Assembly (NCBI GenBank): GCA_963781585.1
Contig: CAWAGQ010000008.1
Span: 288,001 to 352,000, forward strand
Direction of reading: 5' to 3'
Source of the DNA: an uncultured Gemmatimonadaceae bacterium
GTDB lineage: Bacteria > Gemmatimonadota > Gemmatimonadetes > Gemmatimonadales > Gemmatimonadaceae
DNA: 64,000 nucleotides
Below the pieces are notes generated by a model, which saw only the letters and a program-made list of their open reading frames with translations, had not been told where the DNA came from and did no database searches. Made by a program: the position numbers and the translations under genes. Of the stretch, positions 1-64,000 are shown in pieces (the stretch's first letter is position 1; every line of letters begins with the position of its first letter).

Positions 1-1484
1 ACAAGCTCCACGCTGTCCGCGATCGCCATCACGGAATCGAGATCCGGTGCGCCCTCATCGGCGTCGACGAACGCCGTTCGAACATTCGCTCCCTCTTGTC
101 GCAGTTCGGCGTTGAAGACCACACCGGCGCCCAGATCACTGCGCCGGGCGTACGTGACCGACAGGACTCGACGAGGCCGGACCCCTCCCACGAGAGGCAC
201 CAGACCCAGCGAGTCCTTCGCCAGGACCACTGCCCGCTCGGCTATACGGTTCGCCAGTGCAACGTGCCCCGAATCACCCACCACAGTCCGCACGCTGTCC
301 ACGTCCACCAGACGCTTTCGCGGCAGCCCGAGCTTGGCCTTTATCGTCAGCAGACGACGAGCCGACTCGTCGATCCGGTTCGCGGTGTAGCGCCCCTCCT
401 GCACGCCGGCTACAACCGCATCGATGGTGCCTCCGATATCGGAGGGCATCAGCAGCACATCAGCCCCCGCCGCAACCGCCCTTTTTGCGGCCTCGAAGGC
501 TCCGAATTGCGCAACAACGCCGGCCATGTCCATTGCATCCGTTACCAGCAGTCCCTGAAACCCGAGTTCTTTGCGCAACAAGTCCGTCATGACGCGCGGC
601 GAAAGCGTTGCCGGAACTCCGCTGGAATCCAGCGCCGGCAGATATCCGTGAAACGTCATGATTGCACCGACATGCGCGTCGATGGCAGCGCGGAAGGGAG
701 TGAGCTCCACACTGTCGAGTCGCGCCCGGCTGGCGTTTACCACCGCGAGCGCGAGATGCGAATTCGTCTCCGTGTCGCCGTGGCCTGGGAAGTGCTTTCC
801 CGTTGCGATAACGCCGTTGTCCTGCAACCCACGCACGTACGCGGAGCCGAGACGCGCCGTTACATGCGGATCTTCGGAGAAGGAGCGAGCCCCGATGACC
901 GGGTTTGCCGGATTGTTGTTGACGTCGAGATCGGGGCCGAAGGCAATGTGGATCCCGAGCGCCCGAGCTTCCTGCGCGGTGGCGCTGGCCTCCTCGTACA
1001 CCAAAGCGGTATCGCCCACTGCGCCCAGCGCCATCTGCAGGGGAAACGTCGTGGCCCCACCCAGGTCGATAGCGTTCGGCACGAAGAACCCGCCGCGAGC
1101 GCGGAATCCTGCGCCGGTCTCGAGGTCCGCGCCAACGAGCAGCGGCAGCGGACTCGCCCGCTGCAGGGCATTGAGTTTCACCGCAATGTCGAGGGGTGAT
1201 CCGACCGAGATGATCACGCCGCCGACATGTTCCACTTCCATCAGTTGCGCGATACGCCGCCATTCAGTCGTACCCTGGGCAACGTAGTCTCCGAGAACCC
1301 AAGGCCACACCAGCTGCGCCACGCGGTCGCGGAGCGACAGCGTGGCGAGCACCGAATCTGCCCACACCGAGGCTGGCTCTGCCCTCTGAACGGCGCGGGG
1401 CGACTCGACACCCGCACCCGTCGCGCCCGGCCTTCTGCAGCCAATCATTGTCAATGCCGCAACCGGCACCAGGGCCCAGCGCAT
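1..1484 (-). CDS. Glycoside hydrolase family 3 (beta-N-acetylhexosaminidase-like) lipoprotein, 3' end runs off window
   Basis: Not in the ORF track; translated by hand from ATG 1484 (GGAGG upstream): MRWALVPVAALTMIGC (lipobox-like), PLLVGADLETG, KHFPGHGDTETNSH, VTDAMDM. Confidence 0.9.
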   Translation of the reverse strand, partial: MRWALVPVAALTMIGCRRPGATGAGVESPRAVQRAEPASVWADSVLATLSLRDRVAQLVWPWVLGDYVAQGTTEWRRIAQLMEVEHVGGVIISVGSPLDIAVKLNALQRASPLPLLVGADLETGAGFRARGGFFVPNAIDLGGATTFPLQMALGAVGDTALVYEEASATAQEARALGIHIAFGPDLDVNNNPANPVIGARSFSEDPHVTARLGSAYVRGLQDNGVIATGKHFPGHGDTETNSHLALAVVNASRARLDSVELTPFRAAIDAHVGAIMTFHGYLPALDSSGVPATLSPRVMTDLLRKELGFQGLLVTDAMDMAGVVAQFGAFEAAKRAVAAGADVLLMPSDIGGTIDAVVAGVQEGRYTANRIDESARRLLTIKAKLGLPRKRLVDVDSVRTVVGDSGHVALANRIAERAVVLAKDSLGLVPLVGGVRPRRVLSVTYARRSDLGAGVVFNAELRQEGANVRTAFVDADEGAPDLDSVMAIADSVEL

Positions 1485-1532
1485 ATGCGAACCTCCGGTG
1501 CTCGAGGAACGGGCTTCAGTCATGCCCGGCAT

Positions 1533-1811
1533 TCACCAGCTGATGGTGCCCTTCTTGCTGGTGTCCACATCCTCCCCCGACCCACTCTTGAACAGGAAAG
1601 CCTGGAGGTTGCGTGTGAGAAAAGCCCGCGCTTGCGGATCCATGACATTGAGTCCGTAGTGATTGATCAGCATGGTCTGCTGACGCAACCAGTCTCCCCA
1701 ACATTGCTGACAGATCTCGGCCACGATGCGAACCCCTATCTGACCGGGGAAAGGCGGGCGCTCGAAGCCCGCGCGCGTTTGCCCACAATGCGAGCAAGTG
1801 ACTTCCGGCAT
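1533..1811 (-). CDS. Oxidative damage protection / Fe(II) trafficking protein, YggX family
   Basis: PPFPGQIGVRI, CQQCWGDWLRQQTMLINHYGL match the YggX pattern; 92 aa. Confidence 0.85.
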   Translation of the reverse strand: MPEVTCSHCGQTRAGFERPPFPGQIGVRIVAEICQQCWGDWLRQQTMLINHYGLNVMDPQARAFLTRNLQAFLFKSGSGEDVDTSKKGTISW

Positions 1812-1870
1812 GCCAGCCTCTGTTCGTCAGCGAGACAATCAGTCCTGCGACCCTGCGCAAACAGCCAGTG

Positions 1871-2647
1871 TCAGGTCACCGGCTGCTGACGCCTCCGGCT
1901 CGATCCGGCGTGAAGTATCTCCGCGAGGCCCAGGACAGACAGCGCCCGGAGATACACCCAGCCCACATCGAATTCGAACCATCGGGCTGCGAAGCGCGCT
2001 GACCGGGGGTCGGCGTGGTGGTTGTTGTGCAGCTCCTCACCGCCCAGCCAGATGGCAATCGGAGCTATGTTCCGGCTCTCGTCCTTGAGCTGGAAGTTGC
2101 GGTATCCCACGGCATGGCCCACTCCGTTGATCACGCCCGCAGCCCAAAAAGGAATCCAGATCATCTGAACGCCCCAGACGACGCCCCCGATCAGTATTCC
2201 GAACAGGTACACGTCGGCGGCCAACATCACGATCACCCCAAGCCAGTTGAGCCGGGTAAACACATTCCGTTCGAGCCAGTCGTTGGGCGTTCCGCGACCG
2301 TACTTCTCTAGAATCCCCGGCTGGCGCACCGTGCGTCGATAGTAGAAAGCGCCCTTCAACACGATGTTGCGCAGGCCTTCGAGCAGAGGGCTGTGCGGGT
2401 CGCCTTCACGATCCGCGAATGCATGGTGCTTTCGATGGCACGCGACCCACTCCTTGGTCACGATGGCCGTCGTAAGCCACAGCCAGACCCGCATCGGTAC
2501 GGCAGCTAGCCATCGGAACCTTACTGCACGATGCGTCTGGGAACGATGCAGAAAAAGTGTAACGCACACGTTCGTGAGGTGACCCGCGATGACGATGAAG
2601 ACTACTGGCTTCCACCACGAGGTCGACCAGCTGCCAAACTCTGGCAT
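1871..2647 (-). CDS. Membrane fatty acid (delta-9 acyl-lipid/acyl-CoA) desaturase
   Basis: Three His boxes HRSQTH, HRKHH, HNNHH plus GDPHSP; ATG 2647 preceded by GGAG. Confidence 0.92.
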   Translation of the reverse strand: MPEFGSWSTSWWKPVVFIVIAGHLTNVCVTLFLHRSQTHRAVRFRWLAAVPMRVWLWLTTAIVTKEWVACHRKHHAFADREGDPHSPLLEGLRNIVLKGAFYYRRTVRQPGILEKYGRGTPNDWLERNVFTRLNWLGVIVMLAADVYLFGILIGGVVWGVQMIWIPFWAAGVINGVGHAVGYRNFQLKDESRNIAPIAIWLGGEELHNNHHADPRSARFAARWFEFDVGWVYLRALSVLGLAEILHAGSSRRRQQPVT

Positions 2648-2821
2648 CCGTACTCCGCCGTCAGGGTCCGCTGCAATACTTCGTATCCCATTTCGCGCCT
2701 GGCAGAACGCGCCGCGGCCCGGACGGTGCAAGCCGTCCGGGCCGCAGGGTCATTAATCTACAGCCTACCCGTCTGACTGCCAACCTGGTGACCGCAACCC
2801 CGTGGACAGGAGGCCGGCTCA

Positions 2822-3082
2822 GCGCTGCTCCCAATCGGCGCATATGCGCCCCGGTGGTTCATGCGCGTGGTCCACATGACCCCCGAGGAGGCCGTGACGG
2901 CCTAGCAGGCGCTCACCAGTGCTCAGTCGACGCCGTGTGTTTCGCCCCCATTCACTGGGGTACGTTCAAGCTCGCCGACGATGCGCGAACCGCCGCAGCG
3001 GCTCCTTGCTGCCTGGGAAAGCGCACGGCTGTCGACGGAGTCGCTCTGGTTGCTCGCGCATGGCGAGACCCGGGCCGTCTAG
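2822..3082 (+). pseudogene. C-terminal remnant of MBL-fold hydrolase (RomA/NAPE-PLD-like)
   Basis: ALLPIGAYAPRWFMRVVHMTPEEAV, in-frame TAG at 2903-2905, frameshift to FAPIHWGTFKLAD (2941), second shift to ...LWLLAHGETRAV*; N-terminal part absent. Confidence 0.8.
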
Positions 3083-3162
3083 ACTCTGCTGGCGTTGAAC
3101 TCGGCAACGAGGCCGTCGCTCGACGGCTCGCAGATACGCCTGGGTGAAGGAGGCTCACGGAA

Positions 3163-4080
3163 TCACGCTTCTCCCATTCGGGCGCGCACGTCCCCTCGTG
3201 CCTCGCCGAATTGGCGCAACCACTTCTCACTTCGTGCGAACACCTCGTCCCTTCCATGGTCCACGGAGAGGACATGGCCACACCCCCTCAACCAGTGGAG
3301 TTCTTTGGTGGCGGCACCGAGGCGTTCGAATACGCTCTCCGCGTCCCGCTGCGAAATGCGATTGTCCTGCAGCGACTGAAGCATGAGGGTCGGCGCTCGT
3401 ACGGCCGGAGCCGCATCCCACGCCAAGTGCGTAATCTGTGACAATTCCCCCAGCAATCGTGGCGGTGTGAACCCGAACCCGAGCGAGTTGGCGCGCTCAA
3501 CCGGATCCCAGATCGATTCAGCACTCGCGGAGCGAACGTACGGCACGATCAACGACAGGAACCGGCTTCGCCGCGCGATGCGTGACACCTTGGGCATCAT
3601 AGTGAGATAGGGCGCCAGGAGCACGAGCGAGGGTAGCTCGGGCGCGCCCGCCGCAAGGAGCACGGCCAGCGCGCCGCCCATTGACTGGCCGACGACTGTC
3701 ACGACCGAGTGGGTCCGACGCAGTTCAGCATACGCCCATCGAGTCGCATTAATCCACGCCGCGGCGGTGCATGAAGCAAAGTCACGGAGAGACCGACCGT
3801 GCCCTGGAAGCAGAGGGGCGCGAACCGTCCAGCCGCGCTCATGAAGGAAGGAGCAAAGGCTCCGCACCGATTGCGGGGTGTCGCCAAACCCGTGGAGGAC
3901 GAGTACCGCGAACGGACCGCCCTCAAGCGTGATCGTCGCCGCCCCGTGTACAATTCCGTCCGCCGTCACGGGCAGCCGGGGCGCCACAAGTGCTTCCACC
4001 CGACGCGATGCGGCGGAGCGGAGCGCGACCACTGCGACGCCAACTCCTCCAGCTACCGCAACCGGCATCAGCAGGGACAT
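3163..4080 (-). CDS. Alpha/beta hydrolase (carboxylesterase/monoacylglycerol lipase-like) with N-terminal membrane anchor
   Basis: LHGFGD, PGHG, nucleophile elbow GQSMGG, C-terminal GHV. Confidence 0.88.
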   Translation of the reverse strand: MSLLMPVAVAGGVGVAVVALRSAASRRVEALVAPRLPVTADGIVHGAATITLEGGPFAVLVLHGFGDTPQSVRSLCSFLHERGWTVRAPLLPGHGRSLRDFASCTAAAWINATRWAYAELRRTHSVVTVVGQSMGGALAVLLAAGAPELPSLVLLAPYLTMMPKVSRIARRSRFLSLIVPYVRSASAESIWDPVERANSLGFGFTPPRLLGELSQITHLAWDAAPAVRAPTLMLQSLQDNRISQRDAESVFERLGAATKELHWLRGCGHVLSVDHGRDEVFARSEKWLRQFGEARGDVRARMGEA

Positions 4081-4238
4081 GGCCGGCCTACTCGCAACCT
4101 CGCTTCACTACACAACCTCCGGGCACCGCCGACGCTCCCGCAGAATCGTCTGACGAACTCGATCCGCGTTGCTCTGGACAGCCCAGCGGCCCGAAGCTTG
4201 CTTTACCGAACGGATAGCGGGCTCGACTGCACTATGGA

Positions 4239-6068
4239 ATGTCACCATCCTCCCCTGACGATCAACCGAGCAATTTCCTCTCCGTTGCCATTGTAGGGAA
4301 TGACGCACTAGTCGAAGCCCTCCCCGCACGACCAATCCAGTTCGCGCACGCCTGCCGCGCCATCGGGTTTGATGTGGTACTGCCGGGATCGTGGGGTGAT
4401 GAGCTTGTGGCTGTGGCAACACTCCGGGCTCTGGACGCGTGGGAAAACGCCCCCGTGGTATTCTGTGCGTGCCCGCATGTGCGGGACCGTCTGCTGTCGG
4501 GCGGTGCCGAGCTCGGTTCGCTGCTCATCGCTCCAGTTGCACCTCCCGTTGCAGCCGCACGATACGCGCGGGCGGCCTATTCAGGTCGCTCGCTCCACGT
4601 GACATATATCGGGGACTGTCCTGCCGCGAGCGCATCGGAATTCGACGCCCGGCACGAGACCAACGAGTTTCTGGCTCTATTGGGGTCGCGCGGCATTGAC
4701 CCGCTCGAACAACCGGCGGTGTTCGATGCCATCCTTCCGCCCGATCGCCGGCGGCACCTGTCCCTTCCGGGTGGGTGTCCATCGCCGGAGGCTCTCTGGC
4801 AGCGAGCGAACGAGCGCGTCTTGATCGGACTCGAAGGAGCGGACCTCATCCTGGATCTCGCTCAGCATCTCCTGACGCGGCAGCCCGTTCTCGTTGATCT
4901 CGCATCGGCTCTGGGCTGCGCCTGCAGCGGAGTAACTGGTACGACGCTTGGGCGGAGCGCGCGCGTCGCAGTCACGTCGCTCGAACCACCGGGATCCACC
5001 ACTCCAGTAATTGACCCCGACCTTCTGAAACCGTCCGAGCTTCTTGTTCAGGAGGACACGCCCTCTGTTGCTGACAGTCGATACCCTGTCTCAGATCGGG
5101 ATCCGACGGTGAGATCGAACTCCGAGGCTGGCGTTGGACAGACACCAGGTCAACAGGTCGGTGGCACCTGGATCCGATACAATCCGCCGCACCGCCCCAT
5201 CGCAATCACTCCGGTGGAGGCGCTGAATGCCGACGTGACAGAACCCGTTTCGCAGCGCACGCATGGAAGCGGGAGTCTTGCCGAGTCCACCGCACAGGGA
5301 GTGGGGCTCCACACAGACCTCGCTGTGACAGGGAGGGGCACCGCCCCCCCACTGGTATCGGACGCCCCGCGTCCGGCAGAGGAACGGGTCTTCTCCGCGC
5401 ACGTTGCGGCCCGCGACAGCGTTGTGCCATCAGCGCCGGGGCCGATCGAGTCGTCGCCGCCGGTCGACAAGCTCCTTGCGACGCCGTCGGGTGACCGAGG
5501 AGAACCCGCGGTGGTGCGATCGATCAGAGGGCGCGAAGGATCGATGCTACGGATCTCGACCACTGGTTTCCCGACAGTGCGCCCTGCTGATCCGTTCGTG
5601 AGTCGACTTCCCCGCGCCTATATGCGCCGCAGACCGGGGTCAGCCCAGCACCACGATGGACTTTCGCAGCCAGCACTTGAGACCGCACCACCGCGGGAAT
5701 CACCGGCTCTGGGCGGCGACGACCGTGAGATCTCCATGGCACCGGCAGTCGAGCCTTCTGCAACGGCCGTCTCGCCTCCCCCAAGGGAACCCGCTTCGTA
5801 CGGAGACCCTGAGGAAGCAAGGATCAACGGGACCGGGCACGCCACGGAGCGCCCAACGAGAGATAGGACACTGCACATGCGTGCCACGGGCCAAGTTGTC
5901 GACCCGCTTGGTGGGGCGCAGGCGCGCCTCCGGGCACGACTATCTGCGCGAGCGTCGAGGGAACCTGTGCGTGCCGGGCGTCGTGCGGTCTGGAAGACTC
6001 TCGTGATTGTCGCCGGCGCGTTGCTGCTGATACTGCTCGTCGGGACCTTGTGGGAGTTCCTCGGCTGA
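4239..6068 (+). CDS. Hypothetical protein: Cys-containing N-terminal domain resembling [FeFe]-hydrogenase large-subunit C-terminal fold, Pro-rich linker, C-terminal TM helix
   Basis: 609 aa ORF; PVVFCACP, VTYIGDCP, LPGGCP, GCACSG; terminal hydrophobic helix LVIVAGALLLILLVGTLW. Confidence 0.6.
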   Translation: MSPSSPDDQPSNFLSVAIVGNDALVEALPARPIQFAHACRAIGFDVVLPGSWGDELVAVATLRALDAWENAPVVFCACPHVRDRLLSGGAELGSLLIAPVAPPVAAARYARAAYSGRSLHVTYIGDCPAASASEFDARHETNEFLALLGSRGIDPLEQPAVFDAILPPDRRRHLSLPGGCPSPEALWQRANERVLIGLEGADLILDLAQHLLTRQPVLVDLASALGCACSGVTGTTLGRSARVAVTSLEPPGSTTPVIDPDLLKPSELLVQEDTPSVADSRYPVSDRDPTVRSNSEAGVGQTPGQQVGGTWIRYNPPHRPIAITPVEALNADVTEPVSQRTHGSGSLAESTAQGVGLHTDLAVTGRGTAPPLVSDAPRPAEERVFSAHVAARDSVVPSAPGPIESSPPVDKLLATPSGDRGEPAVVRSIRGREGSMLRISTTGFPTVRPADPFVSRLPRAYMRRRPGSAQHHDGLSQPALETAPPRESPALGGDDREISMAPAVEPSATAVSPPPREPASYGDPEEARINGTGHATERPTRDRTLHMRATGQVVDPLGGAQARLRARLSARASREPVRAGRRAVWKTLVIVAGALLLILLVGTLWEFLG

Positions 6069-6189
6069 CGATCGATCAGTTGCCGTGCCAGGTTCGGTTG
6101 GGGCGTTGAGTCGAACCAGTTCGAACATCCCCGTGTCGCCGATGCACGGGGCGCGACGCGGCATGATCGCCAGCGTTCGGCTCATGGCG

Positions 6190-6855
6190 TCAGAGCCATG
6201 TCGAAATATCGTCCAGCGCCTTCCGTGAGATGTCTGGGACCATCGCGCCAGCAGCAGGATAGCCCACGGCGAGAATCAGGTACGCCTTCTCGTTAGGTGG
6301 CCTTTCGAGCAGCTCGGCGAGAAAACCCATCGGATTGGGGGTATGGGTCAGAGACACCAATCCCATGTGATGCACCGCCGCAACGAAGAGTCCCACCGCG
6401 ATCCCGACCGACTCCTGCGTATAGTAGTATGCCCGCTTCGAGCCATCGGCGTTCAGGCCATAAGTCTGTCGGAAGACAACCACCAGCCACGGTGCATCAG
6501 TGAGGTGCGGCTTCTGCTCATCGGTCCCGAGCGGTTCCAGTGCAGCGAGCCAGTCCTCAGGCATTCGGCCGTGGTAGTTCTTGAACTCCTCGATCTCCGC
6601 CGCTTCGCGAATCTGCTGCTTGACGTCGGCGTCCGAGATGGCGACGAATGTCCATGGCTGCTGATGCGCACCACTCGGTGCGGTACCAGCGGTATGCATG
6701 GCATAGCCGATGGCGTCCTTCGGTACTGCGGTTGTAGCGAAGTGCCGCGTGGTCCGCCGCGCATTCATTTCCGCGTAGAACTCCTGCGCCCGCTGAAGTG
6801 TCTCGTTGAGCGGGCGCTTCGTGAATTCCAGCGGTTTGAACGGATATGCAGTCAT
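6190..6855 (-). CDS. Nitroreductase family, iodotyrosine deiodinase-like flavoprotein
   Basis: RRTTRHF, TAPSGAHQQPWTF, lid EEFKNY..KPHL, LTHTPNPM; ATG 6855. Confidence 0.88.
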   Translation of the reverse strand: MTAYPFKPLEFTKRPLNETLQRAQEFYAEMNARRTTRHFATTAVPKDAIGYAMHTAGTAPSGAHQQPWTFVAISDADVKQQIREAAEIEEFKNYHGRMPEDWLAALEPLGTDEQKPHLTDAPWLVVVFRQTYGLNADGSKRAYYYTQESVGIAVGLFVAAVHHMGLVSLTHTPNPMGFLAELLERPPNEKAYLILAVGYPAAGAMVPDISRKALDDISTWL

Positions 6856-6928
6856 GTTCCCCCGCCATCGCCGGTAGCCGAACTTACGGCACCGGGTGCG
6901 CAATGGGAACCACGGCGGTGCCTGCCCT

Positions 6929-8119
6929 TTAACCTAACGCGGCTGCGAACCGACCAAGGCCCTCCGCGAGGTCACCCCTGGTCGCGACAAGCGGCGGCAG
7001 CAGGCGGATCGTATGGTTGCCGGCCGAAACCAGCAGGAGGCCCTCGTCACGCGCGCGCGCGATAATATCGGCGGCCGGCTCGTTCACGTCCACGCCCCAG
7101 ATGTATCCGATGCCGCGAACAGCGCGAATCCGTCCCGAGCGATCGGAGAGGGCGCGGAGTTCGCTGCCAAGCCACTCTCCGCTGGCCCGCACCCGAGCCA
7201 GGAATGCGGGATCTGCGATCCGGCCGATGACGTGCAGCGCGATGCTCGAGACAAACGGCCCACCGCCAAATGTCGTCCCGTGATCGCCCGGCTGCATGGC
7301 AGCTGCGATCTCGTCAGTCATGAGGATCGCGCCCATTGGCAGGCCACCGGCGATCGGCTTCGCCAGTGTCAGCACGTCCGGTTCCACGTTAGGGCCCTGA
7401 TACGCGAACAGCGTTCCCGTACGTCCCAGACCACACTGAATCTCGTCAAAAATGAGCGCGACCTGACGCGCGCGCGTCAACGCTCGGAGTTCACGGAGGA
7501 ATCCTCGGTCGATCACCCGCACACCACCCTCTCCTTGCACCGGTTCCACAACAAGACCCGCAGTATTCTCACTGTCGACAATGGACTCAATTTCCTCCAG
7601 GTCCCGTTCGGCGACTGAAATCCCGCCCGCGAGTGGCCGGAACGGTGCGCGATACGCTGGCCGATCCGTCGCCGCAAGCGTGGCGAACAATCGCCCATGG
7701 AATGCACCGCGCAGCGCTATGATCTCATGCTTGGCGGCACCTCCTCCTTGAGTGCGGGCCCATTTGCGGACGAACTTGAAAGCCCCCTCGTTCGCCTCAG
7801 CACCTGAGTTGCAGAAGAACACCTTTGAGGCGAACGACAACTCGACCAGGCGCTCGGCCAGCCGTTCACCTGGCGCCGTGCGAAAGAGATTGGACACGTG
7901 GACCAGGTTGTCTGCAGCCGTATGCAATGCCTCCTGGAGACCATGATCAGAGTAGCCAAGCGCATTGACAGCAATGCCGCTCGTGAAGTCGATATACGAC
8001 TTCCCGTCTGCGTCGTACAGCGTCACCCCCTCCCCGCCGACGATCTCCATGGGTGGACGCTTGTAGATGGGGAGCAGGGCGTCGGACGCCGGCGGTGCCG
8101 AAGTGGACTGGGATGTCAT
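6929..8119 (-). CDS. argD: Acetylornithine aminotransferase
   Basis: Class III PLP motifs FCNSGAEANE, FHGR, DEIQCGLGRTG, TLAK, HGTTFGG; arg context. Confidence 0.93.
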   Translation of the reverse strand: MTSQSTSAPPASDALLPIYKRPPMEIVGGEGVTLYDADGKSYIDFTSGIAVNALGYSDHGLQEALHTAADNLVHVSNLFRTAPGERLAERLVELSFASKVFFCNSGAEANEGAFKFVRKWARTQGGGAAKHEIIALRGAFHGRLFATLAATDRPAYRAPFRPLAGGISVAERDLEEIESIVDSENTAGLVVEPVQGEGGVRVIDRGFLRELRALTRARQVALIFDEIQCGLGRTGTLFAYQGPNVEPDVLTLAKPIAGGLPMGAILMTDEIAAAMQPGDHGTTFGGGPFVSSIALHVIGRIADPAFLARVRASGEWLGSELRALSDRSGRIRAVRGIGYIWGVDVNEPAADIIARARDEGLLLVSAGNHTIRLLPPLVATRGDLAEGLGRFAAALG

Positions 8120-8122
8120 GGT

Positions 8123-8884
8123 TCAAACTGTCGATGGTGAATGCGTGACGACGGTGCCACGCGACCGGTCCTGCAGCGATAACACGTCTCCTATGCGAAC
8201 ACAGGGCACCCCACCGGCCATCGCGCGCCGCGCGGCCTGCAGTTTGGCGGCCATGCCGCCACGCGCCACACCGCCATCGAGCAATAATTCGATATCATCC
8301 GCGTCCACGCTCGTTAGCGGTATCCCAGCGGTATCGAGTACGCCAGCCACGTCCACCACGAGATGCAGCTCGTCTGCGGAAACTGACTCGGCAATCGCGG
8401 CTGCTGCATCGTCTCCGTTGATGTTCAATCCGCCACCGCCGACAACATCGCGCCCAACGGGTGAAATCACTGGAACGAATCCCTCACCAAGGAGGGTGTC
8501 CAGCAGGCGGCGATCAGCAAGCGCCGGACGGCCGACCGCTCCCAGCCGTCCCTCGTCGTAGAGCATCGCTGGCAGCAATCCACCGTCCTCTCCCGAGACC
8601 CCAACGGCGGGCACTCCTGCATTCAGCAGCTGGCTCACCAGCCGCTTGTTGACCATCCCGGACAGAACCATTCGCACAACGTCCATGTCTTCGGGACTCG
8701 TGTAGCGCCGTCCGCCGACGAAATGTGCCTCTCGACCGAGCCGTCGCTGGATATCAGTAAGCTCCTCCCCACCGCCATGAACCACACACAGGCGCCACCG
8801 AGGGTCCATGGTCAGGGATGCCAGAACACCGGCAAGAGCAGGATCCGCCTGGACTCGTCCACCAATCTTCACAACACGTATCAC
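8123..8884 (-). CDS. argB: Acetylglutamate kinase
   Basis: VVKIGG, VVHGGG, NINGDDAA, GGMAAK; GTG overlaps argC stop. Confidence 0.93.
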   Translation of the reverse strand: MIRVVKIGGRVQADPALAGVLASLTMDPRWRLCVVHGGGEELTDIQRRLGREAHFVGGRRYTSPEDMDVVRMVLSGMVNKRLVSQLLNAGVPAVGVSGEDGGLLPAMLYDEGRLGAVGRPALADRRLLDTLLGEGFVPVISPVGRDVVGGGGLNINGDDAAAAIAESVSADELHLVVDVAGVLDTAGIPLTSVDADDIELLLDGGVARGGMAAKLQAARRAMAGGVPCVRIGDVLSLQDRSRGTVVTHSPSTV

Positions 8885-9840
8885 TGGGGTAGTCCTAGAG
8901 TCTCGGTCAGGCCGAGCGCCAGATTGGCATTCTGGAGTGCTTGGCCCGCCGCTCCCTTCATGAGATTGTCAATCGCCGTCAATACCAGAAGAGCAGGCTG
9001 CCTCAGGCCCTGGATGGTGCGAACACTGATCCGAGCTACGTTTCGGCGTACCACGTCACGGAGCGATGGCAGGTCAGACGTCACTTCCACAAAAGGCTCG
9101 CCGGCATAGTGGTCCCGCCAGATCTGCAACGGATTGGCCAGCACATCGCTCATCGGTACGGTCATGCTCGCAAGAATGCCCCGAGCCACGGGCAACAGGT
9201 GCGGCGTGAATACGAGGTCGACATCGGCTCCCAGCGACGAGAGGACCGCACGCATCTCCCGCACATGCCCATGCTCATTGCCAACGGCGTATGCACGGAA
9301 ATTCTCCGCGACCTCACCAAACATCAGATCGGCACGCAGTGCGTTCCCAGCCCCGGTAACTCCGCTTGCGGCATGCACAACGATCAGGCCACCGGAACGA
9401 GTCAGCCCGCGTAGCAGCAGAGGCGCCAAGCCCAGCAGTACCGCTGTCGGGTAGCACCCTGGGTTGGCCACGACTGTCGCTCCTCGCAGGGTCTCACGGG
9501 TCAGCTCCGTCAACCCGTAGGGCACAGACTCGCTGGTATGGCCGGGGCGCAGGTCGGACGAAAGATCGATTGCGCGAACCCCCGCTCCTCGAACCCGGTG
9601 CACCCACTCCCCCGAGGCACCGTGCGGAAGAGCGCTGAACACCAGCTCCGTCTGTTGGAACGGCGCGTCGTCGGACGCAACCATCACAATCGAGCGTCCG
9701 TCAACAAGGATTTGCTCGCCGCGTCGCTCGTTCGCGGCTGCAAAGCCGAGCTTTAGCCGAGGGTGAGCGCCAATCAGAGCGCAGAGCTCTCGCCCTGCGT
9801 AGCCACTTGCGCCGAGGACGCCGACGGGAATTCTATGCAC
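8881..9840 (-). CDS. argC: N-acetyl-gamma-glutamyl-phosphate reductase
   Basis: GASGYAG, ANPGCYPT, SGVTGAG, DNLMKGAAGQA; GTG 9840 preferred over ATG 9861 (start uncertain). Confidence 0.95.
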   Translation of the reverse strand: MHRIPVGVLGASGYAGRELCALIGAHPRLKLGFAAANERRGEQILVDGRSIVMVASDDAPFQQTELVFSALPHGASGEWVHRVRGAGVRAIDLSSDLRPGHTSESVPYGLTELTRETLRGATVVANPGCYPTAVLLGLAPLLLRGLTRSGGLIVVHAASGVTGAGNALRADLMFGEVAENFRAYAVGNEHGHVREMRAVLSSLGADVDLVFTPHLLPVARGILASMTVPMSDVLANPLQIWRDHYAGEPFVEVTSDLPSLRDVVRRNVARISVRTIQGLRQPALLVLTAIDNLMKGAAGQALQNANLALGLTETLGLPQ

Positions 9841-9862
9841 ACAGAATGCATATTGTTGCATT
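9824..9862. promoter_or_regulatory. Tandem ARG boxes (ArgR operator) at argC start
   Basis: aatgcatattgttgcatt (9845-9862), 3-bp spacer, acgggaattctatgcaca (9824-9841); AT-rich 18-mers resembling TGMATwwwwATKCA. Confidence 0.75.
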
Positions 9863-10051
9863 CCCTCGCTGTCAACGGCGTCGTCACACCAGCTGCTTAC
9901 GGATTCCGGAGGAGTGCCGCGGGCATCCAGCGGGTGACATTCGGGCGATCACCACGAACTCGCCGAACGGGCATCAAGCCCTCCTCGAACCAGTAGGACG
10001 ACTTACGACCTCGCCTAGCGTCTGCTATCGTCGAGGCGGAAATCAGCCGAG

Positions 10052-10522
10052 GTGTCCGACATCGTGCAGAAGAAGCAGCGTCATCGCCTCATTCTCGAGA
10101 TCGTCGAGTCCCAGCCCGTTCCGAGTCAGGAGGAGCTTCGTCGCCTGCTGCACGACCGCGGTCTTCAGGTGACGCAGTCGACCCTCTCGCGCGATCTTCG
10201 CGAACTCCGACTCGCGCGGATACCATCTCCGAGTGGGGTTCGGTATGCGTCGCCCGACGCCGCCACGGACGACGCCCGGGCCATGTTGGATGACGTGCTG
10301 CCGCAGTTCTTTGCGACGATGGACGGTGTGCGCGAGCTGCTCGTCCTCAAGACTGTTCCCGGCGGAGCACAACCGATTGCGGAGGCGCTCGACTTTGAGG
10401 GGTTCTCGGACGTCTTGGGCACGCTCGGTGGCGAAAACACCGTGCTTGTAATTTGTCGTTCGGTTGGGGCCCGCGAACGTCTTGAGCGGCGCATCCAGAG
10501 ACTGACCAGAAAGGGCGGATGA
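10052..10522 (+). CDS. argR: Arginine repressor
   Basis: SQEEL, VTQSTLSRDLREL, KTVPGGA, GTLGGENT. Confidence 0.95.
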   Translation: MSDIVQKKQRHRLILEIVESQPVPSQEELRRLLHDRGLQVTQSTLSRDLRELRLARIPSPSGVRYASPDAATDDARAMLDDVLPQFFATMDGVRELLVLKTVPGGAQPIAEALDFEGFSDVLGTLGGENTVLVICRSVGARERLERRIQRLTRKGG

Positions 10523-10685
10523 CTGCCTGATTCTCGGGCGTTCGATCACGACCATCGCAAGGTTCCAGGAGCGTCGTCCACCCCCTCGAAGATATCTCCC
10601 CCCTGACAAGGCGCCGCCACGGGCCACCACTACCTCCGAGCTGTGCGGTGGGTTGCGACCAAATCGTTCGAGATCGCTGTCCGGA

Positions 10686-10741
10686 TTGACGGGCGCACAC
10701 GGGCCGGTTAATTATGCACAACGGGTGAATACATATCACGT
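10686..10741 (+). promoter_or_regulatory. argG promoter region with tandem ARG boxes
   Basis: TTGACG at 10686; gccggttaattatgcaca (10703-10720), 3-bp spacer, ggtgaatacatatcacgt (10724-10741). Confidence 0.65.
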
Positions 10742-10764
10742 CGCACGTTTTGCGGAGTTTGCCG

Positions 10765-12015
10765 ATGCAGACCATTGTGCTCGCATACTCGGGCGGGCTG
10801 GATACTTCGATCATTGTCCCGTGGTTGCGTGATCACCACGACGCAGAAGTCGTCTGCGTGGCAGCAGATGTAGGACAAGGCACAGACGAACTCCGAGGTA
10901 TTCGCGAAAAGGCCCTCCGCTCGGGAGCATCCGAGTGCTATGTCGAAGATCTGCGTCGTGAGTTCGTCGAGTCTTTCGCTTTCCCAACGCTGCGTGCGGG
11001 AGCCGTGTACGGTCGCAAGTATCTTCTCGGCACGTCGATGGCCCGTCCGCTCATCGCACGCCGACAGGTGGAAGTGGCACGCGCGATCGGTGCCAGCGCG
11101 TTGGCACATGGGTGCACGGGAAAAGGCAACGATCAGGTGAGGTTCGAACTCACATACATGGCGTTTGCGCCGGAACTCGAGGTCATTGCCCCATGGCGCG
11201 AGTGGGACATCCGGAGCCGGGAGGATGCCCTCGCCTACGCTTCAGCAAAGGGGATTCCTGTCGCGGCATCGGCAAGGAAGATCTACTCACGAGATCGCAA
11301 TCTCTGGCACATCTCGCACGAGGGTGGAGTGCTCGAAGACCCGAATCAGCCGCCCCCGGAGGATCTCTTTCTCCTGACCCTCGACCCAGCCCACGCACCA
11401 GACCAGCCGGAGTTAATCACCATCGGGTTTTCGCAGGGCACACCCGTATCGGTCAATGGAGATATCCTCGACCCGGTCGAGCTCGTGACTGCGCTCAATG
11501 CGGTAGCGGGCCGACACGGAGTGGGTCGGGCTGACATCGTCGAGGATCGCCTCGTCGGGATGAAGTCTCGCGGCGTATACGAAACTCCGGGCGGCACACT
11601 GCTCTACACCGCACTCGGCGAACTTGAAATGCTCGTGCTGGACCGCCGTTCTCTCGCAGCCAAGGACCTCATCGCACCACGATACGCTGACCTCGTCTAC
11701 GAAGGCCGATGGTGGAGCACCGAGCGTGAGGCCTACGACGCGTTTGTCGCCAAGCTCCAAGAGCTGGTGAGCGGTTCCGTTACGCTAAAGTTGTTCAAGG
11801 GCAGTGTCGCGGTCGCTGGGCGCGAAAGCGAGAACGCTCTGTACGACGATCGGTTCGTCACGTTCGGTGAGGACGACGTGTACCAGCAGAGCGATGCGGC
11901 CGGTTTTATCCGCCTCTACGGATTGCCAAGCCGCGTTCGTGCCCTGAAGGAACTGGAGAGAGGCGGGACCCATCAGGGTTCCGCGGCGACTCCTCCTGCG
12001 CTCGCGCTCACGTGA
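10765..12015 (+). CDS. argG: Argininosuccinate synthase
   Basis: VLAYSGGLDTS, HGCTGKGNDQVRF, KSRGVYETPGG; ATG 10765 with GGAG. Confidence 0.97.
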   Translation: MQTIVLAYSGGLDTSIIVPWLRDHHDAEVVCVAADVGQGTDELRGIREKALRSGASECYVEDLRREFVESFAFPTLRAGAVYGRKYLLGTSMARPLIARRQVEVARAIGASALAHGCTGKGNDQVRFELTYMAFAPELEVIAPWREWDIRSREDALAYASAKGIPVAASARKIYSRDRNLWHISHEGGVLEDPNQPPPEDLFLLTLDPAHAPDQPELITIGFSQGTPVSVNGDILDPVELVTALNAVAGRHGVGRADIVEDRLVGMKSRGVYETPGGTLLYTALGELEMLVLDRRSLAAKDLIAPRYADLVYEGRWWSTEREAYDAFVAKLQELVSGSVTLKLFKGSVAVAGRESENALYDDRFVTFGEDDVYQQSDAAGFIRLYGLPSRVRALKELERGGTHQGSAATPPALALT

Positions 12016-13481
12016 CCCCGGCACAGGTACTCGACGACAACTCGCCGGCACAGTCCCCGTCTGGCCACAGACTTTGGGGAGGACGATTCGCCCGGGGAAC
12101 ATCTGAGGTCATGGACGCGATCAATCGCTCCATTGGTCAGGATTTGCGGCTGTGGCCTTTCGACATCAAACTCTCCAAGGCTTGGGCGGTCGCACTCTGG
12201 AGTGCCGGCGTCCTGTCGCTGCAGGAAAGCCGCGAGATCGAGCGCGGCCTGGACCTGGTAGGCGACCGGCTGGCCGCAGGAGAGAATCCAGTGCCGACCG
12301 ACGAGGACGTGCACACGATGATCGACCGGATGCTGCACGAAGCGATCGGCGACGTCGCATCCAAGCTTCACACGGGTCGAAGCCGCAACGACCAGGTCGC
12401 GACCGCAACCCGCATGTGGATGATCGACGCATGCTCGCGTCTCGATGATGTCATCAAGGCGCTGCAACGCGTCATGTTGCGTCAGGCGGAGACCCTCGAA
12501 CAGGCTATTGTTCCTTCGTACACACACCTGCAACGCGCACAACCCGTCAGCGGAGCACACTGGATGCTGTCTCATTTCTGGCCGCTCCAGCGCGACCGCT
12601 CTCGCCTGGCTGCCGCAGCCCGTGCCGCTTCCGTGCTTCCACTCGGCAGCGGGGCCGTTGCCGGTTGTGCATTCCCGGTGTCACGGGTCCTGCTTCAGGG
12701 AAGCCTTGGCTTTGCCGCCATCTCGAGCAACAGCATCGATGCCGTAGCGGACCGAGACTTCGTCGCAGAGGGAGTCTTCGCCCTGTCGCTGCTGGCGGTT
12801 CACGTGTCCCGACTTGCCGAGGACCTGATCATTTTCGGCTCTGCGGAATTCGGGTTCGTGCGCTTTGGCGACGCCTTCACAACGGGGTCGAGCATGATGC
12901 CTCAGAAGAGGAACCCCGATGCGCTGGAGATCTCGCGCGGCTCCGCGTCGCGCCTCCTGGGAGACCTCACTTCTCTGCTCGCCACACTGAAAGGACTGCC
13001 CAGCGGGTACAACAAGGACCTTCAGGATGACAAGCGAGTGCTCTTCGACGCTGTGGATGCCATGTCGCTTGTCCTGCCGGCTGTTTCCGGCACGCTCAGC
13101 GAGCTCCGGTTCGACGTCGACAGGATGCGGAAAGCCGTATCCAGCACGATGATGTCGACGGACTTGGCCGACTATCTGGTGGCCAAAGGGGTGAGCTTTC
13201 GGGAAGCGCATGCTTCAGTCGGGCAGCTTATCCGGCAGAGCGAGGACAACGGTGTCGACCTTGCGGATCTGCCAAGAGCGTCCTACGCGCACGCGAACGC
13301 CCGATTCGGCCCAGATGTACTCGATGCCCTCTCACCACTTGCGTCGTTGTTACGTCGTGATATCGACGGTGGGACAGGTCCAAATGCGGTTCACACACAG
13401 TTGGAGCGAGCGGGTGCCAGCATCGAGCAACCCGCAGAGCCGCCCGGAAATCGATTCCCGCAGGCTACGAGCCACCGATAG
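12012..13481 (+). CDS. argH: Argininosuccinate lyase
   Basis: LWGGRF, LHTGRSRNDQ, GSSMMPQKRNPD. Confidence 0.97.
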   Translation: MTPAQVLDDNSPAQSPSGHRLWGGRFARGTSEVMDAINRSIGQDLRLWPFDIKLSKAWAVALWSAGVLSLQESREIERGLDLVGDRLAAGENPVPTDEDVHTMIDRMLHEAIGDVASKLHTGRSRNDQVATATRMWMIDACSRLDDVIKALQRVMLRQAETLEQAIVPSYTHLQRAQPVSGAHWMLSHFWPLQRDRSRLAAAARAASVLPLGSGAVAGCAFPVSRVLLQGSLGFAAISSNSIDAVADRDFVAEGVFALSLLAVHVSRLAEDLIIFGSAEFGFVRFGDAFTTGSSMMPQKRNPDALEISRGSASRLLGDLTSLLATLKGLPSGYNKDLQDDKRVLFDAVDAMSLVLPAVSGTLSELRFDVDRMRKAVSSTMMSTDLADYLVAKGVSFREAHASVGQLIRQSEDNGVDLADLPRASYAHANARFGPDVLDALSPLASLLRRDIDGGTGPNAVHTQLERAGASIEQPAEPPGNRFPQATSHR

Positions 13482-13739
13482 GGACGGCCGCTCTGGATAA
13501 GCTCGCCAATCTTTCCGCACTCCAACGCGTGACGAAACGGCCCTCGTTGGATCGGTGGCAGTGCTGGCTGGCCCACCACTATTTAGTCTCGCGAGCAACG
13601 CTTGAGGTGACGGGCCGCGTACGCAAATCTTCTGTTGCCACATTGTTATCGCAGGTTGGACGGGGAGTAACCTTGGCCATGTCCACCACGAAGTGGCGGG
13701 AGTACCATATATTATCCTCATCACGGAGGATAATATAGC

Positions 13740-14114
13740 GTGCCGGCATTCAACACGCGTGCGGCGGCAATGTCATTAGGAATGTCGGCGAAATCCCTCG
13801 AGAACCTATTCTCGCACCTGCTCAATCCGGCAGCACCGCACGGCGTACAGGGCCGCGATAGGCGGATCCCTTTGGACATCATTCTGCGTATCGCGGTTGC
13901 GCGAGATATACGGGATACGTTCGGGTGCTCATGGAGTCGAGCGCTAGACATTGCTGAGCGCCTTGATGCGTCTGGGGAAGTCGTGTCTGCCGGCGCCTTG
14001 CTGTCCCTCCGGGCAGATATCGCCTCGTACCGAGCGCAACTGCGGGAACGGTTGACCGAGGCTACGGAGTCGGTGCTTACTCGGCGCAGAGGGCGGCCGA
14101 GTTCGCGAACTTGA
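13740..14114 (+). CDS. Hypothetical protein, possible MerR-like winged HTH
   Basis: GGAGGA RBS before GTG; FNTRAAAMSLGMSAKSLENL, QGRDRRI, basic tail RRRGRP. Confidence 0.6.
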   Translation: MPAFNTRAAAMSLGMSAKSLENLFSHLLNPAAPHGVQGRDRRIPLDIILRIAVARDIRDTFGCSWSRALDIAERLDASGEVVSAGALLSLRADIASYRAQLRERLTEATESVLTRRRGRPSSRT

Positions 14115-14156
14115 CTAGGTAGCTTTGGACTGGTGGGCCAGCGGAGGTTCAGTCTC

Positions 14157-15374
14157 GTGACGATCGGGCATCGAAGACGAACGGCAACCGTCAACGTCGG
14201 CGGCGTGTTGGTGGGCTCTGACCATCCGATCGTCGTGCAGTCGATGACGAATACGGATACAGCCGATGCCGAGGGGACAGCACACCAGATCATTGCGCTG
14301 GTCCATGCTGGCTCCGAACTGGTGCGAGTGACCGTAAACAACGATGCCGCCGCTGTCGCTGTTCCAGAGATCAATGCCCGCCTCAGGGACCGGGGGGTAC
14401 ACGTTCCCATCATTGGGGACTTCCACTATAACGGACACCTGCTCCTCACCCGCTATCCTGCGTGCGCAGAGGTGCTGGCGAAGTACCGGATCAACCCAGG
14501 GAACGTCGGCAGCCGTCGGCGCGACGAGAACTTTCGTACCATCGTCCGATGTGCTGTCGACCATCAGAAGCCCGTTCGCATCGGTGTGAACTGGGGTTCG
14601 CTCGATCAGGATCTCCTCACAGCGATGATGGACGAGAACGCGAGGCTCGCAAGCCCGAGCGACGCCCGAGATGTGTACATCGAGGCCATGGTTGAGAGCG
14701 GCCTGCGTTCGGCGTCGCTGGCCGAGGAAACCGGACTGTCCCACGATCGCATCATCATTTCCGCGAAGGTCTCCCAAGTACCTGACCTGGTTGATGTCTA
14801 TCGGCGTTTGGGCACGCGCTGCGACTTTCCTCTACACCTCGGCCTTACCGAAGCAGGTTTAGGCACGAAGGGCGTCATTGCCAGCACTGCTGGTCTGGCC
14901 ATCGTCATGGCGGAGGGTATCGGTGACACCATCCGCGTATCACTGACCCCGCGCCCCGGAGGTGATCGCACCGAAGAAGTTCGCGTGGCGCAGCAGATCC
15001 TCCAGTCGCTGGGGCTTCGCCAGTTCGCCCCACAGGTAACGGCCTGCCCAGGATGCGGCAGGACCACATCCACGTTCTTTCAGCAAATGGCGGAAGACAT
15101 CCAGTCTTACATTCGAGATCAGATGCCAGTGTGGCGACGCAGCCACGTGGGAATGGAAGACCTGCGCATCGCGGTCATGGGATGTGTCGTGAACGGACCA
15201 GGCGAATCAAAGCACGCCCATGTCGGGATATCACTTCCGGGAACCTCCGAAGAACCCAGAGCGCCTGTATATGTCGATGGACGACTGAGCACGACGCTGC
15301 GAGGGGATGATATCGTGCCGCAGTTTCTCCGAATTGTCGATGAGTACGTCAGCGCACACTATGCCGCGCGATGA
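14157..15374 (+). CDS. ispG: HMBPP synthase (4-hydroxy-3-methylbut-2-enyl diphosphate synthase)
   Basis: [46 protein letters not shown] 14157 after GGAGG. Confidence 0.97.
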
Positions 15375-15424
15375 GTCGCCCCGTCAGACCGTTGGTGCTC
15401 TGGCGCCGTGTCGCTGGTCCCGGC

Positions 15425-16033
15425 TCAATCACGCCACGATTCGAGCGCGCTCACAATCTCCGCCAACTCGTCCCTGATCGGCGCGTAGAAGCCGACATCT
15501 CGCAGGCGATCATGGATACGACGATACCAGTGCACCGTTTCGGTCCGTCCTCCTGGCAACTGACTCCACACAGATGTCGGGTCTACGGTACGTCGCAGGT
15601 TTGAGAGAGCAGTTGCCGCGCTATGCAGTGCGATCGCGGCAAGGACCCAACGTGCCGGCTCCGACATCGCGCTCAGACGGTCGAGAATATCCTCCCGCCG
15701 CTCATCGTATGAGAGCTCGACTCCGTCGTCGCCCGTGCGCCGCTGCGAGACCGCGAGCAAAGTCTCCAGTACCTCGTCGCCGAACTTATCGAGAATTCGC
15801 TGCCTGAGCGTCACGGCCGCATAGCCGTTGCCAAGGGTGTCCTCCGCCACCGAGTGCAGAATCCCTGCGATCACCGTTGTGTCATCACGCTCGTAGCGAG
15901 CCAGAACGAGGCCCACGTTCGCAGGTTGCGTGAAATATGGCGGCTTCATACCACGCCTGACCTGTTGATCGTGCTGCTTGGCAGCAAACGCCAGCGCGTG
16001 GTCGATTCTGTCCGAATAGCCCCGCATGGTCAC
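15425..16033 (-). CDS. HD-domain protein, Mesh1/small alarmone hydrolase-like with degenerate metal site
   Basis: ALAFAAKQHDQQVRR..PYFTQP..AGILHSVAEDT..FGDEV; start could be ATG 16027. Confidence 0.78.
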   Translation of the reverse strand: MTMRGYSDRIDHALAFAAKQHDQQVRRGMKPPYFTQPANVGLVLARYERDDTTVIAGILHSVAEDTLGNGYAAVTLRQRILDKFGDEVLETLLAVSQRRTGDDGVELSYDERREDILDRLSAMSEPARWVLAAIALHSAATALSNLRRTVDPTSVWSQLPGGRTETVHWYRRIHDRLRDVGFYAPIRDELAEIVSALESWRD

Positions 16034-16111
16034 TCCGATGTGCCGCGTTCTCGTACCGTCAGATAGGGAGAGAGACGCTGCATCCGCAGCACGGGGCGAA
16101 GCCGGACCCGA

Positions 16112-16618
16112 CTAGCTGGCGTCATCAGTCGACGTGAACCACGTCACCAGTCGTTCCAGTCCCAGTGTGTCGTCACTATCGAAGGTGTCGGGCCTCTCGC
16201 TATCGATGTCGAGGACTGCTGACAGTTGCTCGTGCCTGTCGAAGACTGGCACAACGATTTCGGAACGTGCCCGGGCATCACACACGATGTGACCGGGGAA
16301 CTGGCTCACATCGGGTACGATGATGGTTCGGCGCTGCGCGGCGGCGGTACCGCACACCCCTGATCCCAGCGGTATTTCCAAACAGCCCAGCGAACCTTGA
16401 TACGGTCCAACGCGCAGAACGGAGCCAGACGACACCGCTCGGTAGAAGCCGACCCACAGATGGCCAAACCCCTCTCGAAGGAGGCAGCTGATGGTGGCCA
16501 TCCCTGCGACCGGATCGTGAATTCCGGACAACACCGCACGACAATGCGCGTCCAGCTGCCGATACGCTTCCCCCTTGGGAAGACCCCGTAAATCGAGCAT
16601 CGTCGCAGTCATCGCCAA
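16112..16618 (-). CDS. GAF domain protein, free methionine-(R)-sulfoxide reductase (MsrC/YebR family)
   Basis: WVGFY, GPYQG..GC, GVCG, FPGHIVCD, SEIVVP, VLDIDS; start uncertain. Confidence 0.88.
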   Translation of the reverse strand: MAMTATMLDLRGLPKGEAYRQLDAHCRAVLSGIHDPVAGMATISCLLREGFGHLWVGFYRAVSSGSVLRVGPYQGSLGCLEIPLGSGVCGTAAAQRRTIIVPDVSQFPGHIVCDARARSEIVVPVFDRHEQLSAVLDIDSERPDTFDSDDTLGLERLVTWFTSTDDAS

Positions 16619-16649
16619 CCGAACCCCGGGGTGGCCCCCCAGTCTCCGC

Positions 16650-17150
16650 TCATGGGATAACGGTGATTTCTCCCTTCATCCCCATGGCCAGGTGTGGTGT
16701 GCAGTGAAAGGGATACTTCCCCAGCGGCAGATTACCCAGGGAGAGCAGCAGGGTGTCATTCTCCGCAATGAGCATGTCGGAAGTCCCATCTGTGCTGTTC
16801 GGCATGTTGGCAAACAGCTGTTCCTTGGAGCCAGCGGGAATAGTAGCAGGGTCAAATGCGATGTTGTGAGGTGGTAGCGACATGACTACAAACCGGATGC
16901 CGTCTCCCACCCTGGCGGTGATGTTCGCCGGTTCAAACCGATAGCCTTGGGCGTCGCCGATCAGCTTGACTTCGTGAATCTGTCCCGTGATGGGCGCCGC
17001 TGCCACTGAACGGCCCGGCGACGCGGGCATGGGAGCTGGCATCGCCACGGTATCAAGATTCGAAGTGGTATCAACATGGCTCGGCTCGCCGCCACTACAA
17101 GCCCCGAGCATGAGCATGCCCGACGCCAGAACGAGCCTGAAATACCTCAT
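16650..17150 (-). CDS. Plastocyanin/azurin-family blue copper lipoprotein
   Basis: Lipobox LGAC; type-1 Cu ligands PHN and CTPHLAMGM. Confidence 0.92.
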   Translation of the reverse strand: MRYFRLVLASGMLMLGACSGGEPSHVDTTSNLDTVAMPAPMPASPGRSVAAAPITGQIHEVKLIGDAQGYRFEPANITARVGDGIRFVVMSLPPHNIAFDPATIPAGSKEQLFANMPNSTDGTSDMLIAENDTLLLSLGNLPLGKYPFHCTPHLAMGMKGEITVIP

Positions 17151-17226
17151 CACCAATGACCTCTATCGGCTAAGCAAGGTGGGTGAGCAGAGCGCTGGCT
17201 GTCGCCCAGGAGGCCGGGCGTTGGAG

Positions 17227-17244
17227 TTGTGAACTTATTCACAA
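17227..17244. promoter_or_regulatory. Palindromic operator TTGTGAA-N4-TTCACAA (Rex box; also fits CRP TGTGA-N6-TCACA)
   Basis: ttgtgaacttattcacaa read directly, about 77 bp upstream of the blue copper gene. Confidence 0.75.
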
Positions 17245-17566
17245 GCGGCTCGAACGCAACGGTTTGAGAGCCGGGTCAGTCACTCGAGATTCGCTTCGCA
17301 CCGGAGAGCCTGAAGCGACAATCCTGGGGGGCTGCTACGTTGATGTCGTCCTCCTCACTGCGCTCGCGATCCGTGGCGAACGGCCACCAGTAGTCCCGGA
17401 GCCACAGCCTTGCCGCGGCTGCTCTTCTCCTTCTCTCCTCCCTTTCTCACTGATATGGACAGATCTTCTCCAACGGCCCATGAACGAACACCATGACTGA
17501 CGCACCCGCATCCGTCGCCCGCCCCGTCATTGAGCGTGTGCCCAACGCGCCCGTCGCGATTCCTCA

Positions 17567-18277
17567 GTGATCGCGATTCCAGCCATCAACCTGCGGGCCG
17601 GAATGTGCGCGCTGCCCGCCGAGGGATCGCTGCGCACCGATCATTTCCAAGCAGTCGAGCCTCTGTCGCTCGTGCGCTCGTACGTTCGAGACGGGTTCTG
17701 TCAGATCCACCTTGCGGACATGGATGCGACATCGGCGCATGCTGCCAACCGTGGGGTCATACGGGACCTGCTGTGGGATGGCGCCGCTGAGTTCTTGGTG
17801 CGCAGCGGAGTCTCCGCGACAGACGATGTGCGCCAACTGGTGAACTCCGGTGCCCGCTTTGCCGTCGTCGGAAGCTCCGTCGTGCCGGATCCCTGGTGGC
17901 TTGCTGACGCAACAGAGCTCTTCGAGAACTCGATCATCCTGTCGGTCGAAGTGCAGCATCGACGCGTCGCGGCCTGTGGTTGGAGTCCGGCGCGGCCAGT
18001 CCCCGTTGGCGAGGTACTTGACGAGGTCCAGGACGTCGGCCTTGCCGGAATCCTCGTTGAGCCCATCGACCATCGGCAATCCATCGCCAACGATCTCCGT
18101 CTCGTGGAAGACATCATCGACGCGTGCATCTGTCCCGTATACGTTGCCGGCGGGATTGCGTCGATGGGCGAGCTGCGTGCCCTTGAGGAGCGATTGGTCA
18201 CTGGAGCCGTCGTGGGACGCGCTTTGCAGACCGGCGCCTTGCACTCGCGCGTCGTCGCTGAGGAGTTTACGGCATGA
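17567..18277 (+). CDS. HisA/HisF-family TIM barrel protein (divergent HisA-like)
   Basis: MIAIPAINLRAG, IHLADMD, VYVAGGI, GAVVGRAL. Confidence 0.8.
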   Translation: MIAIPAINLRAGMCALPAEGSLRTDHFQAVEPLSLVRSYVRDGFCQIHLADMDATSAHAANRGVIRDLLWDGAAEFLVRSGVSATDDVRQLVNSGARFAVVGSSVVPDPWWLADATELFENSIILSVEVQHRRVAACGWSPARPVPVGEVLDEVQDVGLAGILVEPIDHRQSIANDLRLVEDIIDACICPVYVAGGIASMGELRALEERLVTGAVVGRALQTGALHSRVVAEEFTA

Positions 18278-18314
18278 TCACTGGACCGCCGCATTTGACC
18301 GAGCTGCTCGCGGG

Positions 18315-19121
18315 GTGACGGCTCCGTCGAATCAATCACTCCTGGAAGTTGTCACCGACATCGTGCAGGTGGCGGGCGACGCTGCGTTGCGTCACTTTCG
18401 GAAGAACCTCACGGTGGAACGCAAGAGCGATGGATCGGAAGTGACCATCGCCGACCGGGCGGCCGAACACGCCGTTCGTGATTGGATCGAAGCGCGCTTC
18501 CCGACCGACAGCGTTCTGGGTGAGGAGTTGCCACCAACTGAGCGGTCTCCCGCGCGGCGCTGGTACATCGATCCGATCGACGGCACGAAGAGTTTCATTC
18601 GCGGCGTACCGCTTTGGGGTTCGATGGTGGCGCTGGAAGTCTCGGGCGAGATCGTCGCGGGGGGGATCCGGTGCCCGGCTACCGACGACACCGTCGTCGC
18701 CGTGCGCGGAAGCGGATGCTGGCACAACGGAACGCGCACCCATGTGTCGACAACGGCGTCCATAGCGGACGCCACGATAGTGGCCACCGACGTGCGGTTC
18801 CCGTCGCATCTCCGGGGCGCGGAACGCTGGAGCGCGCTCACGCGTCGCGTAGCGATCGCCCGTTCATGGGGTGACTGCTACGGGTACGTGCTGGTAGCGA
18901 CCGGGCGGGCGGAGTTGATGGCGGATGACCGGCTGCACCCCTGGGACGTCGCCCCTCTTCTTCCCATCATCGAGGAGGCCGGTGGGGTGCTCTCCGACTG
19001 GAGTGGGCGCCCCGACTGCTTGGGGCCGGATGGCATCGCGTCGAACGCCGTACTGGCTACAGCGTTGCGCAGTGCGCTGGGAGTGCCTTCGCAGGTCCGG
19101 CGACTCAGAAGCGTTCCATAA
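18315..19121 (+). CDS. Inositol monophosphatase family, histidinol-phosphatase HisN-like
   Basis: KSDGSEVTIADR, GEE, WYIDPIDGTKSF, WGDCYGY, WDVAP; GTG 18315 chosen within ORF 17850-19121. Confidence 0.85.
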   Translation: MTAPSNQSLLEVVTDIVQVAGDAALRHFRKNLTVERKSDGSEVTIADRAAEHAVRDWIEARFPTDSVLGEELPPTERSPARRWYIDPIDGTKSFIRGVPLWGSMVALEVSGEIVAGGIRCPATDDTVVAVRGSGCWHNGTRTHVSTTASIADATIVATDVRFPSHLRGAERWSALTRRVAIARSWGDCYGYVLVATGRAELMADDRLHPWDVAPLLPIIEEAGGVLSDWSGRPDCLGPDGIASNAVLATALRSALGVPSQVRRLRSVP

Positions 19122-20472
19122 TCCGGGTGGGCACGCGGTTGGTGTCACCCACAAAGACGAACTTCACATCCCTCATGTATCGCTGGGCAACGCGGCGAAT
19201 GTCCTCCCCGGTAATGGCGCGAAGGTCGTTGCCGAAGCGGTCCGCCGCACGGTAGTCACCCTGATAGAGCTGCGCACGCGCGAGAAAGTCCGCTTGGTCA
19301 GCTGCCGACTCGTTGTCAATGAAGTACTGCGTGACAAATTGTTGCACCAGGCGTTCGAGCGCGCTCCGGTCGACGAATCCACCCTTCAGCGCGTCCAGCT
19401 CCTGCCGCATTACACCCAGCGTGACGTCAGGGGAGACTGTTGTTACGTACAGGCCGCCAGCGGCCACTGCGCGTTCGACAAACGGGGCTTCCACGGCGTA
19501 CGTCAGGTTTCGCCGGGATCGGATCTCGCTGAACAACTGACCCGAGAGCACCGCAGTGGCAATCCGTAGCGCTTGATAGTCGCGGGAATCCGCCGCGGGG
19601 CCGGCGAATTCGCCCAGGATGTAGTTGGTGGGCAGGGATCGCGACACCGCGAGCACCGCGGCCTGCGAATGTGGAAGCGTATCGGGCAAGATCCATCGAT
19701 ATGACCCGGCCGGCAGATGCCCCAGCGTTCGTGAGATCGCGCGCTCCACCTTTGACCGCGTAACATTGCCGACGACGACCAGAAGCATCCGGGATTTCAC
19801 AAAGCTTCCGGCGTGATAGCGGCGCAGATCGCCCACCGAAATGCGGGAAAGGGAGTACTCCGTTCCTGCCGGAGGGCGGGCGTACGGGTGTCCCGCAAAG
19901 GCAAACGAGTCAGCAAGGAAGTCAACCAGCGCATCTGGCGAGTCGCGACGTTGCCGTACAGCAGCCAGCAATTGACCGCGCACGAGTTCCACGTCAACTG
20001 AGTCGAGGAGCGGTTCCATCACACGGCTTGCGAACACGTCCCACGTGGAATCAAAGGTCGTGCGCGTGGCCCGCATGCCGATCGACGACCAGTCCGCCCG
20101 CGCACCGGTGACGATGGAAGTGCCCAGTCGAGCCATCAGCTGACGCAGACGGTCGAGCGAACGCGATTTCGTGCCGCGCTCGCTCGCCTCGAGCAGGAGG
20201 AGTTCTATTCCGGCGTTGTCATCCGAGACATTCCGTACGCCGCCAAGCAGGTACAGGTTGGCCACGACGATATCGCTCGTCGTCGCAAATCGCTGTATCA
20301 CGTGGAGGCCCGATACGTCATACGCGACCGTCCCCGTATCAGCCGCTTGCGCTCCTGTCGGTCGGGCGCCAGACGCCGTCGGCAACCGACTCGCCATGAC
20401 GGCAAGCACCGCCGCCACCGGAACCCGCGCACGGCGAAGGCCGATTCCCCTTCCCCATCCGGCGCGCTTCAC
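19105..20472 (-). CDS. M16 family peptidase, non-catalytic subunit, signal peptide
   Basis: No HxxEH; LFSEIRSRRNLTY motif; coupled to the upstream M16 gene. Confidence 0.85.
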   Translation of the reverse strand: MKRAGWGRGIGLRRARVPVAAVLAVMASRLPTASGARPTGAQAADTGTVAYDVSGLHVIQRFATTSDIVVANLYLLGGVRNVSDDNAGIELLLLEASERGTKSRSLDRLRQLMARLGTSIVTGARADWSSIGMRATRTTFDSTWDVFASRVMEPLLDSVDVELVRGQLLAAVRQRRDSPDALVDFLADSFAFAGHPYARPPAGTEYSLSRISVGDLRRYHAGSFVKSRMLLVVVGNVTRSKVERAISRTLGHLPAGSYRWILPDTLPHSQAAVLAVSRSLPTNYILGEFAGPAADSRDYQALRIATAVLSGQLFSEIRSRRNLTYAVEAPFVERAVAAGGLYVTTVSPDVTLGVMRQELDALKGGFVDRSALERLVQQFVTQYFIDNESAADQADFLARAQLYQGDYRAADRFGNDLRAITGEDIRRVAQRYMRDVKFVFVGDTNRVPTRIMERF

Positions 20473-21845
20473 GGTGTTCCGCGCGGCAGTACGTCCGTGG
20501 TCGCGAGCCCGATTCGCGAACGCGTACCAGGGGGCAAGAGGAGTCCCACGACTCGATCACGCTCCACGATGTACTTCCGCGCGTACCGTCGCAGGTCCTC
20601 GAGCGACTGCGCCGCCATGTTGTCCACGTAGCCCATGTAATACTCGAGGCCCGCCACGCTCCACCAGAATCCAAGGGTGTGAGCGAAGTCCGATGGACGG
20701 TCGAAGCCGAACGCGGTGCTCACCGCCCGCTGTGCCTTGGTGGCATCGAGTTCAGTCTGCGTGATATACCCGGAGTCCGCGAGCTGCCGGATCTCGCCAT
20801 TCAGGGCGCGAATTGCCTCCTTCAACCGCTCCGGGGTGGTCTGTCCCAATATGGTGATGGGCCCGACGTGATCGAGGGTGTAGTAGTTGACGAGGACAGA
20901 CTGGAATAAGCCCGAGTCAACCAGACGGCGTTGCAGCGTCGACCCCGGCTGGTTCAGGGCATCGGAAAAGACGTCTGCGGCGTAGGTTGCCGCCGGATCA
21001 CTGCGCACGCTGGGTCCCTGCCATCGCATCTCTACCGTCACTGCGCCGACAGGTTGCTCCACGAATACGGCTGCGCTGCTGTCGAGGGGAGGAATCGGAG
21101 GAATCGGTGCCACTTCGAACGGATCCGGGCGGCGCCTCCAGTCGGCCAGAGTGCGCTCAGCCAAGCCGAAGACCTGTGCCGGATCGACGTCTCCGGTCAC
21201 GATCAACGCGGAATTGTTGGGCACATAGTATCGGCCCTGAATCTCCCGCATCTTGTCGGGTGTGACCGTCGACAGGACGTCGCGGTCCCCAATGATGTTC
21301 TTCCGGCTCCATTGGCCAGGATAGAGTAGCTGATCCATGGCCTTTTCAAGTTCGAAGAACGGACTCGATTCGTTGCGGTCATATTCGCCGAGAACAACCT
21401 GTCTTTCGCGCTCAAGCTCCGTGCGCAGAAACAGAGGCTGTCGCAGGGCGGCGACAATCAACTCTAGCCCGCCCTCCAGACTGTCTGCGGGCAGCGTCAC
21501 ATAGTAGTTGACACGCTCTTCCTGCGTAGTGCCGTTGAACACGGCCCCCAGCTCCGACGCGCGTTCGATGAAGTCGTCCGGGTTGGGCAACCGGGCATTG
21601 GCCTTGAAGAACATATGCTCATACATGTGCGCCAGCCCTTCGTAGCCGTGAGGCTGCGTGAAGGACCCGTTCTTGACGTCGAACTCCACCGTGGCCAGCG
21701 GTACACCGTGATTCTCCGCGACAATCACCTCGAGCCCGTTCGACAGCACTCGCTGGTGAATGAACCGCTCCAACTCGGTCCGCTGCGCATGTGCCGCACT
21801 CGCCACCAACAGCGCGAGTACGGGAAAGAAGCCTCTTTTCACCAT
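20469..21845 (-). CDS. M16 family zinc peptidase, catalytic subunit, signal peptide
   Basis: GLAHMYEHMFF (HxxEH), YYVPNN; signal ...ASAAHA. Confidence 0.92.
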   Translation of the reverse strand: MVKRGFFPVLALLVASAAHAQRTELERFIHQRVLSNGLEVIVAENHGVPLATVEFDVKNGSFTQPHGYEGLAHMYEHMFFKANARLPNPDDFIERASELGAVFNGTTQEERVNYYVTLPADSLEGGLELIVAALRQPLFLRTELERERQVVLGEYDRNESSPFFELEKAMDQLLYPGQWSRKNIIGDRDVLSTVTPDKMREIQGRYYVPNNSALIVTGDVDPAQVFGLAERTLADWRRRPDPFEVAPIPPIPPLDSSAAVFVEQPVGAVTVEMRWQGPSVRSDPAATYAADVFSDALNQPGSTLQRRLVDSGLFQSVLVNYYTLDHVGPITILGQTTPERLKEAIRALNGEIRQLADSGYITQTELDATKAQRAVSTAFGFDRPSDFAHTLGFWWSVAGLEYYMGYVDNMAAQSLEDLRRYARKYIVERDRVVGLLLPPGTRSRIGLATTDVLPRGTP

Positions 21846-21945
21846 CTTCAACTGAGCGGCACGACGTGGTACATCACGGTGGCGTCCCCTTGAACATTGC
21901 GCACGCTGGCGGTGATGAAGGACTAATGGTTTCTTTGAGCGCCCG

Positions 21946-22896
21946 ATGAACGCGTCCCCTCATTATTCGTCCTTCGTCGCTGCGGCCCGCACGGTACTTG
22001 ACCTCGCGCGGCTGAAACAGCACGAGCCGCTCGCTCCTTACACCACGTTTCGCATCGGCGGTCCCGCCGATCTTCTGTACGATGCCATCGATGCCGACGA
22101 TCTGGCAAACGCGGTCCTGACCGCTCGCCGAACCGCCACCCCTCATTTCGTCCTCGGGCTGGGGGCCAACGTTCTGTTCGGGGACCGTGGTTTCCGCGGC
22201 ATCGTCATTCGGAATTGTGCACGCGCATTCTCGTTTCGCGGACGGCATCTCCGGGCGGAAAGTGGTGCGATCGTCCGCGACCTGATCTTCGCCGCTGTGC
22301 GTCGCGGCCTCTCAGGCCTCGAACATTATATCGGCATCCCCAGTACGGTTGGCGGGGCGGTCTGGCAGAACCTCCATTTTCTCTCTCCAGCTCCCGAGCG
22401 GGCACGCACTATGTTCCTCGAGGAGATCGTCGAATCTTGCGAACTCCTGAGCGAAGAAGGTGATCGGCGCACCGTGAATGGCGAGTACATGGAGTTTGGT
22501 TATGACACGAGCGTGTTGCACCGCCGCCAAGACGTGGCCCTCGGCGTCACCTTTCAGCTGGGTGTCGATGACGTCCAGCGCATGCAACGTGTAATGCAGG
22601 AAAACCTGAGCTGGCGTGGAGCGCGTCATCCCTGGTTGGAGCTGTACCCCAGTGTGGGTTCGATCTTCAAGAAGATCGAAGCGGTGGGTGCCGGTCGCCT
22701 CATCGATCAATGCGGTCTCAAGGGTTACCGCGTTGGCGACGCGCAGATCTCATACGTACATGCCAACATCATCGTGAATCTCGGCTCCGCCACCGCTGCG
22801 CATGTCCGCGCTGTGATATCGCACGCTCAGGCGACTGTCCGTACCCGCCTCGGCCAGGAGCTGCACTCTGAGATCGGCTTTGTCGGGGAATTCTGA
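21946..22896 (+). CDS. murB: UDP-N-acetylenolpyruvoylglucosamine reductase
   Basis: TTFRIGGPAD, GIPSTVGGA, SVGSIFK, AGRLIDQCGLKG, HANIIVN. Confidence 0.93.
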   Translation: MNASPHYSSFVAAARTVLDLARLKQHEPLAPYTTFRIGGPADLLYDAIDADDLANAVLTARRTATPHFVLGLGANVLFGDRGFRGIVIRNCARAFSFRGRHLRAESGAIVRDLIFAAVRRGLSGLEHYIGIPSTVGGAVWQNLHFLSPAPERARTMFLEEIVESCELLSEEGDRRTVNGEYMEFGYDTSVLHRRQDVALGVTFQLGVDDVQRMQRVMQENLSWRGARHPWLELYPSVGSIFKKIEAVGAGRLIDQCGLKGYRVGDAQISYVHANIIVNLGSATAAHVRAVISHAQATVRTRLGQELHSEIGFVGEF

Positions 22897-23202
22897 TTCC
22901 GCATGTCGCCGCCGCTGCTTTCCACTCGCCCGGGGTCTTGGAAGCCAGTCGATCACGGGTTGCCCGCACGCGTTCAAGGGTCGGCGCCGTTCCGCTCACC
23001 TGGACGCAACGATAGCGCCCGCGAGGATCAGCACCACACCCCACCCGGGACAGACCCGTTGGCGCCAGCGATAGGGGCCGGTCCCGGCTTGAGGTGCGGA
23101 TCTGATCTCGCTCACCAGCGCCTCGACTTGTTACCTCTTTCAGCCATCAGCAAGTCAGCTCTCTCCGGTCCTTTTGGGGGCGGGAAGCGAGTAGGGTAGC
23201 CC

Positions 23203-24222
23203 ATGATGACCGCGTTCAAGCCGGCTTGGTGGCTTCCCGAAGCACACTCTATGACGTTGTGGCCAAAGCTATTTCGCTCCGCAGCACTCGGCCCTACCAC
23301 CGCTGAGAGCTGGCCAACTCCGGACGGAGACAAGCTAACCGTCGTACGCATTAACGCCGGATATGCGACCCCACGTATCATTCTCTTGCATGGCTTGGAG
23401 GGTTCTCAGCTGTCGCACTACGTGCGCGGTCTGGCGGTCGAGGTGCGAACGCGGAAGTGGGGACTGGACCTCCTGCTGTTCAGAACCTGCGACGGGAAGG
23501 TGAATGCCACCCCGCGATCATACCACTCCGGTGAGACAAGCGACCTGGACCTCGTTGTTCGCCGAGTGGCGGAAGAGCATCCGGAGGCACCGTGCGCCAT
23601 AGTTGGCGTCTCGCTGGGCGCAAATGTCGCGCTGAAATGGCTGGGTGAGCGTGGTGACAGGTTGCCGCCCCGTCTCTTCGCAGCGGCCGCAGTCTCCACC
23701 CCATTTGACCTCAGTCAGTCCTGTCAGCACGTCCATCGGGGATTCTCACGCATTTACGAGCGCCACTTCCTCAGGACTCTTCGTCGGAAGGCGTTAGCGA
23801 AGCTCGATCGATTTCCGACTGCCGCTTCGAGAGCTTCCGTCGCGTCGGCCCGAAGCCTATGGGAATTCGATGAAGCGTTCACGTCGGTTGTCCACGGGTT
23901 TCGGAATGCGGATGACTACTACAGCCGCTCGAGTTCCCTGGCGTTCCTAAAGTCGATTCGCGTCCCAACATTGCTGCTTAGTGCCAGAGATGACCCATTT
24001 CATCCGCCGCAGGTGCTCGACCTTGTGGCTGACATTGCCGCTATGAACCCCTGCCTCACTCCGGAATTTCATGAGCGTGGCGGCCACGCGGGCTTCGTTG
24101 CTGGCGCTTTCCCGGGCAAGGCATCGTATTATGCCGAACGAAGGATTGTCGAGTTCTGTTCGCACGAGCTCGTCAGGGCACCCCCAACGGCCGGTGTGGA
24201 GCGGAGGAGGGCGTGCAGTTAG
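23203..24222 (+). CDS. Alpha/beta hydrolase, YheT family
   Basis: LHGLEGS, YHSGETSD, GVSLG, DDP, GGHAGF. Confidence 0.9.
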   Translation: MMTAFKPAWWLPEAHSMTLWPKLFRSAALGPTTAESWPTPDGDKLTVVRINAGYATPRIILLHGLEGSQLSHYVRGLAVEVRTRKWGLDLLLFRTCDGKVNATPRSYHSGETSDLDLVVRRVAEEHPEAPCAIVGVSLGANVALKWLGERGDRLPPRLFAAAAVSTPFDLSQSCQHVHRGFSRIYERHFLRTLRRKALAKLDRFPTAASRASVASARSLWEFDEAFTSVVHGFRNADDYYSRSSSLAFLKSIRVPTLLLSARDDPFHPPQVLDLVADIAAMNPCLTPEFHERGGHAGFVAGAFPGKASYYAERRIVEFCSHELVRAPPTAGVERRRACS

Positions 24223-24340
24223 GATGGTGGGGATCGTCCCCAGCTTGACTGGCGAGCCTACCTTCTTTGCAGCGTGACGTGAAGCGAGGGGCTTGGCTGA
24301 CTCGGGGGGATTGAAGTGACCGCAATCCGGATCGCCACTG

Positions 24341-24901
24341 ATGAGACTGTCCTTTGCCATTTCCTTTCTACTCGGCGTCGCGGCCGCGGTCTATTTTCTC
24401 GCTCGAGGAGTTGAACGTCTTCCGAAGGGTACGGAGTCCCTCTCTGTCGATCAGTTTGGCAGGCTCTCGAAGGCGGGCAGGTTAGCCCTCGGAGCTCCGA
24501 TTCTGGCTGCATTTCTCGTGGTCTTTGGACTGGCTGGATACATCGCTGGACAGGCGGGCATCCAAGGTAGCGGCACGCTGGTGCTTACTGCAGGCGTCGC
24601 CGGCTCGATGGCGAGTTGGCTCGCCGTCCGGGCGGTGGCACGCTGGGCGAGATATGCGGCGACTCACGATGCTCCAGACGAGCGCTACGAGCTGCAGGGA
24701 CACGTGGCAACAGTCGTCCGCGCGGCCGAAGGTACTCGCGATGCAGAAGTGGAGTATTACGCAAATGGACGGCGTGTCGTGGTACCTGCCCGGGGCGAAG
24801 GCCCGGCCCCGCTGGCGGTGGGCGCGGAGGTTGTAATCGAGCGACTCGAGATGGGGGTCGCCTTCGTTGAGTCATGGACGCAGGTCGAGGAACGGATCTG
24901 A
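24341..24901 (+). CDS. NfeD-like (YuaF-type) membrane protein with C-terminal OB fold
   Basis: Three hydrophobic segments then GHVATVV..EVEY..ARG..LAVGAEVVIERLEMGVAFV. Confidence 0.7.
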   Translation: MRLSFAISFLLGVAAAVYFLARGVERLPKGTESLSVDQFGRLSKAGRLALGAPILAAFLVVFGLAGYIAGQAGIQGSGTLVLTAGVAGSMASWLAVRAVARWARYAATHDAPDERYELQGHVATVVRAAEGTRDAEVEYYANGRRVVVPARGEGPAPLAVGAEVVIERLEMGVAFVESWTQVEERI

Positions 24902-24935
24902 ATCGAGCCCCGATCTCTCTTGCTGGAGCGTCGTG

Positions 24936-25250
24936 ATGACCGAGGCTGCAGTGTTCGTCCTGGTCTTCGGCGGCCTCTTCGTGCTGCGTATCGTCGCGGC
25001 GACCATCGTTTTCGGTGTTCTGCTGCCCAGGGGAGATCGATGTCCGAACTGCGACGCGATCACCCTTCGCGTGCGATCGCCGTTCTCGGATCGCTTCCTT
25101 CCGTGGTTTCGCAAACGCTGGTGTCTCGCTTGTGGGTGGCATGGCATGCTGCGCCGCGGCTCGCTCAGCCCGGAAACGGCGGACGTATCCGACCCCTTGG
25201 TCGACCCACCGCACAAGCAACCGCAACGCGACGTCCACCGATGGTCTTGA
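24936..25250 (+). CDS. Small membrane protein with zinc-ribbon motif
   Basis: N-terminal TM, CPNC..CLAC; GGAG upstream. Confidence 0.7.
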   Translation: MTEAAVFVLVFGGLFVLRIVAATIVFGVLLPRGDRCPNCDAITLRVRSPFSDRFLPWFRKRWCLACGWHGMLRRGSLSPETADVSDPLVDPPHKQPQRDVHRWS

Positions 25251-25456
25251 ATCTCGTTAGGGCCGCTCGTGCATCAGGCTGCAGGATGCGCAGCGCGGCC
25301 GCCGACGCTCCTCCCGCTAGCCGATTAGGCACAGAATGACAATATATTGCGCTCAGGCACTAGGTTGCCGGGATGGAAACGTAGCATGCCCAGGGTGTTC
25401 CCTGATCGAGTCCGCCTTCCCACCATCGGGATCGACACGTACCCAATCCCTTCCCA

Positions 25457-27409
25457 ATGTCGCGCTCTGACTCCGCGCGTTCATTCGAGGCCGCGTTCGA
25501 CGTCATCGTAATCGGTGGCGGGCATGCCGGGACCGAGGCAGCCGTCGCGGCGACCCGTGCCGGAGCGCGGGTTGGCCTCATCACCAGCGCGGTTGAGACC
25601 ATTGGCCAGATGTCGTGCAATCCTGCAATCGGCGGAATCGCCAAGGGAACTGTCGTGCGCGAGGTGGATGCACTCGGCGGACTCATGGGAAGGGCAACCG
25701 ACATGGCGATGATTCAGTTCCGAATGCTGAATCGGAGCAAGGGGGCAGCCGTTTGGGCGCCAAGGGCTCAATGCGACCGGGGGCTGTACCGCCGCGCCGT
25801 GAGGACCCTTCTCGATCAGCATCCCTGTCTCTACATCGTCCAGGGAACAGTCTCTGCCTTGCTGCTCGACGGAGCCGAGCAAGGGGTGCGGGGAGTGGAG
25901 ACACTTGAGGGAAGGCAGTTCGGTGCGACAGCAGTGGTGTTAACAGCCGGCACATTTCTTCGAGGACGCATCCACATCGGAACAACGACACGATTCGGGG
26001 GCGGGCGGGCAGGCGAAGCACCGGCCACGCATCTGGCCGAACAACTGGAACGTGCCGGCTTCGAAATCGCGCGCTTCAAGACGGGCACGCCGCCAAGGAT
26101 TGACGGGCGCTCCGTAGATCTGTCGTCGTTGGAGCGACAGGATAGTGAGATCGCGCTCTACGACTATTCGTGGTCGCACTTCTGGGGGACCGCCCGTGTG
26201 CAGGAAGACGTCAGTCGACATCCACCCCAGCTGCCCTGCTGGATTACCTACCTCGAGTCTCCTGGCAAACAGCTCATCGGCGATCACCTTGCGCAGTCGG
26301 CCATGTACGGAGGCGTGATCAGCGCCCGTGGTCCGCGCTACTGCCCTTCGGTCGAAGACAAAGTGGTCCGGTTCACCGATGCGGAGCGTCATCAGCTTTT
26401 TCTCGAACCTGAAGGCCATGACACATCCGAATTGTACGTGAACGGTCTTTCGACCTCGCTGCCGGCAGACGTTCAGCTCGCCGTACTGCGGACTATTCGC
26501 GGCTTGGGGGCAGCGCGGATGACGCGCGCCGGATACGCGATCGAGTACGACTATTTCCCTCCCACGCAGCTCAAGGCCTCGTTGGAGTCGCGATCTCTGC
26601 GGGGCCTCTTCCTTGCAGGCCAGGTCAATGGTACCACGGGATACGAGGAGGCAGCGGGACAGGGGTGCATTGCCGGAATCAACGCGGCGCTCAGCGTGCG
26701 TGGAGCTTCGCCCATGGTGCTCGGTCGGGAATCCTCGTACATCGGAGTGCTCGTCGACGACCTCGTCTCCAGAGGTGTCGACGAGCCCTATCGGCTCTTC
26801 ACCTCTCGCTCCGAATTTCGGCTGACCGTTCGTCAGGATAACGCGCTCTCCCGACTCGCCCCCATTGCGACCGAGCTGGAGCTGTACTCTGACGGCGAAC
26901 TGGCACTCGTACGCCGGCGACGCCATGACGAGGTCAATGCCTTGCGCCTTGCCCGGGAAACGACCGTTCGACCGGAGGCGGTCGACGCGATGCTCCACGA
27001 AGCGAAAACGGCGGGCATCACTGCACCGGCCAGAATCGCTGAACTCGCGCGCAGGCCGGCTGTCGGGCTGCAGCACCTATTCGCAGCGGCCGGTGTCGGC
27101 GAGAACATCTGCAGTGACGCTATCACCACTGTTGAGCTGGAGCTGAAGTACGCCGGATACTTCGCGAGGGAACGCGCACAGGCAGAGAAACTGCGTCAAA
27201 TGGGAGCGTTTGCTCTACCCCTTGAGCTGCCATACGAGACCTTCCGATCGCTTTCCTCCGAAGCCCGCCAGAAACTGGCCTCCCGTAGGCCTGCCACCCT
27301 GGCGCAGGCGGGGAGTATTCCCGGCGTGAGCCCGAGCGATCTGCAGAACCTGGTCATCGAAGTTGCGCGCCTCCGTCGCGTTGCTGATCAAGTCGTGAAC
27401 GCGTCTTGA
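25457..27409 (+). CDS. mnmG: tRNA uridine 5-carboxymethylaminomethyl modification enzyme
   Basis: GGGHAG, MSCNPAIGG, KTGTPPR, GPRYCPS, AGQVNGTTGYEEAA. Confidence 0.98.
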   Translation: MSRSDSARSFEAAFDVIVIGGGHAGTEAAVAATRAGARVGLITSAVETIGQMSCNPAIGGIAKGTVVREVDALGGLMGRATDMAMIQFRMLNRSKGAAVWAPRAQCDRGLYRRAVRTLLDQHPCLYIVQGTVSALLLDGAEQGVRGVETLEGRQFGATAVVLTAGTFLRGRIHIGTTTRFGGGRAGEAPATHLAEQLERAGFEIARFKTGTPPRIDGRSVDLSSLERQDSEIALYDYSWSHFWGTARVQEDVSRHPPQLPCWITYLESPGKQLIGDHLAQSAMYGGVISARGPRYCPSVEDKVVRFTDAERHQLFLEPEGHDTSELYVNGLSTSLPADVQLAVLRTIRGLGAARMTRAGYAIEYDYFPPTQLKASLESRSLRGLFLAGQVNGTTGYEEAAGQGCIAGINAALSVRGASPMVLGRESSYIGVLVDDLVSRGVDEPYRLFTSRSEFRLTVRQDNALSRLAPIATELELYSDGELALVRRRRHDEVNALRLARETTVRPEAVDAMLHEAKTAGITAPARIAELARRPAVGLQHLFAAAGVGENICSDAITTVELELKYAGYFARERAQAEKLRQMGAFALPLELPYETFRSLSSEARQKLASRRPATLAQAGSIPGVSPSDLQNLVIEVARLRRVADQVVNAS

Positions 27410-27454
27410 CGTTGCGCTGGTCCCAGTGAAAGGAACTGGGACACCTGCCAACTC

Positions 27455-29509
27455 ATGTCTACTTTCGATTCTGACGCGCGGGTCGCCGGACCGCGCGGAC
27501 TACTGCTCGCGCGACTCTGGGCTGTCGCGCTGCTGGTGCTCGGAATCCTGCCCATCGCCAACTGGATTCCCGGCGGGCATGATGCACCCTGGTATCGGGT
27601 CTCACTGGACGAGTGGCTCTACGGCACACTCATCGCCGTTGGCGTAACCGCGATCATCGCAATTTTTTCCCGACGCCTTCCGTCCGGCCTCAGCGACGTC
27701 ACTGAGAGCCTGGCGGCGCGTGCCGGCCGTGGACACCGGACTGCCACTGTCGCGCTGACGATGCTGGCCTTTTGTCTCTATGCGGCAATCGCGCGCTGGG
27801 TCTTCTCGGCGAAGCCACTCTTGATTGACGAGATCGTGCAGGTGATGCAGGCCCGAATATTCGCTGCAGGACGACTGGTGCGGACTGCGCTTTCGGCTCC
27901 GGAGTTCTTCAGCGCTCTCAACGTCGTTGATTTCAACGGACGGACATTCTCCCAGTTTCCCCCGGGGGGCCCGTTGATGCTGACGCCAGGAGTTCTTCTG
28001 GGAGTTGCGTGGCTGACTGGTCCAGTTTTTGGCGCGCTTTCTGTGGCCGTGTACTGGCAGATTGTGCGCAACGCGGAGTCCCGCCAGACGGTGGCGCTCG
28101 GCGCGGCGATACTGTTCGCGCTCGCGCCGTTCATGGTCTTCATGGCCGGCTCCCATATGAACCATGTGCCGACGCTGTTCTGGCTTTGCCTCGCGATGTG
28201 GGCTCTGCAGCGACTCGTGCAAGGCAGCGGACCATCGCCATACCTCGCGGCGTTGTGCGGAACGTCATTCGGCGTGATGGCGACGATCCGGCCCGTCGAT
28301 GCTTTGGCATTCGCCCTTCCTGCCGGCGTGTGGCTGCTGACGCGCGCGAGCCGTGAGCGAGACGGCTGGCGTGATCTGGTTGTCGCTGGAGCAGGGGTTG
28401 CTGTACCGCTGCTCATGCTGCTGGCATTCAATGCGGATAGCACAGGCAAGCCGTTCCTCTTCGGCTACGAGTTGCTCTGGGGGAAAAGCCATGCCCTTGG
28501 CTTTCACCGGGCGCCGTGGGGCGTCTCGCATACGCCGGAACGCGGCCTGGAGTTGGTCAATCTCTACTTCCTCCGGCTGCAGAACTACCTGTTTGAAACT
28601 CCCGTCCCGTCGTTGGTCCCGTGTGCAATTGCACTTGCGTTGACGCCGGCCGTTCGGGCCTTCGACCGGTATCTTCTCTGGGGAAGCGCCTTGCTCGTCA
28701 CAAGCTATTTCGCGTACTGGCATGACGGGTTCTTTCTTGGGCCGCGTTTCTTCTACCTGCTGCTTCCCGCGCTCGTCCTGTGGACTGCCCGTTTCCCATC
28801 GCTGGTTCGAGCTCGCCTGCCACGATTCCCGAGCGCGCGTCGCATCATTCTGATTGGTTATGCGGCGAACGCGTGTGTGGCGCTCGTGGTGTCTGTGCCG
28901 GTACGGGTCAAGCAATACGCTGGCGGATTGACGTCAATGCGCCAAGACTTCGGCAATGCGGCATCTGTTTCGGGCGTGCATGACGCGCTCATTCTTATCC
29001 GGGAAAGCTGGGGAGCACAGATCATCGCGCGATTGTGGGGCCTCGGTGTCCCGCGAAGTGACGCGGAGCGGATCTACTGGGGCGTGGACACCTGCGAGCT
29101 GGAGCGGGCTGTGTCGAACCTCGAGCGTTCAGGCATGCGAGGTGAGTTGGCGGTGAATGCGCTGCGGCCGTTGCTCCGTGATTCGGTTCGTCTTGTGCGG
29201 AGTGATCTATCGCCTGATTCAACGGAGCGTGTTCTGCCGGGTTCGAACTACGGGTCCGTCTGTGCTGAGCGAATCACCGAGGACCGTGCGGGATATACCT
29301 TTCTTGCGCCGACGCTCGCGATGGACCCGGGAACGAATGTGTACGCGCGGGATCTGCATCAGCGCGACACCCTTCTGTTCCATGAGTTTCCCGGGCGGCC
29401 AGTGTTCCTCTTGCGACCTCGTACCGGCGCGCTGGGTGCGCCGCTGGACCTGATGTCGGTTTCGCTCGATTCCGCTCGCGCCGACTGGCGCCTCGCACCC
29501 GAGCACTGA
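27455..29509 (+). CDS. Polytopic GT-C fold glycosyltransferase (ArnT/PMT-like)
   Basis: Many TM helices; LIDE, SQFPPG, MNH, IRP, GPRFF motifs. Confidence 0.75.
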   Translation: MSTFDSDARVAGPRGLLLARLWAVALLVLGILPIANWIPGGHDAPWYRVSLDEWLYGTLIAVGVTAIIAIFSRRLPSGLSDVTESLAARAGRGHRTATVALTMLAFCLYAAIARWVFSAKPLLIDEIVQVMQARIFAAGRLVRTALSAPEFFSALNVVDFNGRTFSQFPPGGPLMLTPGVLLGVAWLTGPVFGALSVAVYWQIVRNAESRQTVALGAAILFALAPFMVFMAGSHMNHVPTLFWLCLAMWALQRLVQGSGPSPYLAALCGTSFGVMATIRPVDALAFALPAGVWLLTRASRERDGWRDLVVAGAGVAVPLLMLLAFNADSTGKPFLFGYELLWGKSHALGFHRAPWGVSHTPERGLELVNLYFLRLQNYLFETPVPSLVPCAIALALTPAVRAFDRYLLWGSALLVTSYFAYWHDGFFLGPRFFYLLLPALVLWTARFPSLVRARLPRFPSARRIILIGYAANACVALVVSVPVRVKQYAGGLTSMRQDFGNAASVSGVHDALILIRESWGAQIIARLWGLGVPRSDAERIYWGVDTCELERAVSNLERSGMRGELAVNALRPLLRDSVRLVRSDLSPDSTERVLPGSNYGSVCAERITEDRAGYTFLAPTLAMDPGTNVYARDLHQRDTLLFHEFPGRPVFLLRPRTGALGAPLDLMSVSLDSARADWRLAPEH

Positions 29510-30023
29510 GGGAAGCGCGCCCGGATCATCGTCAGCTCCGCACAAGACCTTCGCGCTCTCCGACTTCCTATGCCCGGGCGGCAACAGATGTGAGCCACGC
29601 CTCGAGGTTACCGTGACCCAATACGCAAATTAGTCGCTAGTGGTGTTTAAATACTAATACAGGCCGAATCAGCAGAGTGATCATTTGAACTCATCGCAGA
29701 TGAAAACGCGGGATTCCAAGCGCGTCCTTCGTCGCTGGCAGCTGCCAAGACGGTCGCAATGTGGCTGCCAGATGCCAAGACCATCGCAAGCCGAAAGCGA
29801 CGTAGTATCCGACGGCGGGACCAGGACGATCGAGTCGGAGAAACGGCCTGCCCCGTCAACCAGGTCCTCTGCGGACATCCTGGCAAGAAGCTCCGTTCTC
29901 AAATGACGAAGACCCAGCTCCGCCGCGGCGATGACGCCCTGATCGGCGGCTGCACATCTCCGCTGGGTGGTGCACCTGTCCCCTCATCGGCTTGGATTAA
30001 TCCGACAAGCACAGATGCCGTAG

Positions 30024-30039
30024 TGTTTCACGTGAAACG
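30024..30039. promoter_or_regulatory. parS site
   Basis: tgtttcacgtgaaacg, 15/16 match to TGTTTCACGTGAAACA, about 80 bp upstream of parA. Confidence 0.9.
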
Positions 30040-30120
30040 CCACACCCTTCCGCTGGCTCCTGCCGTCGGTTAGCGCTATGTTCGTCGCAATTCTCCGCCG
30101 CCATTCATGCTTTCAGCGCT

Positions 30121-30945
30121 GTGACGCACATTATAGCGATCGCGAACCAAAAGGGGGGTGTTGGTAAGACCACTACCGCGGTCAACCTTGCCGCTTCCCT
30201 TGCCGCAGCCAACCATACGGTGCTCTTGGTGGACGGGGATCCTCAGGCGAACGCATCCAGCGCGGTGGGGCTGAGGAGCGGGAGTTTGCATGGCACACTC
30301 TACGACGTACTCATTGGCCGGAGGGCAGTTGAGGAGACAATCTCTCGCGAAGTACAGTTCCAAGGCTTGGACGTTCTCCCATCGACGCCAGATTTGGCAG
30401 GGGCGGAAGTTGAACTCGTCAGCGTACCAAGACGTGAGTTCGCGATGTCAGACGTCATTCGCTCCCTAAACCGCTCTTACGACTTCATCCTGATCGACTG
30501 CCCGCCATCGCTTGGGCTTCTGACAGTCAACATGCTGGCCGCAGCGGACGGAGTGCTTATCCCCCTTCAGTGCGAGTACTTCGCCCTTGAGGGCCTCACG
30601 CAGCTTCTTGAGACGATCCGTCTTGTCCAGGGAGCAGTAAACTCCGGCCTCGTGATCTACGGAGTTCTTCTAACCATGTATGACGCCAGGTTGAACCTCT
30701 CGAGGCAGGTCGCCACCGACGCGCGTCAATACTTCGGGCAGCTGGTCTTTCGGACTGTCATTCAGAGAAACATCCGTTTAGCAGAAGCTCCCAGTTTTGG
30801 ACAGTCAATCCTGCGATATGACATCGGCTCTGTTGGAGCTCAGGCGTATCTCCAATTGGCAGTGGAACTTGTTTCACGGCTGACAACGGATGTTCCCTTA
30901 GAGATTTCCTCCGCAACGGCACCATTTCCGACCGGTGATCAATGA
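30121..30945 (+). CDS. parA: Chromosome partitioning ATPase ParA/Soj
   Basis: NQKGGVGKTT, DPQAN, DCPPSLG, EAPSFG. Confidence 0.97.
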   Translation: MTHIIAIANQKGGVGKTTTAVNLAASLAAANHTVLLVDGDPQANASSAVGLRSGSLHGTLYDVLIGRRAVEETISREVQFQGLDVLPSTPDLAGAEVELVSVPRREFAMSDVIRSLNRSYDFILIDCPPSLGLLTVNMLAAADGVLIPLQCEYFALEGLTQLLETIRLVQGAVNSGLVIYGVLLTMYDARLNLSRQVATDARQYFGQLVFRTVIQRNIRLAEAPSFGQSILRYDIGSVGAQAYLQLAVELVSRLTTDVPLEISSATAPFPTGDQ

Positions 30946-31847
30946 CAGATCCAGTACCACAGGACAAGGCTCAACGGCTGGGGCGGGGACTTGGGGCGCT
31001 CATTGCGCCAGTCAAAGCTCCCGTTGGCGCCGCACAAGGGGAACGGTTGCGGGACATTCAACTGACGTCGATCGTCCCGAATCCGCATCAGCCGCGACGG
31101 CAATTCCGGACCGATGATCTCACGGAACTTGAGAACAGCCTGCGTACCAACGGACTGCTCCAACCAATCACAGTTAGGGTTACAGGCGGTGCCTACGAGC
31201 TCATTGCCGGCGAGCGCCGTGTTCGTGCTGCGCGTGCATTGGGCTGGACTTCCATTCCTGCCATAGTTCGCGAAAGCAGCGCCTCTCAATCGTTGAGCTT
31301 GGCACTCGTTGAGAACCTGCAGCGCCAAGACTTGAACCCTATCGAAGAGGCTGAGGGCTACAGCCGGCTCATGCACGATTTCGGCCTCACCCAGCTCGAA
31401 GTAAGCGAGGCGGTAGGAAGAGATCGCTCCACGGTGGCAAACTTGCTTCGCCTTCTCAATCTTCCCGCTGAAGTGCAGCAGTTCGTTCGAGACAGTCTCC
31501 TCACGGAGGGGCACGCACGTGCCCTGCTCGCGCTCCCAGACGCTGGCTCAGTACTCGCCGTTGCCCGCCAAGCAATCAAACGAAAGTTGACCGTTCGCGA
31601 TGTTGAGCGTCTTGCACAAGAAGGAAGAGCGAAGCCGCGCAAGCAGCAGGATCAATCAAGCGATCTGGAGACTGGCGCTCCAGAAGTACGTCGTATGCGC
31701 GATCGGCTACGGCGCTATTTGCAGACCGACGTCGAGATCGTCGCGAAAGACAACACGCAGGGGGAACTCCGAATCCGGTTTTACTCCCCTGATGACCTGG
31801 AGCGACTCCTGGAGCTGATCACCGGCAAGATGGAGCATGGCCCATGA
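30942..31847 (+). CDS. parB: Chromosome partitioning protein ParB/Spo0J
   Basis: LGRGLGAL, NPHQPR, AGERRVRA, ENLQRQDL, HTH RSTVANLLRL. Confidence 0.97.
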   Translation: MTDPVPQDKAQRLGRGLGALIAPVKAPVGAAQGERLRDIQLTSIVPNPHQPRRQFRTDDLTELENSLRTNGLLQPITVRVTGGAYELIAGERRVRAARALGWTSIPAIVRESSASQSLSLALVENLQRQDLNPIEEAEGYSRLMHDFGLTQLEVSEAVGRDRSTVANLLRLLNLPAEVQQFVRDSLLTEGHARALLALPDAGSVLAVARQAIKRKLTVRDVERLAQEGRAKPRKQQDQSSDLETGAPEVRRMRDRLRRYLQTDVEIVAKDNTQGELRIRFYSPDDLERLLELITGKMEHGP

Positions 31848-31889
31848 CTGAGCCGCTCGATGCAGATGTGCTGAACTCACGGAGACCAC

Positions 31890-32342
31890 ATGGCGCTCTT
31901 CAACAAACCACCTAACGAGCTGATGCCACAGCGACCAGAACCGTCCCCAGTTCCCGAAGGCACCCCCTCGGTCATTGCGCCGGGAATGAAGATCGTCGGC
32001 GATGTCGAAACCAGCGGCGTCGTGAAAGTAGACGGTGCCATCGAAGGCTCCATCCGCGGCGCGCGCCAAGTGCTGCTGGGACGGAGCGGCAGTATTCAAG
32101 GCGACGTGCACGCCGAAGAGGCGATACTTGCCGGCAAGGTCGTCGGCACCGTGGCCGCTAGCGAGCGTGTCGAAGTCCAGAGCAGTTGTCGAATCGATGG
32201 CGATATCTCGACACGCAGCATTGTGGTACTTGAAGGGGGCGTCATCAACGGCAATGTCAGAATGGATGAGTCCGTCAGCAGGCAAGCTAGCATTCCCGTT
32301 GCTGTCTCCACACCGACACGCCAGATTTCCCTCAGCCAATAG
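31890..32342 (+). CDS. Bactofilin (polymer-forming cytoskeletal protein)
   Basis: SVIAPGMKIVGDV..VDGAIEG..GGVING beta-helix repeats; GGAG RBS. Confidence 0.92.
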   Translation: MALFNKPPNELMPQRPEPSPVPEGTPSVIAPGMKIVGDVETSGVVKVDGAIEGSIRGARQVLLGRSGSIQGDVHAEEAILAGKVVGTVAASERVEVQSSCRIDGDISTRSIVVLEGGVINGNVRMDESVSRQASIPVAVSTPTRQISLSQ

Positions 32343-32377
32343 TTTTCCACGAGTGGAAAACATATGTTTTCCACTCG
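32342..32377. repeat. Nested inverted repeats including a perfect 28-bp palindrome
   Basis: cgagtggaaaacatatgttttccactcg (32350-32377) overlapping gttttccac-ga-gtggaaaac (32342-32361). Confidence 0.85.
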
Positions 32378-32862
32378 TCGCCTATCTTCCGTTCATCGAG
32401 ACGGATGCGGCGTACTGTTTGGCCTTCACGCAAACACGTTACGGGGCGTTTCCCTCCCGCTTCTCGACAGCTCCCCGATGGCTGCGCGGACTGGTGAAAC
32501 CTATCCAGTCACGATGGCGCCCACCCCCACGACCCGTGTTGCGAAGGTCTTTGGGGTGAGCCGATCGCCTTACGAGTCGATGCTGCTGGCTTGTTCCGAA
32601 CGGCGAGTCTTCCGACGGACTTGGCTCCGGTGTTCGCCCTATTCAAAGGGGGGATCTCAGACACTGGTTGCCCTTCGACTGTACCGGACACTATCGAGCA
32701 CAAGCGGAATGGTGGACGATCTGATTCCCGCTCCTGCCGCGCTTCACTTACTCGTGCGCCATTGACGGGCGTTGACCCATTGGTGGACTCCGCTGCGCAC
32801 ATTCCATCCAAGTGCGTCGCATGTGACCGCGCATCCACGATCTTCCCTATGGGCAATCGGCC

Positions 32863-33639
32863 ATGACGGTATCCGTTCGCGACATCACCACGTATCTCGA
32901 CTCGCTTCTCAATACATTCTCTATTCCTGATTATCCTTTCGCGCTGAATGGGCTTCAGTGTGATCATCGTGGTCCAGTGCACCGCATCGCCGCGGCCGTG
33001 GACTTTTCTATTCGGACGGTGGAAGAGACGGCGCGTTGCGGTGCGAACCTGCTTCTTGTTCATCATGGCATGTTCTGGGGTGGCCTTGAGCCGCTGAGGG
33101 ATTCGGCCCTCGAGCGGCTTCGGCTGCTGCTTGCCCACGACGTCGCCGTTTACGCGTCTCACCTTCCCCTGGACGCGCACCACCAGCTGGGCAACAGTCT
33201 GCTGCTCGCGCATGCCCTCGGCCTCGTGCCTTCGAAGCCCTTCGCTCACTACCAGGGAGTTCCCATCGGCGTCGCCGGCCAAGCCGAGGTGATGACCGAG
33301 GAACTGGTTGGGCGCGCGGACCGGTTTGCCCACGAATGGGGGGGCAGTGCTCGCGCATCGTCGTGTGCAGCCGGCCGGCACACACGACTTTGGGGCATCT
33401 GCACCGGGGCCGGGGCGACGCCGGAGACGCTTCGGGAGGCCCGCGCGCTCGGTATGGACACACTTATCGTCGGGGAGGGTCCGCATCACACAGCGGTAGT
33501 AGCACCGGAGTGTGGTCTTGTGATCATCTATGCGGGCCACTATGCCACGGAAACCCTGGGCATTCGTGCGCTCGCCGAACGACTGTCGGCCCAATTCAAC
33601 CTGCCATCGGAGTTCATTCTCGCTCCGACCGGGCTGTGA
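32863..33639 (+). CDS. Nif3-like dinuclear metal center hexameric protein
   Basis: NGLQ, AAVD, VHHG, SHLPLDAH, GE, AGHYATE. Confidence 0.93.
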   Translation: MTVSVRDITTYLDSLLNTFSIPDYPFALNGLQCDHRGPVHRIAAAVDFSIRTVEETARCGANLLLVHHGMFWGGLEPLRDSALERLRLLLAHDVAVYASHLPLDAHHQLGNSLLLAHALGLVPSKPFAHYQGVPIGVAGQAEVMTEELVGRADRFAHEWGGSARASSCAAGRHTRLWGICTGAGATPETLREARALGMDTLIVGEGPHHTAVVAPECGLVIIYAGHYATETLGIRALAERLSAQFNLPSEFILAPTGL

Positions 33640-33770
33640 GCACTTCGCCGACATGACCGGGAACGAGAAGTGGCAACCCCGAGCGAATCGGAGCGCTGGT
33701 GCCACTGACGTCTCGACGCCGTACCATGCCGTGACTGGGAGGGCTCGCGTTAGCGATCCTTCTTCCATTC

Positions 33771-35009
33771 ATGCACGCCGCTGACGCTTTGAGGCGTCGA
33801 ACGTCGGTTGGAGACGCCGAGATTGCCAGGTCGCGTGCGCGCGCACAGTTAGGGGTTCTCTCGCTCGCGATGGTCTTGGGTATGGCGCCTTGGTTTGCAG
33901 CTACGGTCGTGGCGTCGGCGATGTCGCACGAGTTTTCTCTTTCGGAGGGCCTCCAAGCCTGGCTGACCCTCGCCGTCCAGCTGGGTTTCGTAGTGGGCTC
34001 GATCGTGAGCGCCGGATTGCTCCTGAGCGATCGGTTCAGCCCCCGTCGCTTAGCGGTGGTCTGCGCGACCCTGGCCAGCGCGGCGACTGTCCTGTTGACG
34101 TTACCCGATCTGGGCGGTTCCGCCGCGATCGTCCTTCGCATGATGACCGGAGCTGCTCTCGCTGGCGTCTATCCACCTGGAATCAAGATGGCGGCAGGAT
34201 GGACGCAGTCGCGCCGGGGCACTGCAATCGGGGTCCTCGTTGGCGCACTCACGTTAGGCACGGCCGCCCCACATCTCCTCCGCCTGGTGGCGAACCTCGA
34301 CCGCTGGCGACCAGTCCTGTACTGGGCCAGCATCAGTGCCCTCTTGAGCGCCTTCGTTTTCGCCGTTCTGGTGCGAGAGGGACCATTCCAGTCGCCCTCG
34401 GCGCCGTTTGATCCCCGTGCGCTAAGACGCGTGTTACGCGATCGTGGGGTTGCGCTTGCCACTGGCGGATACCTCGGTCACATGTGGGAGCTGTACGCCA
34501 TGTGGAGCACCCTGGGCGTTTTTCTGGCTGAGATGGTCCGTGTCCACGCCCGTCCCCCGCGATTCGCCCCACTGCTCGCGTTTGCGGTGATCGGACTCGG
34601 TGGTGCTACGGGAAGCGTTGCCGCGGGACTTTGCGCCGACCGTGTTGGCAAGTCGCGGGTCGCGATCGTCGCCATGGCGGTGAGCGGTATTTGCGCGCTC
34701 ACAGTCGGCCCTCTTGCCTTGGCTTCCTTCCGCGCGGGAGTGACGGTCGCCTTCATCTGGGGAGTAGCCATTGTGGCCGACTCGGCACAGTTCTCAGCGT
34801 GTGTCGCGGAGCTTGCGCCAAAGGAATACGTCGGAACCGCCGTGACCACGCAGACGGCGTTGGGGTTTCTGCTGACGATGTTGACGATTCACCTCGTTCC
34901 TGAATGGGCTGCCTCCTGGGGGTGGGGGTGGGCTTATGCGCCGCTCGCAATCGGGCCCGCCCTCGGCATCATGGCGATGCGGCAACTATGGGTGGATACG
35001 CGTGTCTAG
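33771..35009 (+). CDS. MFS transporter
   Basis: About 12 TM segments; VYPPG, GHMWELYAMW, ADSAQFS; start uncertain. Confidence 0.9.
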   Translation: MHAADALRRRTSVGDAEIARSRARAQLGVLSLAMVLGMAPWFAATVVASAMSHEFSLSEGLQAWLTLAVQLGFVVGSIVSAGLLLSDRFSPRRLAVVCATLASAATVLLTLPDLGGSAAIVLRMMTGAALAGVYPPGIKMAAGWTQSRRGTAIGVLVGALTLGTAAPHLLRLVANLDRWRPVLYWASISALLSAFVFAVLVREGPFQSPSAPFDPRALRRVLRDRGVALATGGYLGHMWELYAMWSTLGVFLAEMVRVHARPPRFAPLLAFAVIGLGGATGSVAAGLCADRVGKSRVAIVAMAVSGICALTVGPLALASFRAGVTVAFIWGVAIVADSAQFSACVAELAPKEYVGTAVTTQTALGFLLTMLTIHLVPEWAASWGWGWAYAPLAIGPALGIMAMRQLWVDTRV

Positions 35010-35197
35010 CCACCTGCACCACTCATGTCCGCCCCCAAAGGAACGCGGTTAGTCTTCTATTCGCGCGCCCCGGGTTCGGCACTGACGTTTGCCGCAAGCG
35101 AAACTCGCCCAGGACCGAGGACGAAGCTGTGATTCGTCTTTACTGACCGCGCGCGAACAATGCTCAGTCGAGGCTCGATCGTTCAACAAACCACGTC

Positions 35198-36154
35198 TCA
35201 ACACCCGGCATACGCACTGCGCCAGCGTCGGAGCCAATGCAAGGGTGCTTCCCGCTCAAGCAGCTCGAGTCGGAATCCATCCCCGATCTCCCGACGAAGG
35301 AGCAGCGCCATCACTCCATTGTGAAAACGCACTACGCCCAACAGCTCTAGGGACTCCAGCTTTTCCTCGTATCCCACGGAACGTTCCGCATAGCTGACCG
35401 TCAAGGCGTGCTTCGGGTCATCCGGCCTGCTCTCGAGGACGAGTACCAGCTGCTCCTGAAGCGGGTTGGCCTCCTGGTTGACGACCCGTGCGACCTCGGC
35501 GAGCACACCGGTCTCGCCGTCAGCCATCCTGAACTGATTCGCCTGTCGCACGATGTACGACCGCCCGCGAAATACGCTCGCTGTATCTACGTCCGCAATA
35601 GACGCGGCACGTGCCAAGGCGATCGTGAGATCCAACGAGTCCGCGCCGGAAAGCGCGGGCAGAGAGTCGAACGGCAGGGCGGTCGCGCGGCCGTGCGGAA
35701 AGGCGATACTCCAAGGATGTACTAATGGCTGGGTGTCGCTGCGGCGCAATTCGGCGATCGGCCACGTGGCACAACCTGCCATCGTATCTGCGTGCACGGC
35801 AACGATGCGTGCGCCCCGGACGGAATCTCCGCGCAACAGCAGATCGAGTTCGGCGTCTATGATCTCTCCCGGTTCGAAGTGCAGGGTATCGAGGTGCGCT
35901 GGGGAGGAATAGACGGGGTTGACGAGGTATGCCATTGCCGGGTTGTCGCCCGCGATAGCGAAGAAAGGACCGCCGATCGTGTCCCAGACGGCCGCCAGCG
36001 TGACGCTTGGTATGGACATCCCGCGAGAAGGCGGCGTTCCCAATGCAGCCGTGGCTTTGCTGCTGGGGGGCTTCTCTCCAGAGCACGCGGCCAGCGTCAT
36101 TCCGACGACGGTCAATCCGGCAAGAGCACGGCAGACGTGTCTGGACATCGACAT
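35198..36154 (-). CDS. Hypothetical lipoprotein
   Basis: Lipobox LAAC after a hydrophobic stretch; start 36154 or 36148. Confidence 0.72.
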   Translation of the reverse strand: MSMSRHVCRALAGLTVVGMTLAACSGEKPPSSKATAALGTPPSRGMSIPSVTLAAVWDTIGGPFFAIAGDNPAMAYLVNPVYSSPAHLDTLHFEPGEIIDAELDLLLRGDSVRGARIVAVHADTMAGCATWPIAELRRSDTQPLVHPWSIAFPHGRATALPFDSLPALSGADSLDLTIALARAASIADVDTASVFRGRSYIVRQANQFRMADGETGVLAEVARVVNQEANPLQEQLVLVLESRPDDPKHALTVSYAERSVGYEEKLESLELLGVVRFHNGVMALLLRREIGDGFRLELLEREAPLHWLRRWRSAYAGC

Positions 36155-36318
36155 TGAATTTGCCCGGTTGGCGCAGTCCGTCAATCGACGGTTGCCGGAC
36201 TCGCTAGGCACCTCTCCGACCCCCTAACACCAGTCGGGTTCGCGCGAGAGTTCGCGCGGTCGCTCCACCCAGAGACCTCGTTCGGTGCGACTCCCGGGCG
36301 GGCGCACCGGCTGGTCCC

Positions 36319-36654
36319 TTACCCGTCGTCGGGAAAGTAGGACTCGGCGCGCACCCGTTGTATCAGCACTGCATCCAGCGCCGCGCCAGCCAGGTCCCAA
36401 TGCCAAGCGGGGCGCTTGCATGCAGTTCGCGGATCTTTCAGAGGCTTGTACTGCAACCGGTCCGAAGGCAGGCCGTGCTGCATTCCGAACGCGAGGAGGC
36501 GCGCCCGGTCGGTCGACACGAGGTGCGCCATCGCCCGGCCATGCCAGACGTGACAATGCAGCCAGAGCCCGCCGTCCATTGCGTGGATCATACCGTCGCG
36601 GCGTCGCGCAAACTCGCCGATGACGGGCGTGCCATTCTCGATAGCGTCAGCCAT
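36319..36654 (-). CDS. Hypothetical protein, DUF4031-like
   Basis: AHLVSTDRARLLAFG..HWDL resembles the DUF4031 pattern. Confidence 0.6.
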   Translation of the reverse strand: MADAIENGTPVIGEFARRRDGMIHAMDGGLWLHCHVWHGRAMAHLVSTDRARLLAFGMQHGLPSDRLQYKPLKDPRTACKRPAWHWDLAGAALDAVLIQRVRAESYFPDDG

Positions 36655-36678
36655 GGCCGCGAAATATGCGCGACCGGA

Positions 36679-37062
36679 CTACTGACAGACCATTAGTCCT
36701 TCGGAAGTCGCCGGTGCCAGAGGCGCGATGCTCCCGATAAACATGGCACACTCAATTGGGTACGCGAGCGGATGCGTAACCTTGGCGGACCAGCCGGCGG
36801 CGGAAGCGAGTCCGAATGTGACCGTTACACCGCTGCTCAGGTTGAAGTTGAGAGACGAAAGGTTGCTGGTATAGGAGCTCGTCTCATAGAAGTACGCCTC
36901 CTCCGCCGTGGCAAGGTTGCGCAGGTCGGAACGCAGAGACGCCGTATAGGCCTTTCCCTTGGTGTTCTGGAACTTGGGAATGGCGATCGCCGCTAGGAGG
37001 CCAATAATGACCACGACGATCAGCAGCTCTATGAGGGTGAATCCACGGCGAGAACGAGACAT
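36679..37062 (-). CDS. Type IV pilin / prepilin-type N-terminal cleavage-methylation protein
   Basis: RRG|FTLIELLIVVVIIGLLAAIAIP; C-terminal Cys pair. Confidence 0.93.
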   Translation of the reverse strand: MSRSRRGFTLIELLIVVVIIGLLAAIAIPKFQNTKGKAYTASLRSDLRNLATAEEAYFYETSSYTSNLSSLNFNLSSGVTVTFGLASAAGWSAKVTHPLAYPIECAMFIGSIAPLAPATSEGLMVCQ

Positions 37063-37293
37063 TTGGTGATCGCGAGATCTAGAAAGGGCACGTTTCGTGA
37101 CCTACCGACGCCTGATGAAAGGCGTGAGTCACTGCGCAATGCTAGGTGGCAACGCCGGGGCCGCCACGTCGAGAAATCACCAACTCCATGTGTCATCACG
37201 ACTTCCGACGGGAACTGTCCGCTTCGTGGATCGCCTCAGGTCACTCGTTTCGCGGGTGGTGCGGCACCTTGCAAGACCGTACCGCCTCGGATG

Positions 37294-40290
37294 TTACGCC
37301 TTTGCATCAAGCCAGTTCTTCCCATGCCCGATGTCCACAACCAGGGGAACTGAGAGTTCCGCTGCATGCTGCATCTCGTTCCGCACGATGGCTCGGAGGC
37401 TCTCACGCTCCCCGGGGGCGACATCGAACACAAGTTCATCGTGGACCTGCAGGATCATTCGGCTCAGCGTCCCCTGCTCATGAAGCACCCGGTGTATCCG
37501 AATCATGGCGACCTTGATGAGATCAGCTGCGGAACCTTGAATCGGTGCGTTGGTGGCGACACGCTCCCCAAATGCGCGCATGTTGAAATTGCGCTCCCGC
37601 AGCTCGGGCACGTATCGGCGGCGTTTGAGGATGGTCTCGACGAACCCGTGTTCCCGCGCGAAAGTGACTTGCGCATCCAGGTAGGCGCGGACCCCGCGGA
37701 AGCGCTCGAAGTAGGTGGTAATGAACGCCTTGGCTTCTGAGGATGGGATCCGAAGCTGGCGCGCCAGTGCGACGGCCCCTTGTCCGTATATCGTGGCGAA
37801 GTTGATCGTCTTCGCGCGAGCGCGCATCTCTGTGGTGACGTCCGCAGCCGGCACTCCGAAAATGATCGCGGCTGTCTGTTTATGAATGTCCCCTCCCGAC
37901 CAGAAGGCGTCGACGAAAGCCGGGTCATGGGAGAGGTGCGCGAGCAGGCGAAGCTCGATCTGCGAATAGTCGGCGACCAACAGTTCCCAGCCGTCTCGCG
38001 CGACGAACCCGCGGCGGATGTCGCGCCCCAGTTCCCGTCGGATCGGAATGTTCTGGAGGTTGGGATCGCTCGAGGACAGTCGTCCCGTTGCGGCCACGGT
38101 CTGATTGTATGAGGTGTGGAGTCGTTGATCGTCGGGATGGACCAGCGCCGGAAGGGTGTCGAGGTAAGTGGATTCGAGCTTTGCGAGCTCGCGGTACTCC
38201 ATCAGCAGCGACGGTAACACATGTCCCTCGTCCGCGAGCTCCCGGAGTACGCTGGCATCCGTTGACGGACCGCTGGCGGTCCGTTTGCGGGCGGGCAAAC
38301 CCAGCTTTTCAAAGAGTACGGTGCGCAGCTGCGGATTGGAGTTGATATTGAACTCTTCGCCTGCTGCGGCGTAGATCTCCCGCTCCACAACCTGACGCTC
38401 CCGTTGGAAGCGCTCTTTCAACGACCGAAACCACCGGAGGTCAATGGAGACGCCCGTCTCCTCCATGTCGGCCAACACGGAGATGAGAGGTATCTCGATG
38501 TCCGCGAACAGGGTGGTGAGACCATGCAATTCCAGCTGGGCTGAAAAGATGTCGCGCAGGCGAAGTGTGACATCCACACTTTCGCACGCGTAATCGCGCG
38601 CGGCTTCCACCGGTACGACGTCGAACGGGATTGCTTCCCGACCGCGACCGCAGAGGTCTTCGAACGACATCATCCGGTAGCTGAGAAACTCCTCCGCCAA
38701 AAGGTCGAGGCTATGCGAACGCCGACCCGGATCCAGCACGTAGCTGGCGAGCATCGTGTCGAAGGTCAGCCCCTGTACGGGCACGCCTGCTCGACGCAGG
38801 ATCAAGACATCATGCTTCGCGTTCTGCGCGCACTTTTCGACGCGAGGGTCCGCAAGCAGTTCGCGCAGCGGGCGCATAGCATCGCTCGTCAGTGCTGGCA
38901 GGTTCCGGGGAGCATACGCTTGTTCGGCCAGCATCCGAGCCGCTATTCCAGCTCCTTCGCGGCGGATCGGCTGGCGGCTGGATGGTCCGCGCAGACTCCG
39001 GCTCCTGACCTTGGCGGAAAAACCGACTCCCTCACCCTCACGCGTCACCACACCGGAAGGCGTTGCGTCCGGTTTTGCCAAGAGGTCACCCTGTTCAGCG
39101 TGCTGCTCGCGGTGAGCGAGCGGCAGGTAGTACGCTTCACCTGGAGACAGCGCGATGGATATGCCAACAAGGCGCGCCCGAAACGGATCTGTGGTTGTCG
39201 GACTCCCGGGGTCCGAAACCGATTCGGTGTCAAACGTCAGGCGTCCAATCTGACGTGCCCTTGCCACGAGCTCCAAGACTGCCATGACGTTGTCAGCCAC
39301 GTCATAGCGCGCCGTCGAGCGGGCCTGGGGAAGCTCCGCCCGACGGTCGAGGTCGCGCAGAAGGGTGGTGAACTCAAGTTCCAGAAACAGCCGACGGAGT
39401 TGGTCGGTGTCCGGTAGGCTAGCCTTGAATGAATCGAGATCTAGCGCGATGGGTACGTCCCGGCGAATCGTGACCAGTTCCTTCGAGAGCCGCGCCCGAT
39501 CCGGATAGGTGGCGAGTGCCTCCCGCGGTCTCTTCCCGGACAGTCCGGGCGCGGCATTCAGTATTGCCTCGAGTCCACCGTATTGTCGGACGAGTTCGCG
39601 AGCGGTCTTCTGGCCGATTCCCGGTACCCCTGGCACGTTGTCCGATGCGTCCCCGACGAGCGCCAAGTAGTCCGTGACATGCTCCGGAGGCACGCCCAAC
39701 CGATCGGACGCGTTCTGCTCCCCCACCCACTGCTCGTCGACGCCGGCCGGTCCGCCTCGCCCGGGATTGAGCAGCCAGACGCCTGCCGCGAGCAGCTGTT
39801 GGAAGTCCTTATCACCCGACACGATGACCGCGTGCAAGTGTCGCTGCTTCGCTTGGGCGGCTAGCGTGCCAATCACGTCGTCTGCCTCGTAACCGGGCAC
39901 GGTTACCAGGGGCACTCGGAATGCGGACAGTAGCTGCTCAATCCGGGCGACGCCCCGATCAAAGTCAGACTGGAGTTCCTCGCTGAGCTTCTGTCGCGTC
40001 GCCTTGTAGTCCGGAAACACCTCGTGACGAAACGAGAGACCGGAGTCGTTTATCCACGCGATGTAGTCGGGCTGATAGCGCTCCAGCACCCGTTGCAGAA
40101 AGTTGGCCACGCCCCACGCTGCAGACGTATTCTCGCCTTTGGCGGTCGTCAGCGGGCGTGAGAGCAGCGCGAAGAAGGCGCGGTAGATGAGCGCATACCC
40201 ATCGATGAGAAAGAACGTTGGATGTTCGGGCGGCGCGACCGCGGGTGCTTCGTCTGAGGACACAGGCCAGAGTTTATCAGAAGTGAACAC
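37294..40290 (-). CDS. polA: DNA polymerase I
   Basis: LIDG..YRAFFA, EADD, GDASDN, FDTES, TGRLSSSDPNLQNIP, DYSQIELR, KTINF..YG, QVHDEL; start uncertain. Confidence 0.98.
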   Translation of the reverse strand: MFTSDKLWPVSSDEAPAVAPPEHPTFFLIDGYALIYRAFFALLSRPLTTAKGENTSAAWGVANFLQRVLERYQPDYIAWINDSGLSFRHEVFPDYKATRQKLSEELQSDFDRGVARIEQLLSAFRVPLVTVPGYEADDVIGTLAAQAKQRHLHAVIVSGDKDFQQLLAAGVWLLNPGRGGPAGVDEQWVGEQNASDRLGVPPEHVTDYLALVGDASDNVPGVPGIGQKTARELVRQYGGLEAILNAAPGLSGKRPREALATYPDRARLSKELVTIRRDVPIALDLDSFKASLPDTDQLRRLFLELEFTTLLRDLDRRAELPQARSTARYDVADNVMAVLELVARARQIGRLTFDTESVSDPGSPTTTDPFRARLVGISIALSPGEAYYLPLAHREQHAEQGDLLAKPDATPSGVVTREGEGVGFSAKVRSRSLRGPSSRQPIRREGAGIAARMLAEQAYAPRNLPALTSDAMRPLRELLADPRVEKCAQNAKHDVLILRRAGVPVQGLTFDTMLASYVLDPGRRSHSLDLLAEEFLSYRMMSFEDLCGRGREAIPFDVVPVEAARDYACESVDVTLRLRDIFSAQLELHGLTTLFADIEIPLISVLADMEETGVSIDLRWFRSLKERFQRERQVVEREIYAAAGEEFNINSNPQLRTVLFEKLGLPARKRTASGPSTDASVLRELADEGHVLPSLLMEYRELAKLESTYLDTLPALVHPDDQRLHTSYNQTVAATGRLSSSDPNLQNIPIRRELGRDIRRGFVARDGWELLVADYSQIELRLLAHLSHDPAFVDAFWSGGDIHKQTAAIIFGVPAADVTTEMRARAKTINFATIYGQGAVALARQLRIPSSEAKAFITTYFERFRGVRAYLDAQVTFAREHGFVETILKRRRYVPELRERNFNMRAFGERVATNAPIQGSAADLIKVAMIRIHRVLHEQGTLSRMILQVHDELVFDVAPGERESLRAIVRNEMQHAAELSVPLVVDIGHGKNWLDAKA

Positions 40291-40386
40291 GTAGATGATG
40301 CAGGGAAACTAGGGTTGCGGCAGCGGTGTTGGGGTCCCAATCTCCGCGCTCACCACCGCGTGTGGACCAACCGGCGCCGCGTCCCC

Positions 40387-40419
40387 AAAAAAACCCGCCT
40401 GCCAGCTGGCAGGCGGGTT
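40387..40419 (-). terminator. Rho-independent terminator of cold-shock gene
   Basis: Palindrome aacccgcctgccagctggcaggcgggtt with a T7 tract on the minus strand. Confidence 0.9.
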
Positions 40420-40459
40420 CCTTGTATGGCCGAGGAGACGCCTCGCGCCAAAACGAGGC

Positions 40460-40663
40460 CTAGGTGGCTCTAGTTACGTTCGTGGCGTGCAACCCCTTGG
40501 CACCTGTCTGGATTTCGAACTCTACCAGCTGGCCTTCGGCGAGAGTCTTGAAGCCATCCATCTGGATCGCGGAGAAATGAACGAAGACGTCCTCTCCGCC
40601 CTCCTGCTCGATGAAGCCGTACCCCTTGGCGTCATTGAACCACTTTACCTTCCCTCTGGCCAT
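40460..40663 (-). CDS. Cold-shock protein (CspA family)
   Basis: [27 protein letters not shown] 40663 after GGAGG. Confidence 0.97.
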
Positions 40664-40886
40664 GCAAGCTGCCTCCTGCAGGGTGGAGCGCTCCCGCACA
40701 AACCTGTTGCGGGGCAAACCGCGTTGGTTTGCGGCCCCTTATATAGGCGTGCCCGGAGGGACTGTCAAGAGAAGGTGTTACGGCACAACACGATACCTCG
40801 CTGTCGCGCGGGTGACAGGCGTCCGGTTCCTATACGTGGGAATCCTGGCGATCGATGCTACCGGGCGTGATCCAGGGCACAGACTG

Positions 40887-42284
40887 CTACGGCACGAGAA
40901 GGCGACGGGCTACGCTCTCGAAATCCGCTTCGGACGACATAGTCATACGCCACCGACCGAAGCCGGTCTGATCAACGAAGACGATCTGGAGACGGTACTG
41001 TCGATAATCCCAGATCAGCGTGCTCCCACGCTGACCAGCGGTGCTTGCGCTCGGCTCATAGGTCTGGTCCGGGTTGCCTAACGCCACGTACGCGCGCCCA
41101 CGATCCGTTAGCCAGCCTGCGCCACCCTCCTCTCGGAAACGCGAGTTGGCCTGCGCGATGCGAGCGAAGTAGTCACGCAAGCCTTCATGTTGCGGCGTCT
41201 GGGGAAAGGGGTCGGTGTCCCTCAGGAAGGCAGCCCACAGAGCCGCCCTTGTTTCGGCGGTTGCGTCGCGAAGGGCCTGGAGCCGTGCCGGTGTCGCATA
41301 GTATCTCAGGTAGTTCAGCATCTCCGAAAACGTGGCGACGGGAAGATCTTCCCCGAATCCTACGAAAAGCGGCGTGCGCACAGTGTCCCGGCCTCCCGCA
41401 CGACTCACTCCCACCGTCATCACGCCGACGCCGATCTTGGCAACCGGAACTGCGAAAGTACCACTGAAGAGGTCGGTTCGGCGCGGAAGGTCAATCGAAT
41501 CGGCCCAAAGCAGTGCGTTTCCCTCATCGCTCCGCACCGTGACGCGAAGCGGAAATGTCTGACTCTGGTCGTACCCCTCGACGTAGATCGGGAGGATCGA
41601 GTCTCGTCCGAAAACCGCGGTGGCGCGTGGTGTTGCCAGAATGTTTGGGATCGTGTCGCGCCGGCCGCGGGCGCCGGCTTCGTAGAAGGGGACGGGAGAG
41701 GAAACGGAACCGTCTGCGAACCGAGGCACGCCGACTGTTGCTTCGACCGCACTGCCGTGCGTGACCCCTTCGTCCCTCACGGTCAGACGCATCTCATACG
41801 TTCCGGGCTCGAGGCTCAAGAACTGCCGAAACAGGACGCTTTCATCGGTCCTTGTGGTCTCGCGAAAGACGAGGACTCGGACAGTCTCCTGACCCTTGAG
41901 GTCCCGAACGAGTTGCGTGCCCCGCCGGACCTCCAGTTCGACCGTGTAGCCAGCGCGAAACCGGTCTCCCTCGCGACCGAAATGCAGTACCCTATTGGCT
42001 AGCGCTACAGTGAGTACGACGAGAGTAGAGTCGCTTGCGCCGGCGAAGAAAGAGAGGGTCCCGACAAATGGTGTTTCTCCCTCCTCCGCCAGAAGGCCCA
42101 TCTTGCGGTACAGGGCTACTTCGTCGCTTTGCGTGGAGCTACGACGGGGAGGGGTGGTGCCAGTAGCCGTTTCGGGGCTCGGGGGCCCTGGTGGACTCCG
42201 ACGCGGCCCTGAGGCGCACGCTCCGGGGATGAGACCGAGGGCCAGCATCGCCCCTTGAAGAAGCCTCTGTCGCCAGCGTCGCAT
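40887..42284 (-). CDS. GWxTD domain-containing exported (lipo)protein
   Basis: GWLTDRGRAYVALGNPD; signal/lipobox-like ..LIPGAC; GGAGG RBS. Confidence 0.85.
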   Translation of the reverse strand: MRRWRQRLLQGAMLALGLIPGACASGPRRSPPGPPSPETATGTTPPRRSSTQSDEVALYRKMGLLAEEGETPFVGTLSFFAGASDSTLVVLTVALANRVLHFGREGDRFRAGYTVELEVRRGTQLVRDLKGQETVRVLVFRETTRTDESVLFRQFLSLEPGTYEMRLTVRDEGVTHGSAVEATVGVPRFADGSVSSPVPFYEAGARGRRDTIPNILATPRATAVFGRDSILPIYVEGYDQSQTFPLRVTVRSDEGNALLWADSIDLPRRTDLFSGTFAVPVAKIGVGVMTVGVSRAGGRDTVRTPLFVGFGEDLPVATFSEMLNYLRYYATPARLQALRDATAETRAALWAAFLRDTDPFPQTPQHEGLRDYFARIAQANSRFREEGGAGWLTDRGRAYVALGNPDQTYEPSASTAGQRGSTLIWDYRQYRLQIVFVDQTGFGRWRMTMSSEADFESVARRLLVP

Positions 42285-42350
42285 TCCGCCTCCGAGGGCC
42301 GCACTGGACGGCCATCTTCAGGTTTGGGAAACCAACCATACCAGGCTTGC

Positions 42351-42379
42351 TTGCCGCGGTTCCACTGTGGCATTAGGTT
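42351..42379 (+). promoter_or_regulatory. Sigma70-type promoter of kinase gene (probably leaderless)
   Basis: TTGCCG-17bp-TAGGTT, 7 nt before GTG 42387. Confidence 0.55.
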
Positions 42380-42386
42380 CGCGGCC

Positions 42387-43319
42387 GTGCCTAAGGAAAA
42401 CCTGATCGGTCAGACCGTCGCTGGCTACTCCATTCTGGAACTGGTTGGCGAGGGTGGGACCTCGGTCGTCTATCGAGCGCACCATCCCCAGCACGGGACG
42501 GTGGCCTTCAAGGTCCTGCGCGACAAGCTCCGGCAGGACAAAACCGCTCTGGCGCGGTTTACGCGCGAGGCCAATTTCGGAAAGCGGGTGGAGCATCCCA
42601 ATGTGATTAGGACCATAGAAACGGGAGAGGCGGAGTCGCTTCCGTATCTCGTTATCGAATGGGCTCCTGGAGATCTTCTCGAGCAATACGCAAAGCGCAA
42701 GGCGCCACTTCCGCGCGAAGAGGTCGCGTCAATCATTCTACAGATTGCCGACGCGGTGGGAGCGGCGCACCTGTCCGGCATCGTGCATCGCGATCTGAAG
42801 CCCGACAACGCGATGTACGACCCCGAAAGCGGTCGCGTCAAACTGCTCGATTTCGGCATCGCCGCCGCAACCGACACATCACAGGATGAGCGGCTAACCC
42901 GCGCGGGGTATTTCGTGGGCACACTGATGTACGTCGCCCCTGAAGCATTGTCGGGCGCCTTAGTGACACCGGCAGCGGATCAATACAGCCTGGCGACGAT
43001 CGCATATCTCCTCCTCACCGGGAATCTGCCGTATCTGGCGAAGTCGCCTCGCGAGATGTTCACGCAACTCCTCTCGCAGCCCCCGGTCTCGCTCAACAAA
43101 GCGCGCCCCAATCTCGACTTTGGCCCCCGCGTGGAGGCAGTTGTCATGCGGGGACTCTCCCGTGAACCTGCGGAGCGCTATCCTGACGTGCTGGTGTTTG
43201 CCCGTGAGCTGCACGGCGTGCTGACGGCCGGTCCGACCGGAAATGCCGGCCCCCACGATTCGAGCCCCGCACAGGACGAAGGACTCTTCTCGCGCGTGAA
43301 GGGACTTTTCCGTCGATAG
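42387..43319 (+). CDS. Hanks-type Ser/Thr protein kinase (soluble, kinase domain only)
   Basis: GEGGTSVVY, VAFK, HRDLKPDN, DFG, GTLMYVAPE. Confidence 0.95.
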   Translation: MPKENLIGQTVAGYSILELVGEGGTSVVYRAHHPQHGTVAFKVLRDKLRQDKTALARFTREANFGKRVEHPNVIRTIETGEAESLPYLVIEWAPGDLLEQYAKRKAPLPREEVASIILQIADAVGAAHLSGIVHRDLKPDNAMYDPESGRVKLLDFGIAAATDTSQDERLTRAGYFVGTLMYVAPEALSGALVTPAADQYSLATIAYLLLTGNLPYLAKSPREMFTQLLSQPPVSLNKARPNLDFGPRVEAVVMRGLSREPAERYPDVLVFARELHGVLTAGPTGNAGPHDSSPAQDEGLFSRVKGLFRR

Positions 43320-43411
43320 GGTTCTCCCACGGCTCAGTCCTAGAAACGCCAGCGGAGATGTCCCCCGGGCCAGCGAACCCGTTTGCAGCCTACTCCCCTT
43401 ACCGCCGCGCG

Positions 43412-43957
43412 ATGACCGACCGCGATAGCCTAGTTCGCCTTCTTGCTCAACGCTCGATCCGTCGCGGCGAGTTCACACTGGCCTCGGGACGCACTTCCTC
43501 ATACTACGTGGACGCCCGCCTAACGACTATGGCGCCGGAGGGAATGTCGCTCCTTGGGCCACTCGGCTTGCGGGCCATCCGCGAGCACGGGTGGCGCGCC
43601 GATGCGGTGGGTGGCCTGACGCTCGCTGCCGATCCCATCGCATTCGCGATCGCGTTTGCCAGCAGCCAGCGGCCTCCGCCGGTGCGGGCCTTCACGGTTC
43701 GGAAGGAACCGAAGCAGCACGGGACCGGGCGCCTTGTGGAGGGTCCCCTTGTTCCTGGTGACCAGGTCGTCATCGTCGAAGACGTCATTACAACCGGTGC
43801 CTCAGCGCTCAGGGCGGCAACCGGTGCGGCAGCTGCCGGTGCGGCAGTCCAGGGAGTTCTCGCCCTGGTCGATCGCGAAGAGGGTGGACAAGCAGCAATC
43901 GCAGCAGCCGGCTATGATGTGATCACTTTGGTCACAATCTCCGAACTGTTGCGATAG
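43412..43957 (+). CDS. pyrE: Orotate phosphoribosyltransferase
   Basis: FTLASG, RKEPKQHG, VEDVITTG, VDREEG. Confidence 0.94.
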   Translation: MTDRDSLVRLLAQRSIRRGEFTLASGRTSSYYVDARLTTMAPEGMSLLGPLGLRAIREHGWRADAVGGLTLAADPIAFAIAFASSQRPPPVRAFTVRKEPKQHGTGRLVEGPLVPGDQVVIVEDVITTGASALRAATGAAAAGAAVQGVLALVDREEGGQAAIAAAGYDVITLVTISELLR

Positions 43958-44004
43958 GTGCGTGTAGTCGCGGCGCCACCGGGCGCGACGATGCATCCGG
44001 CAGA

Positions 44005-44862
44005 TCAGGAGCCGGCACCGAGCGGATCAAAGTTGCGCAGGACGGGGAGAAACGGCAGCACCAGTTCATCCCGGAAGTGCTGCAGCATGCCTTCGCCGTC
44101 GTACCGATCCCGAAACTCTGTGGCCGTCAATTTCATGAGCGCGCGGACATGGCGGCCAAACGCTTGCGGAGAAGAGTAGTCGAGTTCATTTGCCACCAAG
44201 GCTATCGAGAGCCCGGGGTTCTCGAACATGCGGGCTGCACACACCAGTCGCGCCACCGCGAGGTACTGTTTGGGGGCCGGGAGTCGTGCACGGAAGAACC
44301 GACTCATGAACGTAGACGGCACTACGCCGAGCCGGTGTGCCAGAATTCGCACGGTACGCACCTGAGGTGCCGACGCGAACAATTCCTCGAAGAAGCGTCG
44401 ACATCCGTCCGGGGCAAGGCTTAGATCCGCGTCGATCCCGGCAAGAGCAATGCGGTACATCTCCGATGCGTGGTCATGCAGCAGCATGGTGCGGAGTCGC
44501 TGCCAACCCACCGGCTCGCGCACGTCAACGAGGGTCCGGACGCCACATCGTCCCAGCACCAGCACGGTCTGCGCAGCTTGCGGCGACAGATTGGACAGGA
44601 GGGCGACTGCCGGGACCCGCGGGAACTCACGGACCATGCGCGCGACCTTCGGCGCCTCATCGGCCGGACACCGCGCGGTGGAGACAATCATGGCAGCAGC
44701 CCGGCGATCGCGCAGATCGCGGAAGGCGTCTTCCAGCGTCTCGCGGTGCCAAGCCCGATAGATTCCATGCCCAGCCGCATCGACACGCATGCGCTCGTCG
44801 GGTGTAAGAACTGTCGTTACGCCGGGAACCAGAGGGATCTCAGCGATGGGGCCGGGGAGCAT
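44005..44862 (-). CDS. AraC-family (HTH_18) transcriptional regulator with receiver-like N-terminus
   Basis: C-terminal SIALVANELDYSSPQAFGRHVR; GAGGAGG RBS before ATG 44862. Confidence 0.85.
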   Translation of the reverse strand: MLPGPIAEIPLVPGVTTVLTPDERMRVDAAGHGIYRAWHRETLEDAFRDLRDRRAAAMIVSTARCPADEAPKVARMVREFPRVPAVALLSNLSPQAAQTVLVLGRCGVRTLVDVREPVGWQRLRTMLLHDHASEMYRIALAGIDADLSLAPDGCRRFFEELFASAPQVRTVRILAHRLGVVPSTFMSRFFRARLPAPKQYLAVARLVCAARMFENPGLSIALVANELDYSSPQAFGRHVRALMKLTATEFRDRYDGEGMLQHFRDELVLPFLPVLRNFDPLGAGS

Positions 44863-45139
44863 GGACAACCTCCTCGTTAGGCATCACAGCGTCCGGAAGG
44901 GGGCGGCGCCGTGGTCCTGCGATGATGGCGGGGCTCCGTCACACCGCCGTCACCCAAGCACGTCCGGCCGCAGATTGGCCCACGGGAGGGAACATAGGTA
45001 ACCCCTTCTGCTGCTCGACTGGTGGACCCATGATGCGTCCACCCAACGTCCCCCGGGAGGACGGGGGGAACACCGCATTCAGCGGCAGGTGGGCTCTGCC
45101 ACTCCGCAGTGGCATCCGAGCTGCCCTATATTTCCTGCG

Positions 45140-45525
45140 GTGCGGCGGCTGCGCAGTCGCGGTTGATTCACAACCCGTGAATCAACGAGGAAAGTCCGGG
45201 CTCCATGGGCAACGCGCCAGGTAATACCTGGGCACGGTCGTACGACCGTGACGGAGAGTGCCACAGAAAACAAACCGCCCCGGGGGGCATCAACAACCGG
45301 GGTAAGGGTGAAAAGGCGGGGTAAGAGCCCACCGCGTCAGTGGTAACACTTGGCGGCACGGAAAACCCCGCGGGAGCAAGGCCAAATAGGCGGCGAGGAG
45401 AGGCCCACTCCGAAGAAGACGCCGCGGGTAGGCTGCTAGAGGATGAGGGTGACCCCATTCCTAGAGGAATGACTGCACCGGCAGAAGCCTGCCGGAACAG
45501 AACCCGGCTTACAGGCCGCATGCAC
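45140..45525 (+). ncRNA. rnpB: RNase P RNA (class A)
   Basis: GAGGAAAGTCCGGGCTC, AGTGCCACAGAAAA, GGTAAGAGCCCACC, ACAGAACCCGGCTTA; ends pair as P1; TATATT 7 nt upstream. Confidence 0.97.
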
Positions 45526-45526
45526 T

Positions 45527-45562
45527 GAGCCCCTGGCTCTCCACACGAGAACCAGGGGCTCT
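45527..45562. terminator. Hairpin between convergent rnpB and dnaN
   Basis: gagcccctgg..ccaggggctc stem; no strong U tract. Confidence 0.6.
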
Positions 45563-45589
45563 CTCCCATCCACTCTCGGGCCAACCCAT

Positions 45590-46702
45590 TCAGTCCACAA
45601 GTCGCAGCGGCATGACAAGACAAAGGTAGCTTCCCGGCCCGCCCCAGTCATGCGGCGTAATCGTCGCCGCTCGCTCCGCCGTCTTGAAAGTAAAGTCCAC
45701 TTCATCGGTCGGCATGTACCTGAGGATCTCCAGCAGGTAGCTGCTGTTGAACCCGATATCTAGCGGATCACCAGCATACTGCACCGGAATCTCATCCTGG
45801 CCCTCGCCAACATCAGGCGTCTGCACCGTGAAGCGCAACAAGGCAGTGTTGAACGACAGTTTCACCCGGTGCGTCTGATCCGAGGCCACTACGGCCATTC
45901 GCCGTAGCGCGCCTATGAGCGACACGCGGTCCACGACCGCAACGCGGTCGTTGTCGCGGGGGATAACCTGATCGTAGTTCGGATACGGGCCTTCAATGAG
46001 GCGGGTTGAGACACTCGCGAGGGGACTCCGGAACGCCAAGTGGCTTTCCCCTTGACCGATTTCCACTTCCTCATCGGGCGGGAATACACGCCGTACCTGC
46101 TCCAGCGCCTTCGGTGGGAGGATGAAGTCGCCCGTGGCCTCCATGCCCAGTTCTCCCGGAACATCCGTCATGGCGAGCCGGTGTCCATTCGTCGCCACCA
46201 TTCGGAGCTGCTCCGGTCGGATCTCCCACAACACACCGTTCAGAATGGGCCGACTCTCTTCGGTAGAGACCGCAAACGCCGCTCGCGAAATCAGATCCTG
46301 CAGCACGCTGCCTTTCAGCCGCCACCCAGAATTGAAATGGACCGCGGGGAATGCAGGAAACTCGTCCCTGGGCAACCCTAGCAGCTTGAACCTGGCTCTC
46401 CCACACTCCAGGGTCGCTCGCTGCTCACCCATTGCCGCAATCTTCACCGGGCCAGGGGGAAGCTCACGAGCAATCTCACCGAGCCGCTTCGCTGGCAGGG
46501 TCAGTGCGCCTGCTGCATCGACTTCAGCAGGTACCTCAACCGAAACCAACACATCCAGATCCGTACCAGAAAAGCGTACACTCCGTTCACCCGCCTCCAC
46601 GAGCAGATTCGACAAGACGGGCAACGTGGTTTTGCTGGGAACGGCCGCTGCAACACTCGTGAGTGCCTCCTGGAGCTTCTCCCGCGCTATCGTGAAGCGC
46701 AT
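45590..46702 (-). CDS. dnaN: DNA polymerase III beta sliding clamp
   Basis: MRFTIAREKL, GTDLD, RPILNG, VATNGHRL, RLIEGPYPNY, LVMPLR. Confidence 0.97.
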   Translation of the reverse strand: MRFTIAREKLQEALTSVAAAVPSKTTLPVLSNLLVEAGERSVRFSGTDLDVLVSVEVPAEVDAAGALTLPAKRLGEIARELPPGPVKIAAMGEQRATLECGRARFKLLGLPRDEFPAFPAVHFNSGWRLKGSVLQDLISRAAFAVSTEESRPILNGVLWEIRPEQLRMVATNGHRLAMTDVPGELGMEATGDFILPPKALEQVRRVFPPDEEVEIGQGESHLAFRSPLASVSTRLIEGPYPNYDQVIPRDNDRVAVVDRVSLIGALRRMAVVASDQTHRVKLSFNTALLRFTVQTPDVGEGQDEIPVQYAGDPLDIGFNSSYLLEILRYMPTDEVDFTFKTAERAATITPHDWGGPGSYLCLVMPLRLVD

Positions 46703-46900
46703 GTCGGGACCTCGAGTGGAGAATTGATCTTCTGCATCTGTTATGAAAGAGAATACAGTAGTAACAGAGGTGTGGAGATGTTGGGGAATTTGGGGATCAT
46801 GAGCGAACCTGGGGGAGCTCCAGGAGAGCGGTATTGAGGCGATTCGCAAAGCTCGGGTCGCTCTTTCGTAACTGACGGGCGCGGTCGAGACTGTGGATAA
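46703..46900. other. Candidate oriC (dnaA-dnaN intergenic region)
   Basis: AT-rich stretch, trio-like cag-tag-taa-cag (46756-46767), three co-oriented degenerate DnaA boxes (46771, 46782, 46791) and a perfect tgtggataa at 46892-46900. Confidence 0.75.
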
Positions 46901-48203
46901 CAGTGGAGTGGTCGCGACCGCCGAAGGCGAGTCCGATCTCGGTAAGGTGCGCATTCAACAATTCGCGGGCGAGCAACATGGCTGCTTGACGTGGAATGGT
47001 TACCTGACGCGTCCGGCTCTTGGATGCGAGAGCGGTGCTCGTAACACCCCATGCATGCGCAACGGCAGCTTGGATCGCGATAATGGAAAGTCGAGCATGG
47101 TGTGGGGTGGTATCGAGAGCTACGCTCCCCGCGGGATCCGGCAAACGGTCGCGGAGTGCCTCAAGTGCCAGATCGATGCTGACGGGTTGCTGCCGTAGCG
47201 ACGCATAGGCGAGGAGCTTGATAATGCATCCTTCGAGCTCCCGAACGCTCGACCGTATGTGCTCGGCGATCAGCTGAAGAACTTCTTCAGGGATGGCGTG
47301 CTGCAGGTGGTCTACCAGAGCCTTCTTCTGCAAGATGGCGATCCGGTGCTCAAAATCGGGCAGTTCGATGTCCGCGACCATTCCCCACTGAAAGCGCGTC
47401 ACGAGTCGGGTTTCCATTCCAGCAATATCTGCCGGGGGGCGATCGCTCGTGAGCACAATCTGACGCCCAGCCTCGTATAGGGCGTTGAAAGTATGGAAGA
47501 ACTCTTCCTGAGTTGCTTCCTTTCCCTTCAGGAAATGGACGTCGTCGATGAGGAGGAGGTCGAGTTCACGATAGCGGCGACGGAAATCGTGTGTGGTGCG
47601 GCCCTGAATAGACGCGACGTACTCGTTGGTAAACTGCTCGGCGCCCACGAAAACAGCCCTCGTTGCAGGCAGACGCCCAAGAATGGCGTGTGCGACGGCC
47701 TGCATGAGGTGGGTCTTGCCGATGCCTGAGACTCCGTAGATGAAGAGCGGGTTGTACAGGCGCCCAGGCGATTCCGCTACAGCGAGCGCTGCGGCGCCAG
47801 CCAACTCGTTGGACTTGCCGATTACGAAGTTCTCAAAGGTGTATTGCGACCGTAACGCAGGACGCACGGCAGCGGGACCGGTTCTGGGATTCGTCTCGGA
47901 TTTGGCAGGGGTCAATGGGACAAAGAGATCCATCTGTAACCGTTTCTGCGAGTGGGCGTCGACGATGAACTCCACCGCACACGGCTCCCCGAGGGCGACC
48001 GGCGCAAGACTCGAGAGTAAAGAAGCATGTTTGGATTCGTTCCAAGATGCTGCGAATTGATCTGGCGAAGCGACGATCAGGGTGCTGCCGCGCACCTCAA
48101 CGGGCCGAGTCGGCTCGAGCCAAGTACGAAAGGCCTGCTCCGGTACCTCACGCCGCGCGCATTCAAGGAGACGCTGCCAAACTTCGTCGAGCGCGAGGTC
48201 CAT
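46797..48203 (-). CDS. dnaA: Chromosomal replication initiator
   Basis: YTFENFVIG, YNPLFIYGVSGIGKTHL, LLIDD, QEEFFHTFN, GGRDHSTVIHS; ATG 48203 after AGGAG. Confidence 0.98.
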   Translation of the reverse strand: MDLALDEVWQRLLECARREVPEQAFRTWLEPTRPVEVRGSTLIVASPDQFAASWNESKHASLLSSLAPVALGEPCAVEFIVDAHSQKRLQMDLFVPLTPAKSETNPRTGPAAVRPALRSQYTFENFVIGKSNELAGAAALAVAESPGRLYNPLFIYGVSGIGKTHLMQAVAHAILGRLPATRAVFVGAEQFTNEYVASIQGRTTHDFRRRYRELDLLLIDDVHFLKGKEATQEEFFHTFNALYEAGRQIVLTSDRPPADIAGMETRLVTRFQWGMVADIELPDFEHRIAILQKKALVDHLQHAIPEEVLQLIAEHIRSSVRELEGCIIKLLAYASLRQQPVSIDLALEALRDRLPDPAGSVALDTTPHHARLSIIAIQAAVAHAWGVTSTALASKSRTRQVTIPRQAAMLLARELLNAHLTEIGLAFGGRDHSTVIHSLDRARQLRKSDPSFANRLNTALLELPQVRS

Positions 48204-48209
48204 TGCTCC

Positions 48210-48260
48210 TGTGGAAACTTGAGGGGCGCCGAAGGTATCGGCACTCTGTTGAAAAGTCAA
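48210..48260 (-). promoter_or_regulatory. dnaA promoter with DnaA boxes
   Basis: TTGACT (48255-48260)-17bp-TACCTT (48232-48237); box-like ttttcaaca (48247-48255) and gtttccaca (48210-48218). Confidence 0.7.
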
Positions 48261-48288
48261 ACGTGCATCACCGATCGGCCCTAAGATG

Positions 48289-48317
48289 TTGACACGATTC
48301 ATGTAAGCGGGTACGTT
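48289..48317 (+). promoter_or_regulatory. rpmH operon sigma70 promoter
   Basis: TTGACA-17bp-TACGTT. Confidence 0.75.
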
Positions 48318-48364
48318 TACGTCCCTCAGTTTCGTGATCTTCTCTGCGGCAGTTTGGAAGCATT

Positions 48365-48529
48365 ATGGGAAAGCCTACATATCGGCCTCGCAACAAGAGG
48401 CGCATTCGCAAACACGGTTTTCGAACGCGAATGTCCACTCGTTGGGGACGCGAGGTCCTGAGCCGCCGCAGGAAGAAGGGTCGCAAGCGGCTGACCGTGA
48501 AGCTCCCATCCAAGTACGCCAGCGTCTAA
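48365..48529 (+). CDS. rpmH: 50S ribosomal protein L34
   Basis: Not in the ORF track; [54 protein letters not shown]. Confidence 0.96.
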
Positions 48530-48542
48530 GAGGCCCTTCGGA

Positions 48543-48875
48543 TTCCCGCGAGCATATCGGCTTCGCGGCAGCGCCGAACTCCGACGGGTCCTAGTCGAGG
48601 GGAAGCTGCTCCGGACGAAGGTTCTTTCGCTCCGGGTGTGCGCTTCCCCTTTTTTGCATGGGCGGGTCGGCCTCGTCGTTCCGCGATTCAGTCATTCGGC
48701 GGTAGAGCGCAACCGAATGAAGCGAAGACTCCGCGAGGCCGTGCGCCTGGAGCTGTTGCCAGAGGTCGGGGCGCTGGACTTGTCTATTCGCCCCTCGCCG
48801 GCGGCGTACCGACTGTCATTCAACGAGTTGCGCGCGGAAGTGGTCGGTGTTCGCAACATGCTCAAAAGTTGGTGA
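48543..48875 (+). CDS. rnpA: RNase P protein component (start codon unresolved)
   Basis: FPRAYRLR..ELRRV..RVGLVVPR..SAVERNRMKRRLRE; homology extends upstream of the first GTG (48636). Confidence 0.88.
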   Translation, partial: FPRAYRLRGSAELRRVLVEGKLLRTKVLSLRVCASPFLHGRVGLVVPRFSHSAVERNRMKRRLREAVRLELLPEVGALDLSIRPSPAAYRLSFNELRAEVVGVRNMLKSW

Positions 48876-48888
48876 GCGCTGAGCGGGC

Positions 48889-49098
48889 ATGCGCCGGGTT
48901 CTGATCTGGATCGTACGTAGCTACCAGATGCTTATTGGTCCTCTGCTTCCGGCGAGCTGTCGTTACTATCCGTCGTGCTCGAATTACGCGATCGAAGCGA
49001 TCGGCAAATACGGCGCACTGCGGGGGGTGATGCTTGCCGCGAGGCGGATTGCCCGCTGTCATCCATTTCGTCCCGGGGGCTACGACCCGGTTCCCTAA
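48889..49098 (+). CDS. yidD: Membrane protein insertion efficiency factor
   Basis: [22 protein letters not shown]. Confidence 0.95.
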
Positions 49099-49118
49099 CA
49101 CCTCAGAGAGTCTGAACA

Positions 49119-50819
49119 ATGGACCGACGCACCATTCTGGCGTTGGTACTAGTTGTCCTCGTTATTCTCCTCACACCGCGCCTCTTCCCAGGACGCCGGC
49201 GACCAGGCGGAATCGCGGGTGATACAGTCGGTGACACGGTCCGCGATACGGTCGCGGGACCGCAGGCTCGCAAGACGCCGGCGCAGTCGGAGCGGTCCGC
49301 TCGCGATACACAGATCGCAACTCCGGTAGCGACCGTGACGCCGTCCGAGAGGGGGAGCGAACCTGTGAGTGAGCGAGTCGATACGATCGTCGTGGCGGGA
49401 GGCGCGGCGGCGTATCGGTTTACCTCACTTGGCGGCACATTGCTGGATGTGAGGCTTGGCTCGTTCAAATCACTCGGGCCCAGCGATGGTCCTCTATTCC
49501 TGCGATCGCCGGAATCTCCGCTCCTCAGATTCCGTGTCATTGCGGCGCAAGACACCGTGCGATTTGACCAGAGCAGCTTCACGTATGTTGCCCCAGACAG
49601 CGGATCCAAATCCCGAGATGTCGCGTTTGTGGGTGCGGTTGGCGGCGACAGCCTTGCACTGCACTATGCCGTAGTACCGGACAGCTTTCTTGTCCATGTG
49701 ATCGGTCGCTTGTCGGCGCGGCTCGCCAATGCAGCCTCAGGCCTGGTGGTGGTCGATCTGCCGGCGACGCTGGAGTCGTTTGAAGCAGACTCGGTGGATG
49801 ACCAACGGCACCTTGCCTTTGCATTCAAGCCGAGTCAGCGCGATGCGGAGGGCATTCCGTTTGGGAAACTGGATCCGGGGGAACGGCGAATCGGAGCCGG
49901 TCCTCTGGACTGGATCGCGTTGAAGGACAAGTACTTCATCATCGGCTTGCTTACTGCGCGAGGCGACTCCTCGCTGGTGGAGTTTTCGGCAACAGGTATG
50001 GCGAGGGCGACTCGAACCGCATCACACGCCCAGGGGACTGCGGTCCTGCGGACCAGTGACGGTGCCTTCACGTTCGATGTCTACAGCGGGCCGCAGCAAT
50101 GGAAGCGACTACAGTCCTTGGGAAGGGGCTTTGAGGATTCGAACCCGTACGGAGGCTTCCTACGGCCTGTCGTTCAGCCGTTCGCGACAATAGTGCTCCG
50201 AATCCTCCTCTGGATGCACGAGACCCTGCGAATGAGCTACGGATGGGTCTTGGTTGTATTCGGGATTGTGGTTCGACTGGTCCTGTGGCCGTTGAACCAG
50301 AGTGCGATGCGGTCTAGCCTCAAGATGCAGCGCATCCAGCCTGAGCTGAACGAACTACAGAAGCGCTACAAGAGTGATCCGCAGAAGCTGCAGAGTGAGA
50401 TGATGCGCGTGTACCGGGACCACGGGATGAGCCCCTTCAGCATGTTCTCAGGGTGTCTGCCGATGCTTCTGCCGATGCCCGTGCTGTTCGCCCTGTTTTT
50501 CGTCTTCCAGAATACGATCGAGTTCCGAGCGGTGTCGTTCATGTGGCTCCACGACATCTCACAAAAGGATCCGTACTATGTCCTGCCGATCCTCATGGGA
50601 ATCTCGATGTACGTCCTCACCTGGATCGGGAGCCGGAACACCCCGCCCAATCCCCAGACGAAGATGATGGGGTATGTCTTCCCGGTGATGATGACGTTCC
50701 TGCTGGCTAACCTGGCCGCGGGACTCAACCTGTACTACGCCATACAGAACGTAGCTGCCCTTCCCCAACAGTGGTTCATCGCGAGCGAACGGGCGAGGGC
50801 AGCAGCGAAGAAGAAATAG
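49119..50819 (+). CDS. yidC: Membrane protein insertase
   Basis: N-terminal TM, periplasmic domain, [33 protein letters not shown]. Confidence 0.96.
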
Positions 50820-50841
50820 GCTCGATTTGCCGATTGGTCCG

Positions 50842-52212
50842 ATGGCAAGATTTGATGACGACACCATCGTGGCGATTGCGACGCCACCAGGGCGGGGCGC
50901 GCTAGCCGTCGTGCGGGTGAGTGGAACGCGCGCGCACGGAGTGTGCAAGGAAGTGCTGGATCCGTGGCCGGCCCAGCCGAGACGCGCTACACTCTGTGCC
51001 GTCCGGGACCCGGCCAATGGTGTGATCGACCAAGTAGTAGCCGTGGTCTACACGGCGCCGCGCTCGTTCACGGGCGAAGACGCAGTAGAGCTGACCGGGC
51101 ACGGGGGCGCTCTCTCACCCGTCGCCGTTGCAGGCCTCCTGTTGCGACGTGGTGCGCGCCAGGCTCGACCCGGAGAATTCACGCAGCGCGCCGTACTGAA
51201 CGGAAAGATGGATCTCCTGCAGGCGGAAAGTATTGCCGATCTCGTGGATGCACAGACCGAGGCGATGCGCCGGGCCGCTCTGTTTCACCTCGATGGAGGC
51301 CTGTCTGCGCGGATTGCCGCACTGCGCGCCAATCTCCTGGAACTCGAGGCGCTACTCGCCTACGAGATCGATTTCCCCGAAGAAGATGATGGTCCGGTAG
51401 CACCGGAGCGGATACAGGGCGCGATTGACTCCGTGCAACGGGAGATCAGTCGGTTACTGGCGACGGCCGGGATTGGCGAGGTGGTGCGGACCGGGGCGCT
51501 TGTAGCCATTGCCGGCCGCCCCAACGTCGGCAAGTCCTCCCTTTTCAACGCTCTCATCGGCCACCAGCGGGCCATCGTCACGGATATTCCTGGAACAACG
51601 AGGGACGCGCTGGAGGCCGTGATCGAGAGCAACGGATGGCCGCTTCGGCTGGTTGACACCGCTGGACTCCGGGATACCCGTGATATCGTGGAGCGGGAGG
51701 GAGTGCAGGTGAGTCGGCGGTACCTGAATACGGCGCACGTTGCGCTAGTCTGTGACGACGACGCTGACCAACTGCCGTCAAGCGTCGCCACCGTGCGAAA
51801 GATGACGTCGGCGCCGATCATAGCAGTGCACACAAAGGTCGATCTCGCCGGACGCTTGCAGTCGGCTGGTACCACCGCTCAGAGCTCGGATTCGTCACTG
51901 TCGGTGAGCGTGGTAACGCGCGAGGGACTGCCGGAATTGCTCGTCGCCGTCGCACGGGTGCTTGGTGACCGCATTGGCGGCTTGCCCTTGGATGCGCCGG
52001 TCCTTACCCGGGCGCGTCATCGTGCCGGACTTGAATGTGCGGGCCTGGAGCTCGACGCGTTCCGGGAAGTCTGGCGCACCGGAGCGGTTCCGCTGGCAGT
52101 GGGCGCCGTGCATGTCCGCACCGCCACCGCCGCCGTCGATGAGCTTATTGGCGGAGTGAGCGTTGAGGATGTGTTGGAGCGTGTCTTCGCGGCCTTCTGT
52201 ATCGGAAAGTGA
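50842..52212 (+). CDS. mnmE: tRNA modification GTPase
   Basis: [38 protein letters not shown]. Confidence 0.97.
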
Positions 52213-52255
52213 GCTCGCGGCAGAGACGCCCGGAGCGCGGCAGGCACCGCCCCGG

Positions 52256-53194
52256 TCAGGCGGAAGCCGCTGCCGACTCGGAAATGTCCAGCAGTTCCTG
52301 CGCACTGGCTCTAACGGCCCAGGCAGCGCCGCGCGCGTCGATGGCGTCGGCCACCATTCGTGCCCCAATGAAGTAACCGGCGCGTTCGGGAATAACCACG
52401 CGTTCGACCGTGCGCGCTTCATCACTCATGCCGCCAGACAGATAGCGTAGGCGCAAGCCGAGGGCAGCGTGATTGAGATCTGCCGCAATGGCGCGCGTCA
52501 CCATGGGCTCCAGCTCCCGGACTCTGGCGTAGAGGCGGCGGCCGTAGCCAAAATACTCCCAGACGGCGTGGCCAGGGCGTGCCAATCTGGAGATCTCCAC
52601 TGCCAGGCCCTCGTTCACCAGATGCTCGCGCAGTGTTACGCGGCGTCCGGTCTCCCAGTACGAGTAATACCCATCAGCATCGTCGATTGCCGCACGGAGT
52701 TCACTCCGGCTTGACGGCGAGGTATAGCGCACGGCGTGCGCGATCTCATGGGCGAGCCAGAGCGGGACGAGCTCAGGGTCGAGACCCAAGCCCTGAGTTT
52801 CGGGATTGGCAACCCCGGTGAAATGTTCAAGACAGACGAAGGCCATGCCGCGCCCGGCAACGACGAGTTCTCCGGCGTTGGCCGCGCCAACCCCAACCAT
52901 CAGCAGGACATCGACATCGACATCGACATCGAGCAGGTGAGTGCATCGTTCCTCGGCCTCGCGGGCGAGGGACACAACGTCCGTGCGCTCGAGCATCGCG
53001 AGCAGGTCCGAACGATCCGCGAGCGCAGCCATTCGAACGACGTCGTTGAAGTGGGCGCTATCGGGATCGAGGACGTAATTGTGCCAATACGCCGCCAGGC
53101 GATGCCGATGAGTTTCGAAGTAGCGATGATACGCGGCGACTCGATCAGAGCTGTTGAGGACTGCGAGGAAGTCCGGCAGCAGGTTGACGAGCAT
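52256..53194 (-). CDS. Hypothetical protein, putative zincin metallopeptidase (DUF2268-like)
   Basis: AHEIAH followed by NEGLA and GYFIG; no signal peptide. Confidence 0.7.
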   Translation of the reverse strand: MLVNLLPDFLAVLNSSDRVAAYHRYFETHRHRLAAYWHNYVLDPDSAHFNDVVRMAALADRSDLLAMLERTDVVSLAREAEERCTHLLDVDVDVDVLLMVGVGAANAGELVVAGRGMAFVCLEHFTGVANPETQGLGLDPELVPLWLAHEIAHAVRYTSPSSRSELRAAIDDADGYYSYWETGRRVTLREHLVNEGLAVEISRLARPGHAVWEYFGYGRRLYARVRELEPMVTRAIAADLNHAALGLRLRYLSGGMSDEARTVERVVIPERAGYFIGARMVADAIDARGAAWAVRASAQELLDISESAAASA

Positions 53195-53303
53195 CAACGA
53201 TCCGGGCGCGAGTGAGCGGCGCAGTGTGTCGCGAATCGCGCGGCAAGATAGTCTCGCTCAGTTGCTCCTACAAGAGAGAATTCTGCGACATGCGTTCCGG
53301 TGT

Positions 53304-53951
53304 TCACCGCGTGCCGAACAAACGATCACCAGCATCGCCCAAACCCGGCAGAATGTAACCGTGCGAGTTGAGCTCACGGTCGAGCGCGGCCGTGAGCACG
53401 TGGACATCCGGGTGATCCTGACGCATGCGTGCGACACCCTCGGGGGCGGCGACGAGACAAAGGAAGCGAATGCGAAACCCACCGGCCCGTTTCAAGGAAG
53501 TCACGGCTGCTGCCGCGCTGCCTCCCGTGGCCAACATCGGGTCGAGTACGAGGAAGTCTCGTTCTGCAGCATCGCCAGGGACCTTGAAGTAGTAGTCTAC
53601 GGGCTGCAGCGTGTCGTGATCGCGGTACAGGCCGATGTGACCTACTCGTGCCGAGGGCACGAGCCGCAACACTCCCTCGACCATCCCCAATCCCGCGCGG
53701 AGAATCGGTACCAGCGTCAGCTTCTTGCCACTGACGCGCCATCCCCGGGTTGTTTCGAGTGGCGTCTCGACCGAGACCGGCTCGAGCGGGAGTCCGCTCG
53801 TGGCCTCGTAGGCCAGGAGCATTGCGAGCTCCTCGACAAGCTCCTTGAAGATCTTCGTGGGTGTGGTGCGGTCGCGAAGGAGCGTGAGTTTGTGCTGAAC
53901 GAGTGGGTGCGCGACGATAGTCAGGTTGGAGAATGCAGGGGTGGTGGCCAT
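53304..53951 (-). CDS. upp: Uracil phosphoribosyltransferase
   Basis: [36 protein letters not shown]. Confidence 0.97.
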
Positions 53952-53978
53952 GAGCGGCAAGGTACTATCTTCGCGCCC

Positions 53979-54155
53979 ATGAAAGAATATCAGGCCGTGA
54001 TCCAGCGGATCACACGCCGCGCGCGAGAGGACGAGGATGCGCTAACGGACCTGCTAAACGAACGTATTCGAAGCGGTTGGGAGCCCGTGATGATGGCGCA
54101 GGACGACCAGCGACTCACCATCATCTTTCAGCGCGAGACTGAATCGGACTACTAG
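53979..54155 (+). CDS. Small hypothetical protein (DUF4177-like)
   Basis: [28 protein letters not shown], 58 aa; stop abuts the next start. Confidence 0.72.
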
Positions 54156-55538
54156 GTGGAGCTAATCTTCTCGGGTGCGGATCGCGAGGTGACGGGTTCG
54201 TGTCACCTCGTTCGCGTCAGCGGAGTCACGGTGGCGCTCGACTGCGGTCTCTTTCAGGGGAAGCGCGGCGAGGCAGATGCGAAGAACAGGGTGCTCCCCC
54301 TTCCCATGGGAGAACTTGATGCCATCGTCCTGTCCCACGCCCACATCGACCATTCAGGTCGGCTACCGTTCCTCGCGCACGAGGGGTACAGCAACAGCAG
54401 CTGGGCGACGGCGGCCACGCGGGATCTATGCGCCTACATGCTAATGGACTCGGCCCATATCCAAGAGAAGGACGCCGAGTATCTGGAGCGCAAGAACAGG
54501 CCTTTTGCAGCTCCACTGTACACCACTGCGGACGTGCCGGTTGTCCTGAAGCACATGATCGGCGTGCCATATCACCACACGTTCGATGTCGTGCCTGGTA
54601 TTAGGGCAACGTTTATCGACGCAGGGCACATTCTCGGCTCGGCGTCGGTCGTGCTTGACTGCTCGGAGAACGGCAACTCTCGCCGATTGGCGTTCTCGGG
54701 CGACATCGGCCGAGCAGGGCTCCCGATTATCCGAAACCCGGAATTGCCGGAAGATGTCGACGTTGTGGTCATGGAGTCGACATACGGCAATCGGGACCAT
54801 GAACCCGTACAAGACGCTCGGCAGCGACTTGGCGAGATCGTAAGCACGACCGCGGCACGAGGTGGGCGTGTCCTGATACCCGCGTTCGCCGTCGGACGTA
54901 CCCAAGAGATACTGTACGACCTCCACGCTCTCGTCCGCGCGGGCCAGGTTCCGTCGCTTCCGATCTACGTCGACAGCCCGCTGGCAATCGATGCGACATC
55001 CGTGTTCGAGCTCCACCCGGATGCCTTCGACAGGGGTGAAGCCTTGGTGCAACAGGTGCAACAGCTGTTTCGCTTCGAACTCGTTAGCTATACACGTGAT
55101 GCAGAGGAGTCGAAGGCGTTGAACCACCTGCGCGGGCCGATGGTAATCATCGCTGCGTCCGGTATGGCGGAGTCAGGGCGCATTCTGCATCACCTGTTCC
55201 ACGGTGCATCCGATCCCCGAAACACGGTACTGATCGTTGGTTTTCAGGCTGAACATACGCTCGGTCGCCGCATCGTTGAGCGGAGACCTACCATCAAGGT
55301 CTTCGGAGAGGAAATCCCTTTACGCGCACAAGTAGAAGTGCTGAACGGCTATAGCGCACACGCGGATCGGCGCGAACTCGTAGCTTGGGCTGAAGGAGTA
55401 CGCAAGACTTCTCCACGGCTCCACCATGTGCATCTCGTTCACGGTGAACCGGCGGCGCAGGAAGGTTTGAGCGACCTCCTCCGCGCACGCGGATTCGCCG
55501 TAAATGCTCCAGCCCGAGGTGAGCGGGCGACGTTCTGA
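54156..55538 (+). CDS. MBL-fold beta-CASP ribonuclease
   Basis: EVTGS, SHAHIDHSG, AGHILGS, FSGD, ESTYG, PAFAVGR, YSAHAD, VHGE. Confidence 0.93.
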   Translation: MELIFSGADREVTGSCHLVRVSGVTVALDCGLFQGKRGEADAKNRVLPLPMGELDAIVLSHAHIDHSGRLPFLAHEGYSNSSWATAATRDLCAYMLMDSAHIQEKDAEYLERKNRPFAAPLYTTADVPVVLKHMIGVPYHHTFDVVPGIRATFIDAGHILGSASVVLDCSENGNSRRLAFSGDIGRAGLPIIRNPELPEDVDVVVMESTYGNRDHEPVQDARQRLGEIVSTTAARGGRVLIPAFAVGRTQEILYDLHALVRAGQVPSLPIYVDSPLAIDATSVFELHPDAFDRGEALVQQVQQLFRFELVSYTRDAEESKALNHLRGPMVIIAASGMAESGRILHHLFHGASDPRNTVLIVGFQAEHTLGRRIVERRPTIKVFGEEIPLRAQVEVLNGYSAHADRRELVAWAEGVRKTSPRLHHVHLVHGEPAAQEGLSDLLRARGFAVNAPARGERATF

Positions 55539-55638
55539 TGCGCCCCTCCGGAGCTGCTACGCGGAAGACAATTACTGGTTTGTCTTCCAATGCTCGCGGA
55601 CGCCATGCGGGCCAGCGGGCGTGCCATGACCACCGCCC

Positions 55639-56301
55639 GTGCGACAGGTCGATGTCCTCAGTTCGATGTCATTGAAGCCATTGGGAGAGGCTCAGCCGAC
55701 ACGTGGCCGCACCAAGCTTCTGTCGGTGCTAGGGGCCGGTGGGGCAGCCGCGTGGCTGCTTAGCCTTGGGGCCGTGGTGGTGTGGGGGTCGCGCGATGGA
55801 GCCGTTCCTGCGGATGCGATCGTCGTCATGGGAGCGGCGCAATATGCCGGTCGCCCCTCTCCGGTTCTGAAGGCGCGGCTCGATCATGCCGTTGCGCTCT
55901 GGAAGCGTGGTCTCGCGCACTGGCTGATTCTCACTGGCGGAACCGGCCTCGGGGACACCACCAGCGAGGCAGCGGTCAGCCGCCGCTACGCCATGCGGCA
56001 GGGCATACCGGATAGCGTTCTGCTCCTCGAAAGCCATGGACGAACCACAGATGCATCCCTTGCTGCCGTCGCCGACATCATGCGCAGCCACCACCTGGTT
56101 CGAGCGATCCTCGTGAGCGACCCGTTCCACATGCTTCGGCTTCAGATCCTTTCCCGACGATGGGGATTCGACTGCGTGACGTCGCCTACCCGCACGAGCC
56201 CGATCTCCGCCAGTTGGACCAGAGCGCTGGGCTACGTGATGAGCGAGTCCATCAAGGTGCCGGTCGCAGCTATTCTCGGAGTGCTGCAGGGTCATGTCTG
56301 A
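55639..56301 (+). CDS. YdcF/ElyC (DUF218) family protein
   Basis: ADAIVVMGAA, ARLD, TGG, SEA, VSDPFHMLR; start may be 55666. Confidence 0.88.
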   Translation: MRQVDVLSSMSLKPLGEAQPTRGRTKLLSVLGAGGAAAWLLSLGAVVVWGSRDGAVPADAIVVMGAAQYAGRPSPVLKARLDHAVALWKRGLAHWLILTGGTGLGDTTSEAAVSRRYAMRQGIPDSVLLLESHGRTTDASLAAVADIMRSHHLVRAILVSDPFHMLRLQILSRRWGFDCVTSPTRTSPISASWTRALGYVMSESIKVPVAAILGVLQGHV

Positions 56302-56319
56302 GCCCGCGGCCGATTCACG

Positions 56320-57024
56320 TTGTCCAGCGACGCCGGTGGGGTGTCCATCGTGACCGACTTCGCTCGCCGGCACGTGCGCGAGGCACCGTCCGCCCGGACC
56401 GTACTGAGTGTGGCCGTACTGGGCGTACTCTCCCTTGTTGCCGTCAGCTCAGTCAGTTCAGCGCAAAGTACGCCGGGGCCGATCTTCCGTCTCGAGCCAG
56501 GGCTGATGACTGGAGATTTCGTCTCCGCACCGTCGGGGGTCGCGTCTACAACGGGCTTCAACGTCCGGTTCGAGACGCGGCTGCCGACGACACATCGCTG
56601 GCTGACACCGGTTGTCGGCGCCTCGATCACGCCATATGGAACGAGTGGGATCACGAATCGAAGGCGGAATGCACCGTTGTTGTTCGTGGGCAATGTACTT
56701 CCGCTCATTCCAGCAAAGCGGACAGCGGGATGGGCGACGGTCGAAGTCCCACTCCTCTTGTACTATTCGTACGGTGGGGGCGGCGCCCACAATAGTCGCC
56801 TCTACGGGCGTGATCTGTTCCTGCAGATCGCGGCACACGTTCATGTGGGTCAGAAGATGCTCGATGACCTGGGGGCATTCTGGTCTAAGGTCGACGCGTA
56901 CGCGTTCCTCGAGCAGACCATGACGCCCAACCGCGACAGCGTGACGAGACGTCTCGATCGCTTCAACCCCGTTGCGCTCATTGGTTTGTCCATGCCATTC
57001 GGCGCGACGAGCTCTGCCCGATGA
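56320..57024 (+). CDS. Hypothetical exported protein, possibly beta-rich outer-membrane type
   Basis: Signal-like segment ending SSAQ; alternating aromatic/hydrophobic strands; overlaps the next ATG; start uncertain. Confidence 0.62.
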   Translation: MSSDAGGVSIVTDFARRHVREAPSARTVLSVAVLGVLSLVAVSSVSSAQSTPGPIFRLEPGLMTGDFVSAPSGVASTTGFNVRFETRLPTTHRWLTPVVGASITPYGTSGITNRRRNAPLLFVGNVLPLIPAKRTAGWATVEVPLLLYYSYGGGGAHNSRLYGRDLFLQIAAHVHVGQKMLDDLGAFWSKVDAYAFLEQTMTPNRDSVTRRLDRFNPVALIGLSMPFGATSSAR

Positions 57025-58310
57025 CCATCCACGCGTTCCACATCCCGCTCGATGCAGTGCGTCTTGGGAACGGTCTCCGCGTCGTCTTTTCCCAGGATCG
57101 TACCGTCCCGGTCGTCGCTGTGAATCTGTGGTATCATGTTGGATCAGCTAACGAAGGTCCAGGTCGGACGGGCTTCGCCCATTTGTTTGAGCACATGCTG
57201 TTTCAGGGCTCGGCGCACGTCGCCGCAAACGAGCATTTCGAGCTGGTGCAGCGAGCTGGCGGCACGCTGAACGGATCTACCTGGCTAGATCGGACCAACT
57301 ATTTCGAGACGGTTCCAGCGAATCATCTGGAGTTGGCGCTCTGGCTCGAAGCGGACAGGATGGGCGCACTTCTGCCAGCGATGACGCAGGCCAAGCTGGA
57401 TACCCAGCGCGAGGTGGTGAAGAACGAACGGCGCTGGACCGTGGACAATCAGCCTTATGGCACATGGTGGGAGAAGCTGCCGGCTCTCTGCTTCCCAATT
57501 GAACACCCGTTCCATCACTCGCTTATCGGGTCAATGGAAGATCTGTCGGCAGCGAGTCTCGAAGATGTCGCCGCCTTTTTCCGACTGTACTACACACCCG
57601 ACAACGCCGTCCTGACCCTGGCCGGAGACTTCGACCGGGGAGAAGCGGAAGCCCTCGTCCGCAAGCACTTTGGGCCGATTCCTTACGGAACAGGTAAGCC
57701 GCCAATGCCGCCCATGCACCTGCCCGAAGTCTTTGGCGACTGGCGAAGGGAGATCGTGCCAGACAGCGTCGTCGTCCCCCGCCTGTTCATGGCGTTCCGA
57801 TCATCAGTATTCGGCAGCCGGTCGTACCATGCCGCGAGCCTGTGTGCCGCCGTACTCGGTGGTCAGCGAGGAAGTCGCCTATATCGCATGCTCGTGCGCG
57901 AGAAGCAGGTGGCTTCGTCCGCGACCGCGTTCACTTTTGATCTCGCGGTAGCGCGCGACCTGCTGATTGTCGACGTGACGGCCCGTCCCGGAGTGAGCGC
58001 CGTGGAGCTCGAGGCGGCCGTGGCTGAAGTCGTGGACGAACTCCGACGGGAGGGCCCTACGCCGGCAGAACTGGAACGCGCGCGATCTCTTCTCGGGACC
58101 GAATTTGCCAATGCGCTGCAAAGCGCTGGAGAGCGTGCCGATCGTTTGTCTCAGTTCACGACCTATCTTGGGGATCCTGGGATAATCAACGACCACATCG
58201 CGCGCTACCACGAGGTACGGGTGGAGGACGTCAGCCTCTTTGCCGCGACGCGCCTTGGCCCGAACAATCGGGCCAGCCTCCTGTACGTTCCTCGCCCAGG
58301 CGAGGACTGA
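57021..58310 (+). CDS. M16 family zinc peptidase, catalytic subunit
   Basis: WYHVGS, GFAHLFEHMLFQGS, DRTNYFE, YYTPDNA. Confidence 0.94.
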   Translation: MTIHAFHIPLDAVRLGNGLRVVFSQDRTVPVVAVNLWYHVGSANEGPGRTGFAHLFEHMLFQGSAHVAANEHFELVQRAGGTLNGSTWLDRTNYFETVPANHLELALWLEADRMGALLPAMTQAKLDTQREVVKNERRWTVDNQPYGTWWEKLPALCFPIEHPFHHSLIGSMEDLSAASLEDVAAFFRLYYTPDNAVLTLAGDFDRGEAEALVRKHFGPIPYGTGKPPMPPMHLPEVFGDWRREIVPDSVVVPRLFMAFRSSVFGSRSYHAASLCAAVLGGQRGSRLYRMLVREKQVASSATAFTFDLAVARDLLIVDVTARPGVSAVELEAAVAEVVDELRREGPTPAELERARSLLGTEFANALQSAGERADRLSQFTTYLGDPGIINDHIARYHEVRVEDVSLFAATRLGPNNRASLLYVPRPGED

Positions 58311-58312
58311 TT

Positions 58313-59719
58313 TTGGGAACGCAGGACGGCAGCTCTGCAGGCGATTCGGTCTCTCCACGACCAACGGCGGCTCCGCCTCGTCCGTACCAGTTCCCACAGT
58401 TCACGCGACATGTGCTGCCGAACGGAATCGTGCTGCTGGTCGCACCTCTCGCTCGCTTGCCGTTGGTCACCGTCCGTCTTCTCATCGATGCTGGCGCGAG
58501 CGCTGAATCCCCGCAGGCTGCTGGAACCGCTGTGCTCACGGTACGCGCGTTAGCCGAGGGGACACTGCGGCTCGCTGGCGCCGCACTGGCAGAGGAGTTT
58601 GAGCGACTCGGCGGCGCTCTTGACGTGTCGGCAAGCTGGGATGGAGCGCATCTGTCCACAACAGTTCTCCGGCAGCGCTTCGAGCAAGTACTGGCATTGC
58701 TCGGCGAAGTGCTGCTGACCCCGTCATTCTTGGCGCGCGAAGTCGAGCGCCTGCGAGCGGAACGACTCGCCGAGTTGATCGAACTGGAGGCCGAACCCCG
58801 CGGTCTTGCGGATCAGCTCTTTTCATCATTCGTCTATTCCGCCGCAAGCCGCTTTTGCGTGCCCGAAGGAGGCTCGCCGGAGACCGTGCGGGCCGTGACC
58901 GATGCTATGATGCACTCGTTCTACGAAACACACTTCCGCCCTGATGTCACGACAGTGGTTGTTGTGGGTGATGTGTCGGCGGGCGAGGCGTTGCGTGGCG
59001 TGGAATCCGTGTTTGGTGCCTGGGGCGGACATCCTGCGCCGCGGCCAGCGATTGTGGTCGCGCCAGCCTACCAGCAGAGGGCCGTCCATGTGATCGCCCG
59101 ATCCGGGGCGCCACAATCAGAGCTCCGCGTGGGTCACATTGGAATCCCCCGGCGCCATCCAGACTATTTCAGCGTGGTGGTGTTGAACGCAATCCTAGGG
59201 GGCGTTTTCAATTCGCGTGTTAACATGAATCTGCGGGAACGCCACGGATTTACCTACGGTGCCTTCTCATCGTTTGAGTGGCGTCGTGCAGCCGGGCCGT
59301 TCACCATCTCCACGGCTGTCGCTACTGATGTAACCGCGCGCGCCGTGGTCGAAATAATTCGCGAAGTCGACATCATCCAAGGCGAGCCACCATCGCCCGA
59401 GGAGCTGTCCCATGTCCAATCATTCCTGGAAGGCGTCTTTCCGATTCGATTCGAGACTACGGAAGCAATAGCAGCCGCGCTCTCGGTCCTGCGCGCATTT
59501 GACCTTCCGGATGACTACTACGATTCCTACCGGGCCCGGATTGATGCTGTGACTGCCACCGACGTCGAGCAAGCCGCGCGAAGACATCTTCACCAGGATC
59601 TACTGCAGATTGTTGCAGTCGGTGATCCCTCGCGCATTGGTCCGGACCTCGAAGGCCTCGATCTAGGCCCCGTAACGTACTGCGACCCGGACGGGACCCC
59701 GGCACACCAAATCCTCTAG
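58313..59719 (+). CDS. M16 family peptidase, non-catalytic subunit
   Basis: No HxxEH; SRVNMNLRERHGFTYG. Confidence 0.9.
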   Translation: MGTQDGSSAGDSVSPRPTAAPPRPYQFPQFTRHVLPNGIVLLVAPLARLPLVTVRLLIDAGASAESPQAAGTAVLTVRALAEGTLRLAGAALAEEFERLGGALDVSASWDGAHLSTTVLRQRFEQVLALLGEVLLTPSFLAREVERLRAERLAELIELEAEPRGLADQLFSSFVYSAASRFCVPEGGSPETVRAVTDAMMHSFYETHFRPDVTTVVVVGDVSAGEALRGVESVFGAWGGHPAPRPAIVVAPAYQQRAVHVIARSGAPQSELRVGHIGIPRRHPDYFSVVVLNAILGGVFNSRVNMNLRERHGFTYGAFSSFEWRRAAGPFTISTAVATDVTARAVVEIIREVDIIQGEPPSPEELSHVQSFLEGVFPIRFETTEAIAAALSVLRAFDLPDDYYDSYRARIDAVTATDVEQAARRHLHQDLLQIVAVGDPSRIGPDLEGLDLGPVTYCDPDGTPAHQIL

Positions 59720-59798
59720 GGTATTGGGCCGGAGCCGCTGCAGTCTTCTGGATCCGCGCGCCCGCCGCAGACCGCCAACTCTACATCAGGAGCAACGA

Positions 59799-60350
59799 GT
59801 GCCAGAGAGCCCTCGCGTCGCCACTCGCCGCATGTACACCGGTAGAGTGATCAACCTCGAGATAGACACGGTGCGCTATCCGGACGGGTCAGTTGGCGAG
59901 CTGGAGATGATTCGGCATCCTGGCGCGAGCGCGATCGTACCGTTCATCACCGACCCGCAAGAAGCCGATCCAGAAATCCTGCTCCTGCGCCAGTATCGGT
60001 ACGCCGCTGAGCAGTTCCTGTACGAGATTCCGGCTGGCCGACTTCAAAATGAAGAAACTCCACTGATTTGTGCGCGCAGAGAGCTCGCTGAAGAGACCGG
60101 CTGTTCCGCCGAGCGGTTCGATCACCTCATATCGTTCTTTAGCACCCCCGGCTTTACTGACGAGCGAATACACGCGTTCATGGCAACCGGCCTTACCCTC
60201 GGAACTGTCCAACACGAGCCAGACGAGTTCATCGAAGTACTGTCGCGGCCGATGTCGGCGGTGCTGACGATGATCGGACGAGGAGAAATCACGGATGCCA
60301 AGACGGTTCTTTCGTTGCTGTACGTAGCCACCTTTCGCCCGCGGAAGTAG
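59799..60350 (+). CDS. NUDIX hydrolase (ADP-ribose pyrophosphatase-like)
   Basis: QYRY, EIPAG, RRELAEETG, TPGF, DAKT; GTG after AGGAG. Confidence 0.92.
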   Translation: MPESPRVATRRMYTGRVINLEIDTVRYPDGSVGELEMIRHPGASAIVPFITDPQEADPEILLLRQYRYAAEQFLYEIPAGRLQNEETPLICARRELAEETGCSAERFDHLISFFSTPGFTDERIHAFMATGLTLGTVQHEPDEFIEVLSRPMSAVLTMIGRGEITDAKTVLSLLYVATFRPRK

Positions 60351-60655
60351 GGCTGTGCAAGGGGCGGTTCCGAAAGCGTCTTGGCTGGCAGGGGGCGGTT
60401 CACCGGTTGTCCGGTTTTGGTGTCTGCCGGTGTGTCACCAGACGGTGACAGGCCCAGAGAATCGGAACTTATTCCGGGGAAGTGTGGTTTAGTCCAATCC
60501 ATTGTGGCGATAGAGCTTAGGTCAGTATTCTGAAGCTGAGTTCCGCTGGGCACAGTGAGTGCCGTTACAGCTTTGCGCAGCGTACAGGGGGTACACTGTT
60601 CGAACACACCCAGTCAGCGCTCATTCAATGTTGTGGTCGCTAGGGGGATCAAACT

Positions 60656-61294
60656 ATGTCTGACGTCGCACTGAGAACGACGATTTCCTCGTCGGGCGCG
60701 GCAGTCAGGGAACAGCTGCGAAGCCTGGAGGATGGCGCCGTCGTGAGTGCCTTTCTTGCGGGCGAACAGCGCGCGTTCGAGGAACTTGTCGACCGATATC
60801 AAACCCGCTTGCTGAATTTCATTTATCGTACCACCGGTGATCGGGAGCGAGCCGAGGACCTTGTGCAGGAGGTCTTCATCAGGGTCTATCGGCACCTCCA
60901 CCGGTTCGATCGTTCGAAGAAGTTTTCGACCTGGATCTACACCATTGCGTCGAACCTTGCCAAGAACGAGCTGCGAAACCGTTCGCGGAATCCACTGGTT
61001 CTTTTTCAGACGATCAAGAGGAACTGGCAAGACGAGGACCGTCCACTCCAGTTTGAAGATCCGGCATCTCGTCCGGACGACCTGTTCAGGAAGCGGTACC
61101 TTCGCGAGCTCGTCGAGGGCTCCGTACAGAAGCTGCCCCCTCACCATCGGCAGGTCTTCGTCCTTCGAGAACTGGAAGGCAAATCGTACGAGGAGATTGC
61201 GGAGATCACGGCGTGCAACCTTGGCACCGTGAAATCCAGGCTGAATCGGGCGCGAAATGCGTTCGCGTCCATCATCGCCCCGCACTTGGAGTAG
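60656..61294 (+). CDS. ECF RNA polymerase sigma factor
   Basis: AEDLVQEVF, FSTWIYTIASN, SYEEIA, GTVKSRLNRAR. Confidence 0.95.
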   Translation: MSDVALRTTISSSGAAVREQLRSLEDGAVVSAFLAGEQRAFEELVDRYQTRLLNFIYRTTGDRERAEDLVQEVFIRVYRHLHRFDRSKKFSTWIYTIASNLAKNELRNRSRNPLVLFQTIKRNWQDEDRPLQFEDPASRPDDLFRKRYLRELVEGSVQKLPPHHRQVFVLRELEGKSYEEIAEITACNLGTVKSRLNRARNAFASIIAPHLE

Positions 61295-61499
61295 GAAGCC
61301 AGCGGGAAGGCTAAATCGACGGGCCGCGTCGGCAGCATGCTTGACGCGGCCCGTCTGATTTCACGCACCTCAACTTCCGAGGGCTGCGGCGGGTGATGAC
61401 GAAGGGACTGGACCGCTCGGGGAACCGAAGACAGGATTACCCGGAACCCGCCTGTGCAGAGCGGGTACCCCCGAACGACGTCCCACCCCCCGAGCGCCG

Positions 61500-62051
61500 A
61501 TGGACTGCCGATCGTTCAAAAGGAAGCATCTCTCGTTTGTCGATGATACCTTGTCGGGCGTCGAAACGGACGCCATGCGAGAGCACCTTGGCCTTTGCTC
61601 TGGCTGTGCCCGCCAGGATGCCGCGGTCCGTCGCGCCCTGCTGGTGCTCCGGAACCTGCCTCCAGTTGATGTATCTCCAGATTTCTCCGGACGACTGAAG
61701 CAGCGTATCGCAGTCGAGGCAGGGAGACAGCGCTCTGAACATCTGTTTCACGGGCCCAGCGTCGCCGCTTTTTTCGCCTTGGCCGGCGCCGTGGTAGCAG
61801 TGGGGATCCTGGGTATCGGTTTGGCCGACCGCGCAACACCGAATCCTCCGAGTCTGGCCGCCGTGGTCGTCGCCCCCCGAGAGATCACGCCGCGTGTCGT
61901 CGATAGCGACATCGCCGCCCCTGCTTTCGTAGCTTCGATGTCCACCGGAATTCCCGTGTGGCCGGCGCTGCTCCTGGCTGAGCAGGGCTCTTTGCGCTTC
62001 GCCACCACGGAGTTGACGCCGACTTCATACCAGTCCACCCCGCCACGGTAA
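61500..62051 (+). CDS. Zinc-binding anti-sigma factor (zf-HC2) with TM helix
   Basis: MDC..HLGLCSGC (HxxxCxxC), central TM, directly downstream of the ECF sigma. Confidence 0.88.
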   Translation: MDCRSFKRKHLSFVDDTLSGVETDAMREHLGLCSGCARQDAAVRRALLVLRNLPPVDVSPDFSGRLKQRIAVEAGRQRSEHLFHGPSVAAFFALAGAVVAVGILGIGLADRATPNPPSLAAVVVAPREITPRVVDSDIAAPAFVASMSTGIPVWPALLLAEQGSLRFATTELTPTSYQSTPPR

Positions 62052-62089
62052 GGGGAGGCCGCTTGGCTCCCGGAGCCCGGGGGCGCCAG

Positions 62090-62154
62090 CGACGTCAGAC
62101 CGGAGCAGTCGACGTCAGACCGGAGCAGTCGACGTCAGACCGGAGCAGTCGACG
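62090..62154. repeat. 20-bp tandem repeat, 3.25 perfect copies
   Basis: Unit gacgtcagaccggagcagtc at 62091, 62111 and 62131, plus partial. Confidence 0.95.
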
Positions 62155-62194
62155 AGTCGGGGGACCTGATTCTCCATCGGCTTATATTGGACCC

Positions 62195-63244
62195 ATGTCG
62201 ACGGCTACCGAGCGCGCATTGCAGAAGGCCATAAACGAGAAGACCTTCGACCGTGCGTACTACTTCCATGGCGAGGACGACTATCGGAAGGAACAGGCGA
62301 CTCGCTCTCTGGTTACCGCAGCACTGGAGGCGTCGATTCGCGACTTCAACTGCGACGTCCTGCACGGTCCAAGCGTATCACCGCAGGAACTAGAAGGGAC
62401 GCTGGCCACCCCTCCAATGCTGGCGAAACAGCGGGTCATCACGTTGCGTGACGTGCACTTGCTTGCGAGGAATGCTCGTGCGGTCTTGAACGCGTACCTT
62501 GATCATCCGGCTGCGGATGTGCTGCTGGTGCTGGTCAGTCCGGCAGGTGAGAAGAGCGACTCTGCGCTAGTCGAAGCCGCAGTCGCCATCGAGTTCGCGT
62601 CGCTCTCCGCCGCGGAGGCGTTGCGATGGATTGTGCGCCACGCATCAACCGAGCTGGGTGCGGACGTGACGGTTGGTGCCGCCTCGTTGCTTCGAGACGC
62701 CGTCGGTGCTGATCTAGCGCTTTTGGCAACGGAGCTCGACAAGTTGGCGAGCTACACTTCTGGTGCCGTGATAACAGAGGAGACCATCACCGCCGTCGTT
62801 GGCGTGCGACGCGGTGAGTCACTGGCGGACTTGCTCGACGCCGTAGCCGACAGAGACGCGGCGCGGGCGGTGTCCCTGGTCGAGCCGGTACTGATGCAGC
62901 CGAAGATGTCCGCGGTGACCGTAGTAATGGCGCTGGCAACACAGACGCTCGCCATCGGATGTGGTTGCGCGCGCAATGACGAGGGCGGACCGCGATTCTC
63001 GGAGCGCGACTATTTCTCTCTCCTGCGCGACAGTCGCGTCTACGCGAGCCGGAGCTGGGGCGACGCGGTCGCCGCCTGGGCACGCGGCATGCGCGTATGG
63101 AGCACAGCAGCCAGCGAGGAGGGGATGGAGCTTCTTCTTGCAGCCGACCATGCGGCCAAGGAAACCCGACTCTCGTCAGACGCTCAGCTGCTGACCTCTC
63201 TGGTACTCCAACTGTGTACCACGGGCGACCGTGCCGTAGCATGA
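62195..63244 (+). CDS. holA: DNA polymerase III delta subunit
   Basis: YYFHGEDDY, DFN, TPPML..RVI, ELDKLASY; ATG 62195. Confidence 0.9.
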   Translation: MSTATERALQKAINEKTFDRAYYFHGEDDYRKEQATRSLVTAALEASIRDFNCDVLHGPSVSPQELEGTLATPPMLAKQRVITLRDVHLLARNARAVLNAYLDHPAADVLLVLVSPAGEKSDSALVEAAVAIEFASLSAAEALRWIVRHASTELGADVTVGAASLLRDAVGADLALLATELDKLASYTSGAVITEETITAVVGVRRGESLADLLDAVADRDAARAVSLVEPVLMQPKMSAVTVVMALATQTLAIGCGCARNDEGGPRFSERDYFSLLRDSRVYASRSWGDAVAAWARGMRVWSTAASEEGMELLLAADHAAKETRLSSDAQLLTSLVLQLCTTGDRAVA

Positions 63245-64000
63245 GGGCCCAGGCCACCCGCCGCTGGCTTTGGCGTCCGGTTAAGTGCGGGGTGCTCTTG
63301 GCGGCAGCATTGGCGAGACCTGCCCTGGTGTATGGTCAGGAGAGTGACAGTGCCCTTGCGCGGATCGAGCATCTGGTGACGGCAGGCGATCGCGCAGGGG
63401 CTCGTGCGATAGCTGAGTCGCTCCTAGCTATTGTGCCATCCCGAGCGTCCCAGTACCCCGATGTACTCTATTGGCGCGCTTTTACCGCAGCCAATGCGGC
63501 GGAAGCGGAGCGGGATTATCTGCGACTGAGCATAGAATACCCGCTCTCGCGGCACGCCGCGGACGCTTTGTTGAATCTTGCCCTTCTTGAGTATGCGCGC
63601 GGGGATCGCCGAGCGGCGCAGCGACACTTTGATCGGTTGCTCCTCGAGCATCCCACTGGCCCACTGGTGGCCAAGGCGACCTACTGGAGTGGTCGGTTGT
63701 CGCTGGAAGGAGGCGACAGCGGCCGTGGCTGCTCCCTTCTGTCGTCGGCGAGGAAGGCTGTGTCGCGCGATGACATCGAGCTGCTGAACCAGATCGACTA
63801 CTACGAGTCCCGATGCGCGACCGCAACGGACTCTGCGACCCTGGCTGGAGGGGACACCAGCACACGAGCCACGAGGGGGGACAGCGTAGTCGGGGCGGGA
63901 GCAAGTTCGACCCGGGCGTTCAGTATTCAGGTCGGAGCTTTCACGACAAAGAGCGAGGCAACGAGAATCGCCTCTCGGATGAAGCAGCGGGGATTCAGTG
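63241..64000 (+). CDS. Exported TPR + SPOR domain protein, runs off window
   Basis: Translated by hand from ATG 63241: signal-like N-terminus, helical repeats (IEYPLSRHAADALLNLA), then FSIQVGAFTTKSEA. Confidence 0.85.
   Translation, partial: MRAQATRRWLWRPVKCGVLLAAALARPALVYGQESDSALARIEHLVTAGDRAGARAIAESLLAIVPSRASQYPDVLYWRAFTAANAAEAERDYLRLSIEYPLSRHAADALLNLALLEYARGDRRAAQRHFDRLLLEHPTGPLVAKATYWSGRLSLEGGDSGRGCSLLSSARKAVSRDDIELLNQIDYYESRCATATDSATLAGGDTSTRATRGDSVVGAGASSTRAFSIQVGAFTTKSEATRIASRMKQRGFS

What the first reader, a model, noticed from the sequence alone, without database searches (positions are those of the whole stretch)
47922..47936. DnaA carries a beta-clamp-binding-like motif (QMDLF) in its domain II linker
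Seen: residues 90-94 of DnaA read QMDLF, at the start of the normally unconserved linker. Known: QL[SD]LF-type pentapeptides dock on DnaN, and in E. coli the clamp inactivates DnaA only through the adaptor Hda, which supplies such a motif. Inference: DnaA here could bind the clamp directly, giving Hda/YabA-independent coupling of initiation to elongation. A 5-mer can arise by chance, so conservation is decisive.
Basis: partly seen in the sequence, partly recalled or inferred. Interest (0 to 1): 0.75.

Follow-up and report, generated by a model that had tools for sequence, protein, structure and literature searches.

The report
Clamp-binding-type motif conserved in DnaA linker
The replication initiator DnaA of a whole order of Gemmatimonadota keeps, inside an otherwise free-varying flexible linker, a five-residue peptide of the kind that docks proteins onto the DNA sliding clamp, which suggests that here the initiator may bind the clamp directly and not through an adaptor protein.

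Summary
Residues 90-94 of DnaA (window 47922-47936, minus strand) read QMDLF. They lie eight residues after the last strand of domain I, in a stretch that AlphaFold2 models as disordered.

All 115 DnaA orthologues examined from three families carry Q-[MI]-D-[LFM]-F at this spot. The rest of the linker varies freely, and the codons show many synonymous changes.

The motif is not phylum-wide:
- 0 of 24 DnaAs from sister orders have it.
- 0 of 6 from two other families have it.
- 10 of 10 from another class have Q[MI][DEN]LW at the same place.

Supporting context:
- The DnaN pocket residues are invariant.
- DnaE1 (QGSLF) and MutS (QLPLF) of the same genome carry ordinary clamp motifs.
- No Hda reached its cut-off in 151 phylum genomes, and no YabA was found in this genome.
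- A co-fold of DnaN with the linker gave only weak support.

Direct clamp binding is probable (about 0.65) but unproven. Its consequence, negative coupling or clamp recruitment, is inference.

The closest precedent is the plasmid initiator TrfA.

The parts
47922..47936 (-). Codons for QMDLF (DnaA residues 90-94), the clamp-binding-type pentapeptide
   Evidence: Q-[MI]-D-[LFM]-F in 115 of 115 orthologues of the order. 33 distinct 18-mers among 54 loci show selection at the protein level.
47910..47942 (-). Extended conserved island, residues 88-98 (RLQMDLFVPLT; order consensus R-P-Q-M-D-x-F-V-A-P-P)
   Evidence: Per-column counts in 55 orthologues: R88 54/55, Q90 55/55, M91 54/55, D92 55/55, F94 55/55, V95 52/55, A96 45/55, P97 43/55.
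47856..47945 (-). Domain II linker (residues 87-116), predicted disordered
   Evidence: AlphaFold2: residues 87-111 have pLDDT under 50 and are coil in full-length DnaA. The same holds for residues 1-150 folded alone. Column entropy is about 3 bits for residues 99-115.
47961..48203 (-). DnaA domain I (residues 1-81)
   Evidence: Pfam DnaA_N. pLDDT above 90, last strand 76-81.
46797..48203 (-). dnaA, whole gene (468 aa plus stop)
45590..46702 (-). dnaN (beta sliding clamp, 370 aa plus stop), directly downstream of dnaA; the proposed docking partner
   Evidence: Three DNA_pol3_beta Pfam domains. Matches solved beta clamps at E = 6.5e-61. Pocket residues invariant in 45 of 45 orthologues. dnaN lies downstream of dnaA in 54 of 55 loci of the order, 49 of them full length.

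Best explanation
QMDLF is a short linear motif of the beta-clamp-binding type, built into the disordered linker of DnaA just after domain I.

I propose that it inserts its Leu-Phe pair into subsite I and its Gln-Met pair into subsite II of the hydrophobic pocket of DnaN, as polymerases, MutS and Hda do. Clamps loaded on DNA after initiation could then capture DnaA directly. The most likely consequence is negative coupling of initiation to ongoing elongation. DnaA would be held on clamps behind the forks, away from oriC. Possibly two DnaA molecules would be brought together on the two pockets of one clamp ring, so that DnaA's own arginine finger promotes ATP hydrolysis. In function this is the Hda (E. 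coli) or YabA (B. subtilis) bridge with the adaptor left out.

Shown here: the motif, its disorder, its strict conservation under protein-level selection, and an intact pocket in DnaN.
Inferred: the binding itself (my odds about 0.65), and the direction of the effect (negative about 0.45, positive about 0.15, with the rest of the 0.65 undecided).
For: (1) Conservation. Q-[MI]-D-[LFM]-F is present in 115 of 115 DnaA orthologues from three families of the order: QMDFF 73, QMDLF 35, QMDMF 4, QIDLF 2, QIDFF 1. Linker residues 99-115 have about 3 bits of entropy.

(2) The changes that occur are mostly ones clamp motifs are known to tolerate. Met or Ile at position 2 has a precedent in B. subtilis DnaE QMGLF (passages of PMC3919608). 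Leu or Met at position 4 has a precedent in E. coli alpha QADMF (passages of PMC11139829). Gln1, Asp3 and Phe5 never change. Asp is the slightly preferred residue at position 3 and QLDLF is the strongest binder.

(3) Selection acts on the protein. There are 33 distinct 18-mers among 54 loci, with synonymous variants at every degenerate codon.

(4) The motif lies in a disordered stretch (pLDDT under 50, coil) and does not dock on the rest of DnaA in the models.

(5) The partner is competent. The residues matching the E. coli pocket list of the review (R152, L155, T172, G174, H175, R176, L177, P242, V247, N320, Y323, M362, P363, R365) are present and invariant in 45 of 45 DnaNs of the order (list).

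(6) The same genome uses ordinary motifs of this kind: DnaE1 QGSLF at residue 946 and MutS QLPLF in its C-terminal tail.

(7) A second lineage, another class, has Q[MI][DEN]LW at the same position in 10 of 10 DnaAs. Its DnaN differs at pocket positions: L362V, A345G and R367K in 10 of 10. This is only one evolutionary event, so it is a hint and no more.

(8) Co-fold of DnaN with DnaA residues 76-121: weak support.
- Median score 0.55 (runs 0.62, 0.34, 0.55). The best of 3 controls scored 0.00.
- The mark was reached by 116 of 157 solved complexes and 2 of 215 mismatched pairs.
- Scores of 0.60 or under came from only 18 of those 157 solved complexes and from both mismatches that passed.
- The runs agree in at least 58 % of contacts, and the partner's pLDDT is at least 39.
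- Clamp-peptide complexes are solved, so the pass may come from memory.

(9) No adaptor was found. No Hda reached its cut-off in 151 phylum genomes, and no YabA was found in G000.

(10) dnaN follows dnaA in 54 of 55 loci.
Against: - Position 4 is Phe in 74 of 115 orthologues. The review defines this position as Leu or Met.
- In the other class the last residue is Trp. The review says a Phe-to-Trp change weakens binding of the alpha motif.
- The conserved flanks are not part of any described clamp motif: Arg at -2, Val at +1, and Ala-Pro-Pro after that. The upstream flank is basic, whereas the review describes the flanks as mostly acidic.
- Sister orders of the same class lack the motif (0 of 24) and show no substitute adaptor. 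They have only DnaA as a DnaA-family match. The function is therefore dispensable or lineage-specific.
- The co-fold support is weak and no interface was reported.
- Direct DnaA-DnaN contact is not the rule elsewhere. It was negative in an S. aureus two-hybrid matrix (passages of PMC3762901).
- For a RIDA-like outcome there is no Hda arginine finger in trans. The idea that clamp-paired DnaA molecules hydrolyse ATP by themselves is speculation.
Confidence: 0.5

Rival explanations
1. The motif does bind DnaN, but with a positive role. DnaA at oriC would recruit or position the clamp, and through it the polymerase, for replisome assembly. The plasmid RK2 initiator TrfA does this through its own clamp-binding motif.
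For: All the evidence for clamp binding listed above applies equally. There is a precedent: TrfA lacking the Leu-Phe pair of its motif cannot bind the clamp, and the TrfA-clamp complex is key for replisome assembly at oriV (passage of review PMC4980987).
Against: Chromosomal replisome assembly in studied bacteria needs no contact between initiator and clamp. Sister orders with the same dnaA-dnaN arrangement do without the motif (0 of 24). Nothing in the sequence separates a positive from a negative role.
Confidence: 0.15
2. The island is a docking peptide for a partner other than DnaN. Candidates are the replicative helicase or its loader, a lineage-specific regulator of DnaA, or a protease or adaptor that uses it as a degron. 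On this reading, its likeness to clamp motifs is a coincidence of short hydrophobic peptides.
For: The conserved unit is longer than a clamp motif: R-x-Q-M-D-x-F-V-A-P-P. Phe at position 4 (74 of 115) and Trp at position 5 in the other class are non-canonical. Sister lineages carry different conserved islands at the same linker position: RL[DV]FP[ED][LI] in 5 of 5 DnaAs of family f6 and PE[IV][ST]V in part of f7. The spot therefore looks like a general docking site whose partner may vary. The co-fold with DnaN was only weak.
Against: Gln1 and Phe5 are invariant, Asp3 is the optimal residue, and the L/M/F interchange at position 4 matches clamp motifs closely. No other described bacterial motif known to me fits. 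No candidate partner gene was found to co-occur with the motif. The tandem DnaA paralogue occurs in the order but not in the Trp-variant class.
Confidence: 0.25
3. The island has no partner. It would be a structural cap of domain I or an intramolecular latch onto domain III, or its conservation would reflect an overlapping nucleotide signal.
For: It sits only eight residues after the last strand of domain I, and a short helix (residues 83-87) precedes it.
Against: AlphaFold2 gives pLDDT under 50 and coil for residues 87-111 and models no docking onto domain I or III. Synonymous variation (33 distinct 18-mers among 54) argues against a nucleotide-level signal. Sister orders have domain I without it.
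Confidence: 0.05

Closest known systems
Hda (E. coli) and HdaA (Caulobacter): regulatory inactivation of DnaA (RIDA)
   Same: It links DnaA to the DNA-loaded beta clamp through a Gln-led clamp-binding peptide in a disordered segment (Hda: QLSLPL at its N-terminus; passages of PMC11139829). The expected logic is the same: loaded clamps report that elongation has begun.
   Different: In RIDA the motif sits on a separate AAA+ adaptor, which by my recollection also supplies an arginine finger. Here the motif is on DnaA itself, and no Hda reaching its cut-off was found in 151 phylum genomes. Stimulation of ATP hydrolysis is untested.
YabA (Bacillus subtilis)
   Same: It bridges DnaA and DnaN and is thought to tether DnaA to the replisome or to limit DnaA cooperativity at oriC without stimulating hydrolysis (passages of PMC5295017). 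A DnaA-borne motif could give the same tethering.
   Different: YabA is a separate tetrameric zinc protein. The YabA Pfam family has no match in G000.
TrfA, replication initiator of plasmid RK2
   Same: It is a replication initiator that itself carries a clamp-binding motif and binds the beta clamp through its Leu-Phe pair (passage of PMC4980987).
   Different: TrfA is a plasmid Rep protein unrelated to DnaA, and its motif acts positively in replisome assembly at oriV. No chromosomal DnaA with such a motif turned up in my searches.
Canonical clamp-binding motifs of polymerases and MutS (QL[SD]LF; Q-aliphatic-x-[L/M][F/L])
   Same: The pentapeptide pattern, its location in a disordered region, and the invariance of positions 1 and 5. 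The same genome has QGSLF in DnaE1 and QLPLF in MutS.
   Different: Phe at position 4 in most orthologues, and conserved extra flanks (Arg at -2, Val at +1, Ala-Pro-Pro). The host protein is the initiator, which is not on the published partner list (Table 1 passages of PMC11139829).

Membership tests
Beta-clamp-binding motif (Q-aliphatic-x-[L/M]-[F/L], review PMC11139829) | Gln at position 1 | tested here: met
   Q90 in the window. Gln in 115 of 115 orthologues.
Beta-clamp-binding motif (Q-aliphatic-x-[L/M]-[F/L], review PMC11139829) | Aliphatic residue at position 2 | tested here: met
   Met in 112 and Ile in 3 of 115 orthologues. There is a precedent for Met: B. subtilis DnaE QMGLF (PMC3919608).
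Beta-clamp-binding motif (Q-aliphatic-x-[L/M]-[F/L], review PMC11139829) | Leu or Met at position 4 | tested here: inconclusive
   The window itself has Leu, so it meets the feature. Across the order the counts are Leu 37, Met 4 and Phe 74 of 115. Phe is outside the published definition.
Beta-clamp-binding motif (Q-aliphatic-x-[L/M]-[F/L], review PMC11139829) | Phe or Leu at position 5 | tested here: met
   Phe in 115 of 115 orthologues. The variant in the other class has Trp in 10 of 10.
Beta-clamp-binding motif (Q-aliphatic-x-[L/M]-[F/L], review PMC11139829) | Lies in a disordered tail, linker or exposed loop | tested here: met
   pLDDT under 50 and coil for residues 87-111. The N-terminal fragment gives the same picture.
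Beta-clamp-binding motif (Q-aliphatic-x-[L/M]-[F/L], review PMC11139829) | Binds the hydrophobic pocket (subsites I and II) of DnaN | not testable with these tools
   Only a prediction was possible. The co-fold gave weak support: score 0.55, best control 0.00, with the calibration counts given in the For line. The pocket residues of DnaN are intact and invariant.
Hda / RIDA adaptor (NCBIfam TIGR03420) | A separate short DnaA-like AAA+ protein scoring over the family cut-off, with an N-terminal clamp motif | tested here: not met
   None of 151 phylum genomes has a match over the cut-off, and G000 has none. The only DnaA paralogue is a 596-aa tandem AAA+ protein with no N-terminal extension and no QxxLF. 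Caveat: in the control genomes only E. coli passes this cut-off, so divergent Hda-like proteins could be missed.
YabA (PF06156) | A YabA-family protein is present | tested here: not met
   No match in G000 at E <= 0.01. The genome is 93.5 % complete. Relatives were not searched.
DnaA (TIGR00362) | Full four-domain initiator scoring over the family cut-off | tested here: met
   480.1 bits against a cut-off of 343.9. DnaA_N, Bac_DnaA and Bac_DnaA_C are found.

The most novel reading that the evidence does not exclude
An adaptor-free form of regulatory inactivation of DnaA. In Gemmatimonadales, and with a Trp variant in a second class that either gained it separately or kept it from a common ancestor, DNA-loaded clamp rings would bind two DnaA-ATP molecules through their linker motifs. 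The clamp would place their AAA+ modules head to tail, so that DnaA's own arginine finger fires ATP hydrolysis. Initiation would then be shut off by the first loaded clamps without any Hda- or YabA-like protein.
Probability: 0.15. Interest if true: 0.85.

Novelty: new variant of a known kind. Interest (0 to 1): 0.62.

Why it matters
In both model bacteria, the link between the initiator and the sliding clamp needs an adaptor: Hda in E. coli and YabA in B. subtilis. Most phyla have neither, and how they prevent re-initiation is an open question.

A clamp-type docking peptide fixed in DnaA across an entire order gives a simple hypothesis for such lineages: the coupling is built into the initiator. 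The hypothesis can be tested directly in several ways:
- peptide binding to purified DnaN
- a Leu-Phe mutant in a cultured Gemmatimonas
- DnaA ATPase assays with loaded clamp

The finding also shows that the 'unconserved' domain II can hide lineage-specific docking motifs. Different islands occur at the same position in sister lineages. Systematic mining of DnaA linkers may therefore uncover further regulators.

Tried and rejected
- Generality outside the phylum. Of the 150 best HMMER representatives (34,381 proteins had E <= 0.001, but only 150 were returned), 5 had a strict motif before domain III.
  - 3 of the 5 were from this order.
  - P0248 (QADLF) shares its motif with none of 16 relatives, so it is a chance case.
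  - P0165 (QLSFF) has only one relative, 81 % identical and with the same motif, which is too little to judge.
- Complementarity between the motif and a DnaA paralogue was rejected. The order has both the motif and a tandem paralogue. Families f6 and f7 have neither. The Trp-variant class has the motif only. Families f11 and f12 have a single-module paralogue only.
- The tandem paralogue as a hidden Hda was rejected. It starts directly at the AAA+ module, has no QxxLF, and sits after an MglA-like GTPase gene. Earlier notes of this scan read it as a polarity or signalling protein.
- IS21 IstB accounts for one weak DnaA-like match in G000.
- DnaA boxes. There were 8 matches to TTATCCACA with up to one mismatch in the window, against 4.26 expected, and no cluster at dnaA. 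This gives nothing for or against the finding.
- Papers I could not read. Dalrymple 2001 and Kurz 2004 are not held. I therefore could not check whether those surveys listed any DnaA, or how often Phe occurs at position 4.

Full report
**What is at the coordinates.**
- The window holds dnaA on the minus strand (46797..48203, 468 aa from MDLALDEVW), followed directly by dnaN (45590..46702).
- DnaA scores 480 bits on TIGR00362 against a cut-off of 343.9 and has DnaA_N, Bac_DnaA and Bac_DnaA_C.
- The reverse complement of 47922-47936 encodes QMDLF, residues 90-94.
- Names attached to close database relatives place the genome in Gemmatimonadota, family Gemmatimonadaceae.
- The window is G000:C8:288001-352000 of a 5.7-Mb assembly in 17 contigs, 93.5 % complete with 7.2 % contamination.

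**Is the motif in the linker?**
- AlphaFold2 was run on residues 1-150 with 55 aligned sequences, and on the full protein with 54.
- Both models give domain I (residues 1-81) at pLDDT above 90, with the last strand at 76-81 and a short helix at 83-87.
- Coil follows. In the full-length model, residues 87-111 have pLDDT under 50.
- The motif does not pack on domain I or III in either model.
- It therefore behaves as a short linear motif at the start of a disordered linker.

**Conservation within the order.**
- I collected DnaA from relatives with the genome search (41 genomes; 151 genomes of the phylum) and fetched the loci.
- In the first 55 orthologues of the window's order (three families), the alignment columns give Q90 55/55, M91 54/55, D92 55/55, F94 55/55, R88 54/55 and V95 52/55.
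- Position 93 is Leu, Phe or Met. Residues 99-115 have about 3 bits of entropy and gaps.
- Sixty further genomes of the order all carry the motif.

| Variant | Genomes (of 115) |
|---|---|
| QMDFF | 73 |
| QMDLF | 35 |
| QMDMF | 4 |
| QIDLF | 2 |
| QIDFF | 1 |

- Eleven further order genomes with a DnaA match were not examined, only for lack of fetch calls: G009, G019, G030, G032, G035, G036, G061, G104, G145, G151 and G171.
- The 18 bases encoding the island occur as 33 distinct sequences in 54 loci, with synonymous variants at all degenerate codons. Selection therefore acts on the peptide.
- The second dnaA copy of the assembly (C5, 94 % identical) also reads QMDLF.

**Conservation outside the order.**

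| Group | DnaAs with a Qxx[LMFI][FLWI] peptide between domain I and domain III |
|---|---|
| Other orders of the same class | 0 of 24 |
| Families f11 and f12 | 0 of 6 |
| Family f10 (another class) | 10 of 10, as Q[MI][DEN]LW at the same position |

- Two same-class genomes (G085, G149) and one f10 genome (G050) were not fetched.
- The feature is thus order-wide, not phylum-wide, with a related Trp variant in a second lineage.
- That pattern means either two gains or an old motif lost several times.
- Sister lineages carry other conserved islands at this spot: RL[DV]FP[ED][LI] in 5 of 5 DnaAs of family f6, and PE[IV][ST]V in part of f7.

**A chance control.**
- Among the 150 best HMMER representatives, 5 had a strict motif before domain III. 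Three of them belong to this order.
- One other DnaA with QADLF at residue 91 shares it with none of its 16 relatives.
- Another, with QLSFF, has a single 81 %-identical relative with the same motif.
- This shows what an unselected pentamer looks like and sets off the 115 of 115.

**Does it look like a clamp-binding motif?**
- The 2024 review (passages read) defines natural motifs as Q-aliphatic-x-[L/M]-[F/L] or Q-aliphatic-x-[L/M]-x-[F/L].
- In that review, Asp is slightly preferred at position 3 and QLDLF is the strongest binder.
- The window's QMDLF fits the definition.
- Met at position 2 has a precedent in B. subtilis DnaE QMGLF (passages of PMC3919608). Met at position 4 has one in E. 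coli alpha QADMF.
- Against the fit: Phe at position 4 (74 of 115) is not in the definition. The review reports that Phe-to-Trp at the last position weakens the alpha motif, which bears on the Trp variant. The conserved flanks (Arg at -2, Val at +1, Ala-Pro-Pro) belong to no described motif.
- The review's partner table does not list DnaA.

**The partner.**
- DnaN is an ordinary beta clamp, matching solved clamps at E = 6.5e-61.
- Residues with the identities the review lists for the E. coli pocket occur at the corresponding places: R151, L154, T171, G173, H174, R175, L176, P241, V246, N319, Y322, M364, P365 and R367.
- All of these are invariant in 45 of 45 DnaNs of the order. The E. coli R246 position is Gln here.
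- The numbering was mapped by offset and conserved blocks, not by a printed alignment to the E. coli chain.
- The Trp-variant class differs at three of the positions compared: L362V, A345G and R367K, in 10 of 10. This is compatible with a roomier subsite I, but it is one event on the tree.
- The same genome has standard motifs in DnaE1 (QGSLF, residue 946) and in MutS (QLPLF in the C-terminal tail).

**Co-fold.**
- DnaN (alignment of 45 rows) was folded with DnaA residues 76-121 (alignment of 50 rows). The verdict was weak support.
- The median score was 0.55 (runs 0.62, 0.34, 0.55). The best of three controls scored 0.00.
- The mark was reached by 116 of 157 solved complexes and 2 of 215 mismatched pairs.
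- Scores of 0.60 or under came from only 18 of the 157 solved complexes and from both mismatches that passed.
- The runs agree in at least 58 % of contacts, the partner's pLDDT is at least 39, and no interface was reported.
- Clamp-peptide complexes are in the PDB, so the pass may reflect likeness rather than binding.

**Adaptors.**
- The Hda model TIGR03420 is over its cut-off in none of 151 phylum genomes and not in G000. In the control genomes only E. coli passes, so the test is strict.
- The YabA family has no match in G000.
- The only DnaA paralogue in the order is a protein of about 600-700 aa with two DnaA AAA+ modules.
  - It has no domain I, II or IV, no N-terminal extension and no QxxLF.
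  - It has a conserved C-terminal REKVVWDWP...EELR tail and is encoded after an MglA-like GTPase gene.
  - Earlier notes of this scan on other genomes read it as a polarity or signalling protein. I did not test that reading beyond seeing the neighbourhood and the tail.
- The distribution of the paralogue does not mirror that of the motif.

**Literature.**
- Five full-text searches found no report of a clamp-binding motif in a chromosomal DnaA. This is judged from the search listings and from passages of four papers:
  - DnaA + clamp-binding motif + domain II, 10 papers.
  - DnaA + sliding clamp + related terms, 32 papers.
  - Gemmatimonas + DnaA, 9 papers.
  - Hda-independent phrasing, 0 papers.
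  - DnaA-DnaN interaction phrasing, 1 paper.
- Reviews state that both model organisms use an adaptor that binds DnaA and DnaN, and that domain II is unstructured and poorly conserved (passages of PMC5295017).
- An S. aureus two-hybrid matrix scored DnaA-DnaN as negative (passages of PMC3762901).
- The nearest precedent is the RK2 plasmid initiator TrfA, whose motif binds the clamp and is needed for replisome assembly at oriV (passage of PMC4980987).
- Dalrymple 2001 and Kurz 2004 were not available.
- No earlier finding of this scan covers the motif.

**Verdict.**
- I put direct docking of DnaA on DnaN at about 0.65.
- Within that, I favour negative coupling of the Hda or YabA type with the adaptor built in (about 0.45) over TrfA-like clamp recruitment (about 0.15).
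- A different partner for the peptide stands at about 0.25.
- It is a new variant of a known kind: a clamp-motif client, and initiator-clamp coupling.
- It can be tested with simple binding assays and one mutant.
- The tally includes the unpublished genome G008. No motif count rests on it.

Noticed in passing
G000:C4:354275-355864 (outside the window; L033:1483-3273): A 596-aa DnaA paralogue made of two tandem DnaA-type AAA+ modules. It has no domain I, II or IV and carries a conserved C-terminal REKVVWDWP...EELR tail. It is encoded right after an MglA-like GTPase gene and is conserved across the order. Earlier notes of this scan describe the same family in other Gemmatimonadota genomes.
   Followed up: partly
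L136-L140 (genomes G042, G044, G046, G049, G051): Families f11 and f12 of the phylum have a single-module DnaA-like AAA+ paralogue of about 340-390 aa. It has an acidic tail ending in a similar I-x-E-W..E-x-D-R-L..E motif, so it is probably the unduplicated form of the tandem protein.
   Followed up: no
G000:C5:329942-331342 (outside the window): A second dnaA copy, 94 % identical to the window's. A MutS-like stretch with two in-frame stops lies about 18 kb away, at the same spacing as dnaA and mutS on contig C8. Contamination of the assembly is 7.2 %, so this is probably a co-binned close strain or a large duplication.
   Followed up: no
L066, L069, L073, L079, L081 (family f6); L076, L078, L080, L082-L084 (part of f7): Sister orders lack the Q-led motif but carry other conserved islands at the same place, just after domain I. 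Family f6 has RL[DV]FP[ED][LI] in 5 of 5 DnaAs, and part of f7 has PE[IV][ST]V..V. The start of the DnaA linker looks like a general site for lineage-specific docking peptides.
   Followed up: no
L093-L098, L100-L103 with L141-L150 (family f10, another class): DnaA has Q[MI][DEN]LW at the same linker position in 10 of 10 genomes. The DnaN of the same genomes differs from all other DnaNs of the phylum that I compared at three pocket positions: L362V, A345G and R367K. This could be a compensatory change for the larger Trp.
   Followed up: partly
window 46892-46900 (-): A perfect DnaA box, TTATCCACA, lies inside the 3' end of the dnaA coding region. There is no cluster of boxes around dnaA: 8 matches with up to one mismatch in the window against 4.26 expected. 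oriC was not located.
   Followed up: no
P0165 and P0287 (database DnaAs of a low-GC lineage): Two DnaAs, 81 % identical to each other, both have NSEQLSFF at residue 91, the same position after domain I. With only two sequences, conservation cannot be judged.
   Followed up: partly
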